Positions 1 to 64,000 of a stretch of DNA of 64,000 nucleotides are shown here, one piece after another. The first letter of the stretch is position 1; the number at the start of each line of letters is the position of its first letter. Source of the DNA: an uncultured archaeon. Lineage in GTDB: Archaea > Aenigmatarchaeota > Aenigmatarchaeia > GW2011-AR5. The notes under the pieces are model-generated. The model did no database searches. It worked only from the letters and a program-made list of their open reading frames with translations, and was not told the DNA's origin. The position numbers were made by a program, and so were the translations under genes. The stretch lies in the NCBI GenBank assembly GCA_964373255.1, contig CAYJTG010000003.1, positions 25,759 to 89,758 of the forward strand, in the 5' to 3' direction.

Positions 1-178
1 ATAGAATCAGAAAATAGCTTACAACAAAATAATACTTTGTTTTCTCAGATATTTATAGGAAGCAGACGTCCGATTTCTTTATAAGAAGCAACAATTAATT
101 AAGAGAGGGTTTAAAAGTAAACCAACGCTGCAAAACAGCGTTATATTCGTTTTCTCCCCTCCTAAATAAACTGAAGCA

Positions 179-1216
179 ATGTTTCAGTCGATTTGGAGGG
201 ATTTCATGGAACTGAAATATGAAAGAAATAACATATCAGACGTAAGCGACATCCAGCGACGATTCACCAATCCGGCACTCGCAGCCGTAGTATCGATAGA
301 AGCAGAACTTATGAAAGGCGCACGAAAGTACTTTGAAGAACAGAAATTCACAGAAGTTGTGGTGCCTCACATTACACGGGCAACAGGTGCGTGCGAGAAC
401 ATAGATACGATGTTTGGCATAAACTACTTTGGTGAAAGAGCCTATCTTGTGCAGACAGGACAGCTATATCTGGAGACGCTCATTCCAAAACTTGGCGGTG
501 TCTTCTGCATAGGACCAAGTTTCAGGGCAGAACCAGACGTGGATGAAAGGCACCTGACAGAATTTACTCTAATAGAATTTGAGCTGTCCTGCGACTTTTC
601 ACAGCTCTTGATTCATATAGAGAACACAATATACAGCATGGTTCACTCGGTATTGAAAAATAGGAAAGAAGAACTGGAATTATTAGGAACAGATACAGAA
701 CATCTAAAAAGAGCGACAGTCCCATTCAACAGAATAAAATATACAGATGCGATAAACCTGTTGAAGGAAGAGTTTAACGTAGAATGGGGTGATGACCTGA
801 AGAGCAACCATGAAAAATTTATCGTGCACGAGCTTGGTGACAGACCAACATTCATAACACATTATCCGGAGGCGATAAAGTTCTTCAACATGAAAAGAAA
901 CGAGGATAACGAAAAAATAGTCAACAGCGCAGACCTTATCTTGCCGTGCACCGGTGAAGCCGTCGGATCTGCGCAGCGCGAGCACGACTACGAACTTCTG
1001 TCAGGCAAGCTCAAAAAATCTAACATGCTGAAAATGCTGGAGGAACGGGGCGGCTCGATAGAGGATTTTAGATGGTACCTAGATTTTATCAGGAACAACG
1101 GGATTCAGCACTCTGGTTGTGGCATAGGTCTGAATCGCGTAACGCAATTCGTGCTGGCAAGCGGCGACATAAGAACAACAACAGCGTACCCGATGAACAG
1201 GGTGTCGCTGATGTAA
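179..1216 (+). CDS. Archaeal asparagine synthetase A-like protein. Class II aminoacyl-tRNA-synthetase catalytic core (AsnRS/AspRS-like) with no anticodon-binding domain.
   Basis: The 345-aa ORF shows class II aaRS motifs (FRAEP motif 2-like; GxGxGxxR-like 'GCGIGLNRV' motif 3). It has no N-terminal OB anticodon domain. A more likely start is the Met at about 206 (MELKYER). Confidence 0.6.
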   Translation: MFQSIWRDFMELKYERNNISDVSDIQRRFTNPALAAVVSIEAELMKGARKYFEEQKFTEVVVPHITRATGACENIDTMFGINYFGERAYLVQTGQLYLETLIPKLGGVFCIGPSFRAEPDVDERHLTEFTLIEFELSCDFSQLLIHIENTIYSMVHSVLKNRKEELELLGTDTEHLKRATVPFNRIKYTDAINLLKEEFNVEWGDDLKSNHEKFIVHELGDRPTFITHYPEAIKFFNMKRNEDNEKIVNSADLILPCTGEAVGSAQREHDYELLSGKLKKSNMLKMLEERGGSIEDFRWYLDFIRNNGIQHSGCGIGLNRVTQFVLASGDIRTTTAYPMNRVSLM

Positions 1217-1236
1217 TCTGCAAGAGAAAAAGTAAA

Positions 1237-1512
1237 TTACACAAGGCTTACAATTCCCTTGTACATGAAAAACAGGAAAAGAATAGTTGATGCTGTGCCT
1301 CCTAGATTTATGCCAAAAAATATTACGATACCTGCAAAAATATCGGCTGCCCCGTAGATTTTCGCGGTTATATCCCCAACAAGGCTCATAAGGCCTTTGA
1401 TAAACATTATGACCAGTATAATTATCGCAAGTGGCGGCTGGAAATTAAAAAGTATCATAATACCGACAAGAATATCTATGGCTCCTAGAAATTTTATGAA
1501 CATATTTATCAC
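1237..1512 (-). CDS. Small hydrophobic membrane protein with three predicted TM helices, function unknown.
   Basis: The 91-aa ORF is almost entirely hydrophobic. The ORF track starts it on a GTG; an in-frame ATG follows at about 1503. Confidence 0.4.
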   Translation of the reverse strand: MINMFIKFLGAIDILVGIMILFNFQPPLAIIILVIMFIKGLMSLVGDITAKIYGAADIFAGIVIFFGINLGGTASTILFLFFMYKGIVSLV

Positions 1513-1524
1513 TACGCCTCTCTA

Positions 1525-1721
1525 GGCACTGTCAACTTAACGGCTGTTGAAACAAACTGACGCACTAAAGTGCGTCTATCTGCTTTGGCAACAGCCTTTT
1601 CTGGGTGGTTAGCAATGGCTAACCACCCTTATAGCTAAACAAGAAAAGAATCAGGTATTATATTTCTTGTTTGCTATAATATCCAGATTATTTACTTGCT
1701 TCATAATAAGTTGACAGTGCC
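1525..1721. mobile_element. MITE-like non-autonomous element, copy 1 (about 197 bp). Flanked by 12-bp terminal inverted repeats GGCACTGTCAAC / GTTGACAGTGCC. Internal perfect hairpins.
   Basis: TIRs at 1525-1536 and 1710-1721. Positions 1537-1636 are about 95% identical to 56073-56168. Flanking direct repeat CTCTCTA (1518-1524 and 1724-1730). Internal hairpins GACGCAC-taaa-GTGCGTC and GGTGGTTAGC-aatg-GCTAACCACC. Confidence 0.55.
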
Positions 1722-1727
1722 GTCTCT

Positions 1728-2402
1728 CTATAATGAAAATTTTCCCACACCCTTTAGGTTGCTGCCTGTTATCTCAAACTCCACGCTCCGCCCCTCTGGC
1801 AGGCTTCTATGTTTCCTTAGTATAGCAATTCTATGGTTCTCCTTCTCCAGTTTTTTCAGCTCTATAAGCGTCTTGCTCCAGTACTTTGCAATTGTCCTGC
1901 TTGTCAGTTCTATCCTGTCGCCCGCGCTGTATACTTGGTTTGTAACAAGAATAGGGATGCCGTATTTGCGTGTTATTCTCGAAAGAATGGAGTACTGAGT
2001 TGCCAGCTGCTTGTTTACTTTCTGAAAGTTTGTGTCATCCAGTTCTAGCCGGTACAAAGCCACAAGAGAATCAACGATGATCACGCCAATTTTTTTCTCC
2101 TTCTCCACGACACTTTCAAACTCATGCATCTTGTCATTTTGTTCCTTCCAGTCGTGGACGTGTACCATAATTATGTTTTTGAGGTCCTTTTCTGTACCGC
2201 CAAGCTGCGTGAAGCGTTCGAGAGAAAATGATCCCTCGGTGTCCATGTAAATTACCTTCTTGTCCTTCAGGCAGCTCAACGACGTGATAAGTGCTATGTT
2301 TGTCTTACCAGACCCGGCTGGTCCATATACGTTTGTTATTGCGTCCAGCTCAAGCCCGCCGCCAAGAAGCTTATCCAATGGAGAGTTAGTGGGAAGTCTC
2401 AT
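1728..2402 (-). CDS. radB: DNA repair and recombination protein RadB (short archaeal RecA/RadA paralog).
   Basis: 224 aa. Walker A motif GPAGSGKT. The RadB-typical N-terminal 'LDKLLGGGLE' is present. There is no N-terminal HhH domain. Confidence 0.85.
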   Translation of the reverse strand: MRLPTNSPLDKLLGGGLELDAITNVYGPAGSGKTNIALITSLSCLKDKKVIYMDTEGSFSLERFTQLGGTEKDLKNIIMVHVHDWKEQNDKMHEFESVVEKEKKIGVIIVDSLVALYRLELDDTNFQKVNKQLATQYSILSRITRKYGIPILVTNQVYSAGDRIELTSRTIAKYWSKTLIELKKLEKENHRIAILRKHRSLPEGRSVEFEITGSNLKGVGKFSL

Positions 2403-2455
2403 GCTAAAAGTAAACTACAAATGGATTAAAATCCATTTGTAGGCGCAGGCGTGAA

Positions 2456-3082
2456 TTGTATCGTCTGCGGGCGAGCAGAAAGGGCGATATTAGTGCTTTA
2501 AAGATACATGAGTTAATTCTGAATATGCCAAACTTCTATTTTGACATAGAAACTACTGGTTTGGATCCTAAAGACCATAAGATAATAACAATACAGTTCA
2601 TGGAACTGGATTCTATAACATCCAAGCCAAAGGGAGAGTTGATTATACTAAAAGAATGGGAATCCTCGGAAAGAGATATGCTAAAAGAATTCATTGAACG
2701 TTCCAGAATAACAGACGATTACCCGTTTTCTTTTGTCCCCGTTGGCTATAACCTGAAATTCGAGCATAATTTTTTGATAGAAAGGACAAGGGTAAACAAA
2801 TTACAGGTTGTAGATATTTTGAAAAGACCTTTCATAGATTTGATACCTTTTGGAATAGTGATGAACAAAGGTCAGTTCAAGGGGTCAGGGTTAGACAAGA
2901 TAACAGGAAAGAATCGAGAAGGCAGCGTAATACCTAATTGGTATGACAAAAAGAACTATGACGAAATAATAAAATACATACAGAATGAGGCTGAAGAATT
3001 TGTTAAATTTTCTTCTTGGTTATACAAAGAGCTTCCACCAATGCTCAACAAATTCAAGAAAGAGCATGGAATAAATAAATAG
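2456..3082 (+). CDS. DnaQ-like (DEDD superfamily) 3'-5' exonuclease domain protein, YprB / RNase_H_2-like.
   Basis: Exo I motif 'YFDIETTGLDP'. Exo II-like motif 'GYNLKFEHNFL'. 208 aa. Confidence 0.55.
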   Translation: MYRLRASRKGDISALKIHELILNMPNFYFDIETTGLDPKDHKIITIQFMELDSITSKPKGELIILKEWESSERDMLKEFIERSRITDDYPFSFVPVGYNLKFEHNFLIERTRVNKLQVVDILKRPFIDLIPFGIVMNKGQFKGSGLDKITGKNREGSVIPNWYDKKNYDEIIKYIQNEAEEFVKFSSWLYKELPPMLNKFKKEHGINK

Positions 3083-3175
3083 TAAAATTAAACCCGAAAC
3101 TTTAACACAGTGTGTCCGTAACACTTAAATACTTTTAGTATATCATATTACACTAACTAATCTATCCAAGGTGTC

Positions 3176-3520
3176 TTGTGCATGAGAATCGAAATAAGAA
3201 AAAACGGTATGCCCGTTGCAATTGTTACGTTTCATACAAATCCAGAACGCTTCGACTCTGACTACGAAAGAATAAAATTCTTCAAGGAACTGCACGGATG
3301 GAAGCAGACCGTGCCAAAAAACGGTAAGAAGTATCTCTATCACAGGTCTGGTCTGCTGGATGAGGTGCCCCACATCAAGCTGGCCGACTCGGCATTTTTG
3401 ATAGCTATGGAGAACATGGAACGTGTAAGAAAATATTTTGAGGAGTGGTCCGACAAGGTGGAATGTGAGATGCTCCAGGTCATGATGAACGACAGAAAAA
3501 AGCTCGAGCAGTTGATGTGA
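3176..3520 (+). CDS. Hypothetical protein, 114 aa.
   Basis: ORF sits in the gap between the exonuclease gene and cdc48. I recognise no motifs. Confidence 0.35.
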   Translation: MCMRIEIRKNGMPVAIVTFHTNPERFDSDYERIKFFKELHGWKQTVPKNGKKYLYHRSGLLDEVPHIKLADSAFLIAMENMERVRKYFEEWSDKVECEMLQVMMNDRKKLEQLM

Positions 3521-3573
3521 TTTAGTATATTAAGGTGTTAATGACAAAATAAGTCATAAATAGTTCGTAACGG

Positions 3574-5868
3574 TTGGTGTTTTTTATGCCCAACAATGAG
3601 AAAGAAGACGAAGCCATGCTGAAGGTCGGCGAATTGACAGAGCGTGGCGACTTCGGCCGTGGCATTGCTAGAATATCTGCAAAGGACATGAAAAAAATAG
3701 GCGTCAGCGAAGGCGATGTCATTGAGATGGAAGGCAAAAGAAAGACCGGTGCCATAGCTGTCCGTGCTTATCCTGTTGACGTTGGTCTCGATGTCGTGAG
3801 AATGGATGGACTTGCCAGAAGGAACTGTGGTGCAGGCATTGGTGAGATTGTTAAAATAAGAAAGTCCGATGTGAAGGAAGCAAAATCCGTGACTATTGCA
3901 CCGGCTCGCAAAGGCATAATAATTCACATGGGCGGAAACCTGCTGAAACAGAACCTTCTGATGAGACCACTAGCTACGGGCGACATCATAATTCCTAATC
4001 CTATTGTACAGGATCGGAGGTCACAGACAACACTATTTGAGCAGTTCTTTGGCGTCGATTTCGGCGATTTTCTATTTACACCATTCGGCGAAGAGAAGTT
4101 CGCTGTTGTGAGCACCGAGCCAAAAGGTATTGTGCGCGTGACAAGGTCGACAGACGTTGAGCTGCTGCCACAGGCTACAAGGCCCATGGAGGAAGAGAAG
4201 ATCCCCGAGGTCACATACGAAGATTTGGGCGGGCTGCACGAGGAGATAAAAAAGGTTCGCGAAATGATTGAGCTGCCGTTGAAGCACCCTGAGCTCTTTG
4301 AACGTCTTGGTATCGAGCCGCCTAGGGGTATTCTATTACACGGCCCGCCAGGAACCGGCAAGACACTTTTGGCAAAGGCTGTTGCAAATGAGAGCGGCGC
4401 GAAATTTTTTGTTATTAATGGTCCGGAGGTAATGTCAAAATTTTACGGCGAGTCGGAGGAAAATCTTCGTAAGATATTTGAGCAGGGTGAAAAAAATGCG
4501 CCGAGCATAATTTTTATCGATGAAATAGACTCCATCGCGCCTAAGCGCGAGGAAGTCAAGGGCGAGGTTGAGAAAAGAGTTGTTTCACAGCTGCTCACGC
4601 TTCTGGACGGATTGAAATCCCGTGGAAAAATAATTGTCATCGGCGCGACAAACATACCGAATTCGATCGACCCCGCACTAAGAAGGCCGGGACGATTTGA
4701 CCGTGAAATTGAATTAGGCGTGCCCAACAAGGACGGAAGAAAGGAGATTTTGCAGATCCACACAAGGGGCATGCCGCTCGCAAAGAACGTCGAGCTTGAT
4801 AAAATATCTGAAATAACTTATGGCTATGTTGGTGCAGACCTTGCGGCGTTGAGCAAGGAAGCTGCGATGCACGCCCTCAGGCGCGTATTGCCGGACGTAA
4901 GCGCCATAAAAGATGACAAACCAATACCCATAGACATACTAAAAAAGCTCATTGTAACAAAAGAGGATTTTGACCACGCACTAAAGATTGTTGAGCCTTC
5001 TGCGATGAGAGAAGTACTTATCGAGATACCCAACGTAAAGTGGGATGACATAGGCGGACTGGAAGACGTCAAGAAGCTGTTAAAAGAAACCATTGAGTGG
5101 CCGCTTAAATATCCTGATTCGTACGTAAGACTGGGTATAAAACCACCCGCGGGCGTACTTTTATACGGGCCTCCCGGAACTGGAAAGACACTCCTTGCAA
5201 AAGCCGTGGCTAATGAAAGCGGCGCCAACTTTATTTCTGTTAAAGGGCCTGAACTTTTGTCCATGTACGTAGGCGAGAGTGAAAAGCACGTTCGTGAGGT
5301 TTTCAGGCGTGCAAAGCAGGTTGCACCCTGCGTAATATTTCTTGACGAAGTTGATTCTCTTGTACCAAGAAGAGGTACGTCGAACGACAGCCATGTAACT
5401 GAACGTGTTGTTTCGCAGCTCTTGGCAGAGATGTCAGGACTGGAAGATTTGCACGGTGTTATAGTTATCGCTGCGACGAATCGGCCTGACATTATAGACC
5501 CTGCGCTTCTAAGACCAGGTCGGCTAGACAGGCAGATACTTGTCCATACCCCTGACGATGCTGCAAGGCTGGAAATATTCAGGGTGCACACAAAATCTAT
5601 GCCACTTGCTTCTGATGTAGATATAAACGACGTAACAAGCCAAACAAAGGGCTTTTCAGGCGCAGACATAGAAGCCGTATGTCGTGAGGCTGCGTTGTTT
5701 GCGATGAGAAAAAACATAAGCACAGAGCAGGTAACAAGAAAAGATTTCGAACAGGCGCTGAAAGAAGTGAAGCCGTCTCTTACCGAAGAGATGAACCAGT
5801 TCTACGAGAGCATACTGAAGAAGAAAAAATCGCGCGTCATCGAGGAAGAAGTAAACTACATGGGATAA
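3574..5868 (+). CDS. cdc48: AAA+ ATPase Cdc48 / VAT (VCP-like ATPase). N-domain followed by tandem D1 and D2 AAA modules.
   Basis: Two Walker A motifs (GPPGTGKT, twice). Walker B DEID and DEVD. Both SRH regions present. 764 aa. Start possibly at about 3586 (MPNNEK). Confidence 0.92.
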
Positions 5869-5944
5869 TGCTGCATTAAGGAACCTAAGGTTCCTTAGAA
5901 TCCAGACTTAATCCTCCTATTGAAAAATATTTTTTGTGTTTTGT

Positions 5945-6082
5945 ATGAAGTGCATGGTTTGCGAAAGGTCGACACTGTTTACTTATAAGATTCAAGACGT
6001 AGAGGCAGCTTTCTGCCCTGAACATTTGCCTAAACAGATGCAGAAAATCATGATAAAGATTGTAGCGTGCCACAGATTATAA
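5945..6082 (+). CDS. Possible small Zn-ribbon protein, 45 aa, with CxxC...CxxH.
   Basis: ATG at 5945, stop TAA at 6080-6082. Translation: MKCMVCERSTLFTYKIQDVEAAFCPEHLPKQ... It is below the 60-aa cutoff of the ORF track. Confidence 0.25.
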   Translation: MKCMVCERSTLFTYKIQDVEAAFCPEHLPKQMQKIMIKIVACHRL

Positions 6083-6148
6083 GCCAGTGCAACGCCCATC
6101 CGTTTTTATGGTTTTCACGCGTTTCTTGCAGGTTTTCAGAAGAAGTTT

Positions 6149-6682
6149 CTAACCTTTGTGGTACTTCCCCCAGACTTCGACAAACTTCACAAAGTTGTCT
6201 ATTATTTTGAGCCCGTCGCCGCCTGATTCTGGATTGAAGTGGACGCCGAAAAAGGGCTTTTTGGCCTCGCCGATTATTTTGAATTTATACTTTGAAGAAG
6301 AAGCAATGACACTAAAGTTATCTGGGACCTCATCGAATGCATGTGTGCTGTTTTGAATTACGGTAAAAACACGCTTTAAATCGAGAGTCAGTGGGCATGG
6401 GTGTTCTATCTTTACATGATCTGACTTTTCGAATTTGCCTTCTCTGGCTTTGGCACCGTAAGCCACACCAAGAAAAACATATCCGGCACCAATACCAAGC
6501 AGGGGCTTGTTTATTTTCTCAATAATTTTCATATTATCTTTCAAATGTTTCATATTGCCGTCGGAAAGAATAAACCCACCGGCCTTAGCATTCAGGGCGT
6601 CCTTCGGCTTCATGATTTCCTTCTGGCCGCGCACAAATCTTTCGACGTCAGCGCCTTTTCCATTATCAACAATTACAATCAT
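6149..6682 (-). CDS. Class I glutamine-amidotransferase-like protein resembling GMP synthase subunit A. The catalytic Cys and its neighbouring His are substituted, so it is a predicted pseudo-amidotransferase.
   Basis: N-terminal 'MIVIVDNG' and C-terminal 'FGVHFNPE' match the GuaA-A fold. The nucleophile elbow reads 'LLGIGAGYVFLG', where canonical GuaA-A has 'ILGICLGHQLI'. That is Cys to Gly and His to Tyr. Confidence 0.65.
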   Translation of the reverse strand: MIVIVDNGKGADVERFVRGQKEIMKPKDALNAKAGGFILSDGNMKHLKDNMKIIEKINKPLLGIGAGYVFLGVAYGAKAREGKFEKSDHVKIEHPCPLTLDLKRVFTVIQNSTHAFDEVPDNFSVIASSSKYKFKIIGEAKKPFFGVHFNPESGGDGLKIIDNFVKFVEVWGKYHKG

Positions 6683-6745
6683 GAAATCATCTACTTTTTA
6701 TTAGTTAGCATAACCTTTTTATACATACTGTACGTCTTTTGCTGC

Positions 6746-7630
6746 CTATTTTGTCAGTATTATCGGCGGGTCGCTTATTATCAAAGTGTGTTCGGCCTGC
6801 GACACCATGCCGCCCTTTATCTCGCGCAGCACATTGTAGTCGTGAACAATACCGCGCTCTCTCAGTTCGCGAAGTGCTATCCTTACCTTGAATAATGAAT
6901 CTATCGGTATCCAACGCTCGGCGAAAGGCAGGCCGTTAAATGAATCGGCAAAATCTATTATCTTTCTTGCATCTGGATTTCTTACTGGCCTTTTTTCTAT
7001 TAGTGAGAATATGAAAACATTCTCAGAATCTTTTACAGCACCGCCGCCGTCAGTGGCAAATGGCTCTATGGCGATTACCTGGTTTTCTTTCAAACGGTAA
7101 TTGCTGCTGAAAGAAACGTTTGGAATGGTCGGTTCTGTGTGCAGGTCGTAGCGATTTATGCCGTGCCCTGTCAGATTGCTGACAGGTTTGAATCCGAAAC
7201 CTTTTATTGTCTCTTCTATTGTGAGCGCTATATCAGAAATCAGGATGTCTGGCACTGCTATTTTGACTGCTTCTTCCAGAGCCGTCTCTGCTGCTTTCAC
7301 CAAATCATCGTAGTCTTTGTTAAAATTTATCGTAACCGCCGTATCTCCAACGTAACCATCTACGTGGACGCCAACGTCAAGTTTCACTATACTGTTTTCC
7401 TTTATCACGTCGGTATCGTTTTTGGTCGGTGTGTGGTGTGCGGCTATATCGTTTATGGAGATGTTCACAGGAAAAGCCGGCTCCCCGCCTTTCTCTCGTA
7501 TGAGCGCCTCTATTTTTTCAGCGATATCAATTAGTCTTTCATTAACATCTACTATATTCCTGCTCGTCTCTCTGACTTCGGCGGCTATCTTGCCAGCCTT
7601 AATGTACTTTTCCATCACGTCTTTTTCCAT
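6746..7630 (-). CDS. map: Methionine aminopeptidase, type 2 (archaeal/eukaryotic type).
   Basis: 294 aa. The pita-bread fold metal ligand pattern is present (D..D..H..E..E context: 'VHVDGYVGDTA', 'HGINRYDLHTEP', 'IAIEPF'). Confidence 0.88.
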   Translation of the reverse strand: MEKDVMEKYIKAGKIAAEVRETSRNIVDVNERLIDIAEKIEALIREKGGEPAFPVNISINDIAAHHTPTKNDTDVIKENSIVKLDVGVHVDGYVGDTAVTINFNKDYDDLVKAAETALEEAVKIAVPDILISDIALTIEETIKGFGFKPVSNLTGHGINRYDLHTEPTIPNVSFSSNYRLKENQVIAIEPFATDGGGAVKDSENVFIFSLIEKRPVRNPDARKIIDFADSFNGLPFAERWIPIDSLFKVRIALRELRERGIVHDYNVLREIKGGMVSQAEHTLIISDPPIILTK

Positions 7631-7663
7631 GTGATTAATTCTGAGAAGAAGCTTAAATTCTTT

Positions 7664-8917
7664 CTAATGCCGTGAGTTGATTAATTCTTGCAGATTTTTG
7701 TAACCGTCTTTTTTGATGTATTTTGAAACGCCTTTCATCATTTTTTGTGCCAGTCCTAATCCGTAAAACGTGTACGGCGTATAGCCTTCTATTGCGTCTG
7801 CGCCTTGCAGAAAAGTTTCATAAGCGTCCCTGCCGTCAGATATCCCGCCAGTCGCGAATATTATTGTTTCTGGAAACGCCTCTCTTGTATCTCTTACTGC
7901 CCTACGTCTGTACTTTCTTAGAAATCGCCCACTTTTGCCTGCAGTTGCATAACCCCATTTCTCTGCTGGGACATTTTCCTTTTGAACCATGTAAGTATTG
8001 ACTGCTGTAACACCATCACCACCGCCCTTCATCCAACCTTCAACAAGCCTTAGCCATTCTTGCCTGCCTTCTGGCTCGTAGGGTCCCATCTTTACCTGTA
8101 ATAATTTATTTTTTATATATTTTCTTATCATTCTTGCATATTTCTCAAAAATATCTGGCCTGCGAAGCATTGACAGGGACTTCGTATTTGGTGAGAACGG
8201 GTTATACTCAAAGCCAGCTGCGTATGGATTAAAATCGTGAACAAGCACTTCAGCATCATTGTACGCATTCTCGAGCGCATTTTCTATTTCTGTATCTGGT
8301 ATATCTGCGAATTCTTTGTAGCGTATGATATTGGCAGTAGATTCTATTATCACCCTGTTTTTGTTTGGAGCAAAAGAATTTTTACCTTCTTCCTTAATAA
8401 CGTACGGCAAACCACATATGTTTGCAATTATAGGTTTTTTGGGTGCTTCTGAACTCTGATATTTGTTGAGGTTCTTTAGAGCATGGTCTTCACCCATAGA
8501 AGGAAAGCCTTGTGCATTGTATGCATTTTTATTTTTTACATCAACCGCAACCCTTGGTCTGTCATTGCCATCTCTTCTGTCAATTACAAATGTTCCCTTT
8601 GTAAGAAATCCAAATATATAAGAGAGCGGAATAATGGCATCTGCGTTCTTGTCCAAGCCCGCCGCAGTACCGAATGGCTGCATTCTTATGCCTTTGACAT
8701 CAACGGCAAGTTCTGGAAAATCAAAACAACTATTGTGAGCATCTATGACATTTGAATATTTACTGAGCATTTGTAATGCATGTTCATGAACCGCTTCCGG
8801 ATCTTTGTATCTTCTGTAAAGTTCCTTGCGCACAAAATTCTTGAAGAACCAAGGGCTGTGCAGAGAAATATGCATGCCTAGTTTTTCTATTGTCGTGCGC
8901 ATATTTGTAAAATTCAA
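7664..8917 (-). CDS. pyrD: Dihydroorotate dehydrogenase, class 2-like.
   Basis: N-terminal 'FVRKELYRRYKDPEAVHEHA' and 'FGTAAGLDKNADAI...RPRV' match class-2 DHODH. The Ser-containing 'NPFSPNT' is present. C-terminal 'IFATGGISDGRDAYETFLQGADAIEGYTPYTFYG' is the FMN-binding end. The middle region is divergent. Confidence 0.6.
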   Translation of the reverse strand: MNFTNMRTTIEKLGMHISLHSPWFFKNFVRKELYRRYKDPEAVHEHALQMLSKYSNVIDAHNSCFDFPELAVDVKGIRMQPFGTAAGLDKNADAIIPLSYIFGFLTKGTFVIDRRDGNDRPRVAVDVKNKNAYNAQGFPSMGEDHALKNLNKYQSSEAPKKPIIANICGLPYVIKEEGKNSFAPNKNRVIIESTANIIRYKEFADIPDTEIENALENAYNDAEVLVHDFNPYAAGFEYNPFSPNTKSLSMLRRPDIFEKYARMIRKYIKNKLLQVKMGPYEPEGRQEWLRLVEGWMKGGGDGVTAVNTYMVQKENVPAEKWGYATAGKSGRFLRKYRRRAVRDTREAFPETIIFATGGISDGRDAYETFLQGADAIEGYTPYTFYGLGLAQKMMKGVSKYIKKDGYKNLQELINSRH

Positions 8918-9031
8918 TGAAAAGTTTTTATAGGTGTTATAAAAATTTTGTGTGATTCTATGAAATTACAGGCGTGATTGGGCTTTTAACTTGTATAATC
9001 TTTTATACATAAGCTTTAATTTAATTGAAAG

Positions 9032-10054
9032 GTGACAACAATTCCTAGAAATTTTGCCGACAGACTTCTTGATGCAATAGATGAAAGACGGAACCCGAGT
9101 TGTGTAGGTCTTGATCCAACAATAACTGATATACCTGATCACATGAAACGTGCTGTAATTGAAGACTATAAAGTATACGAAATAGATCCTTACGAAAGAT
9201 TAGAAGTTCTATTTCAGGCGACCGGTGAAGTTCTGTTCAGATTCAATAAGGCTATAATTGATGCAACCCACGATATTGTTCCTGTATTCAAACCGAACAT
9301 TGCATTTTACGAATGCTATGGGCCTGAAGGCGAAAAGGCATTCTTAAGAACTTTAGAATACATAAAACAAAAAGGCACACTTGTAATAGCCGACGTGAAA
9401 AGAGAGGACATAGGAAAAACTGCAGGCTTCTACTCAAAAGGCTTTTTAGGAACTGTTGAGCTTATCGACGGAACTTCTATTTCTACTTTCAATGCAGATG
9501 CTGTTACATTAAGTCCTTACGTAGGTTCAGACAGCATTGGCGAATTTACAAAGGTTTGTGCAGAACATGGAAAAGGTGCATTTGTTCTTGACAAAACGTC
9601 CAATCCTTCTTCTGGCGAGTTGCAGGACATGAAATTTGATGATCGACACGGTGGAAGATTGATGTATGAACAGATGGCACTCCTAATAGATCAGTGGGGG
9701 CAACAGCTTAAGGGTGAGAGAGGTTACACATCGTTGGGCGCCGTAGTAGGCGCAATCTATCCAGAACCAGCAGCAAGATGTAGGGAAATGATGGAAAATG
9801 CTTTTATTCTTGTTCCAGCTTATGGAGCGCAAGGTGGCAAAGGCAAGGACACAATACCAAATTTCAATGAAGACGGTTACGGTGCTATTGTAAATAATGC
9901 TAGCAAACTAATATTTGCATACAAGGATGATCTATACAGACCAAAATTCAGTCCAGCCGAATTTGCTAAAGCAGCAAGAGAATCTGCTCTTGTAATGCGA
10001 GAAGACATAGTTGGTGCAATGCGTTCTTCTGGTCGAATACCTTCTGGGTGGTAG
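9032..10054 (+). CDS. pyrF: Orotidine-5'-phosphate decarboxylase, long type-2 form.
   Basis: 'NPSCVGLDPT' followed by 'VIADVKREDIGKTA', the OMPDC type-2 signature. 340 aa. Confidence 0.75.
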   Translation: MTTIPRNFADRLLDAIDERRNPSCVGLDPTITDIPDHMKRAVIEDYKVYEIDPYERLEVLFQATGEVLFRFNKAIIDATHDIVPVFKPNIAFYECYGPEGEKAFLRTLEYIKQKGTLVIADVKREDIGKTAGFYSKGFLGTVELIDGTSISTFNADAVTLSPYVGSDSIGEFTKVCAEHGKGAFVLDKTSNPSSGELQDMKFDDRHGGRLMYEQMALLIDQWGQQLKGERGYTSLGAVVGAIYPEPAARCREMMENAFILVPAYGAQGGKGKDTIPNFNEDGYGAIVNNASKLIFAYKDDLYRPKFSPAEFAKAARESALVMREDIVGAMRSSGRIPSGW

Positions 10055-10055
10055 A

Positions 10056-10742
10056 ATGATAAGTCTTGATCAGTACAACAAATTTTTACTCGACAATGAT
10101 CTTGTTGGCTTTTTTGATCCTTACATAACTTTAAAATCAGGGCGCCCTGGACATTGGTACGTAAATATGCGAGACGCTTTGAAAAATCTTAATCTAAAAC
10201 GCCAGTTAGCTATGTATATGTATGATCTTTGTGGCGAATTAGCACTAAAACCTGATTATTTCTTGGGTGTGCCTGATGGAGCAAAACCACTCGGCGAAGA
10301 GATGAATAATCTCATAAATTACAAAAAACCTTTTGAGATATCAGCAGCGGTTCTACGCGCTGGCAAAAAAGCTCATGGAGATCCGTTGAACAGATATTCA
10401 GTAGGACCACTTACACCGGGAAATCACGTAGTTCTTGTTGAAGACGTGACCACAACCGGCGGCTCTTCGATGGAATATATAATGCGCCTGCAGGAAATTG
10501 GTATATGGATCGATGCACTTGTTTCCTGCGTCAATCGCTTTGAACGTAGGGATCGTAAAAGAACGGTAGAAGATGTGTTGTTAAGAGATTATAATGTAAA
10601 ATATGCGGCAAGAACCGATGCAAGGACTCTCTTGCCTGCTGCCGTTAAGAAGTTTAACCCAAACGAAAAAATCATAACTGATATAGAAGCTTACTACAGA
10701 CAATATGGCGTTGAGCCAATAGAACTTCCTAAAGCTGCTTAA
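10056..10742 (+). CDS. pyrE: Orotate phosphoribosyltransferase.
   Basis: PRPP-binding motif 'VVLVEDVTTTGGS'. Start taken at the Met of MISLDQY, immediately after the pyrF stop. The ORF track begins at 10011, upstream and overlapping pyrF. Confidence 0.85.
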   Translation: MISLDQYNKFLLDNDLVGFFDPYITLKSGRPGHWYVNMRDALKNLNLKRQLAMYMYDLCGELALKPDYFLGVPDGAKPLGEEMNNLINYKKPFEISAAVLRAGKKAHGDPLNRYSVGPLTPGNHVVLVEDVTTTGGSSMEYIMRLQEIGIWIDALVSCVNRFERRDRKRTVEDVLLRDYNVKYAARTDARTLLPAAVKKFNPNEKIITDIEAYYRQYGVEPIELPKAA

Positions 10743-10743
10743 T

Positions 10744-13521
10744 TCACTTCCAGTATATCTTCGTCCTGGCAAAATTTTTTTCGGCTTCTAGTATATCCTT
10801 GTAGAACTGCTCTTTATTGGTATGGAGCATGGCTAAAATTCTGGCTGCTGTTTGCGGGCCTACGCCGTGGCCCGCCAATGCCTCGACAGCCTTTCGCCCG
10901 TAAACAACGACCAAGTCGGACGACCGGCGGATTGTCTGGAATTCGTTGAGTTCTTCTTTTGTCAACTGTTTCTTTTTGAGCTTCTTTTTCACGATATTTT
11001 GCGCGCTTATCTGCCTTGGTCTTAATATTGCTATCAACGCTGACCTGCATTTGGGGCACTGCGGTTGTTCATTGACATCCTTTACCTTTGTGATCAGTGT
11101 GTAGTCCCCGCAGTTCGTGCACAGAAGCCTTATCCTCGTCAATAGAAGCCTCCTCTTGAATGCCCTGAAGATCTCGCCTTCCGGCATTTTTGGCTTCATG
11201 ACTTCCGAGAACTGCTGAACAAGACCCAGTTCGCCCAGATGGCTCAGTCCTTGACTTACGTGCAGTTTTATTTCGCCGTTCTTGATCTTTTCGATCACGT
11301 CTTTTGCGTTTTTAATGTCCATTTTTTCAAGAAATAGTTCTCGCATCGTCTCTGTGTAGGCAGGGCTATCGGCGTATGACGCAACTATCTTGCTGACGTT
11401 TATTTTATCGTATTTCGCGGCTTTCGATATTATGCCAAAGCGCCTCGCCACATGAACGAACCGCCATTTGAACATTGAAGACCTTTCTATCGAATCCTTC
11501 AGCACGTCATCAAAATTCTTCGCCTCCTTGAGAATTCTTTTTACGTCATCGGGTTTCGCAGTTGTCTGGAGCATTATTCTGTACGGGTCATTCTTTATGT
11601 TGACAGACACTCCTGTTTCTGCCGTAATGATGGCGCCCAAGTATTTTGCAAGTGTATTATTGACCAATGATCCAAAGCATGCGTGAACGACGATAAAGTT
11701 CTTGTAGTTTTCGACGAGCACATTTTTTTCATCGGGCACGATGTGCGATGCCTTGTGCTTTGAAAGTATATCCGCCATTTCTTCCAGCGCGTGCTTATCG
11801 ATATCAAACTCTTCCTCAACTTTGTCAAGGTTTTCAGAAGCAATGAGCCGCCTCAGCCGCCCGACACCATGCGCTATACTAAGTGGGACAGGTATTAGCT
11901 CGCCCTCCCACGCGGGTATAGCAGACTCGATGTCTTCCACTGGTTCGACAATAACCTTGTTGCCATCAACTTGAATTATTTTCCATGCACGGCCGGCGCA
12001 AACAAATCTGTTGCCGCTCTGCCCGTGCTCGGCCACGAACTCTTCATCCAAGCTGCCTATAGGCTCGTTCTCAACGATTGAAATAATTCTGTATTGCACT
12101 TTGTTTGGTATCGTTGACAGGTTTTCAAAGTAGTAGTTCCACGCCCGCCTCTTTCTATTAACCAAATACCCTGTTTTTGTTTTATCTAGCCATACGAGGT
12201 GCAGGCTTTCCAGAAACTCAAGAATTTTTATAAATTCCTTTTTTGTGAGATTCCTGTAGGGGTACGCCCCTTTCACAATCTCGTATATTTTTTCATCCGG
12301 TACCGAATAGTATTCAAGCGCTATGCCGATTATTTGTGTTGCCAGTACGTCAAATGCGTCTGTATGTATTTTTACATCTTCCAGTTTTTTGTCGACGGCG
12401 TTCTTTGCGATAACGGCCGACTCAAAAGCGTCTTCTTCGCCTGTAATAATTATGCCCTTGCTCGTTCTTCCAACGCCGTGGCCGCTGCGGCCAATGCGTT
12501 GTATCAACCTTGAGACCTGTCTAGGCGATAAATATTGGACAACTAAATCTATGGAGCCTATGTCAATGCCAAGCTCCAGGCTGCTCGTAGCTATCAGTGA
12601 TTTCAGTGTTTGTGCTTTGAATTTCTGCTCAGCGCTTATTCTTCGCTCTTTTGAGAGCGACCCGTGATGAACGGCCTGCATAAGCTCCCTGTCAAGAGTT
12701 CTTAACCTCGATGACAGCACTTCAGCAGTCTCGCGCGTATTTGTAAATGTCAGAACAGACGTATGGCTCTTAATCAGTTCGTACAAGTGACGCAGCCGCG
12801 TGGTCGTGTTTATCCCAATGAACAGTTCATCGGCAATAGTTCTGTCCTGCATTGTTGGCTTGGGTGATTCTACCTTAATGGTGTATTTTTTTTCTGAATC
12901 GGCGTGTATAATTTTTACATTGCTCCCAAGAAATTCCGCAACTGTCTGTGGCGAACCGACCGTAGCCGACAACCCAATGCGTTGAAAATCGCCGCAAAGC
13001 TCTTTCAGACGCTCCAGTGCTACAGATAATTGAACGCCCCGCTTGTTTTCGACAAGCTCATGGATTTCGTCGACTACAACGAACTTAACATTTTTGAGGT
13101 GCTCGCGCATCGTTTCCCCGGTCAATATAGCCTGAAGCGTTTCTGGTGTTGTAAGAAGGCAGTGTGGGGGTATTTCCCTCTGTGCGGTCCTTTCTACCTG
13201 CGAAGTATCGCCGTGTCGTACTGATATGTCAAGATCAAGCTTGTCGGCCCACCACACCAAACGGTCGAGAAGGTCCCTGTTCAGTGAGCGCAGCGGTGTT
13301 ATATAGAGTATAGATATAGGTTTTAGCGTATCTTTCGCCGCCTTGTCAAAAAGAGGCAGCATTGCCGTTTCTGTTTTGCCGATACCGGTAGGTGCAATTA
13401 TAAGAATATTCGAACCATTCATTATTTCCGGCATACCCATCTTCTGTGCTAGCGTTGGCTCGATAAATCCCTTGTCTCTTATCAGCTTCTGCATTTTTTC
13501 TGAGAACATCTGAAATGTCAT
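10744..13521 (-). CDS. lhr: Lhr-type large ATP-dependent helicase (superfamily 2, DEAD/DEAH), Lhr-core.
   Basis: 925 aa. Motif I 'APTGIGKT'. DEIH box 'VVVDEIHEL'. Helicase C domain. C-terminal CxxC...CxxC ribbon and HhH-like tail. Confidence 0.85.
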   Translation of the reverse strand: MTFQMFSEKMQKLIRDKGFIEPTLAQKMGMPEIMNGSNILIIAPTGIGKTETAMLPLFDKAAKDTLKPISILYITPLRSLNRDLLDRLVWWADKLDLDISVRHGDTSQVERTAQREIPPHCLLTTPETLQAILTGETMREHLKNVKFVVVDEIHELVENKRGVQLSVALERLKELCGDFQRIGLSATVGSPQTVAEFLGSNVKIIHADSEKKYTIKVESPKPTMQDRTIADELFIGINTTTRLRHLYELIKSHTSVLTFTNTRETAEVLSSRLRTLDRELMQAVHHGSLSKERRISAEQKFKAQTLKSLIATSSLELGIDIGSIDLVVQYLSPRQVSRLIQRIGRSGHGVGRTSKGIIITGEEDAFESAVIAKNAVDKKLEDVKIHTDAFDVLATQIIGIALEYYSVPDEKIYEIVKGAYPYRNLTKKEFIKILEFLESLHLVWLDKTKTGYLVNRKRRAWNYYFENLSTIPNKVQYRIISIVENEPIGSLDEEFVAEHGQSGNRFVCAGRAWKIIQVDGNKVIVEPVEDIESAIPAWEGELIPVPLSIAHGVGRLRRLIASENLDKVEEEFDIDKHALEEMADILSKHKASHIVPDEKNVLVENYKNFIVVHACFGSLVNNTLAKYLGAIITAETGVSVNIKNDPYRIMLQTTAKPDDVKRILKEAKNFDDVLKDSIERSSMFKWRFVHVARRFGIISKAAKYDKINVSKIVASYADSPAYTETMRELFLEKMDIKNAKDVIEKIKNGEIKLHVSQGLSHLGELGLVQQFSEVMKPKMPEGEIFRAFKRRLLLTRIRLLCTNCGDYTLITKVKDVNEQPQCPKCRSALIAILRPRQISAQNIVKKKLKKKQLTKEELNEFQTIRRSSDLVVVYGRKAVEALAGHGVGPQTAARILAMLHTNKEQFYKDILEAEKNFARTKIYWK

Positions 13522-13522
13522 T

Positions 13523-14215
13523 TTAATCGATCCTCATGTTATTTATTGCACCTATGTCTGTTCCGTCAAGAAGATAAGCACGGGCGTTCTTTGTGTCGAG
13601 CATCTTTGCTATCGGCCCTAACAGCTCGTCTTTGTTAACAATAGTTGCGCCGCAAAGTTCATTAAATGCCGGCATTATAACAAGTGTTTTGCCATTTAAC
13701 CTCTTCGCCAGCTTTCCTATAACCCAGACCGGTTCAACGTAGACAGCACCAAGCTTATCCCTGAACTTTACGTGAGGCTGGTTGTGCCCTATAACTATCG
13801 TTCTTTTGCCTGTTTTGACATTTCTATGGCCGTGTGTAAGAAAATAGTTTTCGATAGTAATAGAGCTCTTCACTCTTATATTTTTACCCCGCGGTACCAT
13901 TTTTTCTATACCGCCGTCGTGGTTTCCTTTTACAATTATTATATCGTCAAAGTCTAGCAACAAGAAAAACCGGTCGAGCTCGAATTTTTCCTGAAGCGAG
14001 AATCCAAGAACCCTGTGCTTTACATCGCCCAAAAGAATGAGTTTCTTTGTTCGTGTGATTTTTTTCAGCTTATTTATTCTTTTTGCCAGCTTCTCCGGCT
14101 GGCTGGGCATAACTATGCCTTTTTCATAAATGTCTTTTGTTATTCCTATGTGCAGGTCTGCGACGATCAAACATTTGCCTATTTTTAGTGCCGGATAGTT
14201 TTTCAGGAATCTCAT
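13523..14215 (-). CDS. Metallophosphoesterase (MPE), the usual operon partner of Lhr.
   Basis: Calcineurin-like motifs 'VADLHIG', 'LGDVKH', 'VKGNHDG', 'THGH'. Stop is adjacent to the lhr start on the same strand. Confidence 0.8.
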   Translation of the reverse strand: MRFLKNYPALKIGKCLIVADLHIGITKDIYEKGIVMPSQPEKLAKRINKLKKITRTKKLILLGDVKHRVLGFSLQEKFELDRFFLLLDFDDIIIVKGNHDGGIEKMVPRGKNIRVKSSITIENYFLTHGHRNVKTGKRTIVIGHNQPHVKFRDKLGAVYVEPVWVIGKLAKRLNGKTLVIMPAFNELCGATIVNKDELLGPIAKMLDTKNARAYLLDGTDIGAINNMRID

Positions 14216-14226
14216 AACACAATGCC

Positions 14227-16101
14227 TCAGAAACCGAAAATGATTCTTATTATGGTAAGCAGCGACGACGATATGACATTTATTGGATCTGACATTTGTC
14301 CAACAGAAAGCCCAGTAATTACTTCATAACTGCTTTCTGTATCGTTCTGCGATTGGTTTGTGATTTCCATCTCTGTTGTTGGAAGTGACGTATTAAGTTC
14401 TGTGTCATTTATAGCATTAATTACTGGGGGTTCTGCCACATTTATTTCGTTTGTTATATCATTATTTTTGTCGTCAACCCTTACTCGTACACGAAACTTA
14501 TAAACGCCTTTTTCTGTGGTGTTTTCTATCTTGTTCTTAAGATAAAGTATTGTAGACGCTAATGTTGAAAGTTCAACACTCTGTTTATTTGCATCATAAG
14601 TGCCCTTCCACTTATTTTCATTGTTGTCTAACCCTAGTGAAACAGGATTATTGTCTTTGAAAACATACGAGTAAACTGTGAAATTCTTCTGGCTTGTGAA
14701 ATTGTTTGTGATTCTTACGGTTGTTGTAAACTCCTCTTCTATGTGCACGTTTGGCGGGTAGTTTACAACTTCGTACAAGGACACGTTTTGCTTCACAAAT
14801 ACTGTTGTAGTGCCCCCACCACCACCGCTTGTGCCAGAGCTGGATACTATTGTAGTTGTCTTGCAGACCGATGACGAAGACCCCTTAACGTTTATGTTTT
14901 TTGAGTCGATTGCATCAAGGCCTTCTGCAACAATCGCATAGGTGCCGTCAGAAAAAGTGCCGTCACAATTTGATTTTAATTGAACTGGAACTTTCAAGTT
15001 GTACGGTGTGAATTTATTTTCCAGATTCATATTTGTTATATCGCTGATCTTGTTGCCTGTGCTGTTTTTCACGAAAATATCGATAGACGTTTTTGAAGTA
15101 TTGCCCTTGTAAATACTTATAGAAACTTCTGCGGTTTCACCGTATTTTATCTCGTTATCCGATCCCACGTTAACGGATGTTATATTTATGGATGAATCAA
15201 ACTGTGGGCTTGAGCCTTTTACAACGATAACCTTGCTCGCATTATTATTACTCACGTCTGTATCATTGCATCCCGTACTGACAAGGGAAGCTTTGATATA
15301 GTAAGCTTCTGATCCTGTAATGCCATCAGGCGTCCACTGCCTGCCTATTGTTTTTGTGCACAGAAGTTCTGATGTTACTTCCATCGGTGATTTTACGAAA
15401 TTTCCAAAAATATCTTCGACAAAATAGTTTACCGTAGAATTGTGCATGGTATTATTGCACGTTGTATCGTTAACGATTAAATTAAAATTTATTGTCCCTA
15501 TTTCATAAACAACTGAATTTGTGCCTATCGAAAGCTCAAGGTTGCATATAAGTGTGGTGTTTTGCTGAGTCGTATTGGTTTGATTGGTTTGCTGGTTAAT
15601 TTTTGGCTTGTTAACAGCGCCAGGCGTGGGCTCGCATTCTGCAAAGCTGCTGTTGATTATGCAAATGGTTTTACCTTCGGCCGAAACAGGCGAGTATGTT
15701 ATATTGTCAAAAATTTCTGTAGAATTTTTTATCCAGACCGTTTCATTTGCAGAATTCAGAAGGTCTGACCACGAACTGTCTATCACTGGCCCTGTATAAT
15801 TAGAATAATCAGCAAGAAATAAAATCGCGTCCTGTGCAATAACCAAATACCCTCCGGGATTCAAAATCATTGTTCCTTGCCCACCATTTGCAGGCGGCGG
15901 ATTCAATGTATGATCAGTATTACCCGTGTTGAGTTTCCATCCTGTAAGATTGTAGATATCTGAGTCATTATTGTATACTTCTACCCATTCGTGTCCTGTG
16001 TCCGTCCCGTTTGGATTGTGCATTATTTCGTTTATAGAAATTCCATACGATACACTAGAAGAAACAGCTAAAATAAAAATGTACAACAAAATTTTATGCA
16101 T
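14227..16101 (-). CDS. Secreted surface protein. N-terminal signal peptide, lamin-tail (LTD) domain, Asn/Thr-rich region with many N-glycosylation sequons, and a C-terminal TM anchor.
   Basis: Signal-like N-terminus MHKILLYIFILAVSSSVSYG. LTD-like 'ISINEIMHNPNGTDTGHEWVEVYN...GWKL'. More than 25 N-x-S/T sequons. Hydrophobic C-terminus 'LLTIIRIIFGF'. Confidence 0.7.
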   Translation of the reverse strand: MHKILLYIFILAVSSSVSYGISINEIMHNPNGTDTGHEWVEVYNNDSDIYNLTGWKLNTGNTDHTLNPPPANGGQGTMILNPGGYLVIAQDAILFLADYSNYTGPVIDSSWSDLLNSANETVWIKNSTEIFDNITYSPVSAEGKTICIINSSFAECEPTPGAVNKPKINQQTNQTNTTQQNTTLICNLELSIGTNSVVYEIGTINFNLIVNDTTCNNTMHNSTVNYFVEDIFGNFVKSPMEVTSELLCTKTIGRQWTPDGITGSEAYYIKASLVSTGCNDTDVSNNNASKVIVVKGSSPQFDSSINITSVNVGSDNEIKYGETAEVSISIYKGNTSKTSIDIFVKNSTGNKISDITNMNLENKFTPYNLKVPVQLKSNCDGTFSDGTYAIVAEGLDAIDSKNINVKGSSSSVCKTTTIVSSSGTSGGGGGTTTVFVKQNVSLYEVVNYPPNVHIEEEFTTTVRITNNFTSQKNFTVYSYVFKDNNPVSLGLDNNENKWKGTYDANKQSVELSTLASTILYLKNKIENTTEKGVYKFRVRVRVDDKNNDITNEINVAEPPVINAINDTELNTSLPTTEMEITNQSQNDTESSYEVITGLSVGQMSDPINVISSSLLTIIRIIFGF

Positions 16102-16146
16102 AGATTATTTAATATGAAAGCTTAAATCTAAGAATAGCATGTGGGC

Positions 16147-16974
16147 TTATATGGGTTTCCATTCTTTTATTGCCTTTTCATAGCCGTGCGGCGTGCCGAC
16201 GTCAAAAAGGAAGCCGTCATGAACAAATCCTGTAACACTTCCCTTGCTGCTCAGTATAGAAAACAGCTTGTCGGTCATGACCTTCCCGTTTGGCACGTAT
16301 CTTAGTGCTTCAGGCTCAAATATGTAGAAGCTCGCGTCTATTAGATTGGTAGGCGCGTTCAAAGGCTGGTCAATAAATTCTACCACCTGGTTGCCGTGCA
16401 TTCTCACAACACCGTATTCTGTAGGATCGTTCGAATTTGAAAGTAGGATGGTTGCAAGTGCGCCCTGTTTCCTGTGGAAATTAAATAGCTCTGGTATGTT
16501 AGGATTTATGAGCGTATCTACATTCAAGACCGCAAATGTGTCGTGTATTTTTCCCCTAAGAAGCCGCAGAGCCCCCATCTTGCCGAGAGGCTTTTGTTCT
16601 ACAATATAATCTATCTTAACGCCAAATTTGCTGCCATTACCAAAATGTTCAAATATCTTTTCGTGGTTCTCTCCTACAGTAAGAATGATATTTCTTATGT
16701 CAAATTCCTTTAACATGTTTATCTGGTGCTCCAGAACAGGGCGGCCTTTGATCGGTATAAGCGCCTTAGGTATCTCGTATGTTATTGGTCTCAGCATCGC
16801 ACCGTCGCCACCGGCCATTATTACAACTGTATTCAAGTCTGTTTTTGCAAGGCCTCTCATGATAAGTTGTTCAACCGCGTGTGACCTGTTTCTTACATCT
16901 TCATGGTCGATTGTCTTGTCCAGTTTCCTTAGTATGTCAGATTTTATTGTTATAGTAACGCGCTTAAGAGTCAT
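16147..16974 (-). CDS. Fusion protein: N-terminal ribbon-helix-helix (CopG/Arc-like) domain joined to a sugar-1-phosphate nucleotidyltransferase domain.
   Basis: The first ~45 aa 'KRVTITIKSDILRKLDKTI...RNRSHAVEQLIMRGL' fit a beta-alpha-alpha RHH. It is followed by the nucleotidyltransferase motif 'VVIMAGGDGAMLRPITYEIPKALIPIKGRPVLEHQI'. Confidence 0.65.
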   Translation of the reverse strand: MTLKRVTITIKSDILRKLDKTIDHEDVRNRSHAVEQLIMRGLAKTDLNTVVIMAGGDGAMLRPITYEIPKALIPIKGRPVLEHQINMLKEFDIRNIILTVGENHEKIFEHFGNGSKFGVKIDYIVEQKPLGKMGALRLLRGKIHDTFAVLNVDTLINPNIPELFNFHRKQGALATILLSNSNDPTEYGVVRMHGNQVVEFIDQPLNAPTNLIDASFYIFEPEALRYVPNGKVMTDKLFSILSSKGSVTGFVHDGFLFDVGTPHGYEKAIKEWKPI

Positions 16975-17092
16975 TCATACCACGTATCCACAAAAGTATG
17001 AAAAAGTATGAAATTCCAAACTATTTAAACGTGACATCTATGTTTATTGTTGTGGTTTCTGTGGAATTCAATCGACCACAACCACTAAATCT

Positions 17093-17100
17093 TTAAAATT
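17093..17100 (+). promoter_or_regulatory. Candidate archaeal TATA box (TTTAAAAT) for the heptose-kinase gene. The 16975-17120 region is shared by divergent promoters.
   Basis: The A/T box lies about 21 nt upstream of the ATG at 17121. The RHH-nucleotidyltransferase gene is transcribed divergently from the same region. Confidence 0.3.
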
Positions 17101-17120
17101 ATGTTACCAATGGTGTCACT

Positions 17121-18155
17121 ATGATAATAAGAAGCAGGTCTCCTGTCAGAATATCATTCGGCGGAGGCGGAACAGATATACCGCCTTACTGTTTTGAAAG
17201 GGGCGGCTGCGTAGTGTCGGCAACAATAAACAAATACTCCTATGCAACCCTGCAGAGCCGAGATGACCAAAAAATATTCGTAGAATCTGTCGATTTCCTG
17301 AAAAGCACGGTATTTGGAAATATGTCTGAAATCGTCTATAACAATGAGCTTGATGTCCTGAAAGCTGTAATAAAAAATCTCAATCATACAGGCATGGGCG
17401 CTAATATATGGATGAGAAGTGATGTTCCGCCGCGTTCTGGGCTGGGGTCTTCGGCGGCTGCGTTCGCAGCCATGATAGGTCTTTTCAATCACATGCGTGG
17501 TGAGAAGGCAATGACGAACTATGAAATTGCCGAGCTTGCCTACAAGTTAGAGAGGGAAGAGCTGAAAATAGGCGGCGGGTACCAGGACCAGTATGCAACT
17601 GTATTTGGCGGCATAAATTATATTGAGTTTGCAAGCAACGGTATAAAGGTAAATCCGATAAAAATGAAGAAAGATCACGTACTGGAGTTAGAAAAGCACC
17701 TTGTTATTGCCTACGCTGGCGAAAGGCAGGCAAGCGGCGACATAATTGAGGCTGAAAAGAAGGGTTACAAGGAAAATAAAGAAGTCTTTGAAGCGCTTGA
17801 AAAAACAAAACAAATTGCGCAGGAAATAAGATACGCGATAATAAGGGGTGATTTTGAGAGGCTCGGTGCATTGCTGCATGAATCATGGGAAACAAAGAAA
17901 AAACATTCTGCCTTGGTGTCGCACCAACGCATAAATGATATATACGATCTGGCTAGAAAGAATGGCGCCATAGGCGGTAAAGTGTCTGGTGCAGGTGGCG
18001 GAGGGTTTATGTTTTTCCTGTGCGAGCCTAACAAGGAACATAATGTTGTTGCTGCTCTGGAAAAAATCGGTGCTAAACCTGTCAACTTCACATTCGATTT
18101 CGATGGTCTGCAGACATGGGAGCCTGCAAACCGTACCCCCATGATTTTGAATTAA
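17121..18155 (+). CDS. hddA: GHMP-family sugar kinase, likely D-glycero-alpha-D-manno-heptose-7-phosphate kinase (HddA-like).
   Basis: GHMP motif 'PPRSGLGSSAAAFAAMIG'. C-terminal 'GGKVSGAGGGGFMFFL'. Sits in an operon with gmhA and the gmhB-hddC fusion. Confidence 0.65.
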   Translation: MIIRSRSPVRISFGGGGTDIPPYCFERGGCVVSATINKYSYATLQSRDDQKIFVESVDFLKSTVFGNMSEIVYNNELDVLKAVIKNLNHTGMGANIWMRSDVPPRSGLGSSAAAFAAMIGLFNHMRGEKAMTNYEIAELAYKLEREELKIGGGYQDQYATVFGGINYIEFASNGIKVNPIKMKKDHVLELEKHLVIAYAGERQASGDIIEAEKKGYKENKEVFEALEKTKQIAQEIRYAIIRGDFERLGALLHESWETKKKHSALVSHQRINDIYDLARKNGAIGGKVSGAGGGGFMFFLCEPNKEHNVVAALEKIGAKPVNFTFDFDGLQTWEPANRTPMILN

Positions 18156-18172
18156 AATGAAGAAGTGATGTT

Positions 18173-18748
18173 ATGAACTACCTAGAGGAAAAAATGAATC
18201 TTCATAAAAAAATGGTTGATTTATTGGATTTGAAATCAATAGAAAGGGTTGCGGATGCGATATCAAAATGCTATAGAAGCGATGGCAAACTATTGATATT
18301 CGGCAATGGCGGTTCTGCGGCCGATGCGCTTCACTTTGCTGCGGAGTTCGAGGGACAGCTATCATCTGTAGACAAAAATCGGAAAGCGCTGCCAGCCATA
18401 ACACCGTCTAATTTGTCTGCATTGACAGCCATAAGTAATGATTATAATTATGATACTAGCTTTCTCCGTTTTGTTCAAGCTAATGCAAGGTCTAGTGATG
18501 TTGTCGTAGGCATAAGTACAAGTGGCAATTCAAAAAATGTGATTAACGCAATAAAAGAAGCCAAGAACATTGGTGCAACAACAGTTGGCTTTACCGGTTA
18601 TGACGGCGGTCAGTTAAAAGACTTTGTTGACATCCTTATGAATGTTCCTGCTTCTAATGTTTCAATAATACAGGAAGGCCACATTATAGCTTATCATCGC
18701 GTATGTGCTCTTGTTATAAAGGAATTGTTTGGTTATGATGCATTATGA
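18173..18748 (+). CDS. gmhA: Phosphoheptose isomerase (sedoheptulose-7-phosphate isomerase), SIS domain.
   Basis: 'LIFGNGGSAADALHFAAEF' and 'VVGISTSGNSKNVINAIKEAKNIGATTVGFTGYDGG' closely match GmhA signature regions. Confidence 0.85.
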   Translation: MNYLEEKMNLHKKMVDLLDLKSIERVADAISKCYRSDGKLLIFGNGGSAADALHFAAEFEGQLSSVDKNRKALPAITPSNLSALTAISNDYNYDTSFLRFVQANARSSDVVVGISTSGNSKNVINAIKEAKNIGATTVGFTGYDGGQLKDFVDILMNVPASNVSIIQEGHIIAYHRVCALVIKELFGYDAL

Positions 18749-20013
18749 AGCCTGCAGTTTTTTTGGACAGGGATGGTGTAGTAATTACAGCAACGCACCT
18801 AGTTACGAAAATGCAGGAAGTCGAAATAGAAAAAAATGCGCCTGACGCAATAAGAATTTTTAATGATCTTGGATTCAAGGTAATAATAGTTACAAACCAG
18901 CCGCAAGTGGCCCGCGGCCTGTGCACAGAAGAAGACGTCATCAAGATAAATAAAAATATAAAGAAAACCATGGAAAAAGATGGAGCTATAATTGATGATA
19001 TATATTTCTGCCCGCATCATCCGGAGATGCATGAAGATGTGCCGGAGTATGCAAAAAAATATCGAATAGATTGTCGTTGCAGAAAACCGAAGACAGGGAT
19101 GATATTAGAGGCGGCAAAAAAACATGATATAGATCTTTCAAAATCATTTATGATCGGTGATCGCACGGTTGATGCGATGACAGGCAAGAATGCCGGCATA
19201 AAGACAATTCTAGTAAAAACTGGCAGAGCAGGAATGGATGGCAAATACGATACTATTCCTGATCATATATGCGCCGATCTGATGGAAGCTGCAAAACTTA
19301 TCAAAAGATCAGTTACAACCAAGGCTGTCATCCTAGCTGGTGGCAAGGGCGAACGCCTGATGCCATTAACAAAGGACATACCAAAGCCGATGATAGAAAT
19401 AAGCGGCAAGCCCGTCTTGCAGCATCATATAGGACTATTGAAGAAATACGGGATAAATGAAATAATAGTCTGTGCGAGCTATCTTATCGACAAGATAAAA
19501 GACTTTTTTGGAAATGGTAAAAATTTTGGTGTGCAAATATATTATCCCGATGAGCCTGAGCAGCTCGGCACAGGTGGCGCAATAAAGAACGCAGAACAAT
19601 TTATCAAAGGCTGCAAAAATTTTATTGTATTGAATGGCGATGTCGTGACAAACATAAATTTGTCTGCATTACTTGATTTTCACGAAACTAAGGACTGTTT
19701 AGCTACAATTGTTGTTCGTAAGAGTGATCATCCGATAGACAGCGATATCGTTCAGTTGGATGAGAACAGGGTTATAAGGTATATAGGCCGTGGGCAGAAA
19801 AAGCACAAAGTCGCAAATACAGGCATAATGATATTAAAAGCTAGCATACTCGGGCACATAAAGAAGGGTGTATCGAACATCGAGACAGACGTGGTGTTTC
19901 GCATGCTTGATGACTATAAAATTTGTGCATATTTTTCCAACGATTACATAAAGGACATGGGCACTTTTGACAGGCTTGAAAAGGTCCGTAGGGAATTTTC
20001 GCTGATTTCCTGA
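18745..20013 (+). CDS. gmhB-hddC: Bifunctional D,D-heptose-1,7-bisphosphate phosphatase (GmhB, HAD) fused to D-glycero-alpha-D-manno-heptose-1-phosphate guanylyltransferase (HddC-like nucleotidyltransferase).
   Basis: N-terminal 'AVFLDRDGVV', 'CPHHPE' and 'CRCRKPKTGM', which are GmhB motifs. C-terminal 'KAVILAGGKGERLMPLTKDIPKPMIEISGKPVL', a nucleotidyltransferase motif. Confidence 0.8.
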   Translation: MKPAVFLDRDGVVITATHLVTKMQEVEIEKNAPDAIRIFNDLGFKVIIVTNQPQVARGLCTEEDVIKINKNIKKTMEKDGAIIDDIYFCPHHPEMHEDVPEYAKKYRIDCRCRKPKTGMILEAAKKHDIDLSKSFMIGDRTVDAMTGKNAGIKTILVKTGRAGMDGKYDTIPDHICADLMEAAKLIKRSVTTKAVILAGGKGERLMPLTKDIPKPMIEISGKPVLQHHIGLLKKYGINEIIVCASYLIDKIKDFFGNGKNFGVQIYYPDEPEQLGTGGAIKNAEQFIKGCKNFIVLNGDVVTNINLSALLDFHETKDCLATIVVRKSDHPIDSDIVQLDENRVIRYIGRGQKKHKVANTGIMILKASILGHIKKGVSNIETDVVFRMLDDYKICAYFSNDYIKDMGTFDRLEKVRREFSLIS

Positions 20014-20032
20014 GCTTATAAATCTTTAGTTT

Positions 20033-20971
20033 ATGTTGATAGTTATGAAAATGCTTGTAACGGGCGGCGCGGGATTTATAGGCTCAAATCTAGCCGAAGC
20101 ACTTGTGAATGAGGGGCATGAGGTTATAGTGCTTGATAATTTCTCAATTGGCAGGGAGGCTAATCTAAAGAATGTACTAGATCATATAAAATTAGTAAGG
20201 GGCGATATAAGGGATTTTGAACTCCTGTTAAAAATCACGAAAGATATAGATGTTATATTCAATCAAGCGGCTGCATCGTCGTCACACATGTTTTTGGAGA
20301 ATCTGAAAGATGCCTTATCAGTCAACATAGACGGTTTTGTACATATCCTTAATGCCGCGAAGATTAACAACGTAAAGCGTGTTGTTTATGCATCAACATC
20401 ATCCTTGTACGGAAACAACAAGCCACCGTTAAGAGAGGATATGAAAATTGCGCCGGTAAATTTTTATGCATCATCTAAGCTTATGAATGAGCACATAGCA
20501 GCCTTGTACAGCCTTGAATACGGACTGGAGACAATAGGCCTTCGTTACATGAGCATATACGGTCCACGCGAAGAATGCAAGGGACGATTCGCAAACATGG
20601 TAAGCCAGTTCTTGTGGTCGATGCAGAAAAACGAGCAGCCGATAATTTACGGCGACGGCATGCAAACAAGAGATTTTACATTTGTAAAAGACGCTTGCAT
20701 GGCAAATATACTTGCAGCAACTGCCAAGAAGGGCATGAATGATATATTTAATGTTGGCACAGGCAAGTCGACAGATCTTAACAGGCTTGTAGAAATCCTT
20801 AATATGAAATTAAACAAAAGCGTAACACCAAAATACATATCAATGCCTATAAAGAACTACGTATTTTCACAGATGGCGGACATTGAAAAAATCAAGAACG
20901 CATTCGGCTATGAACCTAGATCTACGCTGGAAAAAGGTATCGATGAAATGCTTTCCACAACTCTCAAATGA
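20033..20971 (+). CDS. NAD-dependent NDP-sugar epimerase/dehydratase (extended SDR).
   Basis: 'LVTGGAGFIGSNL' Rossmann motif and a YxxxK context. 312 aa. Start likely at about 20045 (MKMLVTGG). Confidence 0.7.
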   Translation: MLIVMKMLVTGGAGFIGSNLAEALVNEGHEVIVLDNFSIGREANLKNVLDHIKLVRGDIRDFELLLKITKDIDVIFNQAAASSSHMFLENLKDALSVNIDGFVHILNAAKINNVKRVVYASTSSLYGNNKPPLREDMKIAPVNFYASSKLMNEHIAALYSLEYGLETIGLRYMSIYGPREECKGRFANMVSQFLWSMQKNEQPIIYGDGMQTRDFTFVKDACMANILAATAKKGMNDIFNVGTGKSTDLNRLVEILNMKLNKSVTPKYISMPIKNYVFSQMADIEKIKNAFGYEPRSTLEKGIDEMLSTTLK

Positions 20972-21656
20972 GTCCTATCCTTAGCTTAATTATGTTTATC
21001 AGCATTCTCGGCCCGTACTTAAGCTGAAACTTTGAATATTCACCATGCTTCCATATGACAGGTGCCTCAAATATTCTGCAGCCCTTCTTTTTCAGTCGCC
21101 AGAGCAATTCGACATCAAACTCGAATCCATACAGTTTCATATTATTCAGCACGCCTTTAGCTGCTTCTTTGCGAAAGACTTTTGCCCCGCATTGTGTGTC
21201 TTTTACATCAAGATTAAATAGTGTATTAACTATCACGTTGAACGTCTTGCTCGCTATGCGTCTACGCAGTGGCTGCTTTATCGAAATAATAGAATCTTTT
21301 GTGCGCCTAGACGCAATAACACAGTCATAAGATTTCAGGAATTCAAATAATTTGACATACTCTTCTGGCGTTATCGGTTCATCAGCGTCCATGAAGCCTA
21401 CAAGATTGCCGCTGCATCTGCGCAGGCCTTCAACAACGGCTTTCCCTTTTCCCATCCTTTTTTGCTTTATGAGCTTTATTCGCTTGTTATTTTTGGATAT
21501 TTCGCTTACAATCTTCGGCGTGTTGTCTATTGATCCATCAGAAACGACGATTATTTCGTAATCTTTTTTAGTTTTCGCAAGAAAACTGGAATAATCCTCT
21601 AGTGCTTTTTGTATTCTTTTTTCCTCATTAAAAGCAGGTATAACGATCGAATACAT
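20964..21656 (-). CDS. GT2-family glycosyltransferase, dolichyl-phosphate hexose synthase (DPM1-like) type.
   Basis: 'YSIVIPAFNEE', then 'VVSDGSIDNT' and 'MDADE' (DxD). 230 aa and soluble. Confidence 0.78.
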   Translation of the reverse strand: MYSIVIPAFNEEKRIQKALEDYSSFLAKTKKDYEIIVVSDGSIDNTPKIVSEISKNNKRIKLIKQKRMGKGKAVVEGLRRCSGNLVGFMDADEPITPEEYVKLFEFLKSYDCVIASRRTKDSIISIKQPLRRRIASKTFNVIVNTLFNLDVKDTQCGAKVFRKEAAKGVLNNMKLYGFEFDVELLWRLKKKGCRIFEAPVIWKHGEYSKFQLKYGPRMLINIIKLRIGLI

Positions 21657-21659
21657 AAT

Positions 21660-22763
21660 CTAAACCACGCTTTCGTATATTCTGATAAGTTTCTGTGCAA
21701 CAATTTGTTTATTGAATTTTTTTTGTATATGTAAACTTCCATATTTTCCGATTTTTTTATTTAGAGAATCGTCATTTAATAGTATATTTATATGTTCCTT
21801 CATTTGATCCCATTTCCCATAATCAACTAGAAAACCTGTCTTTTTATCCATAACAACTTCTGGAATACCACCTACCTTAGTAGAAACAACTGGTGTACCA
21901 CACGACTGTGACTCTGCTAGAACTCGGGAGAATGCCTCATACCTCGATGGAAGAATAACTACAGAAGCTTTATTATATAATTCAACAAGCTTAGAAAGAT
22001 TAATGTTTCTCAGGAATTCTATGCGTTTGTTTTTTCTAAGTTTTTTTATTGAATCTAACAAATGTCTGTCATACGAATTGCCAACAAAAAGTGCTTTTGT
22101 ATCTTTGTCGTCATTCAAAATTTTTTCTACAATATTGAATGCAATATCGGCACCTTTGTCTTTTGTAAAATTGCTCACAAATAGTATAAGTTTCTCTTTT
22201 TTTATATTTTTGTTTCTTTTGAAAATATTTATATCAACGATATTCGGAAGGATTTCCATATTTTTCAATGTTGCACCAATTTTGAGAAGTTGCATTCTTT
22301 CGTATTGTGTATGCGGCAATATTTTATCAGAAAATCTCAACAAAGGCAAACCCTGCGTCAAATGATAAGATACAAACTGAAGCCATCTAGAAAACCCATA
22401 AATAGGTGGGTGAAAATAGGGTCCAAATATATGCGGTACATTTAATTTTTTTGCTGCTAATAATCCAGCCGTTGCAGGAAAATATCCGTAGTGATGAGAA
22501 TGTACGATATCAAAATTTTCAGAAGCGATGGCGTTTATCATTTTTGATGAATAGTAGAAACGCCTGCCAAATAGGTGTTTTACAGGGATTCTTTTTATTT
22601 CTACATTACCTATGTTGTCTTCTAGCTTCCATCCCGTATTCCATTTTGTGAAAACTGTTATTTCATGCCCCCTTTCCGTTAGATAAGATACCAAGCCTTG
22701 ACAATAAAATGATGCACCTATAATTGATGGGTAGTACGCTGGTGTGACAAAGGCGATTCTCAT
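21660..22763 (-). CDS. GT4-family glycosyltransferase.
   Basis: GT-B fold. C-terminal 'E(x7)E'-like motif 'PSRYEAFSRVLAESQSCGTPVV'. Confidence 0.8.
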   Translation of the reverse strand: MRIAFVTPAYYPSIIGASFYCQGLVSYLTERGHEITVFTKWNTGWKLEDNIGNVEIKRIPVKHLFGRRFYYSSKMINAIASENFDIVHSHHYGYFPATAGLLAAKKLNVPHIFGPYFHPPIYGFSRWLQFVSYHLTQGLPLLRFSDKILPHTQYERMQLLKIGATLKNMEILPNIVDINIFKRNKNIKKEKLILFVSNFTKDKGADIAFNIVEKILNDDKDTKALFVGNSYDRHLLDSIKKLRKNKRIEFLRNINLSKLVELYNKASVVILPSRYEAFSRVLAESQSCGTPVVSTKVGGIPEVVMDKKTGFLVDYGKWDQMKEHINILLNDDSLNKKIGKYGSLHIQKKFNKQIVAQKLIRIYESVV

Positions 22764-22813
22764 ATCCTATTGTAATGTACAATAACTTTTAAACTGTGAT
22801 ATTTTTAATCAAG

Positions 22814-24346
22814 TCATTTCGCCCTACACATGTAAACAGACCTTAAATTAATCCCTCCTCTTGAAATTTCTTTTGTAAGCGTGCACTGCGCATCAAGGAT
22901 TTTTTCAATTTCTTTAGGTAGATTGCTATCATATGTAACATAAACACAGAACGCCAGATCTTGTTTTGTAACATTAGAAATAACAAATCCTGTTGGGTCT
23001 TTGTCAGGATCTACCGTTGATCGTGCAAATTCGCCTGTGACCTTTGAACAGTTTGATTTTACAAAATCTATGCCTTCCCTATAACCATCGAGCATCATTA
23101 TTTCGCTGTCTATGGGCTTGAAATTTGATATATTATCAAGCACATTGTAATGCAGCGTATAATTTGGATACGCATAAACAGACTCCGCGAAAACAGCTGT
23201 GCCAACCAAAAAAATAAACAGAATTTTCACATTGTTTTTCTTTATAAGGTCCAAGCTTCTTGCGCTTATTATGGCTATTAAAGGGATTATAGCAGTCATG
23301 TACCTGTATGTCCATCCATATCTCTGGAACCACAAAAGAATTAAAAATACGAAAAATATGAAAAGTACGCTTCTGTCTATGGATTTCCTCTTTCTAAATA
23401 TAGCTGCAAGTCCTAAAATCATAATGATTCCAAAAAATATGCTTTCTTTTGCCATAAAGATGAACAAATAGCCTATTACAGGTATGCTTATTATGTTGGA
23501 TTGTACGGATTTGCTGAAAACTTCCTGACGCCCGAATGCTGATGTAAGATACTCTTCTGGCGAGAGTATTATACCTGGCAAATTAAGTGTGAATGAATCG
23601 TCCCGTTGCGGAAAATCAACTACATTTCCATAGAAGTGGACCTTTATTGGATATAATGAAAATGGCCATATAATAAAAAAAGTCAATAGAGCTATCAAAA
23701 ATCCCTTCAAAAGAAAATTGTCTATCTCTATCCCTGTTCTTTGTTTTTTTTTGAACCTTATATTTTTTGAGATTATAGCGTGCAGAATGATAGCTATCAA
23801 AAGATAAAGAGACAGGTATTTTGTAAGAAGTGCCAGTCCTAAAAATATGCCGAATAAAACAATGTATTTTTTTGTTGGTTTTTTTATCATTGTAAAATAC
23901 GCAAAAAGTACCGTCAAATAGAAAAATCCAACTATGACTTCTGTCAGATAAAGTCTGCTGAATGTCAGATGTATAATAGAAAATGCTACTAGGATCGATG
24001 AGAAAATAGCAATATAAATATCGTAGTATCTTTTTGCAAAATAATAGGTGAGTCCTATAGTTGCTATACCAAATAAAGCTGGTATTATTCTTAATAAAAT
24101 CTCTGAAAATCCAAAGATACTATAAACAATAGCCCCCAAGTATTTCATGAAAGGCGGCGTAGCGTAATCATTAAAATTGTAGATGAAATTTCCACGTGCG
24201 TATTCTAGGGCTCCGCCAAAATGTGTTCCTTCATTCCAGCTAAATGCCTCCCAGTCAAGATTTGTCAGCCTCATGACAGCTGCGAGTAAAATTATAGCGA
24301 CTAAAACTGCGATTTCTATTTTATTGGTTTTTTTCATGTAAATCAT
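22814..24346 (-). CDS. GT-C-fold membrane glycosyltransferase of the PMT/ArnT type, which depends on polyprenol-phosphate-sugar donors.
   Basis: 510 aa. About 11 TM helices. N-terminal 'RLTNLDWEAFSWNEGTHFGGALEY' loop as in the GT39/GT83 family. Soluble C-terminal domain. Confidence 0.6.
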   Translation of the reverse strand: MIYMKKTNKIEIAVLVAIILLAAVMRLTNLDWEAFSWNEGTHFGGALEYARGNFIYNFNDYATPPFMKYLGAIVYSIFGFSEILLRIIPALFGIATIGLTYYFAKRYYDIYIAIFSSILVAFSIIHLTFSRLYLTEVIVGFFYLTVLFAYFTMIKKPTKKYIVLFGIFLGLALLTKYLSLYLLIAIILHAIISKNIRFKKKQRTGIEIDNFLLKGFLIALLTFFIIWPFSLYPIKVHFYGNVVDFPQRDDSFTLNLPGIILSPEEYLTSAFGRQEVFSKSVQSNIISIPVIGYLFIFMAKESIFFGIIMILGLAAIFRKRKSIDRSVLFIFFVFLILLWFQRYGWTYRYMTAIIPLIAIISARSLDLIKKNNVKILFIFLVGTAVFAESVYAYPNYTLHYNVLDNISNFKPIDSEIMMLDGYREGIDFVKSNCSKVTGEFARSTVDPDKDPTGFVISNVTKQDLAFCVYVTYDSNLPKEIEKILDAQCTLTKEISRGGINLRSVYMCRAK

Positions 24347-25278
24347 CTTTTTGATTTAAGCAAGCCAACGATTAATCCTGTAGCATACGCTATTTCCCGG
24401 ACAAATACTATCGTAAATAAGACGGGATAATAGCCAAGATTCTTTACTCTTAAAAGTATGTAAAAAGGTTTTAAAATGAAATAAAGAACGATGAGAATTA
24501 CCCAAATGAAAAGTGGAAATGTATTTGTTATTGACACCAGCAAAAGAATTATTGTAACAATAACAGAACCAAAAATAATTATATCATACGGCGTTATCAT
24601 GTCTTTGTGCATTTTTATCAAATCTATTTTTGAAATCCCGTTTCGATAGATCTGATTAAATACGCCCCCCAGATTTTTTCTCCTAGAATGATAAACCTTT
24701 ATGTCTGGATTAAATTTTATATTAAAGCCGTTCTTAAAAAGCCGGTGAATGAATTCTGGCTCTTGAAGTCCTACCAGTTTTCTGTTAAAATTAGATTCTT
24801 TGAATATGTTGCTCCTGAATGCTATGTTGCATGCACGCAATCTGTTGCAAGCATCATTCCCATATAGAGTGTTTTTAGGAGTCCTGACAAAATCTATCAT
24901 AAATAAAGCATTTTGAAACTTCGTAGATTTATCAGCATCTATTATATCATCGCCTCCAACCACATCTATATCATCATTCTTGAATTCGTTTACCAGATTG
25001 CTTAGCCAGTCTTTTGATGCTGTACAATCATCGTCTATAAATGCTACTATATCGCCTTTAGCACGTATAGATCCTATATGATAGGCATTACCAATCGTAT
25101 TCAAATCATCTTCAAACCACTTACACCCTAATTTTTTTGCCAATGATATGACACTGTCATTATTTGGAGAAACAATAATTGTTTCGTAAATTTTTGTAGA
25201 CTGCTTTTTCAAACTTTTTATACAGTTTATTAGATCTTTTGAGTTATTTCTTGTAGGGACTACAACAGAAACTTTCAT
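24343..25278 (-). CDS. GT2-family glycosyltransferase with C-terminal TM helices.
   Basis: 'VSVVVPTRNN', 'DDDC' (DxD). Hydrophobic C-terminal 80 aa. Confidence 0.75.
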   Translation of the reverse strand: MKVSVVVPTRNNSKDLINCIKSLKKQSTKIYETIIVSPNNDSVISLAKKLGCKWFEDDLNTIGNAYHIGSIRAKGDIVAFIDDDCTASKDWLSNLVNEFKNDDIDVVGGDDIIDADKSTKFQNALFMIDFVRTPKNTLYGNDACNRLRACNIAFRSNIFKESNFNRKLVGLQEPEFIHRLFKNGFNIKFNPDIKVYHSRRKNLGGVFNQIYRNGISKIDLIKMHKDMITPYDIIIFGSVIVTIILLLVSITNTFPLFIWVILIVLYFILKPFYILLRVKNLGYYPVLFTIVFVREIAYATGLIVGLLKSKR

Positions 25279-26897
25279 GCAATTACACCTGTAACATTAT
25301 ATATTAAAACGGAGTACGCCACCATATCATAATGTGTATAATTTTCAAGCCATCCATAGCAATTTTTATCGAGTGTGAGAAAAAATACACCAACGATATG
25401 TATACCATTTTGAGGTATGCATTTTTCTCTTACATACGATTTAACATAATTATTTGTATAAGATTCAGGAAGTGGTAGTGATAAATAAGCTACTGTTATA
25501 TTTTTCTCTTTTGTGTAAGACGAAACATATTTTAGCCACTGCCCCCAATCCACGTCTGTATCACTTAAATAAAGATAGCCATTTTTTGGTCCACCAACAA
25601 ATTCATTAAAGTAAGATATATTATATGGTAGTATAAGCAGTGCTTCTACTACACTCCACAAAATAAGTAAAATAACAACAATATAAAATAATCTTTTTTT
25701 ACTACCCGAAAATTTTACATGCAAAATTTTACCTAGCATAACAAACATGAAAGGATACATAGGTAAGAGATGCCTAAGACCTATATTTAGTTTTAATAAT
25801 GACAATGCAACAAACAATACAAATAGGGGCAATAAGAGGAAAATTTCATTATAGAAATCAAACTTAATTTTTCTCAAGGCAAATGTAAAAAATAATAGAA
25901 CAAACAGTATTAGAGGTATAGTAGATTTGATTAAAAAAGCTAAGATATAATAGTGAATCCAGCCAGTACTAGAGTATTCGCCAAATAAATATGCGCCGTG
26001 CCCTACGATTTTATGATAGAAATTGTACCCAAATGCAGTAAAATAACTCGTCGCAGGAAGAGGAACATCCATTAAAGTTATAATAGTATTTTTATTACTG
26101 CTAAATGTTTGATTGATGAAATCTTGCGATTTCTCGATAGAATGAACAGTATTATTAATCGTAGACATCTGAAATCCATAAAATGCCCATATTACGATAA
26201 ATGATATTAGATAATAGATTATAATTAATCTTATATTTTTTCGCACCGATCTGAAAATATATAAAAATAGAAACAAGGTTATTGGTATTAATAAAAGTGC
26301 AGTAAATTTACTCAAAAGGGCAAGTCCTAAAAATAAACCTGCTATTATTGAATATTTAATTGTTTTATTGCTGCTAAATTTCCAAAAAACATACATTGCT
26401 ATGAATATAAATGTAGCAGCCACGATGTCTGTGGTTGCCAGAGAGCTATGTGCCAATATAGTTGGTTCAAAGCTGAATAGTGCAAGAACAAACAAAGCTG
26501 CTTTGTCACCATATAGTTTTCGAGCCCATATAAAAATAAAAACACCTAAAATTAAGGACGTAAAAGCAATAGGTAATCGTGTAATAAATAAATAGTAATC
26601 TATTTCATAAGAGTTTGCAATGTTTGACATGTTGAATGGTTTATTTTGCCATACAGGATTATTGTCAAAATAGAGGAAAAAACTGTTAATATAATAAGCC
26701 AGTGGTGGATGAAACCTGTATGCAAAAGGTGAAAAATCTCCGTGCTGTACAGTATAGCGTCCTGTACCTGGATAGAATTGTTCGTCAAGGACGGGCGATT
26801 GTGATGAAATTATGTAAATAATTTGCAAAAGCATGAAAATCAGAATTAATGCTGCGATAATTTCTGTCCTTTTTTTTGTGATATGAACTAAATGCAT
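25275..26897 (-). CDS. GT-C-fold membrane glycosyltransferase of the PMT_2/ArnT type, a second paralog.
   Basis: 540 aa and polytopic. N-terminal 'LDEQFYPGTGRYTVQHGDF...YRFHPPLAYYI' loop typical of PMT_2. Confidence 0.6.
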   Translation of the reverse strand: MHLVHITKKRTEIIAALILIFMLLQIIYIISSQSPVLDEQFYPGTGRYTVQHGDFSPFAYRFHPPLAYYINSFFLYFDNNPVWQNKPFNMSNIANSYEIDYYLFITRLPIAFTSLILGVFIFIWARKLYGDKAALFVLALFSFEPTILAHSSLATTDIVAATFIFIAMYVFWKFSSNKTIKYSIIAGLFLGLALLSKFTALLLIPITLFLFLYIFRSVRKNIRLIIIYYLISFIVIWAFYGFQMSTINNTVHSIEKSQDFINQTFSSNKNTIITLMDVPLPATSYFTAFGYNFYHKIVGHGAYLFGEYSSTGWIHYYILAFLIKSTIPLILFVLLFFTFALRKIKFDFYNEIFLLLPLFVLFVALSLLKLNIGLRHLLPMYPFMFVMLGKILHVKFSGSKKRLFYIVVILLILWSVVEALLILPYNISYFNEFVGGPKNGYLYLSDTDVDWGQWLKYVSSYTKEKNITVAYLSLPLPESYTNNYVKSYVREKCIPQNGIHIVGVFFLTLDKNCYGWLENYTHYDMVAYSVLIYNVTGVIA

Positions 26898-26940
26898 AAA
26901 ATCATCTCTATAGTTATAGAAAAAATTAAATTACGCAAAA

Positions 26941-27915
26941 TTAATCATAGACATTTTTTCCTTCTCTCTTCCACCATTCCACAGTAGATTTAATTCCATC
27001 TTCTATACCAACTTTTGGTGACCACCCTAGCAATTTCCTAGCCTTTTCTATGGATGCCCGAGTTTCTGAGGGATCAGAAGGGTCACGCTTACCGTATTTT
27101 ATTTCTGCCTTCTTTCCAGTATGCATTTCTATGAGTTGCACAATGCTTGAAATCTCTATCATCCTGCCGCTGCCTATGTTGAAGAAATTGCAGCCTCTTT
27201 TCTTTGACTCAAGGCATTTTCTGAGTGCCTGAACAACATCGCTGATAAAAACAAAGTCACGCTTCAGTCTGCCGTGGTCGTACAGTGTTATCGGAATTCC
27301 CGCGTCGATATTCATGATGAATTTCTGTATTGCCATGTCAGGCCTGCTTCTTGGGCCGAACACAGTAAATAGTCTCGGTCCAAATACAGTGATTCCATAC
27401 AGACTGTTGTAAACTGAGCACATAACTTCACATTCTTTTTTTGTGGAAGCGTAGACAGACGTTGGATTGTCGGTTGGCGTATCTTCCGAGAAAGGTGGCT
27501 TCTCATTTCCGTAAACTGCTGACGTTGATGCAAACACAATTTTATTTACGTCAAATTTTCTTGAGCATTCAAGAATAACAGATGTCCCGTAGACATTTGA
27601 TCTTACGTATTCGAGGGGCTTTTCTGCGGATTCGCGGACGCCCGCTTTTCCAGCCAAATGAAATATAACGTCAAAGCTGTTTTCTTTGAATATATTTTCC
27701 ATTGACTTGTAATTACTAACGTCGTCATCAATAATTTTGACGCCTAGGTTCTTTAGAAGTGCTACGTTATGATTTTTTATCGGTCTTTTATAGAAATTAT
27801 CAAAATTGTCTACAACAATTACATGAAAATTTTGCATTGCAAGCTTCTCAGCAACATGCGAGCCTATAAAGCCGGCGCCGCCTGTAATCAGGATAGTGCT
27901 TTCTTTGTTTTTCAT
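26941..27915 (-). CDS. NAD-dependent NDP-sugar epimerase/dehydratase, UDP-sugar 4-epimerase-like.
   Basis: 'ILITGGAGFIGSHV' and a YASTK-type 'VYASTKKECE' motif. 324 aa. Confidence 0.75.
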   Translation of the reverse strand: MKNKESTILITGGAGFIGSHVAEKLAMQNFHVIVVDNFDNFYKRPIKNHNVALLKNLGVKIIDDDVSNYKSMENIFKENSFDVIFHLAGKAGVRESAEKPLEYVRSNVYGTSVILECSRKFDVNKIVFASTSAVYGNEKPPFSEDTPTDNPTSVYASTKKECEVMCSVYNSLYGITVFGPRLFTVFGPRSRPDMAIQKFIMNIDAGIPITLYDHGRLKRDFVFISDVVQALRKCLESKKRGCNFFNIGSGRMIEISSIVQLIEMHTGKKAEIKYGKRDPSDPSETRASIEKARKLLGWSPKVGIEDGIKSTVEWWKREGKNVYD

Positions 27916-27920
27916 AAGTC

Positions 27921-28643
27921 TTAATTTCTAGAAAGTTTTTTAAACACACTTTGTTTCCTTATAAGTTTCAGCCTGAGAATAAGCACGTCAAGGAACATCT
28001 TTAGCGGGTCCAGTTTTCCTATCTTTGTATCCTCCTTGTGAACCCAGTATATAGGCATTTGATAAAGACTGTAATTATTTTTCCTTATTTTGTAGAACAG
28101 TTCGACATCGAACACCCATCTGTTGCTTTTCATATCTCTAAAAATATTTCTGGCGATTTCTTTTTTAAACCCCTTGAAGCCACAAAGGGTATCCTTTATT
28201 CTTATACCAAAAATTATATTCACGTATGAATTGAAAATCGTACCAAGAGCCTTACGTATTAGTGGCTGCTTCTTCACAACGGATTTTTCCGATGCCCGCG
28301 TGCCGACGACCACATCATATTTTTCGATAAATTCTTCCATGTTTTTTATTTCATCCGGGTCTATGGAACCGTCGGCATCTATAAAAATTACGTACTTGCC
28401 CATTGAAGCCATGACGCCAGTCTTTACGGCGTGACCCTTTCCCATATTCCTTTTGTAAGAAACAAGCCGCACATTCTTTCTGCCTTTTACCATAGAGTCC
28501 ACAACTTTTTCTGTGCTGTCAGTGGACCCGTCATTCACAATTATTATATCATATTTGCCTGGGGTGCAAACTTTGAGCAATTTGTTTAGGAACGGCGTGA
28601 CCCTTGTTTCCTCATTGTAGCACGGTACGACTATTGTTATCAT
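27921..28643 (-). CDS. GT2-family glycosyltransferase, dolichyl-phosphate hexose synthase type.
   Basis: 'MITIVVPCYNEE', 'VNDGSTDST', 'IDADGS'. 240 aa. Confidence 0.8.
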   Translation of the reverse strand: MITIVVPCYNEETRVTPFLNKLLKVCTPGKYDIIIVNDGSTDSTEKVVDSMVKGRKNVRLVSYKRNMGKGHAVKTGVMASMGKYVIFIDADGSIDPDEIKNMEEFIEKYDVVVGTRASEKSVVKKQPLIRKALGTIFNSYVNIIFGIRIKDTLCGFKGFKKEIARNIFRDMKSNRWVFDVELFYKIRKNNYSLYQMPIYWVHKEDTKIGKLDPLKMFLDVLILRLKLIRKQSVFKKLSRN

Positions 28644-29797
28644 TTAATCAGCTTTGTTGCATTGTATAAATCAAGATATTTATTAAGTACTTTTTGCTTG
28701 TCGAATTTTTTTGATAATTTTATCGATTCCTGTGACATTATTTTTGAAGTTTTTTTATTTGAAAGTATGTATATTATAGCCTTTGATATATCATCGCTAT
28801 TTTTCCGCCTGACAAATACAGCGCACCGGCGGTTAAGTACTTCTTTTGTCCCGGAAACCTTTGTAGCTATTACCGGAAGACCTGCTGTAATAGCTTCCAT
28901 AACCACAAGTGGCATACCCTCCCTGAGTGAAGGCAACACAAAGACGTCTGCAGACGAATATATTTCTGGTAGTTTATAGAATGGTACCGTACCTGCAAAA
29001 TAAACATTATTTTCTATCTTATATTCTTTGGTTACTTTTATCCAAGGATTTTCTTTCAAATCCTGTTCGTGTTCAAGACCACCAACTAACACAAATTTTA
29101 CATTTTTGAATTTTTCCGCAACCTTTTTTACAGACTTCAGCAAATATGGAATACCTTTTGTTTCTGTCAATTTTCCTACAAAAAGCACAACAGGCCCATT
29201 TATTTTGTTTTTTATTTTCCATGACTTGTTTGAAGATTTAGAAAATGTTCCTGATTGCGTAAAATTCTCTATAGTGATCACTTTATCACCTTTTATGCCC
29301 CTTGATATCATTCCACTTCTCATGGAGTCTGCAACGGCTGTCGCCATGTTAGACTTTTTTATCACAAAGCCCTCAAGCCTGTTGAAAACCCTGTTCGCAA
29401 CGCCTATCTCTTTGTCGGGAACTGTCCACGCAGGGCTGTGAGACGTATATACAATTTTTGTTTTCTTTGGCAGAAATTCTCTGAAAAGCATTATAGGAAA
29501 TGCCGTAAATGTAGTATGCATATGAAGTATGTCAGGTTTTATTGCTCTTATTTTCTTAATACATTTTATGCCGTACAACAAATCTTCTATGATTGCAAGC
29601 AATTTGTTGGATCTTATAGCTGAGTCTACAATCACGTAATCGGCGATTTTTTTGCTTGTCGATTTTCTTGAAACGATGCTTACATTTTCACCATTTCTTT
29701 GCAAATATTTTGCAAGCTCGTAGACTATTATTTCGATGGCCCCGCTTTTTTCAGGTGGTACAGATACCTGGCTTGAACATAAAAGCATTATACTCAT
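28640..29797 (-). CDS. GT4-family glycosyltransferase.
   Basis: GT-B fold. 'LPSLREGMPLVVMEAITAGLPVIATKVSG'. Confidence 0.8.
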   Translation of the reverse strand: MSIMLLCSSQVSVPPEKSGAIEIIVYELAKYLQRNGENVSIVSRKSTSKKIADYVIVDSAIRSNKLLAIIEDLLYGIKCIKKIRAIKPDILHMHTTFTAFPIMLFREFLPKKTKIVYTSHSPAWTVPDKEIGVANRVFNRLEGFVIKKSNMATAVADSMRSGMISRGIKGDKVITIENFTQSGTFSKSSNKSWKIKNKINGPVVLFVGKLTETKGIPYLLKSVKKVAEKFKNVKFVLVGGLEHEQDLKENPWIKVTKEYKIENNVYFAGTVPFYKLPEIYSSADVFVLPSLREGMPLVVMEAITAGLPVIATKVSGTKEVLNRRCAVFVRRKNSDDISKAIIYILSNKKTSKIMSQESIKLSKKFDKQKVLNKYLDLYNATKLIK

Positions 29798-29859
29798 TAT
29801 TTCACCCTAGAAATGTAAGTGTAATAAAGTCTTAAACTCTTAAGCATTAAAAATAGTTC

Positions 29860-30555
29860 ATGGAAGTTACAGAAATCGAAAAAATGTCTGATATCGAAGA
29901 CAATCATTGGTGGTTTTGTGGCAAAAGAGATTTGGTAAAAAAACATATAGGAAACAAATCTGGCTTACTGCTTGATATAGGTTGTGGGACTGGCGCCAAT
30001 TTAAAGGCATTCTCACAATCGGCTAATTCAGTTGGTGTCGAATTTTCAAAAGACGCACTTAAATTATGCAGAAACCGTGTCGATAACCATCTAGTAAGGT
30101 GCTCTGCGGAAAAACTTCCTTTCAAAAACAGCATATTTAACAGCATAACAATACTGGATGTTCTTGAACACTTGGATAAAGATGTAGATTCTATGAAAGA
30201 AATCAGGCGTGTATTAAAAATTTCCGGGAAGGCTATAATTTCTGTACCTGCTCACATGTTTCTATGGGACGAGCATGATGTTCTTCTTCACCACAAAAGA
30301 AGATATTCGATGAAAGAGCTAGAATGCAAGTTGAAGAAAACGGGATTTTATATCAAAAAAATTTCTTATTGGAACTTCTTGTTATTTCCGTTGGTTGCCG
30401 TTTATAAATTCTTAAATAATGGCACTGATACAAAAAAAACTAATATGTATCTAAATGCGCTTTTGTACTCTGTGCTTTCAATCGATAATTTTCTAATAAA
30501 AAGAATGTATTTGCCTATTGGTGTATCTATTTTTTGTGTTGCCGAGAAGCAATAG
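29860..30555 (+). CDS. Class I SAM-dependent methyltransferase.
   Basis: Motif I 'LLDIGCGTGAN'. Motif post-I 'ITILDVLEHL'. Confidence 0.78.
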   Translation: MEVTEIEKMSDIEDNHWWFCGKRDLVKKHIGNKSGLLLDIGCGTGANLKAFSQSANSVGVEFSKDALKLCRNRVDNHLVRCSAEKLPFKNSIFNSITILDVLEHLDKDVDSMKEIRRVLKISGKAIISVPAHMFLWDEHDVLLHHKRRYSMKELECKLKKTGFYIKKISYWNFLLFPLVAVYKFLNNGTDTKKTNMYLNALLYSVLSIDNFLIKRMYLPIGVSIFCVAEKQ

Positions 30556-31711
30556 CGTCTTCAAACGCATCTTCGTATAATTTTACCAATTTGTTCCAAT
30601 CGAAATCTTTAACCTTCTTATAATTGTTCGAGATAAATTTATTTCTCATAGTTTTGTTAGAAAGTATCTTAATTATCGCATTAGCCAATTTATCAGGATT
30701 TTTAGGTTCCACAAGCAGGCCGTTCTTGTTATTTTCTACTATTTCCGGAATTCCAGCAACGTTCGTAGTTATGATAGGGCAACCACTGGCCATGGCTTCT
30801 ATGAATACGATTCCAAACCCTTCATAAAGCGTAGGAAGCACGAAAACGTCTGCCGACTTGTAAGCATCTATTTTCTCCTGTTCGTCGAGAAATCCGATAA
30901 ATTCTATATTTTTGTCTAGCCCTAGTTTATGGCATAAGTTTTCTATTTCGTTATTTTTTTTATAACCTACAAAAACGCATTTTACATTAGGAAATTTTTT
31001 AATTACCTGTTTCATAGCTTGCACAAGATACTCTGGACCTTTGCGTGGTATTGGCTGTCCAACAAAAAGTATCATTTCTTCTTCAATCTCATATTTTTCC
31101 CTGAAGTTGCCTTTCTTTTTATTAAATATGTCAAGGTCAACTCCTATAGGCATATGTCTTATACGACCTTCTGTAACGCCAAACTTCTTGATTTCCTGCA
31201 TTTCCCATTGAGTGAGTGCACCTACGATATCGGATTTAAAAAGAGGCAAGTGGGAAAACCAGTTTTTTAATCTAAGTGGATTTAACGGAAACGAATTTTG
31301 CATACCATTATACTTTATTTGGTACGATAGTGGATCGTCTATTGTCTTTACTACATAAGGATCATGGTAAAGTCCCATAACGTTGTGAACCACTGGTATG
31401 TTTTTCATTTTCTTCCTTATCGTCGCATAACTGGATATGGAAGCCATAAATCCCATGAAATGCGCATTTATAACGTCAAAATCATTTTTTAGCATGTAGA
31501 CGAGAGAAGAAGGAAAATATGGATTGAATCTTCGCACATTTATACCGTCTATATTTTCTACTTTTCTTGCATCATGAATTTTCATGACAGAACTGGATGT
31601 TAGCACAGTTACTTCATGCCCTTTTTCTATTAGTTTTTTTGCCAACGCATACTCTGTCCAGCCTTTTATGCCGCGAACAACGCCACCACATGTTGTTATC
31701 AATATTCTCAT
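30527..31711 (-). CDS. GT4-family glycosyltransferase.
   Basis: 'VLPTLYEGFGIVFIEAMASGCPIITTNVAGIPE'. Confidence 0.85.
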   Translation of the reverse strand: MRILITTCGGVVRGIKGWTEYALAKKLIEKGHEVTVLTSSSVMKIHDARKVENIDGINVRRFNPYFPSSLVYMLKNDFDVINAHFMGFMASISSYATIRKKMKNIPVVHNVMGLYHDPYVVKTIDDPLSYQIKYNGMQNSFPLNPLRLKNWFSHLPLFKSDIVGALTQWEMQEIKKFGVTEGRIRHMPIGVDLDIFNKKKGNFREKYEIEEEMILFVGQPIPRKGPEYLVQAMKQVIKKFPNVKCVFVGYKKNNEIENLCHKLGLDKNIEFIGFLDEQEKIDAYKSADVFVLPTLYEGFGIVFIEAMASGCPIITTNVAGIPEIVENNKNGLLVEPKNPDKLANAIIKILSNKTMRNKFISNNYKKVKDFDWNKLVKLYEDAFEDAIASRQHKK

Positions 31712-31914
31712 AGATTTAGTAAATCTGTTAAATTTAAATATTAATGTTGTACACTATAGATGACCCTCCTTGCGTTTAAAACCGCAGGTTTTTGCTAGTG
31801 CTAAAAGAAGGTCACGTTATGTGTTCCTGCCATACGAGCACATCTCAGGGCTTGCCTATTTATGATTTTGTGCTAATTGAGATTTGTACAGCCCTCTAGA
31901 TACACGGTGAAAAA

Positions 31915-32604
31915 ATGAACCAAAAAGAATACTATAACAAAATAGCGTCTGAGGAAATTAAGGTTGTTCATGAGACTATACAGTTTGTTTCGAAGAGATT
32001 AGAAGATACTGTAGTATACAATTCTGGTTTAAATAAAAATGATGTTATACTTGATTTAGGTTGTGGTGAAGGTAAATTGGAAAAGAGGCTAAAAAACAAT
32101 TTTATAATAGGTGTTGATATTTCAATTGGAGAGATAAGAAAAGCAAAACTGGGTAAATTTGTTCTATGTGATGCAAACAAATTACCATTTAAGACTAATG
32201 CATTTGACAAAATACTTTCTATGGAAGTTATTGAACACTTACCAAGTCTGAATCAAGTGTATGAAACAGTTGCAGAAATGCATAGAGTTCTTAAAAATAA
32301 TGGTACTGCAGTTGTGTCGACACCAAATCGTGATTCTTTGATTTTCTTTTTCACTCACATTTTCAGGGGCAAAAGAAATCCTAATTCGGCACTTCATCCT
32401 ACAATGTTAAGCATGAATTATTTAAAAAAGATTTTCTGTAAAAATGGATTTATAATAAAAAAAATCCAAAGTTATCTACTTCCGCTTCCTTTCCCTAGAT
32501 ATGAACATATTACACCAGAACCTATACTAAAAGCCCTGTTCTACATTGGAAATATATCAAAACCTATAAGTACTGGATTTATAATAAAGGTTCAGAAAAA
32601 GTAG
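31915..32604 (+). CDS. Class I SAM-dependent methyltransferase.
   Basis: 'ILDLGCGEGK' and 'ILSMEVIEHL'. Confidence 0.75.
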   Translation: MNQKEYYNKIASEEIKVVHETIQFVSKRLEDTVVYNSGLNKNDVILDLGCGEGKLEKRLKNNFIIGVDISIGEIRKAKLGKFVLCDANKLPFKTNAFDKILSMEVIEHLPSLNQVYETVAEMHRVLKNNGTAVVSTPNRDSLIFFFTHIFRGKRNPNSALHPTMLSMNYLKKIFCKNGFIIKKIQSYLLPLPFPRYEHITPEPILKALFYIGNISKPISTGFIIKVQKK

Positions 32605-32630
32605 CTACGACGAGGAGATAATTGTTTGCA

Positions 32631-33296
32631 CTATTTTTTCCACGCCTTTACGATTATATTCTCACCAAGACTCATAAATGACTTTTTAAAATGCACCCCA
32701 AATCTAGAAAATATAGGCAATGACAAATTTGTATCTTTTATAAAAGCAATTTCAAATCCATGCATTTTTAGCAACATCGATAGTGTAGATTTTGTAAAAA
32801 ACCTTATATGTTGACCATCCATGCTAAAAGCTGGATCAGCTATCGAAATTCCGAATAAAAGGCGAATTCTATTCCAAATGCCTGCAAGATTTGGTGTAGT
32901 TATTATAAGTATCCCATTTTTTACAAGTACTCTTTTTATTTCTTCCAAAAAAGAATCTGTATCAAAAATGTGTTCTATTATCTCACCAGCGAAAACACAA
33001 TCAAAGCATTCATCACCAAATGGTATGTTATATTCTATATCATTTATAACTACGTTTATTTTCCTTGATTTGGCTATTTTAGCTGCACTTTTTGACAACT
33101 CGCATCCAAAAACACAGTTTTCATTATTTACAAAAAATGTGCTGATAGATCCATCGTAGCAACCAATATCAAGAACTCTTTCATTTTTTCCTAATAAGCT
33201 TTTGACTATTTCTAATCTTATTATATCTTGTTTGTGAGAATGCCATTTCGTTGAATAAAAGTCTGAATAATATTTTTTCTTTAGCATAAATATCAT
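32631..33296 (-). CDS. Class I SAM-dependent methyltransferase.
   Basis: 'VLDIGCYDGS' and 'VFAGEIIEHI'. Confidence 0.72.
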   Translation of the reverse strand: MIFMLKKKYYSDFYSTKWHSHKQDIIRLEIVKSLLGKNERVLDIGCYDGSISTFFVNNENCVFGCELSKSAAKIAKSRKINVVINDIEYNIPFGDECFDCVFAGEIIEHIFDTDSFLEEIKRVLVKNGILIITTPNLAGIWNRIRLLFGISIADPAFSMDGQHIRFFTKSTLSMLLKMHGFEIAFIKDTNLSLPIFSRFGVHFKKSFMSLGENIIVKAWKK

Positions 33297-34027
33297 TGAC
33301 TATGATCAATATAAGGCATACGTATAAATTTTTTGCCTAATGATTTAAAAAATCTAGGGATTTTGAGATTTTTATAACAGAATATATACAGATTATTAGC
33401 TGTTATTATATACCGATGTTTTATTCTATCATATACAGAATTTCTTCTGACCTTTTTGGCATATGCAATGGACTCGAAAAAACCGAAATCATTGAATTTT
33501 CGTGACTTTAGTATATTTTCATCAATAACTTTTTTTGGACCATTATGAAATCTGTCATGAAATGCTATAATTCCACCATCCGTAAGAAATGGTTCCCAGT
33601 TCTTAAAATCATTTAATGCGGCCGAGTAAGAGTGCTTACCATCGATCCATAAAAATTCGATTTTTTTATTCCATTTCTTGGCAGCTTTTTCTGAAGTTGT
33701 AATCAACGGTTTTACAAATTTTGAAACCCTATATTTTTTTATATTATTCTTAAATTCTTGCAGTGTGGAGATATTTTTCTTTTGAAAAATATCATGGCAC
33801 TCCCGACTTCCTATATGAGGATCTATAGCGTAAACGTCTACACAGTTACCTGCCATACTGCCTTTCGCCAAACAAATTGTAGATCGGCCTTTCCAACTTC
33901 CTATTTCAACTATGGACTTTCCTTTTGTACATTTTTTTGCATTATTATACAGAAACATACCTTCCCTTACAGTTAAAAATCCTTCAGTGTTACGTACTAC
34001 ATCTTTAATTATACTTAAAGATCTCAT
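33293..34027 (-). CDS. SAM-dependent O-methyltransferase, Methyltransf_24 / TylF-MycF-like.
   Basis: 'IVEIGSWKGRST' and 'LWIDGKHSYSAALNDF', typical of this macrolide/sugar O-methyltransferase fold. Confidence 0.55.
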   Translation of the reverse strand: MRSLSIIKDVVRNTEGFLTVREGMFLYNNAKKCTKGKSIVEIGSWKGRSTICLAKGSMAGNCVDVYAIDPHIGSRECHDIFQKKNISTLQEFKNNIKKYRVSKFVKPLITTSEKAAKKWNKKIEFLWIDGKHSYSAALNDFKNWEPFLTDGGIIAFHDRFHNGPKKVIDENILKSRKFNDFGFFESIAYAKKVRRNSVYDRIKHRYIITANNLYIFCYKNLKIPRFFKSLGKKFIRMPYIDHSQ

Positions 34028-34031
34028 GGAA

Positions 34032-34970
34032 TCACCCTAATTTTGATAGCCCTCTCCTGTGTTTTATATAGCCGACCCAGAAATGAATTGCACGAAAAGG
34101 ATTTAACACGTATAATAGAAATGCACTTCCAAAAAAGTCCCTGGATACGCGCCATAAATATGCAACTGGAATAAAAAATATTATGTTAATAATTGTAAAC
34201 AATAAATATTCTTTTATTATTAAGGAAAATAAAAAAATGGCATAAAAAATCATGAACAATGACAAATATGATAACGTCTTAAATTGTTGAATAAGCGACT
34301 CTTGATGTATAACCCTTCCGTACCAAATTGCCTGACGTTTAATTTGACTAAAAGTATATGGATCTTTGTGGTAAATAACTATATTCGGGGCAAAAACAGT
34401 CTTAAAATTATTCTGCATAGACCGGCGTGCTAGGTCTATTTCATCGTTGCCTATAAGGTTTTCATTATACCCGCCTATTTTCCAGAATGATTTTTTCAGG
34501 TAGCAGCTAAATGCCACATCGGGTAACCCAGCATTGAAAACAACAGACTTCTGCTTGTATTCCCATGTTTTTTTCCTGTATGCGAGTTGCGCTCTTCCTA
34601 TTATGTTCGTGGGTGGGACTGCGTCTGTCCTGTTAACAACTATATCTACATCATACTTTTGAAACGCTTCTACGACTTTCTTGAAATAATTTTTATCGAG
34701 CAAAACGGCATCGGCATCCATGAACTGAAATATTTCCCCGCGGGCTTTCCTCGCCCCATAGTTCCTACTTACAGTAACGCCTGCTTTTGGTATCATGAAA
34801 ACTTTTTTTGTATACTTTCTTGCTATTTTCACTGTATCGTCTGTAGATCCTCCATCAACAACGATTACTTCTATTTTTTTGTACGTCTGTTTTTTCAAAG
34901 ACACAAATAAATCTTCTATGTCGTGTTCCTCGTTCAAAGTAGGTATAATAACGCTCACAAGTTTTGTCAT
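34032..34970 (-). CDS. GT2-family glycosyltransferase with C-terminal TM helices.
   Basis: 'VSVIIPTLNEE', 'VVDGGSTDDT', 'MDAD'. Confidence 0.75.
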   Translation of the reverse strand: MTKLVSVIIPTLNEEHDIEDLFVSLKKQTYKKIEVIVVDGGSTDDTVKIARKYTKKVFMIPKAGVTVSRNYGARKARGEIFQFMDADAVLLDKNYFKKVVEAFQKYDVDIVVNRTDAVPPTNIIGRAQLAYRKKTWEYKQKSVVFNAGLPDVAFSCYLKKSFWKIGGYNENLIGNDEIDLARRSMQNNFKTVFAPNIVIYHKDPYTFSQIKRQAIWYGRVIHQESLIQQFKTLSYLSLFMIFYAIFLFSLIIKEYLLFTIINIIFFIPVAYLWRVSRDFFGSAFLLYVLNPFRAIHFWVGYIKHRRGLSKLG

Positions 34971-35962
34971 AACTTATCAATCTCACTAAATATTTTTTTG
35001 AATTGACCAACATTTTGTTTTTCCATGAACCCATTTCTGACAAACTTTTTGCATCTCTTTGATATTCCAAGTTTCTTATTTCTATCGTATTCATGCACTT
35101 CCATTATTTTGTTTGCGATGACTTCTGGTTCAATACTATTAATTATTAAATTTGGAAATTGTTTTGATATATACTCAGACACCCCGGCATTTTTGCTGAC
35201 AACAGGTATAACACCCGCCGACATGGCTTCAAGTACGCTTACTCCAAATACATCGAACTGGGCTGGATGAACATATATGGAACATTTTTCCATATAGGTT
35301 TCAAGATTCTTTACGTAACCTTCTACATGCACGCCTGGTATTTTTTCTCGTATAAGACGTCCTGATCTGCCTACCACAAATAGTTCCCATTCCTTATCTT
35401 CGTTCAAAATTTTGAACGCGTCACCAAGTTGTTTTAATCCTTTTTTTTTGTCCTTTTCCGCTATGAAAAGGAGTTTCTTGGAGTATATATCAGGCTTAAC
35501 GTGAAGAAAGGGTTGGGCACAGAATGGTGGGTGAACAAAAACTGGTACGTCAAAATACTTTTTTGTTAATTTCATGTAGTATTTAGTATCTGTTATAAAA
35601 GCATCAGACATAGATAGAAGTTTTATGATGAACTGACGTTTTTTGTTGTTGATGTTAGGAAAGTTGAACAGCGTAGATTCTTTCATAAAGGTTATGATTT
35701 TCGACCCGGTTGGTTTGCCACGCAGAAAAGGGTAGAGTTCCGATGGCCCTTCGCATAAATATACATCGTCTTTTGGGATTCTTAGGGAGTTTATAAATCC
35801 TGAACCTACGTTAGAAATTATTGGTATTGACTTTGGTATGCCAAACCTCTTCATGTAGAATATCCTGTCGCATACTGCTTCTGCGTATTTGAGGTTGCAG
35901 TAGTGTGGAGTAAATGTGAGAAAAGTTGTCATGTATATCATTATCCATTTTGATATCGTCAA
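34967..35962 (-). CDS. GT4-family glycosyltransferase.
   Basis: C-terminal 'VHPAQFDVFGVSVLEAMSAGVIPVVSKNAG'. Confidence 0.72.
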   Translation of the reverse strand: MTISKWIMIYMTTFLTFTPHYCNLKYAEAVCDRIFYMKRFGIPKSIPIISNVGSGFINSLRIPKDDVYLCEGPSELYPFLRGKPTGSKIITFMKESTLFNFPNINNKKRQFIIKLLSMSDAFITDTKYYMKLTKKYFDVPVFVHPPFCAQPFLHVKPDIYSKKLLFIAEKDKKKGLKQLGDAFKILNEDKEWELFVVGRSGRLIREKIPGVHVEGYVKNLETYMEKCSIYVHPAQFDVFGVSVLEAMSAGVIPVVSKNAGVSEYISKQFPNLIINSIEPEVIANKIMEVHEYDRNKKLGISKRCKKFVRNGFMEKQNVGQFKKIFSEIDKL

Positions 35963-36000
35963 CTCAATGTGTGAGATTCAATTATTAAAATCTAGCTCAT

Positions 36001-36912
36001 TTAATTCTGACTAAACCACTTTATAGTCTTTATAAGTCCTGTTTTCAGATCTGTTTCTGACTGCCATTTAAGGATTTTTTTTGCCTTTGATATATCTGGC
36101 TTTCTTTTGATAGGGTCATCGGTTCCAATTGGGGTGAATATTATATTAGATCTGGATTTTATGATCTCCTTTATTTTTTTTGCAAGATCAATTATTCTTA
36201 TTTCTGAAGGATTTCCTATATTGAACACATCATTATATTTTGAGAACGCTGCTGCGCATATACCATCTACAGTGTCTGTAACGTAACAAAAGCTTCTTGT
36301 CTGCTTTCCGTCACCGTAAATTGTAATGTCTTTGTTACCCAGTGCTTGTGTTATAAAATTTGGCATAACCCTGCCATCGTCTTTTCTCATTCTTGGACCG
36401 TAAGTATTGAATATTCGTAGTATGCAATAACTTATATTGGATTTTTTGCAAAATGTGTATGTAAGTGCCTCGCCAAATCTCTTTCCTTCATCGTAGCAGC
36501 TTCGCTCGCCAACAGGATTTACATTACCATAGTATGTTTCTTTCTGTGGGTGTTCCTTTGGGTCGCCATAAACCTCAGAAGAAGACGCATAAACAAACCT
36601 TGCGCTATTTTTCTTTGCAAGATTTAGCATATTATAAGTACCAAAAGAATTTGACATCATTGTTTCGATTGGCATATTCTTATAAAATTTCGGCGACGCG
36701 AGGGATGCAAGATGAAATATTATATCCACTTTTATATTTGCCTTAATCGGCTTTGATACATCAGCCTTAATTATATTTATTCTACCGTCTAGATTTGCCT
36801 TCGATCCAGAAAGAAAGTTATCGATTACAGTAACATCGTGCCCTTCATTATATAACTTTTCGCAAAGCCAAGATCCTATAAATCCTGCCCCGCCGGTTAC
36901 CAAGCATTTCAT
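36001..36912 (-). CDS. uxs: UDP-glucuronate decarboxylase (UDP-xylose synthase)-like SDR.
   Basis: 'CLVTGGAGFIGSWLCEKL', 'SSSEVYGDP...YDEGKR' (YxxxK). 303 aa. Confidence 0.7.
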   Translation of the reverse strand: MKCLVTGGAGFIGSWLCEKLYNEGHDVTVIDNFLSGSKANLDGRINIIKADVSKPIKANIKVDIIFHLASLASPKFYKNMPIETMMSNSFGTYNMLNLAKKNSARFVYASSSEVYGDPKEHPQKETYYGNVNPVGERSCYDEGKRFGEALTYTFCKKSNISYCILRIFNTYGPRMRKDDGRVMPNFITQALGNKDITIYGDGKQTRSFCYVTDTVDGICAAAFSKYNDVFNIGNPSEIRIIDLAKKIKEIIKSRSNIIFTPIGTDDPIKRKPDISKAKKILKWQSETDLKTGLIKTIKWFSQN

Positions 36913-37730
36913 TTATCATTCTCCTCCTCCATAGGCGGCGGGATTATAAGCCCTTCGTAGGCCATCTTGTTGGCATTTTCGTAAGCCTCGATAGTGCTGA
37001 TATCTATCCAGAATGGGAGCTTTCTCAAAAATCCACATAATTTATTTTCTGCTGCGAGTTGTGGAAAAAGCGAGTTCTCTACTTTGGTTTTTTCTCTAGG
37101 TAAAAGATCAAAAACATCTGATACCTCGATTATATAGTAGCCGCCATTCGCGAATTTCGATGGCGCTTCTGGTAATTTTGGCTTTTCGACAAATTTTTCT
37201 ATAAGATCGAACCCATTTACATTCTTTATTTTTGCTATTCCGAATCTGTTTAATTCATTTTCAGGAGCTTCGAACAATAGAACTGTCGAAGAAACGCCAA
37301 GTTCTTTTCTGGCACGATTGTGGTATTCTACCATTTCGTAGAGATTAAAATTGGTAAGGTTATCGCCATAAACAACAATTATTTGGCCTTTTCTGATGCC
37401 GAGTTCCTCTAGTATGTATCTTATGTCGCCTGCTGTTTCTTTTTGTGGAACAGGTATTGTTTTTATAGGAATTTTATAGCCTGCATTCTTAAGATAAAGA
37501 TCAATGCACATGCCATGTATGTGCGACAGTGTACGCTCCTGTATATCATCGCCGATTGTACCTGGTATAGCAACAATTATTTCGTCTACACTTGCATTGA
37601 CGCTCTTAATAACCCAGTCAATCATAGGGCTTCCTTTTATCGGAAGCAGTGGTTTTGGTATGCCATACGTGAGTGGCCTTAATCTCGTGCCTTTTCCAGC
37701 AGCCAAAATTATCGCTTTCATTTCTACCAA
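36909..37730 (-). CDS. Sugar-1-phosphate nucleotidyltransferase, UDP-glucose pyrophosphorylase-like.
   Basis: 'KAIILAAGKGTRLRPLTYGIPKPLLPI'. Confidence 0.75.
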   Translation of the reverse strand: MVEMKAIILAAGKGTRLRPLTYGIPKPLLPIKGSPMIDWVIKSVNASVDEIIVAIPGTIGDDIQERTLSHIHGMCIDLYLKNAGYKIPIKTIPVPQKETAGDIRYILEELGIRKGQIIVVYGDNLTNFNLYEMVEYHNRARKELGVSSTVLLFEAPENELNRFGIAKIKNVNGFDLIEKFVEKPKLPEAPSKFANGGYYIIEVSDVFDLLPREKTKVENSLFPQLAAENKLCGFLRKLPFWIDISTIEAYENANKMAYEGLIIPPPMEEENDK

Positions 37731-39019
37731 CAGACCCCTTCAAAGTTTTTTACCTTATCTTTGTTTAGAACCTTTCGCCCTTCAATAATTATGCTATTTC
37801 GCATAACAGAAAAATCTTTATCGGTCAAATTTTTAAACTCGTCCCATTCTGTAAGAATAAGGCACGCATCTGCGCCATCCAGCGCATCCGAACAGCTTTT
37901 TGCATACTTTATATAAGAATAGATTTTTTTGAAATTTTTAGACGCCTTTGGATCGTAAGCCACTATTTTGCACTTGTTTTTCTTTAATTCTGATACTACG
38001 TCTATAGCAGGTGAATCTCTTATGTCGTCTGTATTCGCCTTAAATGCCAAACCAAGCACAGCTATAGTTTTTCCATCGAGATTTGGGATTTTATTTCTTA
38101 AAATATCGACAATAGTTACCCTCTGGTATTTATTCAATTTCAGGATACTATCTAGAATACCAGCTTCATAGCCTAGTTGTTTTGCCTTGCTATAGAGTGC
38201 ATTTATATCTTTTGATAAGCAGCTGCCGCCGAACCCTACGCCTGCACTCAGGAACATATCGCCAATGCGCTTATCATATCCTACACCACGCGCGACATCG
38301 TATGTATCTATGCCTAGTTTTTTGCAGATATTTCCGATTTCATTTATCAGTGATATCTTTGCTGCAAGAAATGCATTGGAAGCGTACTTGACCATCTCTG
38401 CTGTTTTTACGCTCGTAATCATTACATACGCATTAAAGTCTCTATACAACGCTTTAACTACAGATTTTGTTTTTTCGTCGCTAACCCCAATAACTATTCT
38501 GTCGGGGTAAAGAAAGTCATTTATTGCTGAGCCCTCACGAAGAAATTCTGGATTAGAACATACGCCAAAATCTTTTCCGCTTTTCTTGTGCGAAAATTTT
38601 TCCATGATAGGCACTATAATTTCTTCCGTTGTGCCTGGTATAACACTACTTTTGATAACTATGACATGAAAGCCTTTTTTATCTTTTATAATTGAACCTA
38701 TTTGCTTGGAAACATTTTCAACATATGATGTGTCAACGTGATTATCATTCCTGGACGGCGTCCCAACGCAAATAAATGTTATAGAACTGTTGTTAACCCC
38801 ATACTTGAGGTCTGTTGTTGCTTTTATCAGGCGTGCCGTCTTTTTGAGCGCATCTTCTAAGCCTGATTCCGTAATCGGAGGCTTTTTTGCATTTATCTTA
38901 TCTATCTTCTTTTTATCTACATCAACGCATATTATGTTATGCCCTTTTAATGCAAAACCTACACCAGTACAAAGGCCTACATAACCTGCACCAATAATTG
39001 ATATACGCATGGCAACCAT
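37724..39019 (-). CDS. ugd: UDP-glucose 6-dehydrogenase.
   Basis: 'ISIIGAGYVGL' and the catalytic 'GFGGSCLSKD' Cys motif. 431 aa. Confidence 0.9.
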   Translation of the reverse strand: MVAMRISIIGAGYVGLCTGVGFALKGHNIICVDVDKKKIDKINAKKPPITESGLEDALKKTARLIKATTDLKYGVNNSSITFICVGTPSRNDNHVDTSYVENVSKQIGSIIKDKKGFHVIVIKSSVIPGTTEEIIVPIMEKFSHKKSGKDFGVCSNPEFLREGSAINDFLYPDRIVIGVSDEKTKSVVKALYRDFNAYVMITSVKTAEMVKYASNAFLAAKISLINEIGNICKKLGIDTYDVARGVGYDKRIGDMFLSAGVGFGGSCLSKDINALYSKAKQLGYEAGILDSILKLNKYQRVTIVDILRNKIPNLDGKTIAVLGLAFKANTDDIRDSPAIDVVSELKKNKCKIVAYDPKASKNFKKIYSYIKYAKSCSDALDGADACLILTEWDEFKNLTDKDFSVMRNSIIIEGRKVLNKDKVKNFEGVCW

Positions 39020-39066
39020 CCTATAAAATTCTTCGTGATAACTTTAAACAATAAATAAGCCTAAAA

Positions 39067-40008
39067 CTATACATTATTGCGCCAATATCCAAGCATATCT
39101 TTAAGTGTTTTGTCTATAGGTATAACAGGCGCCCATCCTATGGACTTGATTTTTGTGTTGTCACCGACAAATATCGGATCCTCCAGAATGCGCAATTTTT
39201 TCGGGTCCTTCTTCACCTTCACCCTCGCATCAGAAAATGAAACCAATTTATTTAGCAAATCTCCGACCTTGTATCTATTCCCTGTGCAAACATTGTAAAC
39301 GTCTCCAAATACGCCTTTCTTGGCAAGCAGCCATACGGCCTTTACAGCATCTCTTACATCGGTATAATCTCTTATACCTTCTAAATACCCGACGTCTGCT
39401 GCATTTCTTTTATTATTCTCTACCTCTGCAATCATCTTTGAAAAATCGGAGCATGCGTCATTGGTCTTTTTTGGCCCTGTTACATTGAAAAATCTGGCGC
39501 GAATTATTTTCATCTTGTACGCATGCCAGTAAAGATAAGCAAGCATATCAGTTCCTATTTTACTGACTGCGTAGGGGGAGGATGGCCTAAATTCTTTTGT
39601 TTCTTTGACTGGTATTTCATTTTCGTAATTGAGTCCATACTCTGCAGAAGAGCACGCAACGATTATTATTGGATTAATATTAGCCGCCCTGACAGCTTCA
39701 AGCAAATAAAGCGTGCCTATTATATTTGTTCTGAACGTATTTTCAGGATCCTTCCAAGATGGCATAACGAAGCTCTGCGCAGCTAGATGAAATATATAAT
39801 CGGGGGCAACCTTTTTGATTATTCTTTTCAACTTTTGTTTATCTGTTATATCGCAAACTTCAAGTTTCAGGTTTTTTTCAATATGTGATATGTTTTTTAT
39901 ATTTTCGTTTTTGTGAAGTATTCCATAAACTCCAATATTTTCTGATATAAGCAAATCAGCCAGGTGCGACCCTATAAACCCACCTATGCCAGTTATCAAT
40001 GCTTTCAT
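39067..40008 (-). CDS. NDP-sugar 4,6-dehydratase-family SDR. GDP-mannose / GDP-heptose 4,6-dehydratase-like.
   Basis: 'ALITGIGGFIGSHL', 'SSAEYG', 'SPYAVSKIGTDMLAYLY'. 313 aa. Confidence 0.6.
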   Translation of the reverse strand: MKALITGIGGFIGSHLADLLISENIGVYGILHKNENIKNISHIEKNLKLEVCDITDKQKLKRIIKKVAPDYIFHLAAQSFVMPSWKDPENTFRTNIIGTLYLLEAVRAANINPIIIVACSSAEYGLNYENEIPVKETKEFRPSSPYAVSKIGTDMLAYLYWHAYKMKIIRARFFNVTGPKKTNDACSDFSKMIAEVENNKRNAADVGYLEGIRDYTDVRDAVKAVWLLAKKGVFGDVYNVCTGNRYKVGDLLNKLVSFSDARVKVKKDPKKLRILEDPIFVGDNTKIKSIGWAPVIPIDKTLKDMLGYWRNNV

Positions 40009-41522
40009 TATTTCACTACCTTGAAAAGAAATTTTAATATCCTACCTGAAACCTTGATATTAATCTCGGACAACATTTTTATATCTGACTTTTTGACGAC
40101 TTTCGAAAGCAAGATAAAAACCAAATACACTGTAAAACCAATTATCAAGCTTATAATTGCCTCTAGAATTGATTCGGTAACCAGAGTATTTTTGACAAAA
40201 AATATTATTATAGTTGCTATAATGCCGCCTACGAAAACCTTTACCATTTCGGAAATGCTGAAACCTATTTTTATGTATTTCCCGAGAGATTTGTAGGACA
40301 TAGTTATCGCCAACAAATAAGAAATCATAGAGGATATCGCAGCGCCTATTATTCCTATCAAATTAATGAGCAACAAATTAAGTGTAAAATTTATAGCCGC
40401 AATGAAGATAATTATCCTCGTAGTTATTTCTGGTTTACCTATACCTAAAAGGCTTATGTACATTATAGAAAATATACTCTGAAATATAGCGCTTACAGTC
40501 AGTATTTGAAGCAAAGGTGCTGCATTTATATAAGATGGCCCAAACACGAGATTTAATGTAATCTCAGGAAATGTTATTAGTATTATTGCAAATGGTATAA
40601 TAAAAATAAATAAAAATTTAAGCAGCAATGAAATGCCAGAATCTAAAGCGTACCTTTTATCAGAGTTCCATATGGCAGAAACTGATGGAAGCAGAACTAT
40701 TCCTATAGCACTAGAAAACACAAGCAGAAATTGCGCAGTAGGCATAGCAACCTGGTAAAGCGCTACATCATTCAGAGAAAGGAAAAATGCTATCATAAGA
40801 CTGTCGATAGACGCTATTACTGTAGCCGCAAAAACTCCGGCAAATACGGTAAGGCTGAATTTCAATAGCTTTTTGGCTACGCGTGGTCGCACAGATTCTG
40901 TGTCATACGTCCTGTATCGTTTAAAAACGTAAAATACTAGAGCGGCATTTATTACAGCTCCAGAAATTAGATAGCTTAAAGCGACACCACTTGCTCCAAG
41001 AGAGAGAGAAAACGATAAAATAAGAAACCAAATAATTAAAAGTCTGACAGGTTCAATGAGTGCATATGATTTGATCTTATTCAAACCTTGAAGAACTGAT
41101 TTAAGGACGACAAATCCGATAAGAAATTCTATACTCATTATTTGTACAATTATTTTTGCTGATGCGTCATGAAAAAAATTTACAGCTATTATATCTGATA
41201 AAAAGAACAGCGTGACAGATATTATTAAACCTACAAAAAATTGCGAAATAAATGAATAATATATAATAGACTTTAGATTGGCGAATTCCTTTTTACTCTG
41301 AAATTCCGATATAAATTTGGTGACAGCTTGGCCAAGACCAAAATCCTTAAAGACCCCAAAAAAATATAAAAATGCTAGCACAGAATAGAACATACCAAAA
41401 TCTAAAACACTGAGGTTACGGGCAAGATATATTCTTAATCCATAACCTAGCAATGTCCCTGCTAGACCTATGATCAATACAGTAAATGTGCTTTTAGCAA
41501 TATGCTCTTTATAGTTTTCCAT
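40008..41522 (-). CDS. MOP-superfamily oligosaccharide flippase, Wzx-like.
   Basis: 504 aa. About 12-14 TM helices. The Wzx-typical N-terminus 'NYKEHIAKSTFTVLIIGLAGTLLGYGLRIYLAR'. Confidence 0.8.
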   Translation of the reverse strand: MENYKEHIAKSTFTVLIIGLAGTLLGYGLRIYLARNLSVLDFGMFYSVLAFLYFFGVFKDFGLGQAVTKFISEFQSKKEFANLKSIIYYSFISQFFVGLIISVTLFFLSDIIAVNFFHDASAKIIVQIMSIEFLIGFVVLKSVLQGLNKIKSYALIEPVRLLIIWFLILSFSLSLGASGVALSYLISGAVINAALVFYVFKRYRTYDTESVRPRVAKKLLKFSLTVFAGVFAATVIASIDSLMIAFFLSLNDVALYQVAMPTAQFLLVFSSAIGIVLLPSVSAIWNSDKRYALDSGISLLLKFLFIFIIPFAIILITFPEITLNLVFGPSYINAAPLLQILTVSAIFQSIFSIMYISLLGIGKPEITTRIIIFIAAINFTLNLLLINLIGIIGAAISSMISYLLAITMSYKSLGKYIKIGFSISEMVKVFVGGIIATIIIFFVKNTLVTESILEAIISLIIGFTVYLVFILLSKVVKKSDIKMLSEINIKVSGRILKFLFKVVK

Positions 41523-41736
41523 TAAATAACCTCAACGTAATGTGCATGTTATTATTGTTTCTGTTTAAATCACGTATCGATAATTTTTTAACGTCATCCT
41601 CAAGCAAGTAAAGAATTATATATATTACAGTTTGCGTCATATATGCTTAGAAAGTGAGACTTTCTAGATGCTAAAAACTTGTGCTTTTTGGCATAACTAA
41701 CAATAAAACTAACAAAATTTTTGGTGGTGAAGTAAC

Positions 41737-42831
41737 ATGCAAATATGCATGCTTTCAGAACTCTTCTATCCGTATATGCTTGGGGGTGCTGAAAGGCGAT
41801 ACTATGAGATAGCCAAAAGGCTTGCAAAACGCCATGAAATAACTGTATACGCGTTAAGATTGAGGGGGGTTCCTGATAAAGAAGTTATAGATGGTATAGA
41901 AATAAGAAGGCTTGGAATTTCTCATCCTCTCAATAGAAGGAGTTTCATGCCTCTGGCCAGCTATTTTCCTGCATTTCTCAAAGCTGTAAAAAATGAATAT
42001 GACGTTATAGACGTCAACCAAGGAATGGCTTCTTTTATGGGCATCGTGAAACCTATCATTAAAAAGCCGATGGTTGCGACATTTCATGATATTTATTGGA
42101 ATAAATGGAATCGTCATTTTGCTTTTCCGTATTCTAACATAGGTAAATTTATGGAATTCGTATGGTCTAAAACAAAATATACAAAAATAATAGCTAATTC
42201 ACCTGAAACAAAGGAAAAGCTAGAAAACTTAAAATTCAGATCGACAGTAGAGATGATACCAAGCGGCGTGGACATGCGGCTGATTAATAGTATAAATGGC
42301 AAAAAAGGGGGAAATACAGTCGTGTATGTCGGCAGGCTAGAGGGCTATAAAAATGTTGAGACTGTCCTACACGCTGTGGCAAAGGTAAGAGCAAAAATTC
42401 CAGATATAAAGCTAAATGTTGTTGGTTCGGGGCCGAAAGAAGCGGAACTCAAAAAATTAGCCAGTGATCTTTCAATAGATGCCGAATTCTTTGGATTTGT
42501 CGATGAAAAAAAGAAATTTGAAATTATCAAGTCTTCTGACGTACTGATAAATCCATCGTTTGTTGAAGGTCTCGGCCTGATTGTGTTGGAAGCCATGGCG
42601 TGCAAAGTGCCTGTTATAGCAAGGGATCTTAAATGTTACTTCTTTTGTAACGGCAAAAATTCTGTACGGTACACGAATAAAGAAAAACTCCCAGAACTTA
42701 TCGTAGACATCATCCAGAATAAAAACCGAAGAAATGCAATGGCTCGAAATGGTTACCAAACGGCAAAGCAATTTTCGTGGGATGAAACGACAAAAAAAAT
42801 AGAAAATCTCTACAAAAACTGCTTACACTAG
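41737..42831 (+). CDS. GT4-family glycosyltransferase.
   Basis: 'INPSFVEGLGLIVLEAMACKVPVIA'. Confidence 0.8.
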   Translation: MQICMLSELFYPYMLGGAERRYYEIAKRLAKRHEITVYALRLRGVPDKEVIDGIEIRRLGISHPLNRRSFMPLASYFPAFLKAVKNEYDVIDVNQGMASFMGIVKPIIKKPMVATFHDIYWNKWNRHFAFPYSNIGKFMEFVWSKTKYTKIIANSPETKEKLENLKFRSTVEMIPSGVDMRLINSINGKKGGNTVVYVGRLEGYKNVETVLHAVAKVRAKIPDIKLNVVGSGPKEAELKKLASDLSIDAEFFGFVDEKKKFEIIKSSDVLINPSFVEGLGLIVLEAMACKVPVIARDLKCYFFCNGKNSVRYTNKEKLPELIVDIIQNKNRRNAMARNGYQTAKQFSWDETTKKIENLYKNCLH

Positions 42832-42888
42832 CTTGGCGGTGTTGTCAATTAAAAAGGCTTTAATACTTTTTCCTTTACACTTAGGTAC

Positions 42889-43848
42889 ATGAAGAATGAA
42901 AAAATACTTATCACAGGCGGCGCCGGTTATTTAGGGTCGGTTTTAACAGAACACCTTGTCAATCTTGGCTATGACGTAGCAGTTTTAGATAATCTTATGT
43001 ACAACCAAAACTCACTCCTGCACCTGTTTCACAATAAAAACTTCCGGTTCATAAATGGTGATGTAAGGGACACGGAATTATTGAAAAAAATAGTCCCGAA
43101 TTTCGATTTTATTCTCCCTTTAGCAGCAATAGTTGGCGCAAACGCATCAGAACGCGATAAAGAACTTACCAAATCTGTTAATTATGAAGCAATTGCGTCC
43201 ATCAATAAAATAAGAGACCAGAAAAGACAGAAGATAATTTTTCCTACAACAAACAGCGGTTACGGAACTAAAAGCAGCGACATTTATTGTACAGAAGAAA
43301 CACCACTAGAACCTATATCGATTTATGGCACAACAAAGGTCGAGGCAGAGAGAGAGCTGTTGAAATCTAACAATACAATAACGCTTAGATTAGCCACATG
43401 CTTCGGGTTCTCGCTAAGAATGAGGATAGATCTCTTGGTAAATAACTTTGTATACAAAGCGATAAAAGACGGCTACATTGTACTATTCGAAAAGAACTTC
43501 AAAAGAGATTTTCTGCACGTTCGTGATGCTGCCAGATGTTTTGTTCATTGTATAGAGAATTTTGAATCGATGAAAAATGAACCCTATAACGTAGGCTTGG
43601 AAGATGCAAACCTGTCAAAAGAGGAACTATCACTAAAAATTAAAGACATACTAAAAAGTACTGCTCAAAAAGACCTTTACATACACGCGTCAGAAATAGG
43701 TAAAGACCCCGACAAAAGAAACTACATTATTTCAAACAAAAAAATAATGTCTGCTGGATTTAAGTGTAGATATTCTTTGGAAGACGGAATAGAAGAACTA
43801 ATAAAAGGGTATGAACAGCTTTTTGATAAACACTACACAAATTTTTGA
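42889..43848 (+). CDS. NAD-dependent NDP-sugar epimerase/reductase (SDR).
   Basis: 'ILITGGAGYLGSVL', 'YGTTKVEAE' (YxxxK). Confidence 0.68.
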   Translation: MKNEKILITGGAGYLGSVLTEHLVNLGYDVAVLDNLMYNQNSLLHLFHNKNFRFINGDVRDTELLKKIVPNFDFILPLAAIVGANASERDKELTKSVNYEAIASINKIRDQKRQKIIFPTTNSGYGTKSSDIYCTEETPLEPISIYGTTKVEAERELLKSNNTITLRLATCFGFSLRMRIDLLVNNFVYKAIKDGYIVLFEKNFKRDFLHVRDAARCFVHCIENFESMKNEPYNVGLEDANLSKEELSLKIKDILKSTAQKDLYIHASEIGKDPDKRNYIISNKKIMSAGFKCRYSLEDGIEELIKGYEQLFDKHYTNF

Positions 43849-43857
43849 GGCGATTTA

Positions 43858-44811
43858 ATGGCATTGAAGGCTAAAAAAATAGTTGTTGCTGGTGCTTCTG
43901 GATTTCTTGGGAGGAATTTTACACATTCTCTAACTAAAGCTGGGTATAAAAATGTCATTGTACTAAGCTCTAAGGATTACGACCTTACAGAGCAGATAAA
44001 AGTAAGGCAAATGTTTGCGGATTTGAAGCCTGAAATCATCATCAATCTTGCAGGGTACGTAGGTGGTATATTAGCAAACAAAACCTATCCTGCTGACTTC
44101 TGCTACAGGAACCTTATAATGAACGCAATGCTTCTTCATGAAGCTTATATAAATAATGTAGAAAAAATAATTTCGTGCATAGGTGGCTGCAGCTATCCGG
44201 CAAACGCACAAAGCCCTATAAAGGAGGAAAACCTGTGGGAAGGCTATCCGCAAAAAGAAAGCGGCCCGTACTCTGTGACAAAGCGCATGGTTGCTGAGCA
44301 GGGTAATTCATACAGGCAGCAGTACGGGCTGAACGCCGTTACTGTTGTTCCTGGCAACATGTACGGCCCGTACGATAATTTCTCACTGAACAATTCACAT
44401 GTTATTCCGGCGTTAATAAGAAAATTTTACGAGGCAAAGAAAGAACACAAAAACGAGGTAGTCGTATGGGGCAGTGGCAAACCTACAAGAGACTTTGTTT
44501 TTGTGGAAGACGTAGCAGAATGCCTTATAAAAGTCCTAGAGGATTATAACGGTCCGCAGATAATAAACATATCGTCCGGCACAGAAGTACCTATACGAGA
44601 ACTTGTAGAAACAATATCAGAACTTATCGGCTTTGATGGAAGTATAGTATGGGACTCGTCCAAACCTGACGGCCAGATGAGAAAAATATTTGACGTCACA
44701 AAAATGAAAAACATTCTTGACTTTGAATGCAGAACAGATCTAAGAACCGGCCTGAAAAAAACGATACAGTGGTTTGAAGAGAACTACGAAAAAGGTACTG
44801 TAAGATTGTGA
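43858..44811 (+). CDS. GDP-L-fucose synthase-like 3,5-epimerase/4-reductase (GMER/Fcl family). Alternatively a GDP-6-deoxy-heptose reductase.
   Basis: 'KIVVAGASGFLGRN', 'GNMYGPYDNFSLNNSHVIPALIRKFYEA', close to the Fcl signature 'NLYGPHDNF...SHVIPALLRRFHEA'. Confidence 0.75.
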   Translation: MALKAKKIVVAGASGFLGRNFTHSLTKAGYKNVIVLSSKDYDLTEQIKVRQMFADLKPEIIINLAGYVGGILANKTYPADFCYRNLIMNAMLLHEAYINNVEKIISCIGGCSYPANAQSPIKEENLWEGYPQKESGPYSVTKRMVAEQGNSYRQQYGLNAVTVVPGNMYGPYDNFSLNNSHVIPALIRKFYEAKKEHKNEVVVWGSGKPTRDFVFVEDVAECLIKVLEDYNGPQIINISSGTEVPIRELVETISELIGFDGSIVWDSSKPDGQMRKIFDVTKMKNILDFECRTDLRTGLKKTIQWFEENYEKGTVRL

Positions 44812-44907
44812 AATACGAACACAACTGGCGATATGTAATGATCGTACATATTGCATTGTTCAAGTGGAAGAACATGGAATCGGAGTTGACTTTGAAGCAT
44901 AAAACAG

Positions 44908-44931
44908 TCTTTACTTAGTTCTTTACTTAGT
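44908..44931. repeat. Perfect tandem duplication of a 12-nt unit (TCTTTACTTAGT, twice) across the stop codon of the 44923-45447 gene.
   Basis: Read directly from the sequence. Confidence 0.5.
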
Positions 44932-45447
44932 TAATTCTACGTGAAGCTCTTTTGCCGGAAATATCCACGCGAGTCCTGAATTTTCATAAAGCCACGGAAA
45001 CCTATTTGCTATAGGCGACATCCAAGAAAAAAATCTGCTGAACACAAGGTTTGTCGTAACTTCAGAAAAATGGAATTTGTAGTAGTAGCTCAGATTGTTG
45101 CCTGCCATAAATGGCGCAAAGCTCTCCTTTGTAAAATACCACTTGTGGTGCGGATGGTAGGCGCTCGGTATTGTGGCGTAAGGCACAACTATGTACGCCC
45201 TGCCGCTTTTTTTTAGCACCTTGTGTATTTCTGACATCGCCTTTTCAAAGTCTTTAACGTGCTCTATCGTGTGCTCTGTAAATATTTCATCTATACTGTT
45301 TTGTTTGAATTTTTCTGACAAATTACATACGTCCACAACAACGTCGGGCTTCACGGCCTTAGATATATCGCAGTTTACGTAGCCTTGTTTCCGTTTAGCG
45401 CCACAACCAATATAAAGTTTTGCCATAAAATCATTTTCCTCTTGCAA
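44923..45447 (-). CDS. Small SAM-dependent methyltransferase-like protein.
   Basis: 'LYIGCGAKRKQGYVNCD' and 'IFTEHTIEHV', resembling the Methyltransf_11 family. 174 aa. Confidence 0.5.
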   Translation of the reverse strand: MQEENDFMAKLYIGCGAKRKQGYVNCDISKAVKPDVVVDVCNLSEKFKQNSIDEIFTEHTIEHVKDFEKAMSEIHKVLKKSGRAYIVVPYATIPSAYHPHHKWYFTKESFAPFMAGNNLSYYYKFHFSEVTTNLVFSRFFSWMSPIANRFPWLYENSGLAWIFPAKELHVELTK

Positions 45448-46189
45448 AATCGAAAACGGTCTTTTGTGTCTTCTCGATACTACAGATCTTTTTTATTTTC
45501 GATACGTTGACATTGTACGCCTCTTTCTTCAGTTTGTAAAGATTTTTATCAAGGCGTACTCCAACAAATTTAGCCGCCTCCTCTAACTTGATTGTTCCGT
45601 CACCGCAGATATTGAATATTTCATTTTTTTGGTTTCTTATCTGATAAATTATTCTAGCAACACCAGACGTGTTTATGTACTGGTATTCGGATCTTGGGCT
45701 GACAAACAACGTGCCTTTTGTCATAAGGTCGAATATGGCGTTCTTCTTCAGGCCTTCCCCAACCATACCACCGAGTCTTGTTATCAGCCAGTCGTTTGTG
45801 TATTTTTTGACGATCTGTTCGCACAGCCACTTGCCGAACCCGTAATTGCTGAGCTTCTCAGGCGTAATCTTTGCGTCTTCTCTGTTCCTTTTTGTGTCTG
45901 AAACGTCATTATAGACGTCTATAGACGATATCAGTATGTATTTCTTGAATCTGAAATCCACAACTGTATTCAATACCGACAATACATTGAGTTCAAAATC
46001 TTTTTTTGGGTCCTCCGCGGCCAGCCTCTTCTTTGAAGAACCGCCTGCGTTTATAAATATATCACAGTTGCTGCCAACAAAGTCTGTATAATTATCCCTG
46101 TCTATACCAGCAAAATCTATTCGTTTTGACTGAAGATATTTTCCTATTGCTGATCCAACAAATCCCTTATACCCAAGCAAGTATATCAT
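45431..46189 (-). CDS. Short NAD(P)-binding Rossmann protein. dTDP-4-dehydrorhamnose reductase / epimerase-like.
   Basis: 'IYLLGYKGFVGSAI' glycine-rich N-terminus. 252 aa. Confidence 0.45.
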   Translation of the reverse strand: MIYLLGYKGFVGSAIGKYLQSKRIDFAGIDRDNYTDFVGSNCDIFINAGGSSKKRLAAEDPKKDFELNVLSVLNTVVDFRFKKYILISSIDVYNDVSDTKRNREDAKITPEKLSNYGFGKWLCEQIVKKYTNDWLITRLGGMVGEGLKKNAIFDLMTKGTLFVSPRSEYQYINTSGVARIIYQIRNQKNEIFNICGDGTIKLEEAAKFVGVRLDKNLYKLKKEAYNVNVSKIKKICSIEKTQKTVFDFARGK

Positions 46190-47151
46190 TTGATATCAGC
46201 CTTCCTGAACTTTATGTATCCTTTTGTGAAATAATAAAACCTTGACAGTGGTATAATCCATATGAAAATCAATAGTTTTAACTTTTCACCAATTGATCCG
46301 TCTTTATCTTCGACTAGTTTTCTACCAGCAATTATCAAATATATTAAAACTATGAATATTGCTGCTGTGGCATAAAATGCCGCCGAATAAAGAAACGCTA
46401 AAAGCAGGAAAGGCGAAAAGACACTTGGCCATATAGTTGCTGGCATGCCATTTTTATAAAAATATTTTTTGTACAATTTGGCGTGCTTTCTTATGAGCAG
46501 ACCATCATAGAGGAATGTCCGCTGGTTTTTAATCCTGTAAAACACAGAAACTTTTTTTGAAATATGTGTCATCCTTGCTTTTTCACAATACACCATTTTG
46601 TAGCCGCTTTCTATAACACTCCACGCGAGGTCTGTATCTTCTCTGGCTATTTTAAACCTTTTGTCAAATCCGCCGATTTTTTTTATTATGCTCATCCTGT
46701 AGGCGCTGTTATGCCCTATGAACTGCAAATAATCGTTTTCCATGTGGTACCAGAAAAGCCCTTTTTTATCAGCGGCAGTCCGTCCTATAACTCCGCCAAC
46801 GGATTTGTCTGAAAACGGCTTTACAATCTCTTCCATCCAGTTTTTTTCGACGATGCAGTCGGAATCTACAAAAATAACTATTTCGCCCTTTGCCATATCG
46901 ATGCCTGTATTTCTTGCGGCGTTTCTTCCTGGTGTTTTATCGACAAGAATTTTCAGCCTCTTGCTCTTCTTTGCGTATGCGTTCAGCATTTCAAGCGTCC
47001 CGTCTGTTGAGCCGCCATCAACGGCAACAATCTCGTAATTCTTGTAGTCAGACCTGAGCATTGCATCAATGGTTTTTTTCATGAGGTCTTTTCTATTATA
47101 AACAGAAATGACAACAGAAACTGATAATTCTTTCATTTTAATCGCCTTCAA
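46186..47151 (-). CDS. GT2-family glycosyltransferase with C-terminal TM helices.
   Basis: 'VSVVISVYNR', 'VDGGSTDGT', 'VDSDC'. Confidence 0.8.
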   Translation of the reverse strand: MKAIKMKELSVSVVISVYNRKDLMKKTIDAMLRSDYKNYEIVAVDGGSTDGTLEMLNAYAKKSKRLKILVDKTPGRNAARNTGIDMAKGEIVIFVDSDCIVEKNWMEEIVKPFSDKSVGGVIGRTAADKKGLFWYHMENDYLQFIGHNSAYRMSIIKKIGGFDKRFKIAREDTDLAWSVIESGYKMVYCEKARMTHISKKVSVFYRIKNQRTFLYDGLLIRKHAKLYKKYFYKNGMPATIWPSVFSPFLLLAFLYSAAFYATAAIFIVLIYLIIAGRKLVEDKDGSIGEKLKLLIFIWIIPLSRFYYFTKGYIKFRKADIK

Positions 47152-47182
47152 ATAAGAAAATGTATTGTTATATTTTGAGTTT

Positions 47183-48361
47183 TTAGACTGTCTCGTTGAA
47201 CCGTACCCTGAAAAGCTTGACCTCTCCGCCCCAGCTATTTACGAATTCGAAACTGTTTAGACCTACGCCGTTGAACAGAAACATCCTTGTAAACAGCGCA
47301 TTTTCCAGTTCTGGTGTCATAAAGAGGAGTGTTTGCCTTGAACCGTCTAACCATAAGGTCCCCTTGACCTCTGCCGCTGCGTCGTTATACAAATTGAATG
47401 CACCCTGACGGTCGAAGTACCATAATTTCTCTACGCGAAGAAGGTTGTTTTGCTGCTGCAGAAAAGGCCTGAGCGTGCCATTTGTCTCGTACAAAACAAA
47501 CGCGCTGTCTTGTGCAACCCTGTAATAGAATGCTATAGCGTTCTGGTCTAAAACAGGTCGCGCGGATTCTAGCGGTATTATGACGTAGTTGTGCCGCTGC
47601 CCATAGTTCGGCGCATTTGTCGGGTTCCACGTGGCGAAATAAGTCCACCACTGGCTTTTACCTATAAGATCCGAGGACGCGATATAGTAGAGTTCATCGC
47701 AGTCGGGCTTTTTATAATCTTTCAGAATTTTCACAGCTAACGTCTCGTTGCCTGTGAACAGTGTTGTTCCGATGTCCTGTATTCGTGCCCTTGTAACAGT
47801 TCCGTCTTTATAAAACAATACGCGGTTTATGCCGTGGTCTTGCTGCTCAATAACGATCCCGGTTTTTGTTTCGTCGGTTGGCAATGTTATAGTAGAACCC
47901 TGAGATGCTCCATCAAATACAATAGCACGCCGAGCTATGCCAGTTATAAAATGCCCTGGGTCCCAGTACGTTGCGATGACGGCGCATTCCTTTGTATTGT
48001 TCTTTATCCAGTTAAGTGCCTCCCACCAGTTGTCCGAAAGCACGGTACCAGAACACTCTGAGATTCTTAGACTATCGAGGTAATAGACATTCACAAAAAA
48101 TATGAATATTATAACCAAGAGAACGAATGAAAACAGTTCTCTGTTATTTATCCTTTTGCCAAAACGTGCACCTATGGCTATAAGAAATATAACAGCGGCA
48201 CCTATATAGAGCTGTAATGAATATCCGTCAATCCAGTCCTGGGACGTCATGGAACCACAGGTTGTTTGTACGCCACTAAAGAGAATCAACAGCACATATA
48301 TGATTACTATACTGATGATGCCTGCAGTAAATTTATTCGCGTTTATGTCCATGCTAATCAC
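47183..48361 (-). CDS. aglB: C-terminal part of AglB/STT3 oligosaccharyltransferase. Three TM helices followed by a periplasmic catalytic domain with a WWDYG-type motif.
   Basis: 'TYWDPGHFITGIARRAIVFDGAS' lies immediately after the third TM helix, as the WWDYG block does in STT3/PglB/AglB. The reading frame is offset from the upstream TM ORF. Confidence 0.55.
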   Translation of the reverse strand: MISMDINANKFTAGIISIVIIYVLLILFSGVQTTCGSMTSQDWIDGYSLQLYIGAAVIFLIAIGARFGKRINNRELFSFVLLVIIFIFFVNVYYLDSLRISECSGTVLSDNWWEALNWIKNNTKECAVIATYWDPGHFITGIARRAIVFDGASQGSTITLPTDETKTGIVIEQQDHGINRVLFYKDGTVTRARIQDIGTTLFTGNETLAVKILKDYKKPDCDELYYIASSDLIGKSQWWTYFATWNPTNAPNYGQRHNYVIIPLESARPVLDQNAIAFYYRVAQDSAFVLYETNGTLRPFLQQQNNLLRVEKLWYFDRQGAFNLYNDAAAEVKGTLWLDGSRQTLLFMTPELENALFTRMFLFNGVGLNSFEFVNSWGGEVKLFRVRFNETV

Positions 48362-49541
48362 TCATGTTCTTATCCTCACCGCTAGCCAAACGGAACAATT
48401 TAGAAAATAAAATTCCTGCAGCTATAGCTACCGGGGCTGAAAACAGTATTGTAAATCTTATAGCAACAAGTGTTGCCAAGAATGGGCCAACAAACCATAT
48501 GGCGAGCAAAATAATTGTGTCAAGGTGCTGCCTCTTTTTTATAAACGAAAATAATAGGTAGATAATACAGAATATCATGAGGAAAAATGGCGAGCCTATG
48601 CGGTTTATTATTTCCTTGGCGTCAGAAGGGTTCTGAAGCTCAGCGACAGACACATAAACATTCGGGAAGGTTCTTGCTTCGCTTTTGATTTCCGGAAACT
48701 GGATTGGTCCTGTTATCGTGGAAACGATAGGGTTGACGCCGAAAACCGGAACGGTAAAGGCGAAGAACAGCAAAATAATTATGACATAAGAAAATATCGG
48801 AGACCTATAATTGTGTAATGTTTGCCTTGCATTTTTTGTTTTTATGAAACTTGTAACGATCTTTAGAAACACAAATCCTGTTATCAGCCAAACAACAAAC
48901 CAGAATCCGCTCCATGTATAGTACCACGCTGTAAGTGCTAAGCCGGCTGCAATTGAAAGTACGATTGTTTTCTTTCGAAATCCTTGTTCCAACGATATTT
49001 TATGCGCTACAACAAAAAGTGCCATGACAACTAGAGGCATCAGAAGGACTATTCCGTCGCTGTCCGGGTCGCCGCCAAGCGTTCGCGCTATAATCGATGC
49101 GTCAAACATGATAAATGCCGCTGCCAGCACACCCGCCTTCCTGTCGTACAGTGTTTTGGCCAAAAAATACATTGGTATAGCCATCAGGGCAGCAAGAAAT
49201 GCTGGAAACCATATAAGAAACTGAAATAGTGACGTGCCTTGCGAAAATATATGGTAAAACATATATGCGTATGCGCTGAAATAGACGTAGAAATCTTGGC
49301 TTATAACTCTGTCAACACCAAAAGGCGCCTGCGCAAGTTCATTTCTTGCTGGAAGTGCTCCACCGTTGTTAACTATATCTTCTATATCTCTGGCAAAATT
49401 GTACGAGTCAATATTTCTGAGGTAAGGCCACCTGTAATCTATAAGTCTTATATACATCCCAAGAATCATGATTACAACAAGAGCTATGATCACCCAGCGT
49501 TTACTCAGAAATGCCAACAACGTGTTCTTGTTTATTAACAT
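48354..49541 (-). CDS. aglB: N-terminal membrane domain of AglB/STT3 oligosaccharyltransferase (about 10 TM helices).
   Basis: 395-aa polytopic ORF with first-loop acidic motifs ('RNIDSYNFARDIEDIV', 'GGDPDSDG'). It ends in a TAG that overlaps the start of the downstream catalytic-domain ORF by 8 nt in another frame. Confidence 0.5.
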   Translation of the reverse strand: MLINKNTLLAFLSKRWVIIALVVIMILGMYIRLIDYRWPYLRNIDSYNFARDIEDIVNNGGALPARNELAQAPFGVDRVISQDFYVYFSAYAYMFYHIFSQGTSLFQFLIWFPAFLAALMAIPMYFLAKTLYDRKAGVLAAAFIMFDASIIARTLGGDPDSDGIVLLMPLVVMALFVVAHKISLEQGFRKKTIVLSIAAGLALTAWYYTWSGFWFVVWLITGFVFLKIVTSFIKTKNARQTLHNYRSPIFSYVIIILLFFAFTVPVFGVNPIVSTITGPIQFPEIKSEARTFPNVYVSVAELQNPSDAKEIINRIGSPFFLMIFCIIYLLFSFIKKRQHLDTIILLAIWFVGPFLATLVAIRFTILFSAPVAIAAGILFSKLFRLASGEDKNMSD

Positions 49542-49600
49542 ATTTGCATATGTTTGAGAAAAATGTTTAAATACCGATTATTTAGATAGGATTCCATATT

Positions 49601-49700
49601 CGTATGATGATGGTCGACGTGAGAGGCATTATCTGTCGATAATGCCTCTAGCTGACATATACGTCAACTGACGTATATGTCTACGTCGACCATCATACTT
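49601..49700. repeat. Structured palindromic element: an outer inverted repeat enclosing two perfect 12-bp hairpins with 4-nt loops.
   Basis: Outer arms CGTATGATGATGGTCGACGTG (49601-49621) and TACGTCGACCATCATACT (49683-49700). Hairpin 1 AGAGGCATTATC-tgtc-GATAATGCCTCT (49622-49649). Hairpin 2 GACATATACGTC-aact-GACGTATATGTC (49654-49681). Confidence 0.6.
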
Positions 49701-49716
49701 TAATGGAATTCCATCA

Positions 49717-50829
49717 TTATTTGCCAATAATTCTTGTTATCTTTGGCAAAAGAAACCGTGCAAGTTTGAATTTCGGGAGTTTTTTCCATTCGTCGCTGAG
49801 CTTGTCGTAATCAAAGCCGTCGAGCATGGACAGGACGTAACCAAAATCTTTGAACATCCCATCGATTTCTTTGTTTGTCAGTTTTCTGTATATCATTCTC
49901 AGCATATACTGCTTCTCTATTTCCCATGCTATATCCTTTTTCCACATTTTTTCATAGCTGCTGAGAAAATGTTTGCTGAACGTACCTTCTTTCAGCGCGC
50001 TGTTTATTACATCAGCGGCGTGCTGCGCCGCCATCATCGAGTACATTATTCCGCCTCCAGTCAGCGGCTTATTCTGGCCGCACGCGTCGCCTATCAGGAG
50101 CGCGTTGTTCTCGTAGCTTTTTGTGTAAGTGTACGGTATCATGTAGGCGTACATCTTACCCGGTGGCAGGTACGTTTTCTTGACAAAATAGTCAAAGTAA
50201 TCTTTTGGCCGTACGCACGTCATTATTCCGTACTCGTTGTTTTGCGGTATAATCCAAGAAAAGAAATCCGGCGAGAAATATTTGTTGAAAAATACGCTTA
50301 TGTCGCCTTCCATTTTTTGCCGTGTCTTCACCATTATACCCAGCGCGACTTTTGGATTTTCTATATTCATTGCACGCCTTACAACAGAATTAGTGCCGTC
50401 ACACCCGACGACAATTTTTGCCCTGTATTCTTCGTCTTTTGTCTTAACGACCGCACAGTTTTCAGCAAACTTGACCGATTCGACGGTTTCATAAGAAATG
50501 TCTGCATTTTTCCTTGCGTTTTTTCTAAGAGACCTGCCGAACATTTTCCTTCTGAGTATGTATGCGTAAGGCTCGTCTGACTGAAGGGAAAACGTGTGCC
50601 CGGAAGGCGATACGCATTCCATTTTGTTTATTCTGAATTTTACAAGCTTTTTGGCAGAACCACCAAAAATGTTGTCGAACCTTGTAGAAACTATGCCGCT
50701 GTCCTTTGGAATTACTTTTCTGTTTTGCTCCAAAATAAGCACGCTATACTTTGGGTTTATCCTTGACGCCAGGTAGCTTCCAGCGATACCGGCACCGGCA
50801 ATAACAACGTCGTACATGACAACACTCAT
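49717..50829 (-). CDS. FAD-dependent geranylgeranyl reductase family protein. Candidate polyprenol / dolichol reductase.
   Basis: 'YDVVIAGAGIAGSYLA' FAD-binding site. 370 aa. GGR/FixC-like. Confidence 0.72.
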   Translation of the reverse strand: MSVVMYDVVIAGAGIAGSYLASRINPKYSVLILEQNRKVIPKDSGIVSTRFDNIFGGSAKKLVKFRINKMECVSPSGHTFSLQSDEPYAYILRRKMFGRSLRKNARKNADISYETVESVKFAENCAVVKTKDEEYRAKIVVGCDGTNSVVRRAMNIENPKVALGIMVKTRQKMEGDISVFFNKYFSPDFFSWIIPQNNEYGIMTCVRPKDYFDYFVKKTYLPPGKMYAYMIPYTYTKSYENNALLIGDACGQNKPLTGGGIMYSMMAAQHAADVINSALKEGTFSKHFLSSYEKMWKKDIAWEIEKQYMLRMIYRKLTNKEIDGMFKDFGYVLSMLDGFDYDKLSDEWKKLPKFKLARFLLPKITRIIGK

Positions 50830-50877
50830 TCACTAAAAATTATTAAAGATTATAAGTGCAAGTTGCTTGTAATGCTC

Positions 50878-50889
50878 CCGTAATTACGG
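50878..50889. promoter_or_regulatory. Perfect 12-bp palindrome CCGTAATTACGG, about 30 nt upstream of secF. Candidate transcription-factor site.
   Basis: Read directly from the sequence. Located in the GGR / secF divergent intergenic region. Confidence 0.25.
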
Positions 50890-50919
50890 CAAGGGATTAA
50901 AAGATGTGCATAGAAGTGC

Positions 50920-51768
50920 ATGTATATGTTCACCGACAAGCACTGGAAAGCATTCATGTGGATAACAATAGTGTTCCTTATCTTTTCTGTTGCGCTGCTG
51001 GCAAACAACATAATAACAACGGGTTCTTTTCTGGAAAGGGATATAGACCTGAGCGGTGGAAAGTTAATAACGGTCGAGGTGAAAGATGCTGACATAGGTA
51101 AAATAAAATCTGCAGTTCCGTATGCAAATGTTCGCCTAACGTCAGGCGCGACAAGGTTCCTGCTTGTGGAAATGCCTTTTGGTGCCGATGAAAATGACGT
51201 GCTCGAACAGATAAGAAATATTGCTGTCCTGCAGGGTGAGCCTAGCATACGCATCGTAGGTCCTTCAATCGGCAACATTTTTTTTCAGCAAGCACAGACG
51301 GCTATGATCGCTGCATTTGTGCTGATGGCGATTACGGTTTTCATGCTCTTCAGGGCAGTAGTTCCGTCGTTGATCGTGCTTTTTGCCGCACTGACAGATA
51401 TTCTGGGCACGATGGCTGTACTTTCTATAATAGATATGCCGTTGTCATTGCCCGTGATAGGTGCGCTACTTGCCTTGATAGGTTATTCTGTCAGCACCGA
51501 CATACTGCTGACAACAGAACTGCTAAAAAGCGGCAGAACCGACTATTCTAAAAGCATAAGAAAAGCTGCGAAAACCGGGATAACCTTAACCGGGACTGCG
51601 CTGATAGCTTTGGTGTGTATGTTCTTCCTAGCTGGTTCGACTGTGATACAGCAGATTGCCCTTGTAATGCTCATAGGCCTGGTAATAGACATGCCTGCTA
51701 CGTGGTTCACGAATGCCGGTGTGCTTCGGTTGTGGATAGAGAGAAAGCAAAGGGGTGCTCAGCGATGA
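50920..51768 (+). CDS. secF: Protein-export membrane protein SecF.
   Basis: 282 aa. Six TM helices and a periplasmic loop. Overlaps the secD start (ATGA). Confidence 0.82.
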   Translation: MYMFTDKHWKAFMWITIVFLIFSVALLANNIITTGSFLERDIDLSGGKLITVEVKDADIGKIKSAVPYANVRLTSGATRFLLVEMPFGADENDVLEQIRNIAVLQGEPSIRIVGPSIGNIFFQQAQTAMIAAFVLMAITVFMLFRAVVPSLIVLFAALTDILGTMAVLSIIDMPLSLPVIGALLALIGYSVSTDILLTTELLKSGRTDYSKSIRKAAKTGITLTGTALIALVCMFFLAGSTVIQQIALVMLIGLVIDMPATWFTNAGVLRLWIERKQRGAQR

Positions 51769-53381
51769 ATACGTTTTTGAAAAATCCTAGAGTGCTCATA
51801 TGGATTTTTTTCATAGTTGTTTCTATAATTGTTATAGCGCCAAATCCAAATCCACATGGTTTTGTTGTTGTCTCCGTCAACAGAACAATAGTCAACAATA
51901 TTGATCTTGGAGAAGTGATTTACACAGTAGACGACAAACCTGCAACAGCCGACATGTTTAACGATAATTATTTTGGTATAGTCAAAATTGGCACGGGCAA
52001 AGGAATAAAGTATGTGAATCTAAACGGTACGCTCGGCATCGGTGCAAACAGCGTGCCTTCTACAAATATAAGGTTCGGGCTTGACATAAAAGGTGGTGTC
52101 CGTGCCATCCTCGAGCCCAACGTTTCTACAAACGCAACTTTAGATCAGGTAATATCCACGCTTGAGGAGAGAATCAACTTCTATGGTCTGCGCGAGTCTG
52201 TCTTCAAACCGATTTATTACGAGGGTAAAGGCTTCATAGAAGTAAACATAGCAGGCGGCACAAAAGAGGAACTCAAAAATCTTATAGAGAGTCAGGGAAA
52301 CTTCGAGGCCAGGATACCGTTTACCGTATCTGTAACGGGCAACCAATTCGCGCTGAAACTGGACAAAAATTATGCAGTGCCTGTAGAAAATTCTTCCATA
52401 GTTATCGACGGCAAAAATGTACATACCGGCGAGCCGTTTTATTTGTCGGGCATTGATTTCATGCTCAACGACATAAATTCCGGCCGCGTTAACATCACCG
52501 CAAAAGTCTTTGGTGGTGATGACGTAGTCACAGTATTTCTAGATCCGCAGAGAACAAGAATAGAAAAGCTGGCAGACGGCTACAGCTGGACGTTCTCAGT
52601 TCAGCTGAGCAAAACAGGCGCGCAGAAATTTGCATACGTCACAAACAATATCAACCAGCTCGCCACAGGATACCTGGAATCGCCGATAGTCTTTTACCTG
52701 GACGGTAATTTAGTAGATTCTCTCAACATAGCATCATCTCTTAAAGGCAGAACAGAAACAGAGATCGCAATTAGCGGCGGCGCCGACACACAAAAAGAAT
52801 CCTCCCGTGAGATGGTACAGCTGCAGTCGATACTGCGATCGGGCGCGCTCCCGACTACCGTTGAGATTGTCCAGCTTGACACTGTTTCTCCAACCCTTGG
52901 CGCAGGGTTCCTGAAGAGTGCTATCTTTGCTGCGCTTGCTGCGCTGCTTGGCGTCATTATTTTTGTATCGCTGCGGTACAGAAAGCCAAAGCTGGTCGTA
53001 CCGATGATTTTTATATCAATAACAGAAATACTTATTGTCATTGGCGTGTCGACCATTATTGGATGGACGGTTGACCTAGCCGCTATAGCAGGCATAATCG
53101 CGTCAGTCGGCACAGGCATAAGCGACCAGATAATAATTCTTGACCGCGCATTAAGAAAAGAGGGGGAATACGAAGAAACGCTTCATGAAAAAATAAAGAA
53201 GGCGTTCTTTGTCGTTTTCGGCACAGCCGGCACTGTTATTGCGGCGATGCTGCCGCTTATGTTTATCGGCTTCGGGCTGCTGCGCGGCTTCGCACTCATA
53301 ACGATAATAGGCGTGCTTGTAGGAATCCTGGTAACGCGCCCTACCTACGGCGTTATTATTGAACGCCTCATGAAGGAATAG
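51765..53381 (+). CDS. secD: Protein-export membrane protein SecD.
   Basis: Start taken at the Met of MNTFLKNPRV, overlapping the secF stop. Large periplasmic domain followed by a C-terminal six-TM bundle. Confidence 0.82.
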   Translation: MNTFLKNPRVLIWIFFIVVSIIVIAPNPNPHGFVVVSVNRTIVNNIDLGEVIYTVDDKPATADMFNDNYFGIVKIGTGKGIKYVNLNGTLGIGANSVPSTNIRFGLDIKGGVRAILEPNVSTNATLDQVISTLEERINFYGLRESVFKPIYYEGKGFIEVNIAGGTKEELKNLIESQGNFEARIPFTVSVTGNQFALKLDKNYAVPVENSSIVIDGKNVHTGEPFYLSGIDFMLNDINSGRVNITAKVFGGDDVVTVFLDPQRTRIEKLADGYSWTFSVQLSKTGAQKFAYVTNNINQLATGYLESPIVFYLDGNLVDSLNIASSLKGRTETEIAISGGADTQKESSREMVQLQSILRSGALPTTVEIVQLDTVSPTLGAGFLKSAIFAALAALLGVIIFVSLRYRKPKLVVPMIFISITEILIVIGVSTIIGWTVDLAAIAGIIASVGTGISDQIIILDRALRKEGEYEETLHEKIKKAFFVVFGTAGTVIAAMLPLMFIGFGLLRGFALITIIGVLVGILVTRPTYGVIIERLMKE

Positions 53382-53384
53382 AAT

Positions 53385-53475
53385 AGTATCTCCGAAAGTG
53401 AGGTATACGCCTCTTGGCGTATACCTCGGTAGAGGATTACTGCCAACAGGCAGTAATCCAACTTTCGGAGATACT
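53385..53475. repeat. Structured palindromic element with the same architecture as 49601-49700: a perfect 15-bp outer stem enclosing two perfect 11-12-bp hairpins with 4-nt loops.
   Basis: Outer arms AGTATCTCCGAAAGT (53385-53399) and ACTTTCGGAGATACT (53461-53475). Hairpin A GAGGTATACGCC-tctt-GGCGTATACCTC (53400-53427). Hairpin B GGATTACTGCC-aaca-GGCAGTAATCC (53434-53459). Lies between the convergent secD and nac genes. Confidence 0.6.
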
Positions 53476-53484
53476 GTAGAAAGT

Positions 53485-53826
53485 TCATTTTTCTTCTTTC
53501 TCGGCTTCTCTCAGCTCTACGATGGCTTTTGCCAGGTCATTGTCAAGCTCCTCGAGCTTTTTGACGACCGTCTCCCTGTCTTTGCCGGTCTTGTCCATAA
53601 CCATTTTTATGTCGTCCTCGTTGACTGGCACGGACTCCGAGACCTCGCCCGTAACCTGGTAGATGTCGCGGCCCATCATATTAGCCAGCATGACCTCCGG
53701 GTTGGAGATTATTATGCTCTTCGATTTTGTTTTTATGACAACTACGTCCGCAGGAATCTGCTGCACATTCATGTTTAGTTTCTTCATCACCTTTTCAAGC
53801 TTTTTCGGGTCGGGCGCTCCAAACAT
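53485..53826 (-). CDS. nac: Nascent polypeptide-associated complex protein (NAC alpha), with a NAC domain and a C-terminal UBA-like tail.
   Basis: 'KKLEKVMKKLNMNVQQIPADVVVIKTKSKSIIISNPEV...' Start taken at MFGAPD. The ORF track extends the ORF 5' to 53922. Confidence 0.8.
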   Translation of the reverse strand: MFGAPDPKKLEKVMKKLNMNVQQIPADVVVIKTKSKSIIISNPEVMLANMMGRDIYQVTGEVSESVPVNEDDIKMVMDKTGKDRETVVKKLEELDNDLAKAIVELREAEKEEK

Positions 53827-53996
53827 TGTACCACCAATTTGCCTTGGCATTGTCAACTTAAGGAGCACATAGTGGAATCGAAGATTCCACTTGTGCAGGT
53901 GAAGCTTTGCTTCACCATGCATTAGCCGTTGCTAATGCTCCAGAAAGGGGTGTTATCATTTGCCTTTAATTATTTTCATTCCCTAAATTTAAAGGT

Positions 53997-55184
53997 ATGC
54001 TGGAAATATTTTTGTTTCTGGTACTGGGAATTATTCTTGGCATAGTCATGGGGCTGATACCTGGCGTGCATCCCAACATGATTGTCTTGCTGGTTCCGCT
54101 TTTCGCCGCGCTGTCGCTTAACCCGTTCAATATCTTGGCGCTCATTATTTCTATGGGCATAACAAATTCATTTGTAGATTTTGTTCCATCCATCATGCTC
54201 GGCGCCGCAGACCCAGGAAAGGAACTTTCTGTTTTGCCTGGGCACCGTCTGCTATCAGCTGGCCACGGTTACGAGGCCGTGAAACTTGCAGTCGTAGGCG
54301 GCCTAGGCGCTGTCATTTTGGTTTCACTGCTTCTTCCTGTCCTGCTTTTCGCCATCCCGGTAATTTATGATACAATAACGCCTCATATCTATCTTCTCCT
54401 GATATTTGTCGTGCTCCTAATGGTCTTGTCTGAAAACGGGAAGAAGAAAATGCTCGCACTGCTGGTTTTCTTTTTATCAGGTCTGACGGGCATTATGACC
54501 AGCCATCTGCCCGTTGACAGCACGATAATTTTATTTCCTATATTTTCGGGTTACTTTGGTGCGAGCATGCTTTTACTCCAGATACGCAGAAAAACGGCGC
54601 TCCAGCGCCAGACACTGTCGTACGACTTTGTTTCAAAAAAGACGGTGAACAGGTCTGTTATCTCAGGAACGCTAGGCGGCGTAGCATCAGGCTTCCTGCC
54701 TGGCATTGGTTCCAGCGAAATAGCAACATTAGCGACGGTGGATAAAAATGACAGATCTTTTCTTCTCACTATAGGCGCACTCACATCGGCAAATATGATT
54801 CTGTCTGTGCTGAGCCTGTACCTGATAAGCCACTCGCGAAGCGGGCTGGCTGTAGCTATAAGCCAGTTAATTACCCTGACCTTTGCAGATGTAATTTTTA
54901 TCGTTGCCCTGGTGCTGGTTGCCTCTAGCGTATCGGTTGTCGTGACGCTCGTACTGGCGCGTGTGGCTGTAAATTACATTTCAAAAATTAACTACGCTAT
55001 TTTAGGAAAGTTTGTGATTGCAATGATAGTGATCGTGGCGTTTATATTTACAGGTCCTCTTGGTATTTTTCTTCTGGCTGTGTGCACGGCCCTAGGCGTT
55101 TTGACGAATTTTCTCGGGATAAAGCGCGGGAATCTCATGGGTGTGCTCATACTTCCGACGATCTTATTTTACGCTGGCCTGTAG
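53997..55184 (+). CDS. TctA-family (DUF112) polytopic membrane protein. Putative permease.
   Basis: 395 aa. About 10-12 TM helices. Repeated 'GLIPGVHPN' and 'GFLPGIGSSE' motifs, as in TctA. Confidence 0.6.
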   Translation: MLEIFLFLVLGIILGIVMGLIPGVHPNMIVLLVPLFAALSLNPFNILALIISMGITNSFVDFVPSIMLGAADPGKELSVLPGHRLLSAGHGYEAVKLAVVGGLGAVILVSLLLPVLLFAIPVIYDTITPHIYLLLIFVVLLMVLSENGKKKMLALLVFFLSGLTGIMTSHLPVDSTIILFPIFSGYFGASMLLLQIRRKTALQRQTLSYDFVSKKTVNRSVISGTLGGVASGFLPGIGSSEIATLATVDKNDRSFLLTIGALTSANMILSVLSLYLISHSRSGLAVAISQLITLTFADVIFIVALVLVASSVSVVVTLVLARVAVNYISKINYAILGKFVIAMIVIVAFIFTGPLGIFLLAVCTALGVLTNFLGIKRGNLMGVLILPTILFYAGL

Positions 55185-55509
55185 AATGAAATCCTGAAAA
55201 ATGTAATTATAGCATGGTTTTATAGATGTGATAAAACTCTTATAGTGAATCAATTCTATGTTCTGCCAGGATTGCATCAGCATGCAAAGGGAATGCAAAC
55301 AGCTTGTATGAGTTGAAACGACTATTTCTGGCTTTTCATGTAGATATAATGAGCTTTCATGCTGTTTCTTCATAGAAACCGTCAGAAAAATTTCAGCTTA
55401 CTAGTTACAACGAGGAAATAATATTCTGTTTGCCTTCTTGTATTGCTATAAAAACGTTATTTTGCAATGATTCCTATGAAGTAAGTCAGGCTTACTTTAT
55501 TTTTGGAGT

Positions 55510-55695
55510 GTGATAACGATGGGAGACGCATTGGTTGTAAAAAGCAAGGTTCGTGCATGGGCAAAGAAGAAGAAAATGAATCTTGGTGGCGACGCCGTTG
55601 ACGCGCTAAACAAGGAAATTGTAAGGCTTGTTGACCGCGCATCGGAGCGTGCAAAGGCTAATAGAAGGTCGACGATAAAGGGCAGAGACGTTTAA
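55510..55695 (+). CDS. Small histone-fold-like DNA-binding protein, apparently truncated (alpha1-L1-alpha2-L2, no alpha3).
   Basis: 'GDAVDALNKEIVRLVDRASERAKANRRSTIKGRDV' parallels archaeal histone alpha2-L2 '...ASEAIKLARHAGRKTIKAEDI'. 61 aa. Likely start at the Met of MGDAL (about 55519). Confidence 0.45.
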   Translation: MITMGDALVVKSKVRAWAKKKKMNLGGDAVDALNKEIVRLVDRASERAKANRRSTIKGRDV

Positions 55696-55757
55696 AAAGA
55701 TGCTGAAAAGAATACAATATTTTAGTTTTCTTTTTATTTTAATCATGCTAGAAAAAA

Positions 55758-55955
55758 TTACCCGATATAATTTTCATCTTCTTCCGGTGTTGTGTCCTCG
55801 GGCATTTGGTTTTCTGGTGTGTTCTCGAGTTCCGGCTTCCTGCTCCTTCTTATACGCTCGACGGGGCCGAGGTATTTGCTTGTAACCTTCTTCCCGTTCC
55901 TAATAGAAGAATAATAATATTTTCTGCCGTTGATTACCTTTATGTGCCTGTTCAT
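55758..55955 (-). CDS. Small basic protein with an acidic C-terminal tail, 65 aa.
   Basis: 'KVINGRKYYYSSIRNGKKVTSKYLG' beta-hairpin-like basic motif followed by an acidic tail 'EDTTPEEDENYIG'. A MITE copy lies in its upstream region. Confidence 0.35.
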   Translation of the reverse strand: MNRHIKVINGRKYYYSSIRNGKKVTSKYLGPVERIRRSRKPELENTPENQMPEDTTPEEDENYIG

Positions 55956-56060
55956 GCGCTACCACTTTCCGTTCGACTGTAGACATGTCGTGGTCTGCAG
56001 TATTTAAAATTTTAGTTAGCGCAATTGCTAAATCGTAAAACATAAAATGCGTGTAAGATT

Positions 56061-56180
56061 GGCACTGTCACCTTAACGGCTGTTGAAACAAACTGACGCA
56101 CTAAAGTGCGTCTATCTGCTTTGACAACAGCCCTTTCTGGGTGGTTAGCAATGGCTAACCACCCTTAAGTTGACAGTGCC
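56061..56180. mobile_element. MITE-like element, copy 2 (about 120 bp). Same TIRs and core as 1525-1721 but without the ~77-bp internal segment.
   Basis: TIRs GGCACTGTCACC (56061-56072) and GTTGACAGTGCC (56169-56180). Flanking direct repeat TAAGATT / AAAGATT. Confidence 0.55.
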
Positions 56181-56199
56181 TGAAAGATTGAAGAAAATG

Positions 56200-58929
56200 T
56201 TATTCAAGTACGACCTTCTTTCCCAATGAGCCGTGGAAGCTGATGAGGACCTCTCCGCCGCAGTCGCACAGGCCTCTTATAGGCGCGCGCCTGTAGCTAC
56301 GGTTGCACGATTTGCACACAAATTCGTCCCATCCGCCCAGTTCGCCGGCTGTATTTTCGTTCGTATCTTCGGTATGGTTGTATGCGATGTCGATGTCCTT
56401 TTTTGTGGTGCGCCTTTTTCCCAGCAGCAGGTCTCCTAAGCTTACCTGCCGTCCGTTTCCAAGCAGCTCTGACTTTTCGACGCCTACCGCAGAGAGAATT
56501 CTTTCTATCGGCGGAAACAGCTGGCTCTCGATATAGTAGTTCGAGTCGATTGGTATGTTGTGCTTCTCGGCGTACGCCGGGTCTTCTGCGCGCTTTGAAA
56601 GCATCAGGTTGCCCTTGATAATAACAAATCCTATCCGATCGCCGATCTTTGGCGCGTCGTATGGGTTTCTTGCCGCAAGCTTCCTTGCAAGCTCTATGTG
56701 CGGAAGAATGCCTTTGTAGCTGTCCAGCCCCTGTGTGATGCCCTTTATGATTGTCAGTTTTTCCATCGGTATCTCGTTCTTGCGCAGCTTGTTCAATATG
56801 CCCTTTATGTAATCTATTGCCTTCTGTACGTCCCCTTCCTTGAGTATTATGTTCAGCGTTGTCATCATCGTCTCGCTCACGAGGGCACACCAATCTCTTC
56901 GCACGGTCTCGATGCCGCGCATGTCTATCTCATCGGTCCACCCGTTATCTGTCTGTTCGAACTTCCAGCCGGCGTATCTCTTTTTTGACAGGATAAGAAA
57001 CGTCCTGTATATTTTCTCAAACTGCAGTTCCAGCTGGCCTGGCAGGTTTTCTGTGACGAATTCTGATATCTTTTTGCCAGTCTCTTTGGCCTCATCCAGA
57101 TTGGTCGTTTTTGTCTTGATGAACATGGAATCCGTGTCAGCGTACAGAACCTCAAGCCCAAATTCTTTTTCCACCAGATTTTTTGTCTTTTCCAGATTTT
57201 CGCGCCCGAAGGCTGTTATAGAGTTCGCAACGTCGATCATGTAAAGCCTTGCCCTCACGTATCCCGTATACCCGTAGAACGAGTTTGACATGTCCTTCAA
57301 TGCGAGCTGCTTGGCGTTGAGGATTCTTCTTTCTTCGCCGGTTTTTGTTTTCATGAGTCCTTTAATTTTGCTTCGCGTCTCGATAAGCCTTTCCAAAACA
57401 GAGGGAAATATTCCCTTGTATAAGTCTTGGTCCACGAAAAGTGTGCCGATCGGCGATTCGTGGTGCTTTAGATCTGCTGTCTCTGATGTAAGGACGCTGT
57501 CTGGCGAAATGTTGTACGTCCTCATGATGGAAGGGTAGAGGCTCTTGAAATCCAGGACTATGACGCACGTATCTGCGTGCAGGCCTTTATTTGGCTCCAG
57601 CACGGTGGCGCCCTTGAGCTCTTTTTCTTCTCGTTCTTTTGTGCGCCTGTAGAGCTCCTGCCTGGAGTGCGCCGATGACATGACAACATCCCTTTTCTTA
57701 AACTCGTGAAGAAGCATTGTCTCTATCCTTTTTGTCTGCCCACCGAAGGTATCCTGAAGAAGGACGCCTGATATCTTTGAAAGCTCAAAGAATTTGTTGA
57801 GCATTCCCTTTTCTATGAGCAGTTTCATCGACAGGTCCGCGTCCTTTCTCGAGTACTCAATGAATTTTACCATATTCTGCCTTGTGCTGTTCCAGAGCTC
57901 TGCCATCTCCGAGTACGCAACCCCGTGTTTTTCCTCGTCGAGGAGCTTCTTTGCTACTGTTCTTAGGTCGTAGCGGTGCAGCTTTACCCACGGGTCTCTT
58001 TTCAGTATCTGGTAGGGGTCAACAACAACGCGCCCGGCTACAATAAACTCCTGGGTTATGCCATAAGTTTTGGAAAATGCGTCCTTGTCACACCTTCCTA
58101 TTGACAAAGGCAGCTTGTTTTGCTTTAGCCTTTCGATTATGTAAGGCAGGTCAAATGAATTTATGTTGTAGCCTGTTATTATGTCGGGATCATAAGAATC
58201 GATAATGCACAGCAACTCTTCGAGCATCTCCTTTTCGTTTCTAAAGCCCCTTACGCCGTCGCCAAAAAATGGTTTCGCCACAAGAACTGTGGATTTTGAG
58301 CCCCTGAAGTCCGGCCTGAAAGAGAGCGATACCATAACGATTGGGTCGTGCCTCGCGTCAACGGGCTTTTTGTCGTCCGAAGGTATGCATTCAATATCAA
58401 GGGCCATATAGCTGAGTGGCGCGTTCTCCAGGCTCTCAACGGGGTTTATTTTGTCTGCCTTGTAAGCCGCGACCTTTGACCTCACTGTTTTTTGTTCGTG
58501 TGTGCCTTCGACCTCTACCCACTGCATGCCGTTAAGTCCGTGGTCTACCATGAACCTGTACTTGAACATGATATCCGCTTCGTACACGTCCTGTGCGATA
58601 CCTGTGGATATGAGCTTCTCCCTGACGTGCGGCACGTCCTGCGGGTTGAACAGCATGACCTTGAGCATCTTTGTTTTGCTCTTCTGATAGCCGAGCGGGA
58701 TGAATTTTTCTGTTGGCTCGATGTCTTTTATTTCTTTCATGCCCTCGACGGCCGTAATGGCTTTTCCTGCCGTCATTTTTTCGCTCAGCCTCATGTAGAA
58801 GTAGGGAGTTACCTTGTCGTAAAGTACACAGCACGGTGCCCCGTTTTCTGTGCGCCCAAATATTCTTATAATGGGCTTGTTAGTATTGACAAAATAGTCT
58901 ATGTCTAATATCTGCATTTTGAAAAGCAT
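56200..58929 (-). CDS. polB: Family-B DNA polymerase (PolB) with an intact 3'-5' exonuclease domain and a C-terminal Cys4 zinc-ribbon extension.
   Basis: Exo I 'LDIECIP', Exo II 'YNINSFDLPYI', Exo III 'YSRKDADL'. Pol motif A 'DFKSLYPSI', motif B 'KDMSNSFYGY', motif C 'YADTDS'. C-terminal 'CKSCNRSYRRAPIRGLCDCGG'. Start at the Met of MLFKMQILDIDY, preceded by a GGGGGT Shine-Dalgarno-like sequence. The ORF track extends 5' to 59037. Confidence 0.9.
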   Translation of the reverse strand: MLFKMQILDIDYFVNTNKPIIRIFGRTENGAPCCVLYDKVTPYFYMRLSEKMTAGKAITAVEGMKEIKDIEPTEKFIPLGYQKSKTKMLKVMLFNPQDVPHVREKLISTGIAQDVYEADIMFKYRFMVDHGLNGMQWVEVEGTHEQKTVRSKVAAYKADKINPVESLENAPLSYMALDIECIPSDDKKPVDARHDPIVMVSLSFRPDFRGSKSTVLVAKPFFGDGVRGFRNEKEMLEELLCIIDSYDPDIITGYNINSFDLPYIIERLKQNKLPLSIGRCDKDAFSKTYGITQEFIVAGRVVVDPYQILKRDPWVKLHRYDLRTVAKKLLDEEKHGVAYSEMAELWNSTRQNMVKFIEYSRKDADLSMKLLIEKGMLNKFFELSKISGVLLQDTFGGQTKRIETMLLHEFKKRDVVMSSAHSRQELYRRTKEREEKELKGATVLEPNKGLHADTCVIVLDFKSLYPSIMRTYNISPDSVLTSETADLKHHESPIGTLFVDQDLYKGIFPSVLERLIETRSKIKGLMKTKTGEERRILNAKQLALKDMSNSFYGYTGYVRARLYMIDVANSITAFGRENLEKTKNLVEKEFGLEVLYADTDSMFIKTKTTNLDEAKETGKKISEFVTENLPGQLELQFEKIYRTFLILSKKRYAGWKFEQTDNGWTDEIDMRGIETVRRDWCALVSETMMTTLNIILKEGDVQKAIDYIKGILNKLRKNEIPMEKLTIIKGITQGLDSYKGILPHIELARKLAARNPYDAPKIGDRIGFVIIKGNLMLSKRAEDPAYAEKHNIPIDSNYYIESQLFPPIERILSAVGVEKSELLGNGRQVSLGDLLLGKRRTTKKDIDIAYNHTEDTNENTAGELGGWDEFVCKSCNRSYRRAPIRGLCDCGGEVLISFHGSLGKKVVLE

Positions 58930-58981
58930 AATAATACCCCCGAATGAAACATTTCGTTTTATTTCATAATGTTCTTTACTA

Positions 58982-60115
58982 TTACTTTCCGAATATCTGG
59001 ACCTGCTTTGCATCCCTTGTTTCAAGGTCGATGACAACCGGCCGGAAGTCTGCGAGCATCGACCCTGATGTGGCTATTGTAACTGATTTGTAATTCGTGA
59101 CCTGTGACCCGCTGGCGTGGCCGAAGCACACGATGTCCGGGGTGTCTTCGAGCACAAAGTAATTTTCCTCTGATACCGCCTTTCCGTGGCCGAGGTAACG
59201 CTTTTTTAGCATGCTTAATTCAAATTCGTGTATGACGAGTATCTTTACCCCGTTTATCTCCAGAAACGCCGGATCGCTCAGTGATAATATTTTCCCCGTG
59301 CTGAACTGAACCGGCAGTCTTGGATAAGCGCCGCGTGTGTCCCGCTCGCCCGGGATAAATACAACCTCTTTTTCTCTGCAGTACCTGTCTACCATTCGTT
59401 CGAACGTGCCTATATCACCGACGTCGCCTGCCACAACAAGGTATTTTATATCTTCATTCTCAAACCATAAAAAGAATTTTTCTATTTCACCGATAGGCGC
59501 CTCATCGATCATCAGGTTAGAAACAAGGCACACTTTCCCCCAGCCGACAGTTGGCTGTCGCAGCGGTATGTCCGGCTGTATGACCTGCTTTCCGAACAGG
59601 ATGTTTTTTGATGAAATGGCCCTTATCGCAACGACGTCGTCTGTACCTATATCAGGCTTACCCTCAAAAATGATTGAGGCCGCCCCTGTGTTGTCTTCGA
59701 TATCGACGGTGGTCTTGTCGCCGTTGTCCCTTATGTCACGCACAATTCCTATAACGTAGGACTCATCGAGGTACGCGCCGACCTTGTTTATCGAGACGAA
59801 CGGTTTTCTTATTCTGCTTGTCAGTATTTCTCTGATTTTTTCGTACTTTGCCCTGTAAAAATTTGCAAAATCATCTGGTGTCAGCGTGGTTTTCGGCGCT
59901 GTCAGATTTTTGATTATTTTTATTTCGTCTTTTTTTGCTGCGCTTTCTCTGTGCGCAAAATCCGGCCTATCGAGTACGAGGTCTCCGCCAACCATGCCGC
60001 TGATTTGTTCGTCTGTTATCGTTGCTAACAAATCCGGTGTCAGAAGCTTGCCCTTGCTCAGCAGCTTTTTTACGATTTCCTCTTTCATGCTAAAGATACC
60101 GCCTTTATAGATCAA
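58982..60115 (-). CDS. DP1-like protein, homologous to the PolD small subunit / eukaryotic polymerase B-subunit. Its calcineurin-like phosphoesterase motifs look degenerate.
   Basis: 'FLWFENEDIKYLVVAGDVGDIG' matches the DP1 'YLxIAGDxVDG' block. The DxH position reads 'VSNLMID', the GNHD position reads 'IPGERD', and the GHxH position reads 'CFGHAS'. 377 aa. Confidence 0.55.
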   Translation of the reverse strand: MIYKGGIFSMKEEIVKKLLSKGKLLTPDLLATITDEQISGMVGGDLVLDRPDFAHRESAAKKDEIKIIKNLTAPKTTLTPDDFANFYRAKYEKIREILTSRIRKPFVSINKVGAYLDESYVIGIVRDIRDNGDKTTVDIEDNTGAASIIFEGKPDIGTDDVVAIRAISSKNILFGKQVIQPDIPLRQPTVGWGKVCLVSNLMIDEAPIGEIEKFFLWFENEDIKYLVVAGDVGDIGTFERMVDRYCREKEVVFIPGERDTRGAYPRLPVQFSTGKILSLSDPAFLEINGVKILVIHEFELSMLKKRYLGHGKAVSEENYFVLEDTPDIVCFGHASGSQVTNYKSVTIATSGSMLADFRPVVIDLETRDAKQVQIFGK

Positions 60116-60130
60116 AACGTCTCTTGATGA

Positions 60131-61390
60131 TTAGCTGAACTTGCCGTCAAGAAACTGCACTACCCTGTCAAAGGCACTTCCGGTAACCGATAAAACAATT
60201 TCCCTCGTTCTTCCATGACGACCGTTTGATACGACCTTCGTCGTTATTATGCTCAGCATGTCTAATTCGCCTATAAGATCGCTGACCCTGCGCTGTGTTA
60301 ACGGTTTCAGCCCGTTGCCATCACAGGTTGCCTTATACGCCTCGTATACGTCCCCTGTAAATATCCTTTTGTCGTTCCATCCTTTCTGGGTTTTCATTTT
60401 TTCTGTGACCTTGATGATTGCGTATAAAACTGCCTGAGAGTGTGTTGGCTGGGCTTTTATGCCTTCTGTTATGCGGTCCAGGTCCATTTTCTGCTCAGCC
60501 ATGTCAACGTGCTGCTCTTCAACGGCGCTGTGCCCCATTCGTTCGGCAACCTCGCCTGCCACGCGCAAGAGGTCTAGCGCCCTTCTTGCGTCACCGTGCT
60601 CCTGTGCAGCTATGGCAGCGCACTTGTTTATAACCGCCTCGTCAACAGCGCTTGGTATAAAGCCGTGTAACACCCTTTCTGTGAGTATGTCTTTAATCTG
60701 GGCTGCGTTGTACGGCCTGAACAAGATTTCTTCCTCAGACAGCGATGATCTGATGCGGAGGTCTAGGTTGTTCTGCAGTGAGAGGTCGTTGGTTATGCCG
60801 ACAACGGTTATGTAGCTGTTCTTGAGCTCGTGATTTATGCGTGTGAGGTTGTACAAAAACTCGTCCCCGATCTTCTTCACCAAGGTGTCGACCTCATCCA
60901 GAACAAGAATAATTGTGCTATTCATACGTTCAACCCTGTCAAAAAATTTTCTGTAAAGCACGTTTGTCGGCAGGCCTGTATCAGGGACGTGTTCACCAAG
61001 CTCTTTCAGCAGCTGTGCGACAAGCCTGTATTCTGTGTCTGCCACCTTCTTCATCTTACAGTTTATGTAGACAACGCGGAGCTTTGGGCTGTTTGCCATA
61101 GAAATGAGCTGGCTTGCGACAAATTTCATGGTTATTGTCTTTCCGGTACCGCACGTGCCGTAAATAAATATGTTGTTTGGCCGGTAGCCCTTCAGCACCG
61201 GCGCGAGGACCGAGCTTATCTGTCCTATTTCGTTGTCACGGTGTGTGATCTTCTCAGGAATAAACAGCGATGTCAAATAGTTCTTGTCCCTAAAGATGTT
61301 GCCCTTATGTATGTATTGAGAAAATATGTTGCTACTAATGCTTGTCTTTTGGACCAGTCTTGACACTACCAACACCCCACCAGAAATCAT
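60131..61390 (-). CDS. orc1: Orc1/Cdc6 replication initiator, an AAA+ ATPase with a C-terminal winged helix.
   Basis: Walker A 'GTCGTGKT', Walker B 'ILVLDEVD', sensor motifs. 419 aa. Confidence 0.9.
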   Translation of the reverse strand: MISGGVLVVSRLVQKTSISSNIFSQYIHKGNIFRDKNYLTSLFIPEKITHRDNEIGQISSVLAPVLKGYRPNNIFIYGTCGTGKTITMKFVASQLISMANSPKLRVVYINCKMKKVADTEYRLVAQLLKELGEHVPDTGLPTNVLYRKFFDRVERMNSTIILVLDEVDTLVKKIGDEFLYNLTRINHELKNSYITVVGITNDLSLQNNLDLRIRSSLSEEEILFRPYNAAQIKDILTERVLHGFIPSAVDEAVINKCAAIAAQEHGDARRALDLLRVAGEVAERMGHSAVEEQHVDMAEQKMDLDRITEGIKAQPTHSQAVLYAIIKVTEKMKTQKGWNDKRIFTGDVYEAYKATCDGNGLKPLTQRRVSDLIGELDMLSIITTKVVSNGRHGRTREIVLSVTGSAFDRVVQFLDGKFS

Positions 61391-61800
61391 TACATTATGA
61401 CAACCACGCCAAACAGTAATGATTCAACCACAATATAAGTAAAAACAACCCAAAGTAATTACACCATTATTTCTCTTGGAGGATATATAAACATATCTCT
61501 ACTGGAAATCAACGTTACTGAAAATATAGTTTCAAAACAAGACAGCTCCCCTATATTTCTTGTGGAACTTTTAAACAAACAATTACATAAATAACACTGT
61601 TATAAGAAAGAAAGGGTACGTTTTGTGTTTCTTTTCTTCAAAACTTGTTCTCACCACTAGTCGTTCATTAGAAATAATGGGGTCTGCTATACAGAAATGC
61701 GTATAAATTGCGTGATACCGTACTAATTCCCGATAAAACCAATAATAATCCAACAACACAATAACAGACCAAACCAATTTGTTCTTGCTTATTCCACAAT
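61391..61800. promoter_or_regulatory. Candidate replication origin (oriC): an AT-rich intergenic region next to orc1 carrying ORB-like TCTnnTGGA repeats.
   Basis: Direct repeats TCTCTTGGAGG (~61472), TCTACTGGAAA (~61498) and TCTTGTGGAAC (~61558). An inverted copy ATTCCACAAT (~61791) lies across an AT-rich stretch (61570-61790). The arrangement sits directly upstream of orc1. Confidence 0.4.
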
Positions 61801-62202
61801 TTCGAACTTGAAACCATAGTTGATTACCCCAGCGGCCCCGTCTTCGTATAACTTCCTGAAGACCATCCTTACAGGCTTTCCAATAACTATATTTTTATGA
61901 TCACCCACAATATGGCTGCTTACAACAGGCCCCTCGTCCAGTTGCACAAGGGCCATGGCATACGGGACATGTTTTTCAAAGCCCTCTGGCGCAGTATGGA
62001 TGACTGTGTAGGATAAAATCTTACCGCTGCCAGAAAACTGAAACTTCTCAATTTCCTCATGGCCGCAGCCCATGCAAACCGACCTTGGCGGAAAATGCGT
62101 CTGGTTGCACGATTTGCACCGTGTGCCTACCAATGCATATCTATGCTTCGCCAGTCTCCACGACATTGCAACAGATCCACTGTGTGACATGATTATCAAC
62201 AA
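61789..62202 (-). CDS. DUF35 Zn-ribbon / OB-fold protein, the scaffold partner of archaeal thiolase and HMG-CoA synthase.
   Basis: 'CKSCNQTHFPPRSVCMGCG' rubredoxin-like ribbon followed by an OB-fold region. 137 aa. Confidence 0.8.
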   Translation of the reverse strand: MLIIMSHSGSVAMSWRLAKHRYALVGTRCKSCNQTHFPPRSVCMGCGHEEIEKFQFSGSGKILSYTVIHTAPEGFEKHVPYAMALVQLDEGPVVSSHIVGDHKNIVIGKPVRMVFRKLYEDGAAGVINYGFKFEIVE

Positions 62203-62477
62203 AACTTTGGAGAACGCCCAGCATAGATTTCCGTTTCATTTATCGGGTACATTAAAAGGTTTTTTCTAATATTAGGATTTTTGCTAGGCACACACGCATA
62301 AATTACACCTTCTACAAATTTGTGGTAAAAATAGCGTATTTTTGAGGTATGTCCGCCCCACTTTACAGTTACAATACTATCAGACTCTAAGTGCCTACCA
62401 TTACTATCTGGCGAACCCCAATGTCCAAAGGGTGGCCATCCATTAAATCTGTATTTCCATGTATAATTACCAATCAT
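62196..62477 (-). CDS. Hypothetical Trp-rich small protein, 93 aa, lying between the thiolase and DUF35 genes.
   Basis: The ORF fills the whole gap. It has no recognised motifs. Coding status is uncertain. Confidence 0.25.
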   Translation of the reverse strand: MIGNYTWKYRFNGWPPFGHWGSPDSNGRHLESDSIVTVKWGGHTSKIRYFYHKFVEGVIYACVPSKNPNIRKNLLMYPINETEIYAGRSPKFC

Positions 62478-62480
62478 ATC

Positions 62481-63650
62481 CTACACCTTCCTCGGTTCCT
62501 TTCCGAAAATATTTACTACAGCCGTCGCGCCAGAGCCGCCAATGTTCAGGTTCAGCCCGATTTCTGCCCCATTGATTGGGTTGAAGCACTCGCCACGCAG
62601 CAACTTTGCTATTTCAACGACCTGCCTGACGCCTGTTGCGCCGACAGGATGCCCGCAGACCTTCAGGCCACCGCACGTATTTGTTGGAATATCACCATTA
62701 ATATCTATAGCACCATTTTCAACAAACCTGCCACCTTTACCCTTTTCGACAAAGCCCAAGTCTTCCATCGCGATTATTTCATTTATGGTAAAGCAGTCGT
62801 GAACCTCTGTTGCGTCGATCTTGTTGTGATCAAAATTAGCCATTTCAAACGCCTGCTTTGCGGCAGCTTTTGTCGCCAGCAGTTCTGTGTAAGACTTCCT
62901 GTCATGCAGCGCAATAGAATCGCTGCCCTGGCCAGTACCAAGAACATAAATCGGCTGAACATCCAAATTCTTCGCTACATTTTCACTTGTAAGCACAACA
63001 GCAGCTGCGCCGTCCGTTATAGGCGAACAATCATACAACCTTAACGGATCAGCAATCATCATTGACGTAAGCGCGTCCTCAAGCGTAATAGCCATCTGGA
63101 ACTGTGCAAGCTTGTTTTTCAGCCCGTTTCTGTGGTTTGTCACGGCTACAGATGCAAGCTGTTCAGATGTTGTGCCGAACTCGTGCATATGCCTTCTTGC
63201 CATCAGTGCATACAGTCCGGCAAACGTTAATCCAATCGCTGCCTCCCATTCCTGGTCGCCTGCAGCTGCAAGCGTTGTTAATGCCCCAGATCCATGTACG
63301 TCAGTCATCTTCTCGACGCCGACAACAAGCGCAGCGTCTATATGACCAGAAGCAACAGCAAAATAAGCGTCACGAAACGCCACCGAGCCAGAAGCGCAGG
63401 CAGCCTCACAGCGCGTTGCAGGAATGTTACCAAGGCCGAGATTATCAGCAATAAGCGCGCCAAGATGTTCCTGGCCGACAAACCGGCCGGCTGACATGTT
63501 GCCGACGTACAGGCTCTGTATTTTTCCTTTTTCAATTTTCGCATCCCTTATCGCGCCAAGCCCTGCTTCTACGCCCAAATCACGCAGCGATTTATCCCAC
63601 AGCTCGCCGAATTTAGTCTGGCTTGCGCCGACAACAGCAACGTTTCTCAT
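62481..63650 (-). CDS. Archaeal-type thiolase (acetyl-CoA C-acetyltransferase).
   Basis: 'VAVVGASQTKFG'. Active-site Cys in 'CEAACASGSVA'. C-terminal 'NTCGGLKVCGHPVGATG'. Confidence 0.85.
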   Translation of the reverse strand: MRNVAVVGASQTKFGELWDKSLRDLGVEAGLGAIRDAKIEKGKIQSLYVGNMSAGRFVGQEHLGALIADNLGLGNIPATRCEAACASGSVAFRDAYFAVASGHIDAALVVGVEKMTDVHGSGALTTLAAAGDQEWEAAIGLTFAGLYALMARRHMHEFGTTSEQLASVAVTNHRNGLKNKLAQFQMAITLEDALTSMMIADPLRLYDCSPITDGAAAVVLTSENVAKNLDVQPIYVLGTGQGSDSIALHDRKSYTELLATKAAAKQAFEMANFDHNKIDATEVHDCFTINEIIAMEDLGFVEKGKGGRFVENGAIDINGDIPTNTCGGLKVCGHPVGATGVRQVVEIAKLLRGECFNPINGAEIGLNLNIGGSGATAVVNIFGKEPRKV

Positions 63651-63970
63651 TGAGTAACACCCTGTTTATTTTTAACCCCTTTTTTCACTCTTTTGAACCT
63701 CCTGACAAGCCCGTAAGGATCGTTTAATCCAAACACATCAATCAATACTATATCCGGGTTGATTTCAGAACACTGGCGTAGAGCGGCTTCCTCGTCGGTA
63801 TACAATGAAAACGAACGGCAGTGTTCTACAAAATATTCTGCTAAAGGCTGTGCGCAGCCAGTTCTTTTTGTTATAGCAAGTACAGTACTTTTTTCGTAGT
63901 CCTCTTCAACAGTTATAAACCCCCTCCCACGCTGTCCAGTTTTTACGTCTTTTTGTGTTGTAACATACAT
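63647..63970 (-). CDS. ORF upstream of the thiolase, probably partial at the window edge. It might be the 3' end of HMG-CoA synthase, but this is unconfirmed.
   Basis: Overlaps the thiolase start by 4 nt. The window ends at 64000. I recognise no diagnostic motif. Confidence 0.25.
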   Translation of the reverse strand: MYVTTQKDVKTGQRGRGFITVEEDYEKSTVLAITKRTGCAQPLAEYFVEHCRSFSLYTDEEAALRQCSEINPDIVLIDVFGLNDPYGLVRRFKRVKKGVKNKQGVTQ

Positions 63971-64000
63971 TGGGTTACAAAACTTATCTACGTAAATAAC

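Follow-up and report, generated by a model that had tools for sequence, protein, structure and literature searches.

A probable IS6-type MITE built of hairpin modules in the polB intergenic spacer of an aenigmarchaeal genome

Introduction

Mosaic palindromic repeats in intergenic DNA are well known from bacteria, where they include ERIC, the pneumococcal BOX and RUP elements, BIMEs and REP sequences, and the Correia elements of Neisseria. Among archaea, the SM1–SM4 elements of Sulfolobus are MITEs. Archaeal tRNA introns with a BHB motif reportedly also occur at non-canonical positions, and an 'intron transposition' idea is said to have been put forward for them by Fujishima et al. in 2010.

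The IS6 family has recognizable ends: GG tips, a G at position 7 and the motif cTGTt within TIRs of 15-20 bp, with a target duplication of 8 bp; a duplication of 9 bp is listed only for the archaeal member ISPfu5 (PMC7986276, PMC6807381). ISfinder lists two MITEs of the IS6/IS26 family, MITEBth2 and MITEHarch3, which measure 227 and 336 bp (PMC7986276, PMC6807381). In a MITE census of 8220 archaeal genomes, DPANN densities were the highest among archaea (PMC11602168).

The subject here is a 120-nt element (copy 2) in a 64-kb stretch of DNA from a DPANN archaeon; this whole stretch is called the window. Copy 2 resembles the IS6/IS26-family MITEs in its short non-coding body, its IS6-type inverted repeats, its target-site duplication and its presumed dependence on a transposase acting in trans. 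It differs from MITEBth2 and MITEHarch3 in being only 120 nt long and in having a duplication of 9 bp rather than 8 bp; its host is a DPANN archaeon while the IS6 elements found with an identical TIR were all bacterial, and its interior is not IS-derived but a mosaic of hairpin modules. With ERIC, BOX, RUP, BIMEs, REP and Correia elements it shares an intergenic size of ~100-200 nt, long imperfect palindromes, modularity, size variants that differ by an internal block, strong folding of the transcript and a position shortly after genes. On the other hand, it has no sequence relation to any of these, and it has the ends of a defined IS family, a clean 9-bp duplication, perfect Watson-Crick stems and an archaeal host. 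Like the archaeal MITEs, both SM1–SM4 and those of the census, it is a non-autonomous TIR element in archaeal intergenic DNA, but its family was not found in a species-representative genome collection. As to archaeal BHB introns, copy 2 lacks the BHB motif and is outside any tRNA; the link to them comes from one tRNA-Glu gene, whose predicted canonical hBHBh' intron at 59/60 carries in its interior a module (M1) of copy 2.

Results

Copy 2 is bounded by TIRs of 16 nt that match at 15 positions, the C at 56071 being the mismatch. The TIR pattern occurs five times in the window against 0.82 occurrences expected, and none of 100 shuffles reached five. In the minimum-free-energy fold the two TIRs form a closing stem around two hairpins. 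In the first of these, GGCTGTTG (56078-85) pairs with CAACAGCC (56125-32) and encloses GACGCAC-TAAA-GTGCGTC (56095-56112); the second, GGGTGGTTAGC-AATG-GCTAACCACCC, follows at 56139-64. All of these features (the TIRs as in copy 1 with one mismatch on the left, the stem with its enclosed hairpin, and the second hairpin with an AATG loop) had been named in the original prediction, and each was recovered. The fold is far better than that of shuffled sequences on either strand, with energies of -64.5 kcal/mol on the + strand (z -10.05) and -71.7 kcal/mol on the - strand (z -12.4), and copy 2 ranked as the third strongest folding outlier when the 64-kb window was scanned in segments of 120 nt. Coordinates of the element and its relatives are collected in Table 1.

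Table 1. Features of the element family and of related palindromic insertions
Feature	Position	Strand	Description
MITE (probable), copy 2	56061..56180		120 nt; TIR-bounded; three-way-junction fold on both strands; absent from syntenic L022/L023
Copy 2 left TIR GGCACTGTCACCTTAA	56061..56076	+	One mismatch, C at 56071; IS6-type: G1, G2, G7, CTGT
Copy 2 right TIR TTAAGTTGACAGTGCC	56165..56180	-	Reverse complement GGCACTGTCAACTTAA, then GG
Copy 2 left 9-bp target-site duplication TGTAAGATT	56052..56060		8/9 vs 56181-56189
Copy 2 right 9-bp target-site duplication TGAAAGATT	56181..56189		8/9 vs 56052-56060; chance of at least 8/9 ~1e-4
Hairpin B	56078..56132		Lower stem GGCTGTTG/CAACAGCC, internal loop, upper hairpin
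Module M1, TGACGCAC-TAAA-GTGCGTCTATCTG	56094..56118	+	Common to L018 element and L019 tRNA-Glu intron (metagenome scan, BLAST)
Hairpin A (module M4), GGGTGGTTAGC-AATG-GCTAACCACCC	56139..56164		Homologous to 53919-53938 of the third element, three compensated pairs
MITE (probable), copy 1	1525..1721		197 nt, same family; extra 77-nt block 1632-1708 containing hairpin module M3 (1633-1675), also in L040
Copy 1 left target-site duplication GCCTCTCTA	1516..1524		8/9 vs right copy
Copy 1 right target-site duplication GTCTCTCTA	1722..1730		Contains radB stop codon (1728-1730, - strand)
Third, rearranged family member	53846..53957	+	112 nt; left TIR GGCATTGTCAACTTAAGG, two other hairpins, hairpin-A homologue, linker CCAGAAAGGG
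Third element left 9-bp direct repeat ATTTGCCTT	53837..53845		Perfect
Third element right 9-bp direct repeat ATTTGCCTT	53958..53966		Perfect
Class member	53385-53475		Starts 3 nt after secD stop, ends 10 nt before NAC stop
Class member	49590-49713		Ends 3 nt from stop of geranylgeranyl-reductase-like gene
Class member in L022	19034-19175		90-nt core (19063-19152) homologous to reverse strand of window 49607-49696

All six reading frames of copy 2 are closed by the TTAA in both TIRs and by internal stops, and the longest open stretch found by inspection is 23 codons. Copy 2 is thus non-coding, has no transposase of its own and, at 120 nt, stays below the ~300-500 bp that limit the size of a MITE. 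No Rfam family matched anywhere in the window at the gathering threshold; at E<=10 the best match to copy 2 was TarB, with 17 bits against a cutoff of 80, and ARAGORN found no tRNA in the window. Several readings of the fold were rejected on inspection by hand: a K-turn or box C/D (no GA/AG pairs), an H/ACA pocket (no ACA after the lower stem), a hammerhead core (no CUGAUGA/GAAA junctions) and a BHB motif (no 3-nt bulges); nor did a CRISPR repeat fit. Extension of hairpin B through G-U pairs on the - strand, which might have pointed to a strand-specific function, was dropped because it is not conserved in the related element of contig L018.

The window carries genes for Orc1/Cdc6, a PolD-small-subunit-like phosphoesterase, family B DNA polymerase, NAC, TctA, SecDF and RadB. 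The best relatives of its PolB (start 58917, 905 aa) are in Candidatus Aenigmarchaeota MAGs at 50-70% identity, so that the host lacks a close relative among sequenced genomes. With neither of its start codons did an exact look-up find this PolB on record. Along the - strand, the stop codon of polB (56200-02) is followed by a T-rich tract, CATTTTCTTCAATCTTTCA, then by copy 2, a spacer of ~40 nt, a TATA-like box and the gene for a 65-aa protein. Copy 2 therefore lies beyond the polB stop, 19 nt from it, and ~40 nt upstream of the conserved TATA-like box, which agrees with the predicted location between the 3' end of polB and the promoter of the 65-aa gene.

The nearest relative with a long contig (L022/L023), whose PolB is 70% identical to that of the window, has the same gene order: cdc6, PolD-small-like, polB, 65 aa, 58 aa, TctA, NAC. 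Its spacer between polB and the 65-aa gene measures 111 nt against 244 nt in the window, and the difference equals copy 2 plus one 9-mer to within 4 nt. The polB T-tract aligns on one side of this gap and the box CTAACTAAAwTTTTAAATAC on the other. Similarly, the TctA/NAC spacer is ~41 nt in L022 against ~170 nt in the window, and the third element of Table 1 is absent there. Copy 2 is an insertion; with a PolB only 70% identical, L022/L023 is a distant relative and shows absence of the element rather than a precise empty site.

Because the T-tract and the promoter box are both kept in a relative that has no element, both are native and copy 2 supplies neither. This goes against the earlier suggestion that the element could serve as a terminator or promoter module. 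Co-option in a broader sense, as a terminator, insulator, 3'-end stabiliser or promoter for polB or the 65-aa gene, would fit the position of copy 2 only 19 nt past the polB stop and the greater stability of the fold on the - strand, which is the sense strand (-71.7 kcal/mol). It would also fit the location of four of the five window elements of the palindrome class described below, and of the L018 element, 0-20 nt after stop codons. We nevertheless regard it as unlikely. Placement at stop codons is equally explained if these are the sole dispensable bases of a compact genome, and the relative keeps the T-tract and box without the element. Nor does copy 2 pass as an intrinsic terminator: no T-run comes after the closing stem, which on the - strand is followed by AATCTTACACGC, and the TTTTCTT tract precedes the element and is kept in the relative that lacks it. 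Moreover, archaeal transcription terminates at oligo-T rather than at hairpins.

Two further members of the family lie in these 64 kb, copy 1 and a rearranged third element. The three occupy unrelated contexts, as two full copies and one rearranged variant. Copies 1 and 2 share 107 nt (1525-1631 in a direct-repeat search) at 97% identity, with three substitutions in the pairwise alignment; the same alignment places 77 nt, at 1632-1708, in copy 1 that are missing from copy 2. The TIRs of copy 1 match at 15 of 15 positions. Alignment with the reverse strand of copy 2 shows that the third element has the TIR (17/18) and, within hairpin A, the core TTAGCC-TT-GCTAA; the linker CCAGAAAGGG, with TGTTrTCA after it, is likewise common to both. 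Three consecutive pairs in the outer part of hairpin A are altered on both sides of the stem. It has no M1, no hairpin B and no clear right TIR.

Duplications of 9 bp directly abut the ends of all three elements, matching at 8/9 positions for copy 2, 8/9 for copy 1 and 9/9 for the third. The chance of a flanking match of at least 8/9 is ~1e-4 per element, and the joint chance for the three is ~4e-14. The repeat originally given for copy 2, TAAGATT / AAAGATT, is offset by 2 nt and has to be corrected: its halves are the inner parts of the abutting 9-mers TGTAAGATT and TGAAAGATT. Reading the duplications as 8 bp long needs an extra, non-conserved base at the right end that matches coincidentally in all three elements (p ~1/64).

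Copy 2 had also been described as a deletion derivative lacking a block of ~77 bp. The absence of the block is real, and the 77-nt difference between the copies is the presence or absence of a hairpin module; the polarity is another matter. The right TIR of the 120-nt form is canonical (16 nt, A at position 16, then GG), as in the third element and in IS6 elements, whereas the 197-nt form deviates at position 16, which mildly favours gain of the module by copy 1. The extra block is, besides, a hairpin module that is also present in contig L040, so that, from these comparisons, gain in copy 1 appears at least as likely as loss in copy 2.

As to copy number beyond the window, no further full copies turned up in a TIR scan of the genome collection or in a metagenome scan with a 23-mer of hairpin B. 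Logan contigs of the source organism from three sequencing runs, however, each end inside an element. One (L001) begins 30 nt, exactly k-1, ahead of the base by which copies 1 and 2 can be told apart, and ends at position 68 of the third element; those from the two other runs (L041 and L042) both stop after the first 15 nt of copy 1's extra block. The sub-sequences at which these contigs break have no second copy in the window. Branching of the assembly graph at sub-sequences that are single in the window points to further copies or variants elsewhere in the genome, and the contig ends in the three runs thus suggest, indirectly, that more copies lie outside the window. Such elements break short-read assemblies of this organism at every copy. 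Those observed directly are the two full copies and one variant, the latter without a convincing right TIR despite its perfect 9-bp repeat; both observations count against an IS6-type MITE.

The identity of the ends was sought by scanning a collection of one genome per prokaryotic species with the TIR query GGCACTGTCAMCTTAASGG. Sixteen loci were found, all bacterial, and several proved to be the ends of IS6 elements; the collection held no archaeal copy of the TIR. One of the loci (L002) is an 805-bp element with the TIR sequence at both ends, accompanied by a second partial copy, and its ORF, which has one internal stop, matches DDE_Tnp_IS240 (Pfam 1.2e-21) and is a typical IS6 transposase. 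In two others (L009 and L007) IS6 transposase genes lie at the expected distance and in the expected orientation from the TIR match. In all three loci the ends of the IS6-family elements carry exactly the 16-mer GGCACTGTCAACTTAA, also with CGG added. The left end GGCACTGTCAACTTAACGG, which is exact in copy 1 and has a C at position 11 in copy 2, has 17-19 nt identical to the IS ends of L002. The published hallmarks of IS6 TIRs (GG tips, G7 and cTGTt) are all present in the ends of the window elements, but the 8-bp duplication is not, since it is 9 bp in all three.

A Pfam scan of all ORFs of at least 150 aa revealed no transposase of any kind in the window; 47183-48361 had no match and the rest belong to housekeeping or glycosylation families. 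A tblastn search of the window with an IS6 transposase was likewise negative. No IS6 element from Aenigmarchaeota was seen, the elements that share the TIR being bacterial throughout. Viral contigs gave one chance match to the TIR (L020), one chance match to the hairpin (L021) and none to the TIR of the L022 element described below, and blastn against plasmids returned nothing relevant. The lack of a transposase in the window, the restriction of TIR partners to bacteria and a duplication of 9 bp instead of the typical 8 bp are all points that tell against an IS6-type MITE.

The 9-bp duplications in all three elements, set against the usual 8 bp of IS6, raise the question of whether the MITE was moved by the transposase of another family, for instance IS1 or the IS903 group of IS5, in which 9-bp duplications go together with GG...TG ends. 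The IS6-like ends would then be mere resemblance. IS1 ends follow GGnnnTG, IS903 ends start with GGC, and both give duplications of 9 bp, as this explanation requires. We consider it very unlikely all the same: over their first 16-19 nt the ends agree fully with those of elements encoding IS6 (DDE_Tnp_IS240) transposases, no element of the IS1 or IS5 type was seen to have such ends, and one archaeal IS6 member is on record with 9 bp.

Copies 1 and 2 and the third element are three of the five strongest folding outliers of the window, and the remaining two are the class members at 53385-53475 and 49590-49713. All five are short intergenic palindromes in which a closing stem surrounds two or three long hairpins. 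A further member in L022 is bounded by GGCTCTGTAGAAA and AGCTCTGTAGAAAA, which are IS6-like, and by a perfect 8-bp repeat, ATTTGATT, so that the duplication of this sister family fits 8 bp; its TIR, GGCTCTGTAGAAA, does not occur in the window. The L022 member and its homologue at 49607-49696 lie at unrelated, non-syntenic loci. The 38 stem pairs of these two elements (76 stem cells) are all Watson-Crick, with no G-U; nine of the 38 differ at both positions, no pair has a change at a single position, and none is broken.

The original prediction held that compensatory substitutions in other genomes would speak for a conserved RNA and against mobility. Such substitutions do occur in the stems of this class, as the L022 comparison shows, but mobility is not thereby refuted: the elements that carry them sit at non-syntenic sites with duplications. 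As the stems co-vary and the elements also move, compensatory substitution cannot discriminate between the two. The absence of G-U pairs means that both strands fold alike, as in DNA palindromes, and correction of quasi-palindromes by template switching could produce paired changes without selection on an RNA.

An immobile structured RNA gene, or a paralogous sRNA family, whose inverted ends are simply its closing helix would nevertheless account for the very strong folding, for the compensatory changes that keep the hairpins of related elements, and for the complete (100%) conservation of one hairpin across three Aenigmarchaeota contigs. It would leave the 9-bp flanking duplications unexplained, as well as the identity of the ends with those of IS6 elements. 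Copy 2 is absent from the syntenic locus of the relative, and the copies stand in unrelated contexts; the element has no promoter of its own, and its relatives in the class occupy spacers of 3-10 nt between convergent genes. Stems made exclusively of Watson-Crick pairs are the mark of a palindrome at the DNA level, not of a strand-specific RNA, and there is no Rfam match. An RNA gene is therefore extremely improbable.

Parts of these palindromes recur in other frames. With the 23-mer of hairpin B as query, the metagenome scan yielded two contigs only, L018 and L019, both assigned to Aenigmarchaeota by their best named protein matches. At 4719-4838, L018 has a 120-nt element with the same plan of a closing stem and two hairpins and with unrelated ends, GCAGCATTTGCGTGA. 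The 25 nt of M1 form the tip of one of its hairpins, and the lower stem of that hairpin, GCATTACCG/CGGTAATGC, is entirely different. The L018 element is identical in ten contigs from several samples, so that no covariation can be read from it, and it is absent from two relatives (MinD 77% identical) in which the upstream gene and minD overlap or abut. Relatedly, the hairpin GGTGAAGC-TTTG-CTTCACC of the third element (53898-53916) recurs in a composite palindrome of ~190 nt in L040. This composite also contains the M3 hairpin from the extra block of copy 1 (1633-1675), with one compensated pair, and is absent from the equivalent spacer of L024 and L039. M1, as a module of 23-25 nt, shows no difference between lineages with protein identities of 45-70%; selection acting on it is one possible cause, and recent lateral spread with recombination is another.

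The occurrence of one architecture with unrelated closing stems at 49590-49713, 53385-53475, L018 and L040, and of modules common to these differing frames, might mean that the palindromes are selfish and spread in a structure-dependent way. An HUH/Y1 transposase could act on them as it does on REP/RAYT or IS200/IS605-derived elements, or they could be copied by template switching; the IS6-type ends would then be one of many interchangeable closing stems. That the L018 and L040 elements are insertions relative to their relatives, yet have no clear duplication, is in keeping with such a route. For copy 2 it is highly improbable, because both copy 2 and the sister-family member of L022 have IS6-like ends and clean duplications of 8-9 bp, and HUH-type transposition gives none. 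REP/RAYT or IS200/IS605-derived elements have no TIRs, no duplication and a fixed short target, whereas the window elements have TIRs and 9-bp duplications of unrelated sequence; nor was a Y1/HUH transposase seen in the window.

Discussion

Copy 2 is probably an IS6-type MITE, that is, a non-autonomous DNA transposon. The general reading of the locus as a MITE-like mobile element is upheld by its TIRs, its target-site duplication, the occurrence of at least two copies and a variant, its absence from a relative and the identity of its TIR with that of IS6 elements. It is accordingly a member of an already known class of element, and an ordinary MITE in itself. Its presence would indicate that an IS6-type transposition system was recently active in a small DPANN genome, and the identity of its TIR with those of bacterial IS6 elements hints that mobile DNA has passed between the domains.

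Transposition of such a MITE would proceed as follows. A DDE transposase of the IS6 family, whose gene would lie elsewhere in the genome or have been present there formerly, would bind both GGCACTGTCAACTTAA ends in trans and make staggered cuts 9 bp apart in the target. IS6 enzymes act via cointegrates, so that host recombination is needed for resolution; the element would therefore pass through a cointegrate, which the host would then resolve. Insertions would survive only in the few dispensable bases beside stop codons. The gene-less interior may be viewed as a mosaic of hairpin modules with perfect Watson-Crick pairing, able to fold on both strands, and these modules would be exchanged among different palindromic insertions of Aenigmarchaeota while paired changes keep the stems. 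The stems might be maintained in either of two ways: a compact structure may make insertions beside stop codons harmless or useful to the transcript, or template switching may correct quasi-palindromes.

More broadly, these compact genomes carry hyper-stable palindromic insertions of ~90-200 nt, set against stop codons and made of interchangeable, co-varying hairpin modules. This gives a testable lead on how the genome tolerates insertions of this kind and on whether archaeal introns can originate from them. We consider it unlikely, though worth following, that hairpin modules rather than whole elements are the evolving units of structure-maintained mobile palindromes in Aenigmarchaeota, and that insertion of one into the T-loop of a tRNA-Glu gene gave rise to a canonical BHB intron.

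The gene in question, in L019, encodes tRNA-Glu(CUC); it matches the Rfam tRNA model with 27 bits over model positions 7-64 and is interrupted in the T-loop. The flanks of the interruption can form GCGGG-UUCA-[AAU]-CCAAUC...GAUUGG-UGAA-[AUU]-CCCGC, the canonical helix-bulge-helix-bulge-helix, which predicts an intron at 59/60. Its interior carries TGACGCACTAAAGTGCGTCTATCgGCTTTGA, and 23-31 nt of it are shared with the MITE (module M1). Sharing of a module between a palindromic element and a tRNA intron is not described in PMC11602168 or PMC10969869. Comparators for the tRNA-Glu gene among the relatives of L019 (L037, L043 and L044) are not syntenic. If the intron were derived from an insertion, non-canonical tRNA introns of archaea would have one of their sources in MITE-like insertions. 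The L019 intron has a closing stem like those of the window elements, with the IS6-like sequence GGTCATGTCAA next to the shared module. A direct repeat matching at 6/9 positions, UUCAAAUCC / UGAAAUUCC, lies exactly where a 9-bp duplication would be, and the 4-bp helix at the centre of the splice motif arises through two changes in this repeat.

Palindromic elements at other loci

Elements that share hairpin modules with the MITE family of the window, to which the 120-nt copy (56061-56180) belongs, recur in Aenigmarchaeota contigs at the minD locus. One of them, a palindromic insertion found in L018, a metagenome contig carrying the MITE hairpin module, and again in contig L024, shares the MITE's architecture and a 25-nt module; the ends differ. 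This insertion is identical across 10 contigs and is missing from two relatives, L039 and L040, in which the genes for the membrane-anchored protein and MinD abut. Downstream of minD, L040 carries a composite palindrome (z -8.95) in which an 11-bp stem closes off four hairpins; it includes a homologue of a hairpin from the third element of the window (53846-53957) and a homologue of the hairpin in the 77-nt block of the 197-nt MITE copy 1. The equivalent spacer is only 33-35 nt long in L024 and L039.

A sister family of three-way-junction palindromes has one member in the window and another in L022, a syntenic relative of the source organism. The two have homologous 90-nt cores, in which nine of the 38 stem pairs are altered on both sides and none is broken, and the sites that they occupy are not syntenic. 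IS6-like ends, GGCTCTGTAGAAA, bound the L022 member, which is flanked by a perfect 8-bp duplication, ATTTGATT.

The MITE hairpin module also lies inside the T-loop intron of a tRNA-Glu(CUC) gene in L019, another metagenome contig, where it is preceded by an IS6-like GGTCATGTCAA. The intron is ~93 nt long, is located at position 59/60 and has a canonical bulge-helix-bulge motif at its borders; the intron-border 9-mers, UUCAAAUCC and UGAAAUUCC, match at six of nine positions.

The elements break up assemblies of the source genome: the organism's Logan short-read contigs, from three sequencing runs (L001, L041 and L042), all end within elements.

Positions of palindromic elements and other features
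Feature	Sequence	Positions	Length	Setting or strand
Palindromic insertion	L018 (= L024)	4719-4838 (= 2880-2999)	120 nt	between large membrane-anchored protein gene and minD
Composite palindrome	L040	966-1166	~190 nt	downstream of minD
Three-way-junction palindrome	window	49590-49713
Three-way-junction palindrome	L022	19034-19175
tRNA-Glu(CUC) gene	L019	1796-1954		- strand
tRNA-Glu(CUC) gene	L034	11276-11434
Perfect palindromic element	window	53385-53475	91 nt	secD/NAC spacer
65-aa protein gene	window	55758-55955		- strand; downstream of 120-nt MITE
Perfect hairpin	window	2415-2442	13 bp	divergent spacer, radB / RNase-H-like gene
Large low G+C tract	window	about 16100-49600
orc1/cdc6 upstream spacer	window	61391-62480	~1.1 kb

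IS6-type TIRs in Paraburkholderia

The TIR scan matches included six Paraburkholderia loci (L003, L008, L010, L015, L016 and L017). A second IS6-type TIR lies ~800-950 bp from the match in L003, L008, L015 and L016, and in L008 and L015 the inverted pair encloses a universal-stress-protein gene, which in L008 is adjoined by an IS3/IS481-like rve transposase.

Other features of the window

The top folding outlier in the window (z -8.6) is the perfect palindrome wedged between the convergent secD and NAC genes, 3 nt from the secD stop and 10 nt from that of NAC. It comprises a 15-bp closing stem (AGTATCTCCGAAAGT) and hairpins of 12 and 11 bp, and the direct repeat around it is weak (ATAGAA/GTAGAA). 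The 13-bp hairpin near radB reads CTACAAATGGATT-aa-AATCCATTTGTAG.

The 65-aa protein, basic in its N-terminal half and acidic in its tail, had no Pfam match; L022 has a gene of equal length at the corresponding position.

The G+C content of the low G+C tract falls to a minimum of 31%, and the tract contains ~30 genes for glycosyltransferase, sugar-nucleotide, methyltransferase, flippase and STT3 functions. Their counterparts in the relative L022 have a different arrangement relative to polB.

The spacer upstream of orc1/cdc6 may be a replication origin with origin-recognition boxes; it contains inverted repeats at 61461-83 / 61661-83 and 62121-33 / 62281-93.

What the first reader, a model, noticed from the sequence alone, without database searches (positions are those of the whole stretch)
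56200..61390. Replication operon orc1 - DP1-like B-subunit - family-B polymerase, hinting at a eukaryote-like two-subunit PolB
Three genes sit head-to-tail on the minus strand with gaps of only 15-55 nt, next to a putative origin. They are Orc1/Cdc6, then a DP1-like protein, then a family-B polymerase. In Pyrococcus-type archaea the gene after cdc6 is DP1, followed by DP2, the catalytic subunit of PolD. Here the DP1 homolog is followed by a PolB instead. In eukaryotes, B-family catalytic subunits pair with DP1-derived B-subunits. An archaeal PolB co-transcribed with a DP1-like subunit would be a rare prokaryotic counterpart of that arrangement.
Basis: partly seen in the sequence, partly recalled or inferred. 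Interest (0 to 1): 0.85.

Follow-up and report, generated by a model that had tools for sequence, protein, structure and literature searches.

The report
Aenigmatarchaeal two-subunit PolB replication operon
Next to a likely replication origin, this DPANN archaeon encodes Orc1, a catalytically dead DP1-type "B-subunit" and a family-B DNA polymerase carrying a zinc finger borrowed from PolD; this eukaryote-like two-subunit polymerase is real, but it was described for this lineage in 2020 and its subunit interaction was shown by yeast two-hybrid in 2025.

Summary
On the minus strand, orc1/cdc6 (60131-61390), a DP1-like gene (58982-60088) and a family-B polymerase (56200-58929) lie head to tail with gaps of 42 and 52 nt. 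They sit downstream of an AT-rich spacer with ORB-like repeats.

The DP1-like protein is a true DP1/B-subunit homologue, not a generic phosphoesterase. Its predicted fold matches P. abyssi DP1 (E 2e-24), then eukaryotic B-subunits (about 1e-16), and other phosphoesterases only weakly (E 3.5e-6 or worse). Its nuclease site is dead: 3 of 7 metal ligands remain and the catalytic His is lost.

The PolB keeps all exonuclease and polymerase motifs and a PIP-like box. It ends in a single Cys4 finger that matches only the Zn-III finger of DP2. No DP2 is in the window.

The gene order is conserved. Orc1 lies upstream in 29/29 evaluable Aenigmatarchaeota species genomes, and PolB lies directly downstream in 22.

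However, it repeats published work: Kazlauskas et al. 2020 (group B6-aenigma1 PolB, inactive DP1, DP2 absent) and a 2025 Nat Ecol Evol paper (AlphaFold3 and yeast two-hybrid interaction).

The increments here are the origin-linked operon, the positional hint that DP2 was replaced in situ, and the mosaic decay of the nuclease site across the family.

The parts
61391..61788 (.). Putative replication origin: AT-rich spacer upstream of orc1. It has three direct ORB-like boxes (61469-61481, 61495-61507, 61555-61567, minus strand) and an inverted partner (61661-61683). These flank a 71% A+T stretch (61568-61660).
   Evidence: The motif [TC]TCCA..[AT]GA[AG]A is about 47-fold enriched upstream of orc1 in 28 related loci. 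Origin function is inferred, not shown.
60131..61390 (-). orc1/cdc6 replication initiator, 419 aa
   Evidence: NCBIfam NF001625 ORC1-type E 1e-138 and TIGR02928 5e-121 (above cutoff). Pfam AAA, Cdc6_lid and Cdc6_C winged helix.
58982..60088 (-). DP1-like B-subunit, 368 aa (377 aa if the upstream TTG at 60115 is used). It has an N-terminal helical domain, an OB fold and a phosphodiesterase fold with a degenerate active site.
   Evidence: Residues at the P. abyssi DP1 positions D360/H362/D404/N450/H451/H497/H560/H562 are N/M/D/E/R/H/H/S.
56200..58929 (-). Family-B DNA polymerase, 909 aa (945 aa from the upstream TTG at 59037). Exonuclease and polymerase motifs are intact.
   Evidence: Pfam DNA_pol_B 2e-110 and DNA_pol_B_exo1 2e-34. 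Motifs found: Exo I DIE, Exo II NINSFD, Exo III YSRKD, A DFKSLYPS, B KDMSNSFYG, C YADTDS, and KKRY. Best PDB matches are Thermococcales PolB (1e-109) and human Pol delta (8e-107).
56425..56448 (-). PIP-box-like motif QVSLGDLL (PolB aa 828-835) at the end of the polymerase body
   Evidence: It aligns with the C-terminal RQVGLGAWL of Thermococcus PolB. G[RK]Q..[LI]..[ILM] is conserved in 7 related PolBs. PCNA binding is inferred.
56203..56331 (-). C-terminal domain of PolB (aa 867-909) with a single Cys4 zinc finger, CKSC-x14-CDC (56260-56316). It is homologous to the Zn-III finger of PolD large subunit DP2.
   Evidence: NCBIfam DP2 models match aa 905-938 of the 945-aa ORF. phmmer against the PDB hits only DP2: 6knb_B residues 1127-1158 at E 1.5e-3, and 6hms_B. 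tblastn with a Micrarchaeota DP2 hits only this spot in the window. The motif is conserved in all 7 neighbouring PolBs examined.
56070..56199 (-). Two strong hairpins immediately 3' of the PolB stop codon; possible operon end or terminator-like element
   Evidence: RNA fold MFE -54.9 kcal/mol, z -7.6, 0 of 200 shuffles fold as well. Comparable hairpins occur in some relatives but not most. No Rfam match.

Best explanation
This is the chromosomal replication locus of an Aenigmatarchaeota (DPANN) archaeon. An origin with ORB boxes is followed by orc1 and then by the two genes of a heterodimeric, eukaryote-like family-B replicase.

The catalytic subunit is a complete PolB, with polymerase, its own 3'-5' exonuclease and a PIP-like box. 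A short DP2-derived zinc finger (Zn-III type) is appended to its C-terminus.

The second subunit is a shortened DP1. It keeps the N-terminal domain, the OB fold and the phosphodiesterase fold, but it has lost the nuclease active site.

Proposed mechanism (inferred). The zinc-finger CTD docks onto the DP1-like subunit, as DP2 Zn-III docks onto DP1 and as eukaryotic CTDs dock onto B-subunits. Proofreading is done by the PolB exonuclease. The dead DP1 then serves only as a scaffold linking the polymerase to the replisome, for example to GINS through the DP1 N-terminal domain.

Shown here: homologies, domain composition, loss of active-site residues, and conserved gene order. Taken from the literature: absence of DP2 in the lineage and the two-hybrid interaction. 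Inferred: co-transcription, scaffold role, and PCNA and GINS contacts.
For: - Gene identities.
- DP1/B-subunit fold: AF2 pLDDT 89.2. Foldseek gives DP1 at E 2e-24 and TM 0.72, eukaryotic B-subunits at 1e-17 to 1e-15, and Vps29/Mre11 at 3.5e-6 or worse with TM about 0.3.
- Dead nuclease: only 3 of the 7 metal ligands listed for P. abyssi DP1 are kept, and the essential H451 is replaced by Arg (residue list from PMC10721889). H451 is absent in 0/102 family members retained, i.e. no member keeps it.
- PolB catalytic motifs are intact.
- The CTD matches only DP2 Zn-III and is conserved in PolBs next to DP1-like genes, even where DP1-like identity is only 24-29%.
- Synteny in 30 species-representative Aenigmatarchaeota genomes: orc1 upstream in 29/29 evaluable and PolB directly downstream in 22. 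Gaps are as small as 1-9 nt or overlapping in relatives.
- Housekeeping flanks (thiolase/HMG-CoA synthase/DUF35, NAC, TctA, SecDF) are also conserved.
- No DP2 in the window.
- Literature: PMC7544198 and PMC12680538 report the same system, DP2 absence, and a Y2H/AF3 interaction. PMC9023282 (abstract) reports that the DP1 N-terminal domain binds Gins51.
Against: - The interaction was not tested for this particular pair.
- Only 64 kb of the genome was seen, so a DP2 or a second, active DP1 elsewhere cannot be excluded directly.
- The CTD is minimal: one finger, ending 19 residues after it. The 2025 paper calls it degenerate, with a different predicted structure from the DP2 and Baldrarchaeia CTDs.
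- In 4 of 29 related genomes PolB is not within 6 kb of the DP1-like gene, and in 2 it lies on the opposite strand. Adjacency is therefore common but not obligatory.
- A TATA-like 'TCTATAAAG' in the orc1/DP1-like spacer could be an internal promoter, so a single transcript is unproven.
- About a third of family members keep all seven metal ligands, so 'dead nuclease' may not hold for the whole family.
Confidence: 0.85

Rival explanations
1. The DP1-like protein is still the small subunit of a conventional PolD whose DP2 gene lies elsewhere in the genome. Its position next to PolB would then be only a neighbourhood effect of the origin-proximal replication cluster.
For: DP1 and DP2 are not adjacent in most canonical DP1 loci fetched (L042-L057). 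Only 64 kb of this genome was examined. PMC7544198 says DP2 is absent in 'most', not all, sequenced Aenigmarchaeota.
Against: - The nuclease site that gives PolD its proofreading is destroyed.
- The DP2 docking finger is found on the PolB instead.
- The DP1-like/PolB-CTD pairing persists down to 24% DP1-like identity.
- PMC12680538 lists Aenigmatarchaeota as lacking DP2 while retaining DP1, and shows DP1 binding PolB-DP2CTD.
Confidence: 0.05
2. The 368-aa protein is a generic calcineurin-like metallophosphoesterase, or an independent nuclease, with no structural role in the polymerase.
For: The only Pfam hit above cutoff is Metallophos_2 (27.5 bits against a cutoff of 27). DNA_pol_E_B is below cutoff. 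Public annotations call the homologues 'metallophosphoesterase family protein'.
Against: - The whole-chain fold match covers the OB plus PDE architecture specific to DP1 and B-subunits. There is a gap of about 10 orders of magnitude in E-value (about 18 from the best DP1 hit) to other phosphoesterases.
- NCBIfam PolD small-subunit models align to the N-terminal and OB part.
- Key metal ligands and the catalytic His are missing.
- The protein is conserved immediately upstream of a CTD-bearing PolB.
Confidence: 0.02
3. The DP1-like/PolB pair, perhaps with orc1, belongs to an integrated virus or plasmid rather than being the cell's main replicase.
For: PMC7544198 suggests that the restricted B4/B6 PolB groups are ultimately of viral or mobile-element provenance. 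Archaeal orc1 and PolB genes are often carried by integrated elements (same paper's discussion).
Against: - The locus and its housekeeping flanks (mevalonate-pathway thiolase/HMG-CoA synthase, NAC, TctA, SecDF) are syntenic across genomes with only 45-60% protein identity.
- G+C of 56-62 kb (0.44-0.48) equals that of its flanks.
- No integrase, tRNA or terminal repeats are nearby.
- ORB boxes upstream of orc1 are conserved.
- An ancient mobile origin of the PolB gene is not excluded, but the present locus behaves as chromosomal.
Confidence: 0.05

Closest known systems
Aenigmarchaeota group B6-aenigma1 PolB with 'Aenigma_GB_GCA_002789635-like' inactive DP1 (Kazlauskas et al. 2020, PMC7544198; interaction shown by Y2H/AlphaFold3 in PMC12680538, 2025)
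   Same: Same lineage. [quoted passage not shown] The DP1 homologue is inactivated. No DP2 is found. The proposed two-subunit, eukaryote-like PolB is the same. The window is an instance of this system.
   Different: Nothing essential differs. The main texts of those papers do not describe the conserved origin-orc1-DP1-PolB operon, the retained PIP-like box, or the residue-by-residue mosaic decay of the nuclease site. In those respects this analysis adds detail only.
Archaeal PolD (DP1-DP2 heterodimer; P. abyssi and T. kodakarensis structures 6hms, 6t8h, 8ppt, 6knb)
   Same: The small subunit is homologous (N-terminal domain, OB and PDE folds). The docking element (Zn-III finger) is homologous. 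The locus position mirrors cdc6-DP1-DP2 of Thermococcales (own knowledge) and the DP1-DP2 adjacency in a Micrarchaeota genome (L049).
   Different: The catalytic subunit is a family-B polymerase, not the two-barrel DP2. Only about 30 residues of DP2 survive. The DP1-like subunit lacks 4 of 7 metal ligands and the catalytic His, and it lacks two insertions of canonical DP1. Proofreading has therefore moved to the PolB exonuclease.
Eukaryotic replicative polymerases: Pol delta (p125-p50), Pol alpha (p180-p70), Pol epsilon (Pol2-Dpb2/p59), Pol zeta (Rev3-Pol31)
   Same: A B-family catalytic subunit whose cysteine-rich C-terminal domain is expected to bind a catalytically dead DP1-derived B-subunit. 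The predicted fold of the window protein matches these B-subunits at E 1e-17 to 1e-15. The polymerase body is about as similar to human Pol delta (8e-107) as to Thermococcales PolB.
   Different: The eukaryotic CTD has two metal modules (CysA and CysB) joined by a helical bundle, whereas here there is one short zinc ribbon. No accessory third or fourth subunits are evident. The second subunit is closer to archaeal DP1 than to any eukaryotic B-subunit.
Baldrarchaeia (Asgard) PolB3-DP2CTD with DP1 (PMC12680538)
   Same: The other archaeal lineage reported to lack DP2, keep DP1 and carry a PolB fused to a DP2-type CTD that binds DP1.
   Different: According to that paper, the Baldrarchaeia CTD is longer and resembles the DP2 and eukaryotic CTDs in sequence and structure, while the Aenigmatarchaeota CTD is shorter and 'degenerate'. 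The window PolB is of the short type.

Membership tests
DP1 / eukaryotic B-subunit superfamily | Two-domain core: an OB fold followed by a calcineurin-like phosphodiesterase fold in one chain | tested here: met
   AF2 model pLDDT 89.2. Foldseek full-length matches to P. abyssi DP1 (E 2e-24, TMq 0.72) and to Pol epsilon/delta/alpha/zeta B-subunits (1e-17 to 1e-15). Other phosphoesterases match at 3.5e-6 or worse.
DP1 / eukaryotic B-subunit superfamily | Sequence homology to DP1 beyond the generic PDE domain (N-terminal and OB region) | tested here: met
   NCBIfam PolD small-subunit NF003118 E 7e-32 over residues 30-234 (profile positions 47-274 of 481), below the equivalog cutoff. phmmer against the PDB hits DP1 only.
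Active PolD small subunit (proofreading DP1) | Seven metal ligands (D360, H362, D404, N450, H497, H560, H562) and the catalytic H451 (P. abyssi numbering, PMC10721889) | tested here: not met
   The window protein has N, M, D, E, H, H, S at the ligand positions and R at the catalytic position, so 3 of 7 ligands remain and there is no catalytic His. NCBIfam score is 111 bits against a cutoff of 445.
Active PolD small subunit (proofreading DP1) | Partner DP2 large subunit encoded in the genome | not testable with these tools
   No DP2 in the 64-kb window. The literature reports DP2 absent from the lineage.
Family-B DNA polymerase (active, proofreading) | Exo I/II/III motifs, polymerase motifs A (DxxSLYPS), B (KxxxNSxYG) and C (DTD), and KKRY | tested here: met
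   Pfam DNA_pol_B 2e-110 and exo1 2e-34. All motifs located.
B6-aenigma1 PolB (Kazlauskas 2020) | [quoted passage not shown] | tested here: met
   C-x2-C-x14-C-x-C. The only PDB and NCBIfam matches are DP2 Zn-III. tblastn with a Micrarchaeota DP2 hits only this segment.
B6-aenigma1 PolB (Kazlauskas 2020) | Phylogenetic placement in group B6 / Delta-like clade | not tested
   No tree was built. The only observation is that Pol delta and Thermococcales PolB are about equally good PDB matches. All close relatives are Aenigmatarchaeota MAGs.
Eukaryotic-type PolB CTD | Two metal-binding modules (CysA and CysB) separated by a helical bundle | tested here: not met
   Only four cysteines in one motif. 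The protein ends 19 residues after the finger.
Two-subunit PolB holoenzyme | Physical binding of the CTD to the DP1-like subunit | not testable with these tools
For Aenigmatarchaeota representatives the interaction is reported by Y2H and AlphaFold3 (PMC12680538).
Orc1/Cdc6 initiator with adjacent oriC | AAA+ domain, lid and winged helix; ORB repeats and an AT-rich unwinding element next to the gene | tested here: met
   (protein). (three direct boxes plus one inverted box, a 71% A+T core, and the motif conserved and enriched upstream of orc1 in relatives). Origin firing was not tested.

The most novel reading that the evidence does not exclude
The conserved order oriC-orc1-DP1like-PolB(CTD) mirrors the cdc6-DP1-DP2 order of Thermococcales and the DP1-DP2 adjacency seen in a Micrarchaeota genome. 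This suggests the PolB did not simply arrive elsewhere while DP2 was later lost. Instead it may have recombined into the resident DP2 gene in situ, replacing the two-barrel catalytic body and leaving the 3'-terminal Zn-III codons in place.

If so, the locus would be a positional fossil of the domain swap postulated for the origin of eukaryotic replicative polymerases. The graded decay of the DP1 nuclease site across the family (all 7 ligands kept in 32 members, 0 ligands kept in 8 of 102, and the catalytic His lost in all) would record the relaxation of selection that followed.
Probability: 0.35. Interest if true: 0.5.

Novelty: already known. Interest (0 to 1): 0.3.

Why it matters
Eukaryotic replicative polymerases all pair a B-family catalytic subunit with a dead, DP1-derived B-subunit through a cysteine-rich C-terminal domain. 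How that chimera arose from archaeal PolD and PolB is a long-standing question.

Aenigmatarchaeota are one of only two archaeal lineages known to show the intermediate state, and this window is a clean, complete example of it. It is linked to the origin and initiator gene, has an intact proofreading PolB, a minimal DP2 finger and a clearly inactivated DP1.

Because the system is already published, including interaction data, the window adds no new concept. It offers a good construct for biochemistry. The synteny and active-site statistics gathered here support an in-situ replacement scenario and a stepwise loss of the DP1 nuclease.

Tried and rejected
No interface model was obtained.
- The first genome-collection scan, with the broad alignment A1, failed for lack of a conserved stretch. 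It was repeated with the closer alignment A2.
- The source organism could not be named from the identical database protein: its cluster has one unnamed member. The window's own genome was not among the GTDB species representatives (best hit 53% identity). A genome-wide search for DP2 was therefore impossible.
- Generic metallophosphoesterase reading: rejected on fold and profile evidence.
- Mobile-element reading: rejected on synteny and composition.
- In the four related genomes without an adjacent PolB, I looked for DP2. There was no ORF above 600 aa, and the neighbours are MtrA-like, aIF2/IF-2 GTPase and ParA-like proteins.
- Rfam and tRNA scans of the window found nothing.
- The hairpins 3' of PolB are not conserved in most relatives.
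- The small ORFs in 55.2-56.2 kb have no Pfam match.

Full report
**Observation**

The three ORFs are present on the minus strand:
- orc1/cdc6 at 60131-61390 (419 aa).
- A DP1-like ORF at 58982-60115 (377 aa from a TTG start).
- A family-B polymerase ORF at 56200-59037 (945 aa from a TTG start).

An identical database protein of 368 aa (P0001) and the genes called on three independent contigs of the same organism place the real starts at ATG 60088 and ATG 58929. The PolB is then 909 aa, and its ATG is preceded by GGGGGT.

Pfam and NCBIfam confirm Orc1/Cdc6 (E 1e-138) and a family-B polymerase (DNA_pol_B 2e-110, exonuclease domain 2e-34).

**Putative origin**

The 398-nt spacer upstream of orc1 is 68% A+T, against 60% for the window. 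It contains three direct ORB-like boxes, TTCCANNAGARAT, at 61469-81, 61495-507 and 61555-67. An inverted partner lies at 61661-83, across a 71% A+T core.

A window-wide count of this loose pattern is not significant on its own: 6 matches against 3.9 expected. The clustering and the conservation are what count. In 28 related loci, 34 of 53 matches to [TC]TCCA..[AT]GA[AG]A fall in the 450 nt upstream of orc1. That is 3.7% of the sequence, an enrichment of about 47-fold. An origin next to orc1 is therefore a reasonable inference, though its function is untested.

**The middle gene**

Pfam gives only a marginal Metallophos_2 hit and a sub-threshold DNA_pol_E_B hit. NCBIfam matches five PolD small-subunit models and nothing else. 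The best is E 7e-32 over residues 30-234, which covers the N-terminal and OB part. It is far below the equivalog cutoff. phmmer against PDB sequences finds DP1 chains only.

An AlphaFold2 model built on 27 sequences is confident (pLDDT 89.2, pTM 0.81). Foldseek against the PDB ranks the hits as follows:
- P. abyssi DP1 first (E 2e-24, TM 0.72).
- Then the B-subunits of human and yeast Pol epsilon, delta, alpha and zeta (1e-17 to 1e-15).
- Then, after a gap of about ten orders of magnitude, Vps29 and Mre11 (E 3.5e-6 or worse, TM about 0.3).

**Nuclease site**

PMC10721889 lists the P. abyssi DP1 metal ligands as D360, H362, D404, N450, H497, H560 and H562, and the essential H451, whose H451A variant is exonuclease-dead.

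Aligned to canonical DP1s, the window protein has N, M, D, E, H, H, S at the ligand positions and R at position 451. Only 3 of 7 ligands remain and the catalytic His is gone.

Across 102 short family members:
- The H451 equivalent is retained in none.
- All seven ligands are retained in 32.
- The remaining members keep anywhere from 0 to 6 ligands.

The family also lacks two insertions found in canonical DP1. This looks like relaxed selection following a single early loss of the catalytic His. The window protein is among the more decayed members.

**The polymerase**

All exonuclease motifs (DIE, NINSFD, YSRKD) and polymerase motifs (DFKSLYPS, KDMSNSFYG, YADTDS, KKRY) are present. The body is about equally similar to Thermococcales PolB (1e-109) and to human Pol delta (8e-107).

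At the end of the body, QVSLGDLL aligns with the C-terminal RQVGLGAWL of Thermococcus PolB. I know that sequence as the PCNA-interacting motif of those enzymes (own knowledge). It is conserved in related PolBs.

After a linker of about 35 residues comes a 43-residue tail, WDEFVCKSCNRSYRRAPIRGLCDCGGEVLISF... Its only matches in NCBIfam and in the PDB are to the Zn-III finger of DP2. The T. kodakarensis DP2 segment 1127-1158 is [32 protein letters not shown] (E 1.5e-3). Zn-III is the element that connects DP2 to DP1 (PMC10721889).

A tblastn search with a Micrarchaeota DP2 (taken from L049, verified by Pfam) hits the window only at this tail: 56239-56322, 48% identity. It hits the same tail in at least 17 related loci, sometimes extending 30-35 residues upstream of the finger.

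No other DP2-like sequence and no ORF longer than 925 aa occurs in the window. The large ORFs are Cdc48, an Lhr-type helicase and glycosylation enzymes.

**Conservation of the arrangement**

Homologues of the DP1-like protein are almost all from Aenigmatarchaeota MAGs.

Contig look-ups show orc1, DP1-like and PolB in that order at 36-48% DP1-like identity. The flanks are the same: thiolase/HMG-CoA synthase/DUF35 on one side and NAC, TctA and SecDF on the other. In lineages with only 24-27% DP1-like identity, the DP1-like gene is followed by PolB after 9 nt, without orc1.

Among 30 species-representative Aenigmatarchaeota genomes:
- orc1 lies immediately upstream in 29 of 29 evaluable cases.
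- PolB lies directly downstream on the same strand in 22.
- PolB is nearby on the opposite strand in 2.
- PolB is absent within 6 kb in 4. No DP2-sized ORF takes its place there.

The CTD motif F-x-C-x2-C-x3-[YF]-x-R-x-P-L-x-G-x-C-x-C-G-G is present in all seven neighbouring PolBs I translated. The conserved synteny and the uniform G+C of the region argue against an integrated mobile element.

**Comparison with the literature**

Kazlauskas et al. 2020 (PMC7544198) already describe the following:
- PolB group B6 in Aenigmarchaeota.
- A clade of inactive DP1 ('Aenigma_GB_GCA_002789635-like').
- The absence of DP2 in most Aenigmarchaeota.

They propose that this PolB replaced DP2, and that eukaryotic B-subunits may descend from such a state.

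[quoted passage not shown] It reports AlphaFold3 predictions and yeast two-hybrid assays in which DP1 binds PolB-DP2CTD in both clades. It notes that the Aenigmatarchaeota CTD is short and degenerate. It reassigns the two-finger 'B6-aenigma2' sequences to Baldrarchaeia contamination.

Neither main text mentions the operon, orc1 linkage or gene adjacency for Aenigmatarchaeota. The 2025 paper does deposit neighbourhood plots externally.

**Mechanism**

Shown here:
- A complete proofreading PolB with an appended DP2 finger.
- A DP1 homologue without a nuclease site.
- Conserved tight linkage of these genes to each other, to orc1 and to ORB boxes.

From the literature: the lineage lacks DP2 and the two proteins interact.

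Inferred:
- The finger docks between the OB and PDE domains, as in PolD and in eukaryotic holoenzymes.
- The DP1-like subunit is retained as a scaffold. Its conserved N-terminal domain is the part of DP1 that binds Gins51 in T. kodakarensis (PMC9023282 abstract).
- PCNA is engaged through the PIP-like box.
- The three genes are co-transcribed from the origin-proximal promoter.

**What is modestly new**

DP1-DP2 adjacency is also seen in a DPANN Micrarchaeota genome (L049). This fits an in-situ replacement of the DP2 body that left its 3' finger in place.
- The nuclease site shows graded decay across the family.
- A PIP-like box is retained upstream of the CTD.

None of these changes the category. 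The finding is a clean member of an already described system.

**Limits**

- I could not co-fold the pair.
- I could not identify the source assembly.
- I could not search the rest of the genome for DP2.
- I built no phylogeny, so assignment to group B6 rests on the CTD type and on lineage.

Noticed in passing
window 56070-56199 (minus strand): Two very stable hairpins lie directly after the PolB stop codon. One is GGGTGGTTAGC/GCTAACCACCC; the other is a nested GGCTGTTG...GACGCAC/GTGCGTC...CAACAGCC. MFE is -54.9 kcal/mol with z -7.6. Similar strong hairpins follow PolB in some relatives (L004, L019, L040, L024) but not in most, and there is no Rfam match. This could be a terminator-like element or a small palindromic repeat.
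   Followed up: partly
window 55185-56199: About 1 kb between the TctA-like transporter gene and PolB has only small ORFs (for example 55510-55695 on the plus strand, 61 aa, and 55758-55955 on the minus strand, 65 aa, lysine/arginine-rich). None has a Pfam, Rfam or tRNA match. Relatives also have 60-80 aa unannotated genes at this position (L004, L006).
   Followed up: partly
window ~22000-44000: A low-G+C block (0.31-0.38, against 0.40-0.48 elsewhere) is packed with glycosylation genes: PMT-type mannosyltransferases, a Polysacc_synt flippase and UDP-glucose dehydrogenase. This is a typical variable surface-glycan island and may have been acquired horizontally.
   Followed up: no
L027 2855-6991 and L032 7569-11444: In these two Aenigmatarchaeota genomes the PolB homologue spans about 4 kb. 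Its inserted part matches the intein/LAGLIDADG region of an intein-containing Micrarchaeota DP2. These PolBs therefore probably carry inteins.
   Followed up: partly
L007/L008 8001-11870 and L010 2894-6784: A distant branch (DP1-like 24-27% identical) keeps the DP1-like to PolB-CTD pair with a 9-nt gap but has no orc1 upstream. Instead it has Hjc resolvase and a separate 225-aa metallophosphoesterase nearby. The lineage was not identified.
   Followed up: no
L020, L030, L031, L037 (downstream of the DP1-like gene): Four Aenigmatarchaeota species keep orc1 followed by DP1-like but have no PolB within 6 kb. The following genes are MtrA-like, aIF5B/IF-2-type GTPase, ParA/Mrp-like and an unknown 421-aa protein. 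Where their PolB lies, and whether it keeps the CTD, was not checked.
   Followed up: partly
L014 7080-8070 and L025 7056-8650: In these two relatives an extra 1.0-1.6 kb is inserted between the DP1-like gene and PolB. Its content was not examined.
   Followed up: no
window 14227-16101 (minus strand): A 624-aa protein has an N-terminal lamin-tail domain (LTD, E 4e-13). It sits next to an Lhr-type helicase (10744-13521) and a Cdc48 ATPase (3574-5868).
   Followed up: no
L049 6001-11887: A Micrarchaeota genome shows DP1 followed, with a 20-nt overlap, by an intein-containing DP2 (1623 aa with LAGLIDADG). It was used here as the positional comparator for the DP1 to catalytic-subunit gene order in DPANN.
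   Followed up: yes

Follow-up and report, generated by a model that had tools for sequence, protein, structure and literature searches.

The window examined here is a stretch of 64,000 nucleotides from an uncultured archaeon of the Aenigmatarchaeota, and it contains a short cluster of replication genes in the order cdc6, DP1-like gene, PolB (Table 1). The open reading frame that encloses the PolB gene spans 56200..59037 on the minus strand, and the ATG at 58929 begins the 909-residue form of the protein; public collections list the protein in this form. No DP2-sized open reading frame was found within the 64-kb window. Upstream of cdc6 lie three intergenic repeats that mark a candidate replication origin, and which we take to resemble known ORB elements.

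Table 1. Genes, protein segments and repeats of the cdc6, DP1-like and PolB cluster, in window coordinates
Feature	Position	Strand	Description
ORB-like repeats (three)	61461..61683		Two direct, one inverted; intergenic, upstream of cdc6; candidate replication origin
Orc1/Cdc6 gene	60131..61390	minus	Cdc6_C, Cdc6_lid and AAA domains; heads the cdc6 - DP1-like - PolB cluster
DP1-like / B-subunit-like gene	58982..60088	minus	368 aa; N-terminal helical domain, OB fold, degenerate phosphodiesterase domain
PolB gene	56200..58929	minus	909 aa plus stop; B-family DNA polymerase, Aenigmatarchaeota 'B6' group
PIP-like box, Q828-VSLGDL-L835	56425..56448	minus	Internal, directly after the thumb domain; from the translation
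Linker, aa 836-865	56335..56424	minus	Variable, charged, predicted disordered
Zinc-ribbon module, aa 866-909	56203..56334	minus	C872, C875, C888, C890; loop R880-R881-A-P883; terminal beta strand GGEVLISFHGS; homologous to DP2 Zn-III as judged from profile matches

The body of the PolB carries intact exonuclease and polymerase motifs, whose residues are invariant in alignment A3. These comprise D178/E180 (Exo I), N255/D260 (Exo II) and Y359/D363 (Exo III) for the exonuclease, and D460 (motif A), K545/N549/Y552/G553 (motif B) and D598/D600 (motif C) for the polymerase. The best 120 matches to the protein are 50-70% identical to it, and those that bear a name are from Aenigmarchaeota. The next-closest relatives are PolBs of Methanosarcinales, at 34-39% identity, which Kazlauskas et al. 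(PMC7544198) also placed in B6.

The Pfam DNA_pol_B match ends at residue 814, and the Pfu, Tgo and KOD PolB structures can be aligned up to residues 832-835. Directly after the thumb there is a PIP-like box, which aligns with the C-terminal RQVGLT of Pfu PolB and whose Q828 is invariant in A3. At the same position the Methanosarcinales B6 relatives have QKGLFDF, and AlphaFold2 predicts a short helix at 831-836. This internal box may bind PCNA.

The C-terminal tail and its relation to DP2

The original prediction was that the PolB, of about 910 residues, continues for about 80 residues past the thumb, and this description holds well: a tail of 74 residues extends beyond the part alignable with Pfu and Tgo. 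The segment then singled out, 56200-56480, encodes residues 817-909 and the stop codon. It had further been proposed that the tail ends in CKSC-x11-CDC. The Cys4 motif is indeed present, with a spacing of x12 rather than x11; it reads CKSC-NRSYRRAPIRGL-CDC (window 56260-56316), or C872-x2-C875-x12-C888-x-C890 by residue. These four are the sole cysteines of the PolB after residue 681.

The tail can be divided into a linker and a zinc-ribbon module. The linker region is poorly conserved, with pLDDT below 50 at residues 852-861 in the AlphaFold2 model, and in relatives the distance from the GxGxQ just after the thumb to the first cysteine, which covers both PIP-like box and linker, varies from 18 to 51 residues (median 35). 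In the module the model places beta strands at 869-872, 893-898 and 901-903 with pLDDT of about 65-79, the 19 residues after the last cysteine being a predicted beta strand, and it contains no helix after residue 836. The Cys4 motif is kept in 118 of the 120 best PolB homologues (50-70% identical), and the remaining two are sequences that apparently end short of it. All four cysteines are invariant across more than 100 relatives, in alignments with 45-49% mean column identity. Among 111 sequences, the x12 loop has R or K at position 5 in 94, R at position 6 in 94, P at position 8 in 107, L at position 9 in 102 and G at position 11 in 109. The Cys motif is not due to chance. One Methanothrix PolB was considered as tailed when tblastn reached query residue 905, and was rejected because its translation shows two PIP-like boxes at the end and no zinc tail.

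Alignment with the DP2 C-terminus, suggested as a check on the tail, gave a clear match to Zn-III. Searched against the PDB, the tail profile hit the DP2 Zn-III module only (6knb_B 1127-1158, E 4.6e-7; 6hms_B 1119-1150, E 3.8e-6), and R880, R881 and P883 fell on R1131, R1132 and P1134 of Pyrococcus abyssi. A comparison with DP2 C-terminal domains by hhalign gave 98.7% probability (E 3.1e-16) over 42 columns, which extend to the C-terminal end of the tail and on the DP2 side are columns 42-84 of 142 only. The same profile found 120 matches among 1.84 billion representative proteins, nearly all of them this PolB group or DP2.

In PolD, the DP2 C-terminal domain comprises clamp-1 with Zn-III (P. 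abyssi 6HMS/6T8H/8PPT, T. kodakarensis 6KNB). The tail and Zn-III, the DP1-docking element, have in common F-x-C-x2-C-x4-RR-x-PL-x-G-x-C-x(1-2)-C-GG followed by a beta strand. The KxRRxP loop of Zn-III is present, with the lysine shifted by one position in tailed PolBs and with R877 there in the window copy. A CxC second knuckle was considered as a peculiarity of the tailed PolB clade, and this was rejected, as many DP2s carry CxC too. The features of DP2 that are missing from the tail are the helical bundle around Zn-III (alpha1', alpha2', alpha3') and the C-terminal PIP.

The corresponding comparison with CysA and CysB of eukaryotic polymerases came out negative, no sequence similarity being detectable in the PDB profile search or in Pfam. 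The tail profile has no PDB match to the C-terminal domains of Pol alpha, delta, epsilon or zeta at E values up to 10, and Pfam on the tail alone gives neither zf-DPOE nor zf-DNA_Pol, only sub-threshold ADK_lid and DUF530; zf-DPOE does match one DP2 C-terminal domain. Compared with CysA plus CysB, the tail has one Cys4 and not two, lacks a helical bundle, and measures about 44 residues against more than 100. On these sequence comparisons, the tail is homologous to DP2 Zn-III only, and is a 'degenerate' C-terminal domain that has neither the helical bundle nor a CysA motif.

The DP1-like neighbour and its co-occurrence with tailed PolBs

The gene upstream of PolB had been called DP1-like, and structural comparison bears this out. 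Its AlphaFold2 model (pLDDT 89.3) contains both an OB fold and a calcineurin-like phosphodiesterase fold, and its top Foldseek match is P. abyssi DP1 (E 7.5e-23, TM 0.73), followed by the B subunits of Pol epsilon, delta and alpha (p59, p50 and p70; E 1e-16 to 1e-18). The active-site motifs have decayed, with SNLMID for SDxHxG (motif I), GERD for GNHD (motif III) and GHAS for GHxH (motif V). None of 108 members of the DP1-like family keeps the motif III histidine, and the invariant residues of the family are acidic residues of the OB fold and a PDIPLR linker, not catalytic ones. Judged from its motifs, the phosphodiesterase site is dead, and the active 3'-5' exonuclease site, by which archaeal DP1 differs from the eukaryotic B subunit, is missing.

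The tail and the DP1-like gene occur together, as a survey proposed with the original prediction confirmed. Genome loci whose PolB has the tail include a DP1-like gene in 13 of 14 cases, and loci with a tail-less PolB in 0 of 66. The single tailed locus without it is uninformative, since its contig measures 5.9 kb and extends about 1 kb past PolB on the downstream side. In a metagenome scan for DP1-like loci with a narrow DP1 alignment (A6), every complete PolB adjoining a DP1-like gene had the tail (19/19); at 3-4 well-flanked loci (L110, L112, L114, L125), no PolB lies closer than 6 kb to the DP1-like gene. Adjacency of the two genes is frequent, not universal. The cdc6, DP1-like, PolB order recurs in related loci, including contigs of the archaeon GW2011_AR5 type.

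Proposed function of the tail

We consider it highly probable that the tail is a copy of DP2 Zn-III carried on an active PolB, where it most likely docks the nuclease-dead DP1-like neighbour to give a two-subunit polymerase. The original prediction that the tail is a docking module is thus supported by results of this analysis: the tail is homologous to Zn-III, the neighbour has a DP1 fold and a decayed active site, and the genes co-occur. The physical interaction of DP1 with PolB in Aenigmatarchaeota and the absence of DP2 are taken from the literature. In PolD, the KxRRxP loop of Zn-III lies in the acidic OB/phosphodiesterase groove of DP1, for which a Zn-III peptide of 20 residues on its own suffices to give nanomolar binding to DP1 (Raia et al. 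2019, PMC6355029). In yeast two-hybrid assays, Aenigmatarchaeota DP1 binds PolB-DP2CTD and not canonical PolBs, the proteins used being other than those of the window, and AlphaFold3 predictions of Aenigmatarchaeota DP1 with tailed PolB have been published (PMC12680538). Aenigmatarchaeota are reported to have lost DP2 (PMC7544198, PMC12680538); only they and Baldrarchaeia lack DP2 while keeping DP1 (PMC12680538).

In this reading the tail is a minimal Zn-III copy from DP2, which a flexible linker joins to a fully active PolB just after its PIP-like box. The four tail cysteines would most likely bind one zinc ion, and the basic RRxP loop would most likely insert into the OB/phosphodiesterase groove of the DP1-like protein. 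The helices that make further contacts with DP1 in PolD and in eukaryotes are missing from the tail, so that the zinc module would be the only binding element. The outcome would be a two-subunit polymerase like eukaryotic Pol alpha, delta and epsilon, with PolB as catalytic subunit and an inactive B subunit, and the N-terminal domain of the DP1-like protein may have a role in tethering PolB to GINS/CMG.

Zn-III does not touch DP1 only: together with nearby basic residues (R1122, K1125, K1129, K1145) it contacts the nascent duplex (Raia et al. 2019, PMC6355029), and K and R are abundant in the tail and linker of the window PolB, so that the tail might serve mainly as a DNA-binding or processivity element. 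We regard this as improbable, since the best-kept loop residues are those of the DP1-docking RRxP loop, and DNA binding alone leaves unexplained both the co-occurrence with the DP1-like gene and the published two-hybrid interaction (PMC12680538). The two roles could coexist. Another reading is that the DP1-like gene is a coincidental operon mate and that the tail docks the primase large subunit, or PCNA or GINS directly. In eukaryotes, PriL is a partner of the Pol alpha C-terminal domain, and Heimdallarchaeal PriL binds DP2CTD in two-hybrid assays; in the same work, however, the canonical archaeal primase and the C-terminal domain of Baldrarchaeial PolB3 did not interact (PMC12680538). The tail is without the helices of that domain and also has no PIP motif, the PIP-like box lying upstream of it, and a partner other than DP1 is in our view very unlikely. 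That the tail, as a truncated ('degenerate') DP2 domain, is a functionless remnant of recombination between DP2 and PolB is hardly credible, for its cysteines and loop residues are under strong purifying selection in relatives of 40-70% overall identity, unlike the freely drifting linker beside them, and neither a dN/dS near 1 over the tail nor frequent loss of cysteines in natural variants was seen.

Four divergent PolBs, only 22-27% identical to that of the window, have the same tail (P0266, P0271, P0281, P0310). They sit on short contigs with virus-like gene content and no DP1 gene, and the closest relatives of P0266 are without the tail. No match was found in IMG/VR viral contigs with a thumb-plus-tail alignment, with P0266 or with back-translated tail patterns (CxC and CxxC), and INPHARED phages gave no match to the tail. 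We suggest only tentatively, and with considerable doubt, that the DP2 Zn-III module is a portable DP1-docking cassette, which unrelated PolBs acquired after their PIP box on more than one occasion. If these four belong to archaeal viruses, their polymerases may plug into a host DP1 or DP1-like subunit and so hijack the replisome.

The docking of a DP1 by a tailed PolB is already published, having been described in 2020 and tested by two-hybrid assay in 2025 (PMC7544198, PMC12680538). Kazlauskas, Krupovic, Guglielmini, Forterre and Venclovas (NAR 2020, PMC7544198) described as 'B6-aenigma1' a group from the Aenigmarchaeota lineage in which a PolB with one C-terminal Cys4, most like DP2 Zn-III, goes with an inactivated DP1. 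Nothing substantive sets the window PolB apart from this group, of which it is another member; what this analysis contributes is the PIP-like box inside the protein, a homology of 42 columns reaching the C-terminus, and how far the DP1-like active site has decayed in the window copy. Baldrarchaeia, in a lineage also without DP2 and with DP1, have a comparable PolB3-DP2CTD that binds DP1 in two-hybrid assays (Nat Ecol Evol 2025, PMC12680538). The Baldrarchaeial domain is full-length and more eukaryote-like, whereas the Aenigmatarchaeota one is shorter and has a different predicted structure (PMC12680538). Unlike in DP2, the module of the tail is on a PolB and not on a two-barrel polymerase, and the partner DP1 is catalytically dead. 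The same logic is found in eukaryotic Pol alpha, delta, epsilon and zeta, where a PolB catalytic subunit is tethered by a C-terminal metal-binding module to a subunit with an OB fold and an inactive phosphodiesterase. The significance of such systems for the origin of eukaryotic polymerases has already been drawn in print (Kazlauskas et al. 2020; Nat Ecol Evol 2025), and the window is therefore one more well-resolved member and not a discovery. As such it would parallel, in an archaeon, the design of eukaryotic replicative polymerases, and it bears on the origin of Pol alpha, delta and epsilon from PolB and PolD parts.

The Zn-III-like module at the PolB C-terminus

The ORF at 56200..59037 on the minus strand encodes a B-family DNA polymerase (PolB) that retains all exonuclease and polymerase motifs; public collections record it in its 909-aa form, translated from the ATG at 58929. 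The Pfu, Tgo and KOD PolB structures align up to residues 832–835 of the window PolB (their residues 767–769 of about 775), beyond which the window protein has about 74 further residues that end in ...GGWDEFVCKSCNRSYRRAPIRGLCDCGGEVLISFHGSLGKKVVLE, with cysteines at positions 872, 875, 888 and 890. This confirms the tail described in the original prediction, which was correct in all respects except that the Cys pairs are separated by 12 residues and not 11. Many close homologues, P0006, P0024, P0029, P0030, P0036, P0047 and P0065 among them, are 1300–1390 aa long owing to inteins, identified by Pfam Intein_splicing and LAGLIDADG_3 matches; the window PolB is intein-free.

The motif is real and not a chance arrangement of cysteines, since C-x2-C-x12-C-x(1-2)-C is kept at the C-terminus of 118 of the 120 best PolB homologues (50–70% identical; those that are named are Aenigmarchaeota MAGs), the other two apparently being truncated ahead of it, and the four cysteines are invariant in tail alignments whose mean column identity is only 45–49%. 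Within the loop that joins the two Cys pairs the sequence is almost fixed as K-S-[YF]-R-R-x-P-L-x-G (among 111 tails, second Arg in 94, P in 107, L in 102 and G in 109). Between a conserved GxGxQ, just past the thumb, and the first Cys lie 18–51 unconserved residues containing a PIP-like box and a linker. This box (QVSLGDLL in the window PolB) lacks aromatic residues and aligns to the RQVGLT stretch at the Pfu PolB C-terminus, where the Pfu PIP box begins. Tail-less Methanosarcinales relatives have QKGLFDF at this position and terminate in another PIP box. The window PolB is thus laid out as thumb, PIP-like box, flexible linker and Zn-III module, and the box may bind PCNA.

When the tail profile was compared with all PDB sequences, the sole significant matches were to the Zn-III module of DP2, the large subunit of PolD, with R880/R881/P883 aligned to P. 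abyssi DP2 R1131/R1132/P1134. In P. abyssi this KxRRxP loop occupies an acidic groove between the OB and phosphodiesterase (PDE) domains of DP1, the PolD small subunit (Raia et al. 2019, PMC6355029), and work cited in the same paper reports nanomolar DP1 affinity for a 20-residue Zn-III peptide. Compared profile to profile with the C-terminal domains of 16 DP2 proteins, the tail scored 98.7% probability (E 3.1e-16, 42 columns), the match running from EFVC to the extreme end of the tail, whose strand GGxLLISYHGS is the counterpart of DP2 GGxLxLTVHxGS. The PolB tail has nothing that corresponds to the helices flanking Zn-III in DP2 or to the PIP box at the DP2 C-terminus. An AlphaFold2 model of the full protein (mean pLDDT 84.4) agrees with this picture, with a short helix at 831–836, disorder at 852–861 and then three short beta strands (pLDDT about 65–79). 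Among 1.84 billion representative proteins the tail profile gave only 120 matches at E up to 1e-3, nearly all of them DP2 proteins or C-termini of the Aenigmatarchaeota-type PolB group. Sequence similarity to the CysA/CysB domains of eukaryotic polymerases was not detectable by PDB profile search or Pfam. A DP2 C-terminal domain is matched by the Pol epsilon zinc-finger model of Pfam.

A CxC rather than CxxC second knuckle was considered as a trait specific to this PolB clade and rejected because many DP2s share it (P0285, P0292, P0295, P0311, P0314 and others), for example CVKCNKKYRRMPLSGQCSC, which differs very little from CKKCxKSYRRMPLxGxCEC, the consensus of the Aenigmatarchaeota PolBs. 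In deeper Aenigmatarchaeota PolBs (loci L001–L006 and L017) the second knuckle is CxxC. In P0303, a PolB of 1014 aa with 36% identity to that of the window, the Zn-III motif lies 78 residues ahead of the C-terminus; its C-terminal domain is longer, perhaps with helices, and P0303 may represent the Baldrarchaeia type ('B6-aenigma2') of the literature.

Features of the window, of virus-like contigs and of matched DP2 structures
Feature	Location	Strand	Details
DNA_pol_B_exo1	PolB aa 114-325		Pfam
DNA_pol_B	PolB aa 396-814		Pfam
PIP-like box Q828-VSLGDL-L835	56425-56448	minus	between thumb and zinc tail
DP1-like gene	58982-60088	minus	368 aa; identical protein on record
ORB-like element	61461-61483		ACACCATTATTTCTCTTGGAGGA; upstream of orc1/cdc6
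ORB-like element	61548-61568		CCCCTATATTTCTTGTGGAAC; upstream of orc1/cdc6
ORB-like element	61661-61683	inverted	ACCCCATTATTTCTAATGAACGA; upstream of orc1/cdc6
T. kodakarensis DP2 (6KNB_B)	residues 1127-1158		Zn-III module, E 4.6e-7
P. abyssi DP2 (6HMS_B/8PPT)	residues 1119-1150		Zn-III module, E 3.8e-6
P0266 PolB	L083 2317-4707		Zn-III-like tail
P0281 PolB	L084 807-3158		Zn-III-like tail
P0271 PolB	L085 3355-5694		Zn-III-like tail
P0310 PolB	L086 2242-4584		Zn-III-like tail

Genomic context of tailed PolBs

With one genome scanned per species, tailed PolBs were found at 14 Aenigmatarchaeota loci. An iterated DP1-like profile found a DP1-like gene at 13 of these, immediately upstream of PolB and on its strand in nine and beside cdc6, 2–4 kb away, in four; the remaining locus, L009, lies on a contig of 5.9 kb. 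No DP1-like gene was found within 10 kb of 66 tail-less PolB loci (Methanosarcinales B6 and other archaeal PolBs). The reverse scan with the DP1-like protein gave 55 metagenome loci, 32 with a visible PolB, and all 19 PolBs whose 3' end lay on the contig included the tail. No PolB was found within 6 kb of the DP1-like gene at three or four well-flanked metagenome loci (L110, L112, L114, L125). Locus L139 holds a canonical DP1-DP2 pair, and its motif falls within DP2.

The contigs with PolB recorded by NCBI for archaeon GW2011_AR5 have the window gene order cdc6, DP1-like, PolB, NAC, TctA, SecDF. Three ORB-like elements within a 400-bp intergenic region make this a candidate oriC at the head of the cdc6 - DP1-like - PolB cluster, which is arranged like the euryarchaeal oriC-cdc6-DP1-DP2 layout. 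The stretch of about 1 kb immediately downstream of PolB (55185–56199) contains only ORFs of less than 70 aa. At the equivalent position a contig of the GW2011_AR5 type (L081) carries small ORFs together with an AEP-like primase-polymerase gene of 218 aa, which the window may have lost or had replaced. Elsewhere, a block at about 20000–44000 has a G+C of 0.31–0.38 versus 0.41–0.48 in the remainder and contains many genes for glycosylation and polysaccharides (PMT_2 mannosyltransferases, a Polysacc_synt flippase, UDP-glucose dehydrogenase); it may be a variable cell-surface island.

Four further PolBs (P0266, P0271, P0281 and P0310) are just 22–27% identical to the window protein and share its DP2 Zn-III-like tail, e.g. 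FICVNCKKTYRRPPLLGQCDCGG. Their 5–9 kb contigs have virus-like content, with many small unidirectional ORFs, ThyA or ThyX, UDG, PD-(D/E)XK, a dTMP-kinase-like gene, LAGLIDADG and phrog_20335; P0266 matches phrog_262 (DNA polymerase) best. No DP1-like gene appeared among the gene calls and precomputed Pfam matches of the four contigs, or with the DP1-like HMM run on L083 only, and neither IMG/VR (P0266 and back-translated tail patterns) nor INPHARED (tail) gave matches. The closest relatives of P0266 are tail-less and end in a PIP-like QQTLF, suggesting that its tail may be an independent fusion or acquisition of the DP2 Zn-III cassette. These tails might dock host DP1.

The DP1-like protein and the docking reading

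The DP1-like protein has only weak Pfam matches (Metallophos_2, DNA_pol_E_B) and weak matches to DP1 among PDB sequences (about 1e-6). Its AlphaFold2 model (pLDDT 89.3) has the DP1 fold, the best structural match being P. abyssi DP1 (E 7.5e-23, TM 0.73); B subunits of the eukaryotic polymerases (Pol epsilon, delta, zeta and alpha) rank next (E 1e-16 to 1e-18). Its PDE motifs are degenerate (motif I SNLMID versus SDxHxG, III GERD versus GNHD, V GHAS versus GHxH), with five canonical positions lost. Decay of the site is uneven across the family (P0121–P0235): the motif III His is kept in none of 108 members and the remaining catalytic positions drift, many members retaining the metal ligands in SDLHLD, GD, GN[VM]D and GHTH. 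Invariant in the family, and common to canonical DP1, are the acidic OB residues E131, D132 and D150 and the PDIPLR linker. Conservation extends to the DP1N-like helical domain at the N-terminus, compatible with the protein acting as a scaffold or as a tether to GINS.

The arrangement of a tailed PolB with DP1 is already known (PMC7544198, PMC12680538). Kazlauskas et al. 2020 (PMC7544198), who defined PolB group B6, reported that DP2 is missing from most Aenigmarchaeota and DP1 inactivated there, and proposed that DP2 was replaced by the Aenigmarchaeota PolB. The Aenigmatarchaeota PolB domain has since been named 'degenerate DP2CTD' (Nat Ecol Evol 2025, PMC12680538), in a study that used AlphaFold3 modelling and yeast two-hybrid tests and reported that DP1 interacts with the tailed PolB and not with canonical PolBs. 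Taken with the Zn-III homology, the DP1 fold of the neighbour and their co-occurrence, the published two-hybrid result supports the reading of the tail as a DP1-docking module.

Follow-up and report, generated by a model that had tools for sequence, protein, structure and literature searches.

A DP1-type small subunit with a degenerate phosphoesterase site encoded between cdc6 and polB in an Aenigmatarchaeota genome

All three eukaryotic replicative polymerases combine a B-family catalytic subunit with a catalytically dead DP1-like B-subunit, which is bound via a C-terminal zinc module, and the origin of this PolB/PolD chimera is a central question on the origin of the eukaryotic replisome. 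The stretch of Aenigmatarchaeota DNA analysed here (64 kb in length, referred to below as the window) holds what appears to be an archaeal case of the same architecture: a PolB with a DP2-type zinc finger, a DP1 homologue with a seemingly inactivated phosphoesterase site and an Orc1/Cdc6 initiator, all encoded in one operon. The locus raises the question whether the DP1-like protein can still act as a nuclease and, if it cannot, what role it may have next to a polymerase that is not DP2.

The operon and the probable origin upstream of it

The three genes lie on the minus strand, are co-directional and follow each other in the order Orc1/Cdc6, DP1-like, PolB. The maximal open reading frame of the DP1-like gene extends to a TTG at 60115. 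The likely start codon is the ATG at 60088, which is preceded by a GGCGG box resembling a Shine-Dalgarno sequence and defines a coding sequence of 368 codons plus stop (58982..60088, minus strand). The Orc1/Cdc6 initiator gene (60131..61390, minus strand; Pfam Cdc6_C 1e-25, Cdc6_lid 7e-24, and AAA) ends 43 nt upstream of this ATG and 16 nt from the TTG.

Upstream of cdc6 the pattern TYCANNAGAAATAWWGGKG, which describes ORB-like boxes, was matched three times, against 0.01 matches expected. Two of the boxes are on the minus strand (61462-61480 and 61548-61566) and one is on the plus strand (61664-61682). An AT-rich stretch separates the inverted box from the nearer direct box, the third box is closer to cdc6, and the ORB-like core motif was found again upstream of cdc6 in six related loci. 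As judged from these sequence features, the boxes (61462..61682) probably mark a replication origin. A similar layout is that of the Pyrococcus oriC-cdc6-DP1-DP2 locus, where DP1 is, like the gene described here, directly downstream of cdc6.

The 368-aa product is 100% identical to the database protein P0001, and the identical protein followed by PolB was present in three independent Logan assemblies; Cdc6 was upstream of it in one of these three, the one extending far enough. Among the GTDB species representatives the best relative had only 53% identity. A scan of these representatives based on 24 closer sequences yielded 39 related loci, all of which belong, as do the homologues with names, to Candidatus Aenigmatarchaeota or to unclassified archaeal MAGs. 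A viral or mobile element origin of the small subunit was rejected, as a scan of IMG/VR with two peptide patterns, a search of limited sensitivity, found no relative of it.

Cdc6 was encoded directly upstream of the DP1-like gene in all 39 related loci. In 27 of them PolB followed directly on the same strand, in two it followed in inverted orientation, and ten gave no PolB match. In three of these ten (L009, L032 and L037) the downstream sequence is visible and other genes are in PolB's place; most of the others are on contigs that end shortly beyond the DP1-like gene.

The PolB gene of the window (56200..58929, minus strand) starts 52 nt past the stop codon of the DP1-like gene and encodes a B-family DNA polymerase of 909 aa (Pfam DNA_pol_B 2e-110, DNA_pol_B_exo1 2e-34), whose matches in the PDB are Pfu-type PolB and Pol delta (about 1e-107). 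Its exonuclease motifs (Exo I DIE, Exo II NSFD, Exo III YSRKD) and its polymerase A, B and C motifs (DFKSLYPS, KDMSNSFYGY, YADTDS) are intact, and both sets are kept in 27 related PolBs. The C-terminal end of the protein, GWDEFVCKSCNRSYRRAPIRGLCDCGG, contains a zinc module of the form CxxC-x14-CxC with an RRxP loop (GWDEFVCKSCNRSYRRAPIRGLCDCGGEVLISF; 56236..56334, minus strand), in which the loop is retained as YRRAP. The Cys4 tail was present in 27 of the 27 related PolBs, with the consensus GWEEFxCxKCxKSYRRMPLxGxCECGG. A profile of the tail matched the Zn-III motif of DP2 from T. kodakarensis (residues 1127-1159, E=1.7e-5) and P. abyssi (residues 1119-1151, E=2.6e-4); the match to the human Pol epsilon CTD was not significant (E=2.5). 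In PolD, the OB and PDE domains of DP1 were described to form between them an acidic groove into which the DP2 Zn-III docks with R1131/R1132 (KxRRxP loop), and a Zn-III peptide of 20 residues to bind DP1 with nanomolar affinity (PMC6355029). This context was missing from the initial annotation of the DP1-like gene: the partner appears to be the adjacent PolB with its DP2-type Zn-III module, and not DP2.

It could be argued that the protein still belongs to a conventional PolD as its small subunit, that DP2 is encoded elsewhere in the genome and that the adjacency of PolB is incidental. Only 64 kb are visible, and in the three related loci named above PolB does not adjoin the DP1-like gene, which agrees with this explanation. 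However, a DP2-type Zn-III docking module is found on PolB in every relative, 27 of the 39 loci have the same gene order, and the ORFs of the 64-kb window all stay below 1000 aa, so none is of DP2 size. Two published accounts report DP2 as missing from Aenigmatarchaeota (PMC7544198, PMC12680538), the earlier one with the wording that most Aenigmarchaeota are without DP2 (PMC7544198). Moreover, binding of DP1 to PolB-DP2CTD was shown for both lineages, Aenigmatarchaeota included, by yeast two-hybrid assays together with AF3 models (Nat Ecol Evol 2025, PMC12680538), and a PolD without proofreading would be unusual. We therefore regard a conventional PolD as very unlikely. A eukaryote-like reading of the locus, in which the DP1-like protein serves PolB, is workable because the partner would be the adjacent PolB carrying the DP2-type Zn-III module.

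Domain architecture and fold of the DP1-like protein

In a phmmer search of the PDB the protein aligned to DP1 of P. abyssi and T. kodakarensis (E about 1e-6). The profile of its family matched archaeal DP1 alone (E about 1e-29), and this search of the PDB returned no eukaryotic B-subunit at E<=1. Pfam Metallophos_2 barely reached its threshold (27.5 vs 27 bits), and DNA_pol_E_B (PF04042) stayed under the gathering threshold (19.9 vs 29.1 bits).

An AF2 model built on an alignment of 87 family sequences (pLDDT 93.6, pTM 0.86) shows, in this order, a short helical domain at the N-terminus, an OB region of five strands and an alpha/beta sandwich of the calcineurin/Mre11-type PDE fold. When this model was compared with the PDB by Foldseek, the first match was P. 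abyssi DP1 (E 3e-23, TM about 0.7), with the DP1 entries 9f2a_A, 8ppt_A and 5ihe at E about 1e-22 and TM 0.7. Next came human and yeast B-subunits, those of Pol epsilon, Pol delta/zeta and Pol alpha (7pfo_A, 6p1h_B, 6tny_B, 4y97 and 5vbn_A; E 1e-16 to 1e-18), and generic metallophosphatases ranked well behind both groups. The connection between the DP1-like family and the eukaryotic B-subunits is only by predicted fold, not by sequence profile.

Canonical DP1 (5IHE, 6HMF, 8PPT, 6KNB) has the same domain order and is the best match both in sequence and in fold; the LEDxTG, PDIPL, KRRxL and VPDI blocks are common to the two. The window protein is shorter (about 370 aa, compared with 480-620 aa for canonical DP1), and its partner gene is PolB, whereas that of canonical DP1 is DP2. 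The N-terminal helical domain (about aa 1-52; 59933..60088, minus strand) has AF2 helices at residues 2-11, 18-23 and 41-51 and includes the sequence GKLLTPD (aa 13-19; 60032-60052, minus strand), of which G13, L15 and L16 are almost invariant across the family. The N-terminus of P. abyssi DP1 (8ppt_A residues 39-69) has GYLLTPS, thus G-x-LLTP is common to both proteins. The OB-fold (about aa 105-170; 59579..59776, minus strand; AF2 strands at 109-170) aligns to the OB domain of DP1, contains IEDNTG with the invariant E131-D132 (59684-59701, minus strand) and is followed by the PDIPLR linker (59558-59575, minus strand).

Invariant in the family are S99, E131, D132, P175, P273, R297, P317 and D318, none of which is a metal ligand. 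At least E131, D132 and P175 are located in the OB fold and in the linker between the OB and PDE domains. This distribution fits selection for partner binding and not for catalysis.

The PDE active site and its decay in the family

All five PDE motifs could be located in the protein (coordinates on the minus strand). Motif I reads VSNLMID (aa 189-195; 59504..59524), with N191 and M193 in place of DxH. Motif II, YLVVAGDVGDIG (aa 216-227; 59408..59443), keeps the ligand D222. In motif III, PGERD (aa 246-250; 59339..59353), GNHD has become G-E248-R249-D250, motif IV (VIHEF; 59222..59236) keeps H287, and motif V (GHAS, aa 323-326; 59111..59122) keeps H324 and has S326 instead of the second His. 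Canonical DP1 has seven ligands and a catalytic His. Three of the seven (D222, H287, H324) remain in the window protein, and four are replaced (D to N191, H to M193, N to E248, H to S326), as is the catalytic proton-donor His (R249).

The motifs were placed by HMMER/phmmer alignment to DP1 of P. abyssi and T. kodakarensis and by a MAFFT alignment with the canonical DP1s P0112, P0114 and P0117. The two approaches put them at identical places, and misalignment was rejected. The initial annotation had aligned YLVVAGDVGDIG to the DP1 block YLxIAGDxVDG and had assigned VSNLMID, GERD and GHAS to the positions of DxH, GNHD and GHxH; these assignments were reproduced by both phmmer and MAFFT. Its statement that the metal-binding residues are replaced is true of four ligands and the catalytic His, but it passed over D222, H287 and H324, which are kept. 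A sequencing error or frameshift was rejected as well, since the identical protein was found in the three independent assemblies and all 11 relatives in its clade are degraded.

R249 aligns to H451 of P. abyssi DP1, the residue in which 5ihe (PGNHDA) and the exonuclease-deficient 6hmf (PGNADA) differ. H451 was identified as the catalytic proton donor; its mutant keeps metal binding, and H451A alone makes P. abyssi PolD exonuclease-deficient (Raia et al., PMC6355029). Alignment, fold and the comparison within the family all support the view that the protein is a small subunit of the DP1 type with an inactivated Mre11-like phosphoesterase site, in accord with the parallel to the eukaryotic B-subunits drawn at the outset.

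In the neighbor-joining (NJ) tree, the other 11 members of the clade of the window protein, nine of which share 50-55% identity with it, retain 2-4 of the seven ligands each. Both motif I residues are gone in 10 of the 11, the Asp being kept by P0010. D222, H287 and H324 are conserved within the clade. The former His position is occupied by Lys or Arg in 11 of the 12 members, the motif III Asn is replaced by Glu in eight of 12, and the lost positions vary (G/S/N, M/K/N, S/D/T/E/N/Q). The Lys or Arg, next to Glu, may fill the former metal pocket.

In view of the conserved residues it was considered whether the protein is an active nuclease or phosphoesterase with a remodelled site, using e.g. 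one metal bound by D222, H287, H324 and E248. The Asn to Glu exchange in eight clade members, the Metallophos_2 score just at threshold and the survival of all seven ligands in 32 of 100 relatives (see below) are compatible with this idea. On the other hand, the losses comprise the two ligands of motif I, the Asn of motif III, the second His of motif V and the proton donor, and mutation of the last was by itself sufficient to abolish the exonuclease of P. abyssi PolD (PMC6355029). Within the clade the lost positions show free variation, a pattern expected from relaxed selection and not from a new site, and we therefore consider a remodelled active nuclease improbable.

A comparison of 100 core family members showed a wide range of site integrity. 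The proton-donor His was present in none of the 100. Seven of seven ligands were kept in 32 members, six in 13, and three or fewer in 36. Members with all seven ligands read DLH, GD, GNxD, H and GHTH, share as little as 36% identity and are paraphyletic in the NJ tree, which has no support values. Metallophos_2-type enzymes with GNxD are active without the motif III His, thus loss of this residue alone does not prove inactivity. In the same tree, again one without support values, the heavily eroded forms are found in the clade of the window protein, in another large clade and at a number of isolated tips. By the number of ligands retained, the window protein is in one of the most eroded clades.

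Motifs that erode, and do so differently between close relatives, could also mean that the gene is a decaying pseudogene, a non-functional remnant of DP1 left after PolB replaced PolD. We think this extremely improbable: the reading frame is uninterrupted and full-length in more than 100 sequences with identities down to 36%, one subgroup has 44 invariant columns, and the fold is predicted by AF2 with high confidence. The operon position is conserved, the Shine-Dalgarno-like box is present, the identical protein occurs in independent assemblies, and an interaction was detected by yeast two-hybrid assay in the published work (PMC12680538).

In the DP1 family of Aenigmatarchaeota, loss of the metal site seems to proceed step by step and to have happened repeatedly. 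The graded series suggests that the catalytic residue was lost first and that lineage-specific erosion of the metal site came later, and the complete sites suggest that some lineages are still selected for metal binding. A metal-dependent role in the lineages with seven ligands may continue, either a structural one or a residual nuclease activity alongside the exonuclease of PolB. With three ligands conserved even in a degraded clade and about one third of the members having a complete site, some metal-dependent role for the family is possible. Our tentative proposal, to which we give somewhat less than even odds, is a stepwise formation of a pseudo-enzyme: the His was lost once in the ancestor, a metal-dependent role lasted in the lineages with an intact site, and erosion took place separately in others. 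If this is true, comparison of intact-site and eroded-site members could reveal what the PDE domain of a "dead" B-subunit is selected for. We found no description of such a graded decay (0/100 with His, 32/100 with seven of seven ligands) in the parts of the literature that were available.

Proposed role and relation to known systems

We propose, with a probability of roughly 85%, that the DP1-like protein is the non-catalytic partner in a eukaryote-like PolB replicase of two subunits in Aenigmatarchaeota (DPANN), held in the complex by Zn-III. The ancestor of this subunit would be the proofreading DP1 of PolD, whose three-part architecture it would have kept with the dinuclear metal site dismantled. 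Its catalytic partner would be the adjacent PolB instead of DP2. PolB would supply both the polymerase and the 3'-5' proofreading activity, and the DP2-derived Zn-III finger with its RRxP loop on the PolB C-terminus would hold the DP1-like subunit. The latter may act as a scaffold that gives PolB stability and a link to the replisome. Since the N-terminal domain of DP1 (DP1N) binds Gins51C in T. kodakarensis (PMC9023282), the corresponding domain of the DP1-like protein is probably what links the enzyme to the CMG helicase, e.g. by a DP1N-GINS contact as in Thermococcus. The PolB exonuclease may have made the DP1 nuclease redundant, which would have led to relaxed selection on the PDE site. 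The operon begins with Orc1/Cdc6, adjoining the probable origin. Two elements of this proposal, the binding of DP1 to PolB by homologues and the absence of DP2, are taken from the literature (PMC7544198, PMC12680538) and would apply to the window by analogy.

The core interpretation of the initial annotation is right, and it is not new: the locus is the system of Kazlauskas et al. 2020 (PMC7544198) and was already known. Kazlauskas, Krupovic et al. (NAR) described a group of inactivated Aenigmarchaeota DP1s, 'Aenigma_GB_GCA_002789635-like', and an Aenigmarchaeota PolB group, B6, with C-terminal Zn motifs, of which B6-aenigma1 has one Zn motif, whose closest counterpart is the zinc motif of DP2 (PMC7544198). 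The authors explained the inactivation of DP1 by the acquisition of a PolB having its own exonuclease (PMC7544198). The window agrees with this description: it encodes a DP1 homologue whose PDE has been inactivated and an adjacent PolB with a single C-terminal Zn motif closest to DP2 Zn-III, and the same explanation, that the PolB exonuclease made the nuclease dispensable, would hold. The window protein is one more member of the group, with nothing essential different.

The eukaryotic B-subunits (POLA2/Pol12, POLD2/Pol31, POLE2/Dpb2) have, like the window protein, an OB fold and a catalytically dead PDE. Their partner is a B-family polymerase, bound via a C-terminal Zn module, and the window PolB has such a module as judged from its sequence. 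In the eukaryotic polymerases the catalytic subunit proofreads, as is proposed here for the window PolB. There are differences, too. The eukaryotic CTDs have CysA and CysB, whereas the CTD of the window PolB has a single Zn motif and little of the helical bundle. The eukaryotic B-subunits show no profile similarity to the window family, and the window protein still has three ligands. We would describe the window system as an archaeal counterpart of the eukaryotic B-subunit arrangement, possibly on a side branch. The initial annotation went further and saw a possible intermediate on the way to a purely structural B-subunit, an evolutionary claim that goes beyond these data.

As to ancestry, Kazlauskas et al. 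noted that the inactivation in the ancestor of the B-subunits may date back to archaea, and proposed that the eukaryotic B-subunits might derive from the inactivated-DP1 group of Aenigmarchaeota (PMC7544198). According to the later study, the polymerase most similar to Pol delta is that of the Asgard Baldrarchaeia, and the Aenigmatarchaeota CTD is 'degenerate' (PMC12680538). The concept was published in 2020 and the interaction confirmed in 2025; the window adds no new concept, but a well-resolved example and the picture of graded decay. As regards the two-motif 'aenigma2' contigs, these were reported to be mis-binned Baldrarchaeia (PMC12680538).

A candidate origin upstream of orc1/cdc6

The 398-nt spacer located 5' of the orc1/cdc6 initiator gene holds three ORB-like boxes matching the pattern TYCANNAGAAATAWWGGKG, two on the minus strand (61462-61480 and 61548-61566) and one on the plus strand (61664-61682), as compared with a chance expectation of 0.01. 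An AT-rich stretch lies between the inverted box and the direct box nearer to it, and six related loci from Aenigmatarchaeota have the core motif too, directly 5' of cdc6. It is probable that these boxes mark a chromosomal replication origin.

Variation of the locus among relatives

The B-family polymerase gene (PolB) does not neighbor the DP1-like gene in all relatives. Three loci forming one sub-clade (L009, L032 and L037) retain the Cdc6-DP1 pair, with the DP1-like gene at about 10000-11100, directly followed by geranylgeranyl-reductase-like, SecDF or TctA genes. In the window these genes sit past PolB, so PolB has been relocated or lost in the sub-clade. The DP1s of these three loci retain four to six of the seven metal ligands of the phosphodiesterase fold.

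In several relatives the PolB gene carries an insertion of ~420-480 amino acids, located either at motif B, where it interrupts NS|FYGY (L016, L022, L023 and L027), or at motif C, where it interrupts YGD|TDS (L031). The terminal residues of these insertions are HN, and by their sequence they look like inteins. The PolB of the window is without any such insertion.

The MAG RIFCSPLOWO2_01_FULL_48_10 contains two complete Cdc6-DP1-PolB loci, L015 and L017. L017 and the locus of archaeon GW2011_AR5 (L018) have equal tblastn identities over the three genes and equal DP1 motif strings. The presence of both loci in a single MAG appears to reflect a contaminated bin or mixed strains rather than a true duplication.

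Other genes of the window

Just downstream of PolB, a 61-aa ORF (MITMGDALVVKSKVRAWAKKKK...ERAKANRRSTIKGRDV; 55510-55695, plus strand) had no match in a Pfam search at E<=1e-5; it may resemble small archaeal histone-fold or DUF1931-type proteins.

Between about 20000 and 49500 the GC content is low (31-38% vs 40-48% in the flanks). This block, annotated up to 22.8 kb and from 46 kb on, is rich in glycosyltransferase and sugar-nucleotide genes, is closed by an STT3/AglB oligosaccharyltransferase gene (48354-49541), and is probably a surface-glycan island.

At 10744-14215 (minus strand) a large Lhr-type helicase (925 aa; DEAD, Helicase_C, WH_Lhr and DEAD_assoc domains) is directly followed by a calcineurin-like metallophosphoesterase (230 aa). 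The two correspond to the Lhr-MPE gene pair already known, which is unrelated to the phosphodiesterase domain of the DP1-like protein. A RadB/Rad51-like ATPase gene (1728-2402, minus strand) is divergent from the gene of a stand-alone 208-aa RNase_H_2 superfamily protein (2456-3082, plus strand), which resembles the exonuclease domain of PolB.
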